Virus genome (UHGV): UHGV-0385605
Length of the DNA: 6,056 nucleotides
Direction: 5' to 3' (one strand)
DNA from: a virus
How positions within the stretch are numbered: position 1 is the stretch's first letter; each line of letters begins with the position of its first letter. Below are positions 1 through 6,056 of the stretch, piece by piece. The position numbers and the translations under genes were made by a program. A model generated the notes under the pieces. It had not been told where the DNA came from and searched no databases. It was given only the letters and a program-made list of their open reading frames with translations.

Positions 1-9
1 CTCGAAGTA

Positions 10-414
10 ATGGAAAAATCAGCTACAGAAAATACAGAACTACCAGCTTTTAACGCTGAAATAAACAAAGTAGTAGATGTATTATTCCCTATCGATAATG
101 TAACACATAACCCTACAAGTGCTGTAAACACTTTAATCTCTCCTACAGCTAGTCAGCTAGATAAAGAGAAATATGCTAGTATGATGCAAAAAGTACCTAC
201 AGACAGAAGTAACAAAGGCTTAGACGATGAAACAATTATGGCTACAACACCAAGTAGAAAAAACCAAACTTTAACAGATATGGATAAATACGCTAGTGCA
301 GTAGCTAGTTACGCAGAATTAACCGGTATGCAGAATGGAAAAGAAACAACCCCAGCTAATACAGAACCTAGTACAAATGTATCGGCAGAACCTGCAACAA
401 GTTCAGCAGAATAA
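10..414 (+). CDS. Hypothetical acidic, Thr/Ser/Ala/Glu-rich low-complexity protein with an internal DKxKYAS duplication. Possibly a scaffolding-like or virion-associated protein. May be the C-terminal part of a 152-aa protein whose start is at 6012 if the genome is circular.
   Basis: ORF from the six-frame track. The reading frame is open from base 1 (ctc gaa gta ATG) with no upstream stop. It uses the same + strand as all the other genes. Two similar motifs are present: gataaagagaaatatgctagt at 160-180 and gatatggataaatacgctagt at 277-297. No recognisable catalytic motif. Confidence 0.5.
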   Translation: MEKSATENTELPAFNAEINKVVDVLFPIDNVTHNPTSAVNTLISPTASQLDKEKYASMMQKVPTDRSNKGLDDETIMATTPSRKNQTLTDMDKYASAVASYAELTGMQNGKETTPANTEPSTNVSAEPATSSAE

Positions 415-429
415 ACAACAATTGAGTAA

Positions 430-453
430 GGGAGAAACCTCCCCTACTCTTTT
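430..453 (+). other. Short GC stem-loop (GGGAG-aaac-CTCCC) followed by a T-rich tract, between the acidic ORF and VP2
   Basis: Read directly: gggag 430-434 pairs with ctccc 439-443, with loop aaac. It is followed by tactctttt. It could be a weak intrinsic terminator/attenuator or an RNA processing or stability element. The AAGGGAG sequence is too far (33 nt) from the VP2 ATG to act as a ribosome-binding site, and an in-frame TAA at 453-455 forbids an earlier start. Confidence 0.25.
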
Positions 454-467
454 AAACTTTAATAGCT

Positions 468-1679
468 ATGATAGTACAAAATGTAATAAGTAATAAATTA
501 GGCTTATCGCCTTTAATTACTAAACAAAAAAATATTGCCCCCGCAGTAGGTGCAGCTTTAGTTAGTGCAGCCGGTTCTCTTTTCGGTGGTGCTGTAAACT
601 CTGGTAATAGTTGGGCAAAACAACAACGCCAAAACGATTGGAATGTAAAAGTACAAGATTATTTCTTGAAAAAACAACAAGACTATAACGATAAAATAAA
701 TCAACAGAATTTCGATTGGCAAGACGAATCTAATGTAAGAGCAAGAATAGAGAAAGCAGGATATAACCCCTATCTTTACAACGGACAAGCAAGCTCACAA
801 AGTGTAGCAAGCAATTCGGCAGGTAGTCCTCCTAGTGAAAATATGCCTAGTGGATATGATAACTCGCTTGGTCAAGGTATAGCGAATATGGGTAACTCTT
901 TCGCTCAAGTTTTAGGAGCGATGCAAGATTACAGAAATAAAGACCAAGAATATAAAAGAAATGCTTTGGCAGATGCTTATATGAATGAACAAACTGGAGG
1001 TAATGGAGGTGTTTTAGGTGCAACAAGTTTTGCACAATATAAGCAGGCAAATGCTGTAGCTAATATGAATGATGCTAATAGATTTCATCAAGAAATGATG
1101 AATAAAATAGACCAAATGCAATATATTGACAAAAACGGAGTACCACAGACTAACCCAGACGGAACGCCAATGACATTAGCACAGGCAAATGGATTAGGAA
1201 TGTCTCGACAATCAATGGTTAATGTAGAAAAAGCAGTAAAGGAAATTTCATTACTAGCAAGTCAAGGAAAATCTATAGATCTTGATAATATTGTAAAAAA
1301 ATGGAAGTTAGATAATGGTTATCACGTTCAAGAATTAAACCTTTTAAAAACACAAGTTAGACAGCTTCAGTCACAGATATTTCTTAATAATGCAAATACA
1401 TTCTTAGCTTATCAAACGGCTAAAACTCAACAATTTACGCAAGATAATTTATTCGCTAATACTCAATACATTAACGCCCAAAGGAATGGATATAACTCTA
1501 TGTTACCTCTACAACGTGGATTAATACAATCACAAATACAAGGTAATAATTTGAATAACTTATATAATCATGGTGTTCTGAATTCTAGAATTAATTACGA
1601 AAACTTTAATAACCAAACTTTTGGCTGGCTGTCTCCACAGACAATTATGCCAATATTTGGCGGTTTATTTAAAAAATAA
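468..1679 (+). CDS. VP2: Microviridae minor capsid / DNA pilot protein (VP2 / H-like)
   Basis: 403-aa ORF. The N-terminal segment is Gly/Ala-rich and hydrophobic (APAVGAALVSAAGSLFGGAVNSGNS). It is followed by a long Gln/Asn/Ala-rich, predicted coiled or low-complexity body and a C-terminal IFGGLFKK. This architecture and size are typical of microvirus pilot proteins. The position between the small acidic ORF and the large intergenic region fits the VP1-X-VP2-VP4 order. There is no Shine-Dalgarno sequence, as for all genes here. Confidence 0.65.
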   Translation: MIVQNVISNKLGLSPLITKQKNIAPAVGAALVSAAGSLFGGAVNSGNSWAKQQRQNDWNVKVQDYFLKKQQDYNDKINQQNFDWQDESNVRARIEKAGYNPYLYNGQASSQSVASNSAGSPPSENMPSGYDNSLGQGIANMGNSFAQVLGAMQDYRNKDQEYKRNALADAYMNEQTGGNGGVLGATSFAQYKQANAVANMNDANRFHQEMMNKIDQMQYIDKNGVPQTNPDGTPMTLAQANGLGMSRQSMVNVEKAVKEISLLASQGKSIDLDNIVKKWKLDNGYHVQELNLLKTQVRQLQSQIFLNNANTFLAYQTAKTQQFTQDNLFANTQYINAQRNGYNSMLPLQRGLIQSQIQGNNLNNLYNHGVLNSRINYENFNNQTFGWLSPQTIMPIFGGLFKK

Positions 1680-1811
1680 AGAAATAAAATATTAAAGCAA
1701 AGACTATTCTAATAGCTATCATTACAGCTATAATAGTTAATATCAATCTTAATATATTACTATATTCATTATCATTCTTCATATCTTTATATTTTAATTT
1801 ATTGTATAAAC

Positions 1812-1832
1812 ATTTGTAATTTATTTACAAAT
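1812..1832. repeat. AT-only inverted repeat / hairpin (ATTTGTAA-tttat-TTACAAAT) in the AT-rich part of the intergenic region
   Basis: Read directly. The 8-bp arms at 1812-1819 and 1825-1832 are perfectly complementary with a 5-nt loop. It sits within a roughly 200-nt stretch (1680-1885) that is almost entirely A/T. Confidence 0.5.
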
Positions 1833-1889
1833 ATAAGATATTAACTTGTCTTACATCTATGTAAATTTAATTATTTATGCTTTATTAAC

Positions 1890-2170
1890 TCTGCGCTGTG
1901 AAGCGTGGAGTTATTTTATTTTTGGGGGTATAGGGGGCATTTTTAATGCCTCCCATAGCGTCTAGCACTACAAAGCGTCAGCGGTTAAGGCGCTAGGGCT
2001 TGCCCTCGTATGACGAAATGAGCGAATGCGACATGTAGGAATTAAAGCGCCCCTTATACGTCAAAAAAAGGCTTTTTAAAGCCGTAAAAATGAAAAAACC
2101 TCCGCTTTTTTCCCTACTTTCTTGTTTTAAGTAGGGAAAACTGACACCACGCTAAATGCGTGGGCAGTTT
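1890..2170. other. GC-rich, hairpin-dense non-coding island inside the large intergenic region. Candidate complementary-strand (minus) origin and/or structured RNA.
   Basis: This block has roughly 50% GC, against AT-rich flanks. Several stem-loops can be read directly:
- GGGGGCAT-tttta-ATGCCTCCC (1933-1954)
- AGGG-cttg-CCCT (1996-2007)
- TGACG...CGTCA (2010-2014 / 2059-2063)
- GGCTT-ttta-AAGCC (2070-2083)
- GAAAAAA-cctccgc-TTTTTTC (2092-2112)
- CCCTACTT-tcttgtttt-AAGTAGGG (2112-2136)
- CTG..CCACGC-taaat-GCGTGG..CAG (2141-2167)
No ORF of 60 aa or more falls in any frame. Confidence 0.55.
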
Positions 2171-2171
2171 T
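2141..2171 (+). terminator. Candidate intrinsic terminator closing the circular transcription unit (GC stem CCACGC/GCGTGG plus outer CTG/CAG, then TTTT)
   Basis: The stem-loop at 2147-2163 is followed by gcag and TTTT at 2168-2171. It is preceded by two further perfect hairpins at 2092-2136. It lies downstream of VP2 and upstream of the Rep promoter, which is where a terminator would be expected for a single-strand, single-direction genome. Confidence 0.35.
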
Positions 2172-2235
2172 CATCAACAAATCAAAAAAACCAAGGTTTA
2201 AAGACTAAACTATTACTAAATAAATATAAACTTTA

Positions 2236-2260
2236 ATTAACGTTAATCATACTGTTAATT
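2236..2260. promoter_or_regulatory. 12-bp perfect palindrome ATTAACGTTAAT with a second GTTAATT half-site 6 nt downstream. Candidate operator or protein-binding site just upstream of the promoter.
   Basis: Read directly. 2236-2247 is its own reverse complement. GTTAAT recurs at 2254-2259. Both lie immediately 5' of the putative -33/-7 promoter elements. Confidence 0.3.
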
Positions 2261-2262
2261 AT

Positions 2263-2293
2263 ATTGCAGTTCAGAACAAAAAACCTATATTTG
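2263..2293 (+). promoter_or_regulatory. Bacteroidetes-type (sigma-AB-like) promoter with a -33 TTG at 2264-2266 and a -7 TATATTTG at 2286-2293
   Basis: The sequence contains attG followed 19 nt later by TAtaTTTG. This matches the published Bacteroides consensus of TTTG at -33 and TAnnTTTG at -7 with a 19-21 nt spacer. It sits directly upstream of the small ORF / Rep gene. No other TAnnTTTG was found in front of any other gene in the window, consistent with one polycistronic transcript. Confidence 0.4.
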
Positions 2294-2297
2294 TGGC

Positions 2298-2480
2298 ATG
2301 AACTTTGATATAGTCGATAATTTCAATGAAACAAGCCCTTATATACTTACTTGTGGTGATTGTTCTTGGTGTGTACTTAATTTTAGTAGCAGTGGACACC
2401 TTACCGGCTTTATATGTTCTAATCATCCTAGCCACCCTGAGGTGAAATTAACAGATAAATGCCACTTACTCTATGAATAA
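2298..2480 (+). CDS. Small Cys/His-rich hypothetical ORF (60 aa) with a CxxCxxC signature, overlapping the Rep start by 8 nt. Coding status uncertain.
   Basis: ORF from the six-frame track. It contains CGDCSWC ... C ... H ... HPSHPE ... CH, which is a possible zinc-ribbon-like motif. Its stop overlaps the Rep ATG (ATGAATAA), suggesting translational coupling. The predicted transcription start falls at its ATG, which would make it leaderless. The putative origin-like motif also overlaps its 5' end, so it may be non-coding. Confidence 0.25.
   Translation: MNFDIVDNFNETSPYILTCGDCSWCVLNFSSSGHLTGFICSNHPSHPEVKLTDKCHLLYE
2301..2330 (+). promoter_or_regulatory. Candidate plus-strand replication origin (Rep nick site), phiX174-ori-like AACTTTGATAT followed by an AT-rich spacer
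   Basis: The phiX174 origin begins CAACTTG^ATATTAATAAC, where gene A protein nicks between G and A. Here 2301-2311 reads AACTTTGATAT, a 10/11 match with one inserted T. It is followed by agtcgataatttcaatg. In phiX the origin lies within or next to gene A, and here the motif lies just 5' of the Rep gene. This call is inference from motif similarity only. Confidence 0.3.
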
Positions 2481-4263
2481 TTTAACCGATAAACAATCGT
2501 TTTCAGACAAAGAATTTCAAATAAGTCCCAATCTATTTGGATGTTTAAAACCTAGTATTATTTATAACAAAAATACTGGGCACTACGAAAGTGTACCTTG
2601 TAAAAAATGTGTTTATTGTCTAAATGTAGAAGCTAGTAGACAATCTTCAAGAGTAAAAAAAGAAATTCAACAACATATATATAGTGTATTTTTTACACTT
2701 ACATATAATAACGAATTTATACCACGTATGGAAATGTTTAAAGACAAACACGGAAAAACTCAATTTAAACATATAGGTAGAACTGCAAATATGCACGATT
2801 CTACACCATACAACTCTAAAGGCTTAGACCATCGTTATCGATATTCAGACAATGTAGAAATACCTGAAATTGAGAAGAACGAACAAATAACAAAAAAACA
2901 TGTACAATTCGGTGTTGTCTGTAAAAAAGACATACAGAATTTTCTCAAGCGTTTACGCAAAAAAATCGATAAATTAAATCTTTCAGATAATGACAAAAAA
3001 ATTCGTTACTACATCGCATCAGAGTATGGACCAATTACCAAACGTCCGCACTACCATGGTATCATCTTCTTTGATTCCAAACAACTCGGCTCTCAGATTA
3101 AAAATCTCATCGTTGAATCATGGGGTATTTTCGAAAAAGAATCCGGTAAATTTAATAAGTATAAGTTTACACCATTTGCGGATACTTTTCGTACCCTCGA
3201 ACACATCAAAATATGTGATCCCAACACAGCAAAATATGTTGCTGAATATGTTGCAAGTAATATGGGTTTACCAAAAATGTTACAAGAACGCTGTTCAAAG
3301 CCGTTCCATTTACAATCTAAAAACCCTGTTATCGGTGAATTCAAAGCTAGCAGGAAAGAAGTTTTCGAACTTATCGACTCAGGAATTATCAGACAAAATC
3401 GCACAATATTTACAAAAGATGGAGTTGAAACAAAAGCTTATCTTCGCATATCCCAAGATTCATTATCTTCCGTTTTCCGCAAGTGTTACCGATTTAGTGA
3501 GTTATCTAATGATTCAAAATATAATACTTATAACTTCTATTCTAAATACATCAGAGAATGGAAAGAATATATAAATACTAAACTTATAAATTATGCTATT
3601 AAAAATAATATTAGCTTTGATAGAGTTAATCTCTCTTTTTATCTTCGAAAAAATCGTTCAGATTATTTCCGTTGTTGGTGCTCTATTAACAAAAGTGAGG
3701 AGTATAATAGACTTGAAATGGACAAAGACCAGAATTGGTATAGTTCTAAAAATGTTTATAAACTATCTCAAGAACTTGACATTATTCGATATAGTTACTT
3801 CGGTGATTTTACTCGTGCTTATCTTATTGTTTTTGATAGGTATTTATATCTATATGAACAAGATAGACTACGTGAGTTCTATAATAACTTTAATAACTTA
3901 ATTGATGAAGTTGGATATTATCCCGCAGAACTAGAAGTATTCCCAGTACTTAAGTATGCAATACCAAAGGTAAAAAAATATACACCTCATGGTGTTAACT
4001 TGTCTTTTGATACAGATAATGCAAAAGAAGAACGTTTAAGGCCTTATATAAATTATATCTTTAATACATCTTTTCAGTATTGGGTAACCCCTTACAATGA
4101 GTTTGGAAGTTTCGACCACAAAAAATATGGTGAAGAATATTCCGCAAGAAATACAAAAGTATTTCAACAATACATGGAAGAACAGAAAAATAGACTAGAC
4201 AAACGAAACAAGTCAAAAAAATTCAACAATATTAGAATAAATAATAATCGTGTTATGGATTAA
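2473..4263 (+). CDS. VP4: Rolling-circle replication initiator protein (HUH endonuclease, Microviridae VP4 / gpA-like). It has a large C-terminal extension of about 300 aa of unknown function.
   Basis: The three canonical rolling-circle replication (RCR) motifs are in the correct order and spacing. Motif I is FFTLTY (nt 2689-2706). Motif II is HYHGIIFF (nt 3049-3072). Motif III is AKYVAEYVASNMG with two catalytic Tyr four residues apart (Y255 at 3235-3237 and Y259 at 3247-3249), matching the phiX YVAKYV arrangement. There is an N-terminal Cys cluster (C24, C43-x2-C46-x2-C49). The protein is 596 aa. Confidence 0.9.
   Translation: MNNLTDKQSFSDKEFQISPNLFGCLKPSIIYNKNTGHYESVPCKKCVYCLNVEASRQSSRVKKEIQQHIYSVFFTLTYNNEFIPRMEMFKDKHGKTQFKHIGRTANMHDSTPYNSKGLDHRYRYSDNVEIPEIEKNEQITKKHVQFGVVCKKDIQNFLKRLRKKIDKLNLSDNDKKIRYYIASEYGPITKRPHYHGIIFFDSKQLGSQIKNLIVESWGIFEKESGKFNKYKFTPFADTFRTLEHIKICDPNTAKYVAEYVASNMGLPKMLQERCSKPFHLQSKNPVIGEFKASRKEVFELIDSGIIRQNRTIFTKDGVETKAYLRISQDSLSSVFRKCYRFSELSNDSKYNTYNFYSKYIREWKEYINTKLINYAIKNNISFDRVNLSFYLRKNRSDYFRCWCSINKSEEYNRLEMDKDQNWYSSKNVYKLSQELDIIRYSYFGDFTRAYLIVFDRYLYLYEQDRLREFYNNFNNLIDEVGYYPAELEVFPVLKYAIPKVKKYTPHGVNLSFDTDNAKEERLRPYINYIFNTSFQYWVTPYNEFGSFDHKKYGEEYSARNTKVFQQYMEEQKNRLDKRNKSKKFNNIRINNNRVMD
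2990..3574 (+). CDS. Candidate overlapping gene (194 aa, basic, Ser/Leu/Asn-rich) embedded in the +1 frame of Rep. Status unproven.
   Basis: A 585-nt open frame inside an AT-rich gene. The chance of about 194 stop-free codons in an alternate frame at this composition is very low (roughly 1e-6 per start under a crude random model). Microviridae are known for embedded genes, for example phiX B and K within A. No protein motif was recognised. Confidence 0.2.
   Translation: MTKKFVTTSHQSMDQLPNVRTTMVSSSLIPNNSALRLKISSLNHGVFSKKNPVNLISISLHHLRILFVPSNTSKYVIPTQQNMLLNMLQVIWVYQKCYKNAVQSRSIYNLKTLLSVNSKLAGKKFSNLSTQELSDKIAQYLQKMELKQKLIFAYPKIHYLPFSASVTDLVSYLMIQNIILITSILNTSENGKNI
3593..3901 (+). CDS. Candidate embedded membrane protein (102 aa, 2-3 predicted TM helices) in the +1 frame of Rep. 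Possible phiX-E-like single-gene lysis protein. Status unproven.
   Basis: The translation is MLLKIILALIELISLFIF...LFDIVTSVILLVLILLFLIGIYIYM, which is strongly hydrophobic with helical TM-like segments. It is in the same +1 frame as ORF 2990..3574 and separated from it by a single stop. The precedent is phiX174 E, which lies in the +1 frame of D. Caveat: +1 frames of AT-rich genes are intrinsically T-rich at codon position 2 and look hydrophobic by artefact. Confidence 0.25.
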   Translation: MLLKIILALIELISLFIFEKIVQIISVVGALLTKVRSIIDLKWTKTRIGIVLKMFINYLKNLTLFDIVTSVILLVLILLFLIGIYIYMNKIDYVSSIITLIT

Positions 4264-4305
4264 TTCTATAACATACATGTATAATAATTTAAAAATCAAT
4301 TAATT

Positions 4306-5979
4306 ATGTCACTTTCAAAAGTCCCTTTAATTAGACCAAGCAAAGCAAACAGACCTCGCAACGCTTTCGATTTATCTCAAAGACATTTATTTACCGCCCC
4401 CGCTGGTGCTCTTCTACCTGTCCTCTCTTTGGACCTCATGCCACATGATCATGTAGAAATTAACGCTAGTGATTTTATGAGAACCTTGCCTATGAATAGT
4501 GCAGCTTTCGTATCTATGAGAGGTGTTTACGAATTCTTCTTCGTACCTTACAAACAATTATGGTCAGGATTTGACCAATTTATAACCGGTATGAGTGATT
4601 ATAAAACCTCTTACATGTACTCTTTTAAAAATAAAGTACTTGAAAATTGCCCTAATTTCAGTATTCAGGATTTCGTAAAGTTCATTAATGCTAAAGCAGA
4701 TAAAGATATTCACGGATTCCCCAAAAAAAATGGTGTATTCAGAATGTTAGACCTTTTAGGCTATGGAAAATATTCAAATAGTTCAGGTACAGCCTATACA
4801 GATATTCCTGAAAAAACAACAAAAGATTTAGGTAATGTCACTCCTTTTAGAGCCCTCGCATATCAGAAAATATATTCAGACCATTACAGAAACTCAACTT
4901 ATGAAGATTTCCAAATAGAGTCTTTTAATGCTGACTTCTTCGGACAAAGTGGAAAAATGAAAGCAGTAGTTTCTAACGAACCATGGGATTACGACTGGTT
5001 TACTATGAGATATAGAAATGCAGGTAAAGATATATATACAAACTTACGCCCTACTCCTTTATTCTCTGTTGAAAACTTCGGTAATGGCTTAGCACCTGGC
5101 GCACTTGGTGTATCTGTTTCTAGTGATAAATTTAATACAGAAATAGACATCGTTAATAATAGTGGTAGTTTAAATCTTTCAGTAAATGATATTCGCAACG
5201 CTTTCGCCCTCGATAAACTCGCAAGTATCACAATGAGAGCAGGAAAAACCTATAAAGAACAAATCGAAGCACACTTCGGTATTTCAGTAGACGAGGGAAG
5301 AGACGGAAAATGTGAATACTTAGGAGGATTTGACTCTAATATGCAAGTTGGAGATGTAACCCAAACAAGTGGAACAACAACAACCGGACCTAAAGATACT
5401 AAATTCGGTGGATACCTCGGACGTACAACTGGTAAAGCTACAGGAAGTGGTAACGGACAAATTAAATACGATGCTAAAGAACATGGTATATTGATGTGTA
5501 TTTATTCAATAGTTCCCGATGTTCAGTATGATTCAACAAAAATAGACCCTTTCGTACAAAAAATACAAAGAGGTGATTTCTTTATTCCTGAATTTGAAGA
5601 CTTAGGAATGCAACCTTTATTCTGTAAGACTATTTCATGGAAATATGCTCAAGGTAACTTAAATTCTCCTACTGGCTCAAAATCTCCCGCTTTTGGTTGG
5701 CAACCTCGTTACTCAGAATATAAAACAGCATTAGACACAAATCACGGACAATTCTCAAATGGAGAACCGCTTTCTTTTTGGAGTATAGGTAGAGCTCGTG
5801 CTAACGACTTCTTACACACCTTTAATATCAGTAGTTTAAAAATTAACCCACATTGGCTAGATTCAGTTTTCGCAGTTGATTATAATGGAACAGAACTTAC
5901 CGACCAATTTTATGGAGAATGTTATTTCAATATTCTAAAAGTTTCAGACATGACAGTAGACGGCATGCCACGTGTATAA
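4306..5979 (+). CDS. VP1: Microviridae major capsid protein (VP1 / F protein)
   Basis: The 557-aa ORF has the conserved Microviridae VP1 N-terminal signature (R)N.FDLS..H.FT...G.L.P...L.P.D......R.LP......R.....FFVPY.QLW, here PRNAFDLSQRHLFTAPAGALLPVLSLDLMPHDH..MRTLPMNSAAFVSMRGVYEFFFVPYKQLW. Its size matches gokushovirus-type VP1. It contains a Thr/Gly-rich putative surface loop (nt 5356-5460). It lies downstream of Rep on the same strand. Confidence 0.9.
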   Translation: MSLSKVPLIRPSKANRPRNAFDLSQRHLFTAPAGALLPVLSLDLMPHDHVEINASDFMRTLPMNSAAFVSMRGVYEFFFVPYKQLWSGFDQFITGMSDYKTSYMYSFKNKVLENCPNFSIQDFVKFINAKADKDIHGFPKKNGVFRMLDLLGYGKYSNSSGTAYTDIPEKTTKDLGNVTPFRALAYQKIYSDHYRNSTYEDFQIESFNADFFGQSGKMKAVVSNEPWDYDWFTMRYRNAGKDIYTNLRPTPLFSVENFGNGLAPGALGVSVSSDKFNTEIDIVNNSGSLNLSVNDIRNAFALDKLASITMRAGKTYKEQIEAHFGISVDEGRDGKCEYLGGFDSNMQVGDVTQTSGTTTTGPKDTKFGGYLGRTTGKATGSGNGQIKYDAKEHGILMCIYSIVPDVQYDSTKIDPFVQKIQRGDFFIPEFEDLGMQPLFCKTISWKYAQGNLNSPTGSKSPAFGWQPRYSEYKTALDTNHGQFSNGEPLSFWSIGRARANDFLHTFNISSLKINPHWLDSVFAVDYNGTELTDQFYGECYFNILKVSDMTVDGMPRV

Positions 5980-6011
5980 TAAGATCATAACAAAAAAGAA
6001 AGGAAAATAAT

Positions 6012-6056
6012 ATGCATAGTTTTAATATCTTCTTTCCATATATGACCGAAGAGGAA
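6012..6056 (+). CDS. 5' end of an ORF (MHSFNIFFPYMTEEE...) running off the window. It is in frame with base 1, so it probably continues into ORF 10..414 on a circular 6056-nt genome.
   Basis: ATG at 6012-6014 is preceded by the purine-rich aaagaaaggaaaataat. There are exactly 15 codons to the window end and no stop. Position 1 continues the same frame (ctc gaa gta atg ...), giving a 152-aa product. This size fits a small scaffold or accessory protein. Confidence 0.35.
   Translation, partial: MHSFNIFFPYMTEEE

Follow-up and report, generated by a model that had tools for sequence, protein, structure and literature searches.

To our knowledge, mechanistic understanding of how single-stranded DNA is converted to the duplex form derives wholly from work on E. 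coli phages and Gram-positive plasmids, and not from gut and oral microviruses or Bacteroidota mobilisable elements. Several types serve for comparison. The complementary-strand origins of the microviruses G4 and St-1/alpha3 are primase-dependent ssi sites; these priming sites, like that of RSF1010 ssiA, contain DNA mini-hairpins of the form GCGNAGC or GCGNNAGC, and mini-hairpins with GNA or GNNA loops are reported to bind SSB poorly (PMC13037366). In phiX174 the primosome recognises the F-G intergenic hairpin region (PMC9865509). The ssoA and ssoU origins of rolling-circle plasmids (e.g., pMV158) depend on RNA polymerase and, according to work cited in PMC3105389, matter for establishment following conjugative mobilisation; the CS-6 hexamer of ssoA is TAGCGT/A (PMC6395029). 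The pMV158 nick has been mapped at ATAGTGTG/TT on the mob-sense strand (PMC3105389).

The window analysed here, a stretch of 6,056 nucleotides, is the complete circular genome of the microvirus UHGV-0385605, with genes for a capsid protein (Phage_F; 4306-5979) and for an RCR Rep protein (2473-4263; Pfam REP_ORF2-G2P, 4e-11; PHROG 942, replication initiation protein, 4e-37). A preliminary description of this DNA had singled out 1890-2170 as a hairpin-dense non-coding island of about 50% GC in an otherwise AT-rich genome. The difference in composition was borne out (44.5% GC for 1890-2170 versus 33.2% for the genome, with only 16.5% in the flanking spacer 1680-1885), but the GC value was too high for the whole island, since 51% is reached only in the core, 1924-2058. 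As had been claimed, the block contains no ORF: none of at least 40 aa was found on either strand of 1680-2270, and a tRNA/tmRNA scan of the window gave no match. The size given for the intergenic region, 790 nt or 13% of the genome, depends on the 60-aa ORF 2298-2480, which is conserved and annotated in relatives. If this ORF is real the region is 618 nt (1680-2297; 10% of the genome), whereas the larger figure (793 nt) is correct if it is not.

The block, 1886-2172, is non-coding and dense in hairpins. The stem-loops reported earlier are real (1886-1913, 1929-1957, 1958-1966, 1975-1982, 1995-2006, 2070-2083, and three within 2092-2172), and the block comprises three parts: a hairpin at 1886-1913 (H0), an element at 1924-2059 (module 1) and a second module at 2092-2172 (module 2), all described on the plus strand. 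We think it somewhat probable that together they form the composite replication control region of a Prevotella-type microvirus. Compared with shuffled controls, the folding of 1880-2180 held up well. The DNA fold was more stable than all shuffles (z -6.5), as was the RNA fold (z -6.4; minus strand, z -4.5). This signal was traced to 1884-1915 (z -6.7) and 2086-2176 (z -5.6). By itself the core (1922-2060) was thermodynamically ordinary under DNA parameters (z -1.25), and hence we dropped stability as evidence for the core and relied on covariation instead.

Module 1 is a multi-helix element of about 135 nt. It begins with G5-TATA-G5 at 1924-1937, exactly as first described. In an alignment of 86 relatives the last three G residues of the first G-run are invariant (86/86) and the TATA is nearly so. 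The P2 hairpin (1929-1957) is formed by pairing of TAT with ATA, a bulged A1932 and then pairing of GGGGGCATT with AATGCC(T)CCC; 94% of its cells are paired in the 86 sequences, double changes are seen in five of the ten pairs and none of 500 shuffles scored as high. Two tandem GC[G..A]GC mini-hairpins come next. These are the two copies of the AGCGTC(T/A)AGC duplication reported earlier, which exists but lies at 1957-1966 and 1974-1983 rather than at 1967-1986. The outer pair of mini-hairpin 1, GC[GTCTA]GC (1958-1966), is G-C in 53 of the 86 sequences and A-T in 32, with a single exception. Mini-hairpin 2, GC[GTCA]GC (GCGTCAGC, 1975-1982), is replaced in relatives by GCGAAGC, GCGTAGC, GCGTTAGC or ACGAAGT, and is followed (to 1988) by a near-invariant GGTTAA of which only the GGT is strictly invariant. 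A closing helix, GGCGCT/AGCGCC (1989-2051), then encloses P4 (1995-2006, with a CTTG loop), a small hairpin (2007-2015) and GCGAATGC (2022-2029). Three of the four P4 pairs are compensatory, and the closing helix covaries across subtypes (GGCGCW/WGCGCC, GAGGGCT/AGCCCTC, GGGCTGC/GTAGCCC, TGTGCGC/GCGCACG, and others).

The pairing of the first G-run differs between models. RNAalifold on the cross-context alignment pairs its GGG with a 3' CCC, whereas the type-A model for this region pairs CC with GG 1983-1984; on the former modelling, the partner may be the 3' C-run at 2050-2053. A long-range pairing of TATAGGGGG with the 3' CCCCTTATA, given by the single-sequence minimum free energy fold, was discarded: covariation in the type-A relatives lends it no support, whereas it does support the local P2.

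The covariation is strong. Among the type-A relatives 99.2% of cells are paired and 11 pairs show double changes, values that none of 500 shuffles matched and that compare with about 40% for slid controls. Across all 86 sequences the covariation observed for the core was likewise reached by 0/500 shuffles, and in the cross-context alignment the phage and plasmid versions have the same architecture. The earlier view of a conserved, structured, non-coding functional region is supported, and the covariation that it suggested looking for in homologous phages was seen in both 1886-1913 and 1924-2059. The element folds on the packaged (+) strand: G.T pairs outnumber A.C pairs by 25:1 in the type-A relatives and by just 14:6 in the all-context core. 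Its loops include the GNA/GNNA type closed by C-G (GCGAAGC, GCGTTAGC, C[GAA]G, C[GCA]G), and some others are of the GTGA, CTTG and TTCG types, which are classic RNA tetraloops. The earlier suggestion of an Rfam search yielded no family. With the covariance models at E<=10, nothing in 1886-2172 of the window was matched beyond a chance match to Phe_leader (19.9 bits, E 9.6, gathering score 55), and 17 homologous loci at the gathering threshold (six also at E<=10) gave no match at the element. In the papers searched on the motif, on Bacteroides sso/ssi and on microvirus intergenic structures, the element is not described.

The element is common to diverse Bacteroidota microviruses and to relaxase-bearing plasmids and integrative mobilisable elements of the Prevotellaceae, with its architecture intact. 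At the nucleotide level, divergent oral microviruses match the window in the intergenic region alone, and its conservation exceeds that of the coding sequence. The pattern gave 173 matches, a few of which are chance matches in unrelated contigs; 57 are microvirus loci and about 70 are relaxase loci. The latter form three BLAST-distinct groups: MobV-type (Pfam Mob_Pre matches and one NCBIfam MobV match), MobA/VirD2+NikA, and a group called MobX, putative relaxases of about 600 aa with an HLDEGHEH motif and no database match. Plasmids from cultured P. nigrescens, P. melaninogenica and P. corporis are among the carriers, some of which are free plasmids with a theta-type Rep. The "foreign" composition noted in the preliminary description reflects this sharing, the same element being found in Prevotella plasmids and mobilisable elements.

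The placement of the element is strictly orientation-specific, beside the proposed Rep origin in phages and beside oriT in mobilisable elements. In the microviruses it lies on the gene strand in 151/151 gene comparisons, with VP2 directly upstream in 46 of 51 loci and the Rep gene 3' of it in 22 of the 24 loci that showed a downstream gene. The relaxase loci have, almost without exception, a divergent adjacent relaxase gene or operon, which begins on the opposite strand 50-690 nt upstream. In loci of MobX, the largest relaxase group, a separate pMV158-like oriT (hairpin plus TAGTGTG|CTA) precedes the element by about 125 nt; it has the sense of the element in 31 cases and lies on the other strand in none. 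This places the element on the predicted transferred strand, at its leading end, in MobX, the one group that gives a transfer polarity (from one main clade and one other lineage). If the Bacteroidota MobV elements nick as does pMV158, the element would be on their non-transferred strand. Both MobV-type and MobA/VirD2 contexts have separate large inverted repeats between the mob genes and the element; by themselves these repeats gave no transfer polarity. Many MobX-type loci retain just a core of about 45 nt (P2 plus mini-hairpin 1) and hence the extended domain is dispensable there.

Comparison with the known origins gave partial likenesses. Like the G4/St-1/alpha3 origins, module 1 is a non-coding, orientation-specific hairpin cluster on the packaged strand of a microvirus. 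It has mini-hairpins of the same class (GCGTCAGC and GC[GTCTA]GC in the window), and the St-1/alpha3 mini-hairpin GCGTTAGC itself occurs in relatives. However, the sequence likeness seen is confined to this class: the host is a member of the Bacteroidota, the G5-TATA-G5, the bulged hairpin and the closed multi-helix domain are distinct, and plasmids also carry the element. The phiX174 primosome assembly site (n'/PriA) is similarly a microvirus intergenic hairpin region that starts the complementary strand. The near-invariant RAGYGGTWAA segment has its best phiX174 match at CGAAGCGGTAAAAA (2313-2326) in the F-G intergenic hairpin, and this sequence and AAGCGAAGCGCGGTAGG resemble the near-invariant AAGCG(N)AGCGGTWAAGG of the element. 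The match is short and not significant (nhmmer family profile, E 0.18), and so we keep it as a lead only, although it is the best in that genome; the overall structures are unrelated. The ssoA/ssoU origins share strand and orientation specificity and adjoin a nick site, but their hosts are Firmicutes and no homology was found. The hexamer TAGCGT at 1956-1961 equals CS-6; it is placed at the foot of P2 and in mini-hairpin 1 rather than in the terminal loop of a long hairpin. The ssoA RSB was absent at up to three mismatches. Frpo/ssi single-strand promoters are also folded elements on the leading end of the transferred strand beside oriT (a likeness limited to MobX, by nick-region homology to pMV158). 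Unlike them, module 1 showed neither a -35/-10 nor a Bacteroidetes -33/-7 mimic, and it has no downstream genes oriented for expression from it.

Given these properties, the reading that we favour, by a modest degree over even chance, is that module 1 is a new class of single-strand initiation signal (sso/ssi) for complementary-strand synthesis and that Rep nicks within module 2. On this view, DNA entering the cell single-stranded, be it a phage genome or a strand transferred by conjugation, would become coated with SSB. The very stable GC[G..A]GC mini-hairpins and the helices would remain folded under SSB, and a host priming activity would recognise the folded element: primase (as in G4), a PriA-type primosome (as in phiX174) or RNA polymerase (as in ssoA/Frpo). 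The recruited activity would then lay the primer for complementary-strand synthesis. It is about an even question whether a single horizontally exchanged "ssDNA start-up" module, a new single-strand origin class recognised by a conserved Bacteroidota priming activity, serves ssDNA phages and mobilised plasmids and integrative mobilisable elements across the Prevotellaceae. Several points speak against an sso/ssi. A primer at the leading end could be extended by only about 125-260 nt until the 5' end is met, unless recircularisation of the strand came first. The RNA tetraloop character of some loops (GTGA, CTTG, TTCG), the ordinary thermodynamics of the core, the lack of significance of the phiX174 match, the non-transferred strand that pMV158-like nicking would imply for MobV elements and the dispensability of the extended domain in many MobX-type loci also sit on that side.

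If such a shared start-up module is indeed in use, non-enterobacterial microviruses would have their first defined complementary-strand origin, and for the first time an sso/ssi would be known in both a virus family and plasmids. The element suggests that the hosts have a conserved recognition activity and, being compact and clearly delimited, offers a direct experimental handle on both kinds of mobile DNA, between which it demonstrates module exchange. It is also a sequence marker for elements with an ssDNA stage in metagenomes and a possible part for better plasmid establishment in Prevotella/Bacteroides genetics.

Transcription around the block bears on this reading. H0 is a 12-bp hairpin with a GTGA loop (1886-1913), followed by TTTTATTTTT (1914-1923). 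It was matched in a terminator scan and has a DNA fold z of -6.7, and in 17 relatives 99.5% of its cells are paired, with compensatory changes in four of the 12 pairs. H0 with its T-run resembles a terminator and probably stops the capsid/VP2 transcript shortly 5' of the element; in the clade of the window this covarying hairpin, with its T-run, ends 10 nt before the element. A Bacteroidetes-type TATATTTG box lies at 2286-2293, and termination at H0 together with this box would leave the origin region mostly untranscribed. The Bacteroidetes -7 box TAnnTTTG showed no overall enrichment in the 150 nt upstream of the element: counts in the three locus classes were 10/46, 3/56 and 6/34 versus 12/46, 0/56 and 1/34 in shuffled controls, the third ("other") class being nominally above its control. 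No sigma-70-like site was found in 1924-2060, and direct reading of the sequence found no TAnnTTTG within the element. The lack of an enriched upstream promoter motif and the terminator-like hairpin just 5' are in favour of an sso/ssi.

These same findings weigh on its main rival, that module 1 is a structured non-coding RNA or cis-acting RNA domain made from the double-stranded form for some shared purpose (regulation, anti-defence or primer formation), which we regard as unlikely. In phages the sense strand is that of the mRNA, the orientation divergent from the mob genes would suit a divergent transcript, and in IME-16-like phages the element begins 3 nt past the VP2 stop codon and would therefore be transcribed. 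The strong covariation, which includes G.U-type pairs, the GNRA-like, CUUG and UUCG loops and the RNA fold of 1880-2180 (z -6.4) would also fit an RNA. However, no Rfam family matches even at E<=10, TAnnTTTG is not enriched upstream (the nominal excess in the "other" class aside), and in the clade of the window the terminator-like hairpin with its T-run precedes the element by 10 nt. Moreover, the C-G-closed GNA loops and the non-GNRA GNNA loops (GTCA, GTTA, GACA) typify DNA mini-hairpins rather than RNA (PMC13037366), and all carriers have an obligatory ssDNA stage. We are still more doubtful that module 1 is a DNA-processing site, whether as a nick region of the oriT kind or as an accessory site of relaxosome or Rep initiation complexes; microviruses with the element could then be nicked and mobilised by resident relaxases. 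In its favour, a hairpin with a conserved single-stranded stretch on its 3' side is how an oriT is classically laid out, the element keeps a fixed position with respect to relaxase genes (50-690 nt), and the terminal inverted repeat GTATAGGGG...CCCCTTATAC recalls IR2 of pMV158 (PMC3105389). In the ColE1 bom, GTAGCGATAGCGG (an GCGATAGC mini-hairpin) precedes the nick and is carried by the strand opposite to that of the mob genes, but this likeness (TAGCGATAGC), a true 10-mer, scored nothing against the nhmmer family profile and was discarded; the profile covers the adjacent mini-hairpin 2/GGTWAA, not the 10-mer. Nick sites are relaxase-specific, and yet three BLAST-distinct relaxase groups have an identical core beside them, and it is present as well in phages that have no relaxase and have their own phiX174-like origin. 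In the MobX group the pMV158-like nick region 125 nt away led us to reject the core as oriT, and the separate large inverted repeats of the other contexts argue in the same direction.

It seems very improbable that module 1 is a recombination or attachment structure (e.g., a folded attP(+) like the one that CTX phage offers to host XerCD) or that it signals packaging. Bacteroidetes microviruses integrate at dif-like sites and encode no integrase (PMC3091885), and an integrated relative is present in Prevotella sp. SGI.027. However, in this prophage and in a MAG contig (L061) the element and the origin module are internal to the phage-like DNA, and the apparent L061 junction follows some 250-350 nt later, close to another conserved AT-rich sequence (window 2240-2268). 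The locus L051 stops short of any junction. The element is also G/C-rich, unlike dif, and is found in the free plasmids with a theta-type Rep. Against a packaging signal, microvirus packaging is coupled to Rep-driven synthesis, as is established for phiX174.

Module 2 (2092-2172) is a microvirus-only module with three tandem hairpins. The preliminary description had proposed these hairpins (2092-2167) as part of a complementary-strand origin; that role is the best-supported reading for 1924-2059, but not for the tandem hairpins, which carry a phiX174-like CTTG...AAAACTGACA motif. Module 2 is most likely the microvirus-specific viral-strand (Rep) origin. The motif CTTG-N13-AAAACTGACA occurs 170-215 nt past the element start in 38/47 microvirus loci, 0/59 relaxase loci and 0/37 other loci, and the CTTGT at 2121-2125 is the sole composite site in the window. 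The proposed origin is CTTGTTTTAAGTAGGGAAAACTGACA (2121-2146). Because this separate phiX174-like motif is microvirus-specific, the core of module 1 was rejected as the Rep nick site. If the analogy with phiX174 CAACTTG^ATA holds, Rep would nick CTTG^T at 2124/2125 (after G2124), presented in a hairpin loop, and would have the conserved AAAACTGACA as its binding site. In phiX174 the annotated rep_origin is at 4306, within CAACTTGATATTAATAACACTATAGACCAC. This origin shares with module 2 the CTTG, an A/T-rich spacer, a conserved ACTGAC-type motif and proximity to the Rep gene, but similarity to phiX174 ACTATAGAC is only approximate. The candidate nick site of module 2 is in the loop of an intergenic hairpin and not within the rep gene, and the A after the phiX174 nick is a T at the predicted nick in the clade of the window. 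In CTTG...AAAACTGACA a large group of uncultured microviruses gains a candidate for its viral-strand origin.

In module 2 the 5' hairpin, GAAAAAA[CCTCCGC]TTTTTTC (2092-2112), has a conserved loop, CC(T/C)CCG, and its stem is replaced in relatives by CAAACG/CGTTTG or GCGAAAC/GTTTCGC. The 3' hairpin, GAAAACTG...CAGTTTTC (2136-2172), has the inner stem CCACGC/GCGTGG and overlaps the AAAACTGACA motif. Between them a perfect 12-bp hairpin (2108-2140; 2108-2119 paired with 2129-2140) presents CTTG in its loop (2120-2128); it is specific to the clade of the window, within which the stem shows compensatory change (CCCTACTT/AAGTAGGG versus CCCTCTTT/AAAGAGGG).

The 6056 nt of the window make up the complete genome of a circular microvirus, with every gene on the + strand: an ORF running across the ends (6012..414), a pilot gene resembling VP2 (468-1679), a conserved small ORF of 60 aa (2298-2480) with an ATGA overlap onto the Rep start, the Rep gene (2473-4263; Pfam REP_ORF2-G2P, PHROG 942) and the Phage_F capsid gene (4306-5979). 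Its closest relatives are from human nasopharynx (87% identity), with remoter ones from saliva. The preliminary description put the intergenic region at about 790 nt (about 13% of the genome), which holds (793 nt) without the small conserved ORF; counting that ORF reduces the figure to 618 nt. The hairpins listed there are present, no ORF of at least 40 aa lies in 1680-2270, and a scan of the window found no tRNA or tmRNA. The GC content, given as about 50%, is 44.5% in 1890-2170 and 51% in 1924-2058, the genome having 33.2% and the spacer 1680-1885 only 16.5%. G5-TATA-G5 lies exactly at 1924-1937 as described; the direct duplication exists as two copies, but these are at 1957-1966 and 1974-1983 rather than at 1967-1986. 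The observation holds, and the hairpins are of more interest than an ordinary cluster, the block being composed of a terminator-like hairpin, a structured element shared with other replicons and what appears to be a phiX174-like Rep origin.

In the folding and covariation checks that the preliminary description proposed, the block folds stably and covaries strongly in related phages. The stretch 1880-2180 was more stable than every shuffle (z -6.5 as DNA, -6.4 as RNA and -4.5 for the minus strand), the signal coming from a flanking hairpin at 1884-1915 (z -6.7) and from 2086-2176, which holds the three tandem hairpins (z -5.6), and the fold of the central element (1922-2060) alone was unremarkable (z -1.25). 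Among 17 close relatives 99.2% of cells were paired and 11 pairs had changed on both sides; none of 500 shuffles reached the observed value, and slid controls stood at about 40%. Across the 86 distinct core sequences from all contexts, the hairpin P2 (1929-1957) has five covarying pairs, and the outer pair of the mini-hairpin that follows it (mini-hairpin 1, 1958-1966) is G-C in 53 sequences and A-T in 32, with one exception. The closing helix is rewritten by subtype (GGCGCW/WGCGCC, GAGGGCT/AGCCCTC, GGGCTGC/GTAGCCC, TGTGCGC/GCGCACG and others), and joint alignment of the phage and plasmid versions left the architecture unchanged. Two covariation analyses disagree over the 3' C-run as partner of the first G-run. 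Since G.T pairs outnumber A.C pairs by 25 to 1 in the window's close relatives (more weakly, 14 to 6, in the all-context core), the + (sense) strand is the folding strand.

The family consensus of the element (1924-2059 in the window) begins with a G-run and TATA, followed by P2 with a bulged A and by ATARCG-N1-3-AGYAC, which forms mini-hairpin 1, GC[G..A]GC. A 4-nt spacer and RA lead to a second mini-hairpin (GCGAAGC, GCGTAGC, GCGTCAGC, GCGTTAGC or ACGAAGT), which in plasmid versions carries a longer insert with tandem G.A pairs. Next come the near-invariant GGTWAA, of which GGT is strictly invariant, a closing helix enclosing two or three small hairpins and, at the 3' end, a C-run and (T/A)TATAC.

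In comparisons with 50,697 phage records, divergent oral microviruses matched the window at the nucleotide level in the intergenic region only, and the core of about 70 nt also matched IME-16 and a pig-faeces microvirus. A core pattern (GGGTAYAGGG..CCCRTARCG..AGYWC) found about 25 further microvirus contigs, 19 genome contigs (mostly Prevotella/Prevotellaceae, a few being chance or mis-binned) and at least 120 metagenome contigs. Among the roughly 173 matches listed, a few of which are chance occurrences in unrelated contigs, 57 are microvirus loci and about 70 neighbour a relaxase gene; the remainder are on short contigs or contigs lacking a classified gene. The relaxases form three BLAST-distinct groups: MobV-type (Pfam Mob_Pre matches and one NCBIfam MobV match), MobA/VirD2-type with a NikA-like partner, and a group of about 600 aa that we call MobX, a presumed relaxase with the motifs HLDEGHEH...HAHYIF (L046 581-2374, L055 3762-5492, L063 3311-5098 and about 45 related loci). 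MobX proteins had no Pfam, NCBIfam or PHROG match; in Prevotellaceae the family accompanies a pMV158-like oriT (GCACAC...hairpin...TAGTGTG|CTA). Outside phages the element is carried by, among others, an NBU-like chromosomal island of Prevotella sp. P5-92 with a relaxase, a DnaG-like primase and DUF3987, a 5.7-kb mobilisable theta-replicating plasmid, and plasmids from cultured P. nigrescens, P. melaninogenica and P. corporis. The Rfam search proposed in the preliminary description gave no family match in the window (E<=10), in 17 homologous loci (gathering threshold) or in 6 of those (E<=10), and neither the family nor its architecture and phage-plasmid distribution was found in Rfam or the literature searched. 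We consider this a new conserved structured element of ssDNA phages and Prevotellaceae mobilisable plasmids; the kind of function proposed for it, that of a single-strand origin, is already known.

The orientation of the element is consistent. All 151 gene comparisons in phages place it on the gene strand; it lies 3' of VP2 in 46 of 51 loci and 5' of Rep in 22 of the 24 loci with a downstream gene seen. The packaged strand has mRNA sense, as established for phiX174, and the element of phages is thus carried by the strand that is single-stranded in the particle. Almost every relaxase locus has the start of its adjacent relaxase gene or operon 50-690 nt upstream of the element, with the gene on the opposite strand. 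In MobX loci a hairpin followed by TAGTGTG|CTA precedes the element by about 125 nt, and all 31 occurrences of the heptamer are on the element-sense strand; this separate site rules out the element itself as the nick site there. The arrangement matches the experimentally mapped nick region of pMV158, IR1 plus ATAGTGTG/TT, where the mob-sense strand is nicked (PMC3105389). Given this homology, the transferred strand of MobX loci would carry the element in sense at its leading end, in agreement with the general location of relaxosome genes in the lagging region adjoining oriT (PMC11541004). That pMV158 nicks the mob-sense strand, with polarity fixed for MobX only, is the main weakness of the transferred-strand argument. 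Four MobV-type loci (L050, L054, L092 and L148) have in common, between the mob gene and the element, a hairpin with RCCTAATA after it on the mob-sense strand. This is a candidate nick region whose polarity is opposite to that proposed for MobX and which, if real, conflicts with the argument there.

What we say of mechanism is throughout inferred from sequence comparison, and on balance we lean towards the element being a DNA-level single-strand initiation signal. Its recurrent loops are GNA triloops and GNNA or GNNNA loops closed by C-G (GCGAAGC, GCGTTAGC, GCGTCAGC, C[GAA]G, C[GCA]G and C[GGA]G), the class called mini-hairpin DNA, which is reported to bind SSB poorly and to occur in the G4 primer-synthesis site (GCGAAAGC), in St-1/alpha3 (GCGTTAGC), in RSF1010 ssiA and in N4 promoters (PMC13037366). 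That the element acts instead as RNA seems unlikely to us, despite an RNA fold about as favourable as that of DNA, the presence of GTGA, CTTG and TTCG loops, and the position of the element directly 3' of the VP2 stop codon in IME-16-like phages. Only 10 nt separate the element from the end of a terminator-like hairpin and T-run on its 5' side, in which the hairpin covaries, an upstream Bacteroidetes -7 box is not enriched (10/46, 3/56 and 6/34 versus 12/46, 0/56 and 1/34 in shuffles), and the carriers are solely elements with an obligatory ssDNA stage.

Known origins offer partial likenesses to such an initiation signal. The phiX174 F-G intergenic stretches CGAAGCGGTAAAAA and AAGCGAAGCGCGGTAGG resemble the near-invariant AAGCG(N)AGCGGTWAAGG, and the primosome recognises a hairpin in that region (Shlomai and Kornberg, as cited in PMC9865509). 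A family-segment profile matched phiX174 best at 2313-2326 (E 0.18), so this likeness is suggestive only. TAGCGT (1956-1961) is identical to the CS-6 hexamer of ssoA (PMC6395029), but the sequence context differs and the ssoA RSB is absent. ColE1 bom has GTAGCGATAGCGG 5' of the nick on the strand opposite the ColE1 mob genes, a 10-mer match without statistical support. Within bom (ColE1 1400-1490, minus strand) a GGGGC...GCCC hairpin is followed by a GCGATAGC mini-hairpin, the order of features in the element core.

The three tandem hairpins were singled out in the preliminary description, which proposed the block as the complementary-strand origin; we assign them instead to a probable viral-strand origin. 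Microviruses carry CTTG(A/T)-N~13-AAAACTGACA 3' of the element, the sole such site in the window being CTTG-N13-AAAACTGACA at 2121-2146. In 38 of 47 microvirus loci the motif is found 170-215 nt downstream of where the element starts; it is absent from all 59 relaxase loci and 37 other loci. The motif is similar to the viral-strand origin of phiX174, CAACTTG^ATATTAATAACACTATAGACCAC (rep_origin annotated at 4306), and one relative reads CTTGATAT. In the window's clade a perfect hairpin of 12 bp (2108-2140), with compensatory changes, presents CTTG in its loop, flanked by a hairpin at 2136-2172 and by a microvirus-specific one at 2092-2112, which has a conserved loop CC(T/C)CCG and a stem wholly rewritten between clades (GAAAAAA/TTTTTTC, CAAACG/CGTTTG, GCGAAAC/GTTTCGC). 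By analogy 2092-2172 is probably the Rep nick site and binding region, and the tandem hairpins would therefore belong to the viral-strand origin. An sso just 5' of the nick site is the usual order in rolling-circle plasmids. For a large set of uncultured Bacteroidota microviruses, CTTG-N13-AAAACTGACA is a viral-strand origin candidate.

Several smaller features were seen nearby. The AT-rich spacer (1680-1885) contains a conserved TTAACTTGTC (1840-1849), which places another CTTG motif some 280 nt 5' of the proposed nick site. A G+C-rich hairpin, GAGTAAGGGAGAAACCTCCCCTACTC (424-449), lies between the first ORF and VP2 and is terminator-like on both strands. TATATTTG (2286-2300) fits the Bacteroidetes -7 promoter box TAnnTTTG and ends 4 nt 5' of the ATG of the 60-aa ORF; box and ATG are kept in relatives, and the mRNA may be leaderless or almost so. 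The AT-rich TTAACGTTAATCATACTGTTAATTATATT (2240-2268) is kept across otherwise divergent relatives and may be a dif-like attP for XerCD-type integration, as described for Bacteroidetes microviruses. In one MAG contig (L061) the phage-like DNA apparently stops about 250-350 nt 3' of the element, in the region equivalent to 2240-2268.

Follow-up and report, generated by a model that had tools for sequence, protein, structure and literature searches.

The window analysed in this work, that is the entire 6,056-nucleotide stretch of the virus genome UHGV-0385605, contains a gene for a VP4-like rolling-circle replication initiator (Rep), and two further reading frames, here termed ORF-A and ORF-B, are embedded one behind the other in the +1 frame of this gene (Table 1). 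Rep matches Pfam family PF23343 (4.4e-11) and PHROG 942 (4e-37) over aa 21-335 only. Judged by the homology of its Rep and capsid sequences to proviruses integrated in Prevotella or Bacteroides genomes, the virus is an Alpavirinae-type (BMV-like) microvirus. A full-length prophage in Hoylesella (Prevotella) nanceiensis DSM 19126 exhibits the same gene order, with 63% identity for Rep and 68% for MCP, and this integrated Hoylesella relative points to oral Prevotellaceae as the hosts of the lineage. Rep is also 38% identical to its counterpart in Hallella (Prevotella) bergensis DSM 17361, the host of BMV6/7 (PMC3091885). In Alpavirinae, only VP1, VP2 and VP4 have been recognised and lysis has not been described (PMC3394797, PMC3091885). 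No Rfam family or tRNA was detected when the window was scanned for them.

ORF-B and its upstream partner ORF-A

ORF-B overlaps Rep codons 374-476 (frame offset (3593-2473) mod 3 = 1), resides wholly inside Rep and ends 362 nt before the Rep stop. The hydrophobic ORF described at this place in a first-pass annotation of the sequence is borne out with an identical translation, including all three hydrophobic segments listed there. The surroundings had been described less accurately. The ATG was said to follow directly upon the only stop in a +1 open stretch extending from 2990 to 3901. The ATG is indeed close to a stop, but two stops precede it and it is the second codon after the second of these (ATT, then ATG), while the open stretch in fact reaches from 2978 to 3901 and is made up of runs of 198 and 103 codons. 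Overlooked at that time was the larger ORF-A, which spans the HUH (aa 193) and catalytic Tyr (aa 255) motifs of Rep and is conserved far more widely than ORF-B. Together, ORF-A and ORF-B are two hidden genes that have never been annotated in this virus group.

Table 1. Features of the Rep locus and the antisense mini-ORF of the same window
Feature	Position	Strand	Basis
Antisense mini-ORF, 37 aa, single TM-like segment, just 3' of VP2	1669-1782	-	same position in relatives
Rep, VP4-like rolling-circle replication initiator, hosts both overprinted ORFs	2473..4263	+	PF23343, PHROG 942
ORF-A, upstream overprinted gene, 194 aa	2990..3574	+	+1 frame of Rep; stop depletion, conservation, synonymous suppression
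ORF-A/ORF-B junction	3572..3592	+	ORF-A stop TAA 3572-3574, second in-frame TAA 3587-3589, one codon, ORF-B ATG
ORF-B, overprinted gene, 102 aa, small hydrophobic protein	3593..3901	+	+1 frame of Rep, ATG start
ORF-B residues 1-33, N-terminal hydrophobic block (TM1) with conserved acidic/polar E11 and E19	3593..3691	+	Kyte-Doolittle maximum 2.26; homologue alignment; AF2 helical, pLDDT 92-94
ORF-B residues 34-61, basic amphipathic loop, 7 K/R and 1 D	3692..3775	+	charge map
ORF-B residues 62-86, strong predicted C-terminal transmembrane segment	3776..3850	+	Kyte-Doolittle maximum 3.04; AF2 helix 64-101

The arrangement of the two frames is preserved in relatives, where the ORF-B ATG is situated 1-6 codons past the ORF-A stop, as for example in TAG-AAT-ATG or TAA-CCA-ATG. 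The separating stops differ in type and number (TAA+TAA, TAG, TAA, TAA...TGA), and there is never fewer than one. This spacing bears the possibility that translation of ORF-B is coupled to that of ORF-A by termination-reinitiation, for which we consider the case evenly balanced. Neither a Shine-Dalgarno sequence nor a Bacteroides-type promoter is apparent upstream of ORF-B; since this is expected in Bacteroidota, their absence is uninformative. Promoter scans stayed at chance level (29 sigma-70-like sites found versus 26.5 expected, 11 Bacteroides -7 boxes versus 9.2) and yielded none upstream of ORF-A or ORF-B.

Stop depletion and selection in the overlap

Stop codons are depleted from the +1 frame to an extent that is not accounted for by the Rep sequence. 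Between 2978 and 3901 two stops are present, compared with 14.6±2.5 expected from synonymous shuffles of Rep using gene-wide codon usage (P = 0 of 5000) and 7.9±1.6 from shuffles with local codon usage (P = 2e-4). Within ORF-B alone, none is observed versus 6.5-7.2 expected from Rep reshuffling (P = 0 of 3000 and P <= 4e-4, respectively), and ORF-A is free of internal stops where 12.7 are expected, while +1 open runs in the other genes of the window do not exceed 44 codons. Rep avoids NTA codons only within the overlap, as exemplified by valine, which is encoded by GTT in 10 of 10 cases inside and by GTA in 11 of 17 cases outside. The +1 sense frame is the only stop-free alternative frame; the +2 frame and all three antisense frames are rich in stops, and an antisense gene as the source of the constraint was therefore rejected.

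Four subclades, whose Rep identity falls to about 39-44%, together contain 24 distinct homologues that retain the ATG, the frame and the length of ORF-B, and M1 is invariant. These homologues include integrated prophages in H. nanceiensis and in a Prevotella species; the copy in the cultured lysogen H. nanceiensis DSM 19126 is 57% identical. Stops in homologous Rep genes had been named beforehand as evidence that would speak against the gene. Relatives down to the identity given above are open in this frame, but more distant clades carry 4-6 stops in the region, and ORF-B is therefore lineage-restricted. Some of these relatives (the L022 group, L027 and L029) possess neither ORF-B nor ORF-C, a second hydrophobic +1 frame that is treated below. 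ORF-B originated de novo in a single subclade of the family and is without relatives elsewhere.

The sister clades devoid of ORF-B provide a built-in negative control for an analysis of synonymous variation, which had likewise been suggested as a test. In clades bearing ORF-B the fraction of synonymous-polymorphic Rep codons is halved over ORF-B (0.169 versus 0.33-0.34 in the flanks; OR 0.41, P=1.5e-11), whereas clades in which the frame is broken show no reduction (0.320 versus 0.28-0.34; OR 1.02, P=0.94). The suppression weakens over the final ~25 codons of ORF-B. An OLGenie-like script of our own, not the published OLGenie program, gave an alternative-frame dNN/dNS of 0.28 [0.17-0.41] for ORF-B as opposed to 0.77 in clades lacking it and 0.7-1.1 in the flanks. 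Part of the conservation of ORF-B rides on Rep, as its KWxKTRIG motif coincides with a conserved Rep motif. We have little doubt that ORF-B is a genuine, selected, overprinted protein-coding gene.

For ORF-A, the evidence extends over a much wider range of relatives. An equivalent +1 open run over the HUH motif recurs in nearly every Rep relative that was compared, at identities as low as 24%, and its Met-Lys-rich start is conserved. Synonymous suppression is evident in every clade group (OR 0.41-0.42, P<=7e-12) and dNN/dNS amounts to 0.31-0.49. Nucleic-acid binding of the ORF-A product was considered in view of its net charge of +16, and was dropped because a charge of +11.8±2.6 is already to be expected there from the Rep sequence by itself (P=0.08). 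The predicted structure of ORF-A is unusable (pLDDT 36).

Searches with ORF-A and ORF-B in Pfam, PHROGs, NCBIfam, PADLOC and PDB profiles as well as a word search of 5.8 billion proteins returned nothing informative, nor did a full HMMER scan of 1.84 billion representatives with ORF-B, which is also without a Pfam, PHROG or NCBIfam match at E<=0.1. The hits obtained were P0001 and P0002 (partial) and P0003, a single stray but independent gene call that matches ORF-A with 80% identity.

The ORF-B product and small membrane proteins of other phages

In all likelihood, the product of ORF-B is a membrane protein. With a GRAVY value of 1.49 it scores highest among the 131 +1 windows of the genome and lies well above the 0.63±0.24 expected from the Rep protein and genome codon usage. 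It had been cautioned that T-rich third codon positions of Rep might fully explain this hydrophobicity. They are indeed its source, but the enrichment is local (58% T at Rep third positions over ORF-B versus 35-38% elsewhere in Rep) and the resulting value exceeds the compositional expectation. Thus, three of the four outcomes that the first-pass annotation had regarded as damaging, namely stops in homologous frames, undiminished synonymous diversity and a purely compositional hydrophobicity, were looked into and none of them overturns the ORF, which supports a real embedded gene for a membrane protein.

Both hydrophobic blocks of ORF-B, as defined by Kyte-Doolittle 19-aa windows >=1.6, recur in all four subclades, and in most homologues examined these windows delimit a basic stretch between them with a net charge of +3 to +5. 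In Rep, the loop region overlaps the conserved motif LEMDxDQNWYSS with the invariant residues D417, D419, N421, W422, Y423 and S425. The homologue alignment reveals no conserved proline in TM1, and the C-terminal tail has a net charge of 0 to +1. A single-sequence AF2 model consists of two long helices only (pLDDT 84, pTM 0.36) and Foldseek found no match for it among viral structures.

The original suggestion of an E-like single-gene lysis protein stands as far as an embedded membrane protein is concerned, but not with regard to sequence similarity, architecture or the host gene. The likeness of ORF-B to the phiX174 proteins E and K is, as far as sequences tell, analogy and not homology: BLASTP aligned only a hydrophobic stretch of 34 residues with E (18 bits) and 19 residues with K (14.6 bits). 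Protein E (91 aa) and ORF-B (102 aa) are both hydrophobic and encoded wholly inside another gene in its +1 frame; in either protein a basic region comes after a hydrophobic segment at the N-terminus, and both phages are devoid of an endolysin. However, E is embedded in the external scaffolding gene D instead of Rep, and it has a single TMD with an essential proline, whereas in ORF-B a second strong TMD is located towards the C-terminus (residues 62-86) and no TM proline is conserved. E inhibits MraY, depends on SlyD and brings about septal lysis.

The closest positional analogue of ORF-A and ORF-B is the A/B/K arrangement of phiX174, in which two consecutive overprinted genes are likewise situated inside the Rep gene (coordinates of K and B from J02482). 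Just as ORF-B, the gene for the leucine-rich K protein is small, is read in the +1 frame relative to its Rep gene (A) and begins where the first embedded gene stops. On the other hand, K continues beyond A into C while ORF-B stays within Rep, K has no TM-like window by the criterion applied to ORF-B, and the two are not homologous. The first embedded genes also differ, as B uses the +2 frame of A and is acidic while ORF-A uses the +1 frame and is strongly positively charged. In the Bdellovibrio gokushovirus phiMH2K (AF306496), the annotation places OrfN, an ORF with one TM-like segment, in the +1 frame within Vp4 (Rep); in their GenBank note the depositors describe this ORF as 'similar to phiX174 E and K'. 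Since it extends across the HUH and Tyr motifs, OrfN takes the position of ORF-A, not that of ORF-B, and it resembles neither of them.

Overprinting of the C-terminal region of Rep has been reported for reekeekeeviruses, in which OG63 was found by conservation and selection analysis after having been missed by gene callers (PMC9865509). Like ORF-B, OG63 lies towards the C-terminus of a microvirus Rep, where conservation is lower, but the reekeekeeviruses are another microvirus clade and their Rep is much smaller. The single-gene lysis proteins of ssRNA phages (MS2 L, PP7/M Sgl) are small membrane sequence orphans that always overlap other genes, turn over fast between lineages and can be translationally coupled to the upstream cistron (PMC10229422). 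ORF-B fits the description of this class, since its predicted membrane protein is small, its gene overlaps that for Rep, and its phage is small and has no endolysin. The ssRNA-phage proteins, however, stem from RNA phages of Proteobacteria and have a single TMD, whereas ORF-B has two hydrophobic blocks. With its two Kyte-Doolittle hydrophobic blocks and two AF2 helices, ORF-B may have the two-TMD layout of a class II holin or pinholin, from which it differs by the absence of a highly charged C-terminal tail and of a partner endolysin gene in the genome.

A possible function in lysis and competing explanations

As a tentative proposal, the likeliest function of ORF-B would be host lysis, an assignment that draws on analogy with other phages. 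Support comes from the lack of a muralytic enzyme in the window, from the traits shared with the class of single-gene lysis genes and from turnover with ORF-C. The latter is a non-homologous, very hydrophobic +1 ORF further 3' in Rep of sister clades without ORF-B, and it shows synonymous suppression of its own (pooled P=4e-5); replacement of ORF-B by ORF-C would resemble the kind of turnover seen for lysis genes. The earlier statement that no dedicated lysis gene is annotated in the window agrees with Pfam, PHROG and NCBIfam searches, in which no peptidase, amidase, holin or other muralytic domain was detected in any ORF of the window, but it is weakened by the antisense single-TM ORF.

In the model favoured here, ORF-B is the second cistron of a same-frame pair, and ribosomes finishing ORF-A, which stop 1-6 codons before its ATG, would reinitiate there, resulting in low, coupled expression. 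The product would be integrated into the membrane by its N-terminal hydrophobic block and its strong C-terminal TM helix, with the basic loop presumably facing the cytoplasm. Modelled on the small overlapped membrane proteins of phiX174 (E) and the ssRNA phages, it may suffice as a single gene to bring about lysis without an endolysin, by perturbing either the inner membrane or one of the membrane steps in building the cell wall. Taken as a whole, this explanation, a genuine membrane-protein gene coupled to ORF-A and acting as a lysis effector, appears plausible to us but falls somewhat short of probable. Several observations run against lysis. ORF-B has two hydrophobic blocks while characterised single-gene lysis proteins have one TMD; it lies in the early gene Rep like phiX174 K, which is not a lysis protein; and it is missing from several related clades. 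The antisense mini-ORF, moreover, is an equally unannotated membrane candidate.

It is conceivable, and a serious contender, that ORF-B encodes a real membrane protein that is not a lysis effector but acts in K-like modulation of burst size, as a membrane anchor for replication or assembly, or in superinfection exclusion. All coding and membrane evidence for ORF-B applies equally to such an accessory factor, its position mirrors that of K, and its restriction to certain lineages implies that it is dispensable or replaceable. Two TMDs separated by a basic loop would, in addition, be closer to small exclusion or immunity proteins than to known lysis proteins with one TMD. Yet exclusion would demand expression while the prophage is repressed, which is improbable for a gene lying within Rep, the resemblance to K does not extend to a TM-like window under the same hydrophobicity criterion, and the phage still needs a lysis function, for which no enzyme was found.

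We consider it rather unlikely that lysis is encoded elsewhere and that ORF-B serves another purpose. The prime candidate would then be the antisense mini-ORF, which is positionally conserved: minus-strand ORFs that begin with ATG, encode 37-72 aa and combine a hydrophilic N-terminus with a single TM helix at the C-terminus occupy the same place in six otherwise very divergent genomes, one of which lacks ORF-B. Size and single TMD match typical single-gene lysis proteins, and a Bacteroides-type -7 box, TATATTTG, is located ~46 nt upstream on the same strand. That motif is not enriched over chance, however (see the scan above), the sequences are too divergent to be aligned for selection analysis, and the equivalent in the relative L134 lies on the plus strand. 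To our knowledge, known microviruses transcribe one strand only.

Two further explanations are very improbable. The +1 frame could be read only as part of a fusion, either by readthrough from ORF-A into ORF-B or by a frameshift from Rep into ORF-B that would generate a membrane-anchored Rep variant. ORF-A and ORF-B indeed share one frame only 1-2 stops apart, the single stop in the L002 clade is TAG, and TAG is reassigned in some phages of Bacteroidota; but at least one stop is always retained in spite of the variation among them, and the ATG directly after the stops is invariant. No less remote, and strongly disfavoured, is an untranslated ORF-B that merely reflects constraint on Rep at the nucleotide level (ssDNA or mRNA structure, an internal origin, codon bias): although the phiX174 origin lies inside gene A, a T3-rich gene is bound to have a hydrophobic +1 frame (in relatives, GRAVY 1.3-2.0 is reached by several +1 runs that are not under selection) and the null probability of zero ORF-B stops is only about 0.06 in two subclades, such constraint would neither leave precisely one of the five alternative frames free of stops for about 920 nt, nor preserve in 24 sequences an ATG where the run begins, nor yield the low dNN/dNS of the ORF-B frame, and it would not disappear exactly in the clades with a broken frame.

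Knowledge of how microviruses lyse their hosts is essentially confined to the phiX174 group. The comparative data verify two overprinted genes in Alpavirinae-type phages of human oral and gut Prevotellaceae, ORF-A being conserved almost throughout the relatives examined and ORF-B representing a lineage-specific membrane protein. The gene count of these roughly 6-kb genomes is thereby raised, and the locus cleanly illustrates how, in nature, genes are born and replaced through overprinting. ORF-B is a concrete lysis candidate that can be tested cheaply, as a cultured lysogen is available in H. nanceiensis DSM 19126 and knock-out mutations that are silent in Rep are possible. If its role in lysis holds true, it would be a new protein inhibitor of a Bacteroidota envelope target. 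More speculatively, and with considerable doubt on our part, ORF-B may be a new kind of single-gene lysis protein ('protein antibiotic') directed against Prevotella and other Bacteroidota, and Alpavirinae-type microviruses may have repeatedly invented such +1 effectors de novo in the 3' half of Rep, as ORF-B and the non-homologous ORF-C, downstream of an ancient, family-wide ORF-A that would drive their translation by termination-reinitiation.

Two overprinted genes in Rep

ORF-B, a genuine overprinted gene that is under selection and lineage-specific, encodes a small membrane protein; it is paired with an older overprinted gene, ORF-A, which lies 5' of it in the same +1 frame of Rep. The position and size assigned to ORF-B in the first-pass annotation were confirmed, as were the hydrophobic stretches quoted from its translation. 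The junction had been described less accurately: not one but two TAA codons interrupt the frame (at 3572 and 3587), and one codon stands between the latter and the ATG, which had been placed directly after the stop. In Rep, the +1 frame stays open for 198 and then 103 codons; in the other window genes it never does so for more than 44. When synonymous codons were permuted with the Rep protein held constant, 2978-3901 was expected to contain 14.6±2.5 stops if codons followed gene-wide usage (P = 0 of 5000) and 7.9±1.6 if they followed local usage (P = 2e-4), versus two observed, both at the ORF-A/ORF-B junction; for ORF-B alone, 6.5-7.2 were expected and none was observed. Codon choice in Rep is skewed solely within the overlap, where valine is encoded by GTT in 10 of 10 cases (outside, GTA in 11/17) and isoleucine by ATA in 5 of 26 (outside, 10/17). 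The stop-free frame is the +1 sense frame only; the +2 and the three antisense frames contain many stops in every lineage.

Conservation was assessed with 48 distinct Rep genes of full length, drawn from phages in GenBank, from IMG/VR and from bacterial genomes (pairwise identity about one third up to 99%), to which shorter, more distant Rep fragments were added. Four subclades contribute the 24 distinct sequences that carry ORF-B, both prophages included, and the ORF persists to about 39-44% Rep identity. Its homologues comprise 102-119 aa and share the layout and an invariant ATG. Stops in relatives, which would have spoken against a gene, are absent from the frame in these 24 and number 4-6 in the equivalent frame of the remaining clades. 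ORF-A is much more widespread, being found in nearly every relative examined, to identities as low as 24%, including viruses of rodent, pig, cattle and chicken origin. Its open run extends from 20-30 codons before the HUH motif to about 150-180 after it and begins Met-Lys-rich with a conserved ATG; its charge of +16 is largely a by-product of the frame. This 585-nt ORF, at first treated as background only, turns out to be central. Neither ORF is annotated in any of the 11 GenBank relatives inspected.

Synonymous polymorphism was scored per Rep codon column with invariant amino acid within clusters of at least 80% identity. In clusters with ORF-B the polymorphic fraction is 0.329 upstream of the overlap, 0.171 in ORF-A, 0.169 in ORF-B and 0.341 downstream; in clusters without it, the respective values are 0.337, 0.162, 0.320 and 0.279. 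The reduction over ORF-B anticipated for a genuine overlap is thus present relative to the flanks (OR 0.41, P = 1.5e-11), albeit weaker across the final ~25 codons, and is missing where the ORF is missing (OR 1.02, P = 0.94). Since suppression tracks ORF presence, a natural negative control is provided by the clades lacking ORF-B. Partitioning in the style of OLGenie yielded alternative-frame dNN/dNS ratios of 0.28 for ORF-B (bootstrap 0.17-0.41), 0.31-0.49 for ORF-A, 0.71 and 1.12 for the flanks, and 0.77 (0.55-1.17) for the ORF-B region in clades lacking the ORF.

Features of the window and of related sequences (L-numbers denote relatives compared with the window)
Feature	Position	Strand	Remarks
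134-aa acidic ORF	10-414	+	position of VP3-like scaffolding gene
Pilot-like protein (VP2)	468-1679		403 aa
Antisense 37-aa ORF (MKNDNEYSNILRLILTIIAVMIAIRIVFALIFYFFIF)	1669-1782	-	C-terminal TM helix; overlaps VP2 stop
Bacteroides-type -7 box for antisense ORF	1835-1828	-	
Gap	1680-2297		618 nt, no ORF of at least 40 aa
GC-rich structured non-coding element	~1886-2110	+	highly conserved; within the gap
Cys-rich 60-aa ORF (CGDCSWC...C...C)	2298-2480	+	8-nt overlap with Rep start
Rep	2473-4263		PF23343; PHROG 942 (residues 21-335 only)
ORF-A	2990-3574	+	194 aa; spans Rep HUH and Tyr motifs
ORF-B	3593-3901	+	102 aa; +1 of Rep, Rep codons 374-476
ORF-B N-terminal hydrophobic block	residues 1-33		conserved E/D/Q residues
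ORF-B basic amphipathic loop	residues 34-61		seven K/R, one D
ORF-B strong TM segment	about residues 62-86		Kyte-Doolittle 3.04
ORF-B tail	after TM segment		uncharged
Major capsid protein (MCP)	4306-5979		Pfam Phage_F; PHROG 514
ORF-C	Rep codons ~385-526 (L008/L009); ~447-507 (L028/L030); ~460-531 (L005/L075/L079); 441-512 (L031)		
H. nanceiensis DSM 19126 prophage (L032)	NZ_KB904327.1, about 5800-11950		ORF-A and ORF-B intact

Properties and expression of the ORF-B protein

Position 3 of Rep codons is position 2 of ORF-B codons, where T yields hydrophobicity. The early caveat that T-rich third positions might explain the hydrophobic character therefore names the mechanism correctly but does not suffice: the enrichment is local (58% T in the overlap versus 35-38% elsewhere in Rep), and the GRAVY of 1.49 exceeds that obtained when Rep codons are redrawn from genome usage (0.63±0.24; 0 of 5000). 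Among 131 +1 windows of the genome the region ranks top in hydrophobicity. Both hydrophobic blocks are retained in the four subclades, and an inter-block basic stretch of net charge +3 to +5 can be delimited in most homologues examined. The positive-inside rule would place the loop in the cytoplasm and both termini outside; AF2 on the single sequence predicted two long helices (pLDDT 84, pTM 0.36). The KWxKTRIG portion of the loop overlaps a conserved motif of Rep, EMDxDQNWYSS, such that conservation there is assignable to neither frame.

In every lineage the ATG of ORF-B lies 1-6 codons past the ORF-A stop in the same frame (TAA...TAA-ATT-ATG in the window, TAG-AAT-ATG and TAA-CCA-ATG in others). 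A stop followed by a nearby same-frame ATG is the classic layout of termination-reinitiation coupling, through which ORF-B may be translated. Readthrough or frameshift fusion is argued against by the separating stops, variable in number and type, and the invariant ATG. Shine-Dalgarno sequences were found neither at ORF-B nor at any other gene of the window, as expected in Bacteroidota, and promoter scans of the window were uninformative.

Lysis and other possible functions

The first-pass proposal of an E-like lysis protein holds insofar as ORF-B is a membrane-protein gene, but any likeness to phiX174 E or K is analogy, not homology. Relatives of ORF-B were not found in Pfam, PHROGs, NCBIfam, PADLOC or PDB profiles, nothing but fragments of the same locus came back from two large protein searches, and Foldseek against viral structures gave no match to the model. 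A lysis role is quite possible, though tentatively put. Neither a muralytic enzyme nor a holin can be recognised in the genome, how Alpavirinae lyse their hosts has not been described (PMC3394797, PMC3091885), and the single-gene lysis proteins known so far are small, membrane-located and encoded in overlap with other genes (PMC10229422). Furthermore, clades without ORF-B have a different, very hydrophobic +1 ORF of 51-142 aa further 3' in Rep, ORF-C, with synonymous suppression of its own (1/82 versus 33/244, P = 6e-4; 2/32 versus 61/254, P = 0.02; pooled P = 4e-5) that is local to ORF-C and not seen in the same columns of other clades. Such replacement by non-homologous ORFs is turnover typical of lysis genes. 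On the other hand, ORF-B has two hydrophobic blocks, not one, and sits in an early gene, where phiX174 has K and not E; the L022 group, L027 and L029 lack both ORF-B and ORF-C. The antisense ORF is a rival lysis or membrane candidate: directly 3' of VP2, six genomes that otherwise diverge (the window, L010 and L130-L133) have an ATG-initiated ORF in this place and on this strand, 37-72 aa long and with a single C-terminal TM helix. Another membrane role of ORF-B is only slightly less likely than lysis. That ORF-B is not a gene is highly improbable.

Overprinting of Rep has precedents. Just as ORF-A and ORF-B here, B and K are overprinted in the Rep gene of phiX174, and OG63 of reekeekeeviruses was inferred computationally (PMC9865509). 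For the gokushovirus phiMH2K (AF306496), GenBank lists an OrfN (3997-4326) that is read in the +1 frame of Vp4 and described as 'similar to E and K'. Because it covers the HUH and Tyr motifs, OrfN corresponds in position to ORF-A and not to ORF-B; it resembles neither in sequence. It hints at +1 overprinting of the Rep catalytic core that may predate, or recur beyond, a single family. For Alpavirinae we found no literature report of overprinted genes in Rep; the reference survey explicitly left such genes out (PMC9239249).

The virus, its relatives and their hosts

With its 6056 nt, the window is essentially an entire microvirus genome. Two human nasopharyngeal Microviridae records are 87% identical over the full length, and Rep of human saliva microviruses is 40-63% identical. 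A scan of bacterial genomes revealed an integrated full-length relative in Hoylesella (Prevotella) nanceiensis DSM 19126 (Rep 63%, capsid 68% identity), whose gene order orf60-Rep-MCP-orf134-VP2-gap places the attachment site between ~2265 and 2298 of the window, and more distant integrated copies in further species of Prevotella as well as in Hallella bergensis, the host of BMV6/7 in the work of Krupovic and Forterre (PMC3091885). A 63% relative, OR148995, has independently been assigned to Prevotella (PMC10537320). From the integrated relatives and this assignment it follows that the virus is an Alpavirinae-type microvirus with close relatives that are temperate phages of oral Prevotellaceae.

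The non-coding element shows 77% mean column identity with the H. nanceiensis prophage and viruses of 55-68% protein identity; RNAalifold gave 51 pairs, 10 with compensatory double changes (five sequences only). Its first hairpin (1886-1913) with a T-run looks like a terminator. The element has no Rfam match; it could act as an origin for the complementary strand, as a site nicked by Rep or as a non-coding RNA. The Cys-rich ORF, which records of saliva microviruses label 'hypothetical protein', is 73% identical to the prophage copy and could encode a regulator that binds zinc. Weak DinI-like matches of the 134-aa ORF (PHROG 189, E = 0.001; Pfam DinI, 0.09, below threshold) are probably compositional.

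Prevotellaceae are Gram-negative, and H. nanceiensis DSM 19126 is a culturable lysogen carrying ORF-A and ORF-B that can be used for experiments. A lytic function of ORF-B is a reasonable hypothesis that can now be tested directly.
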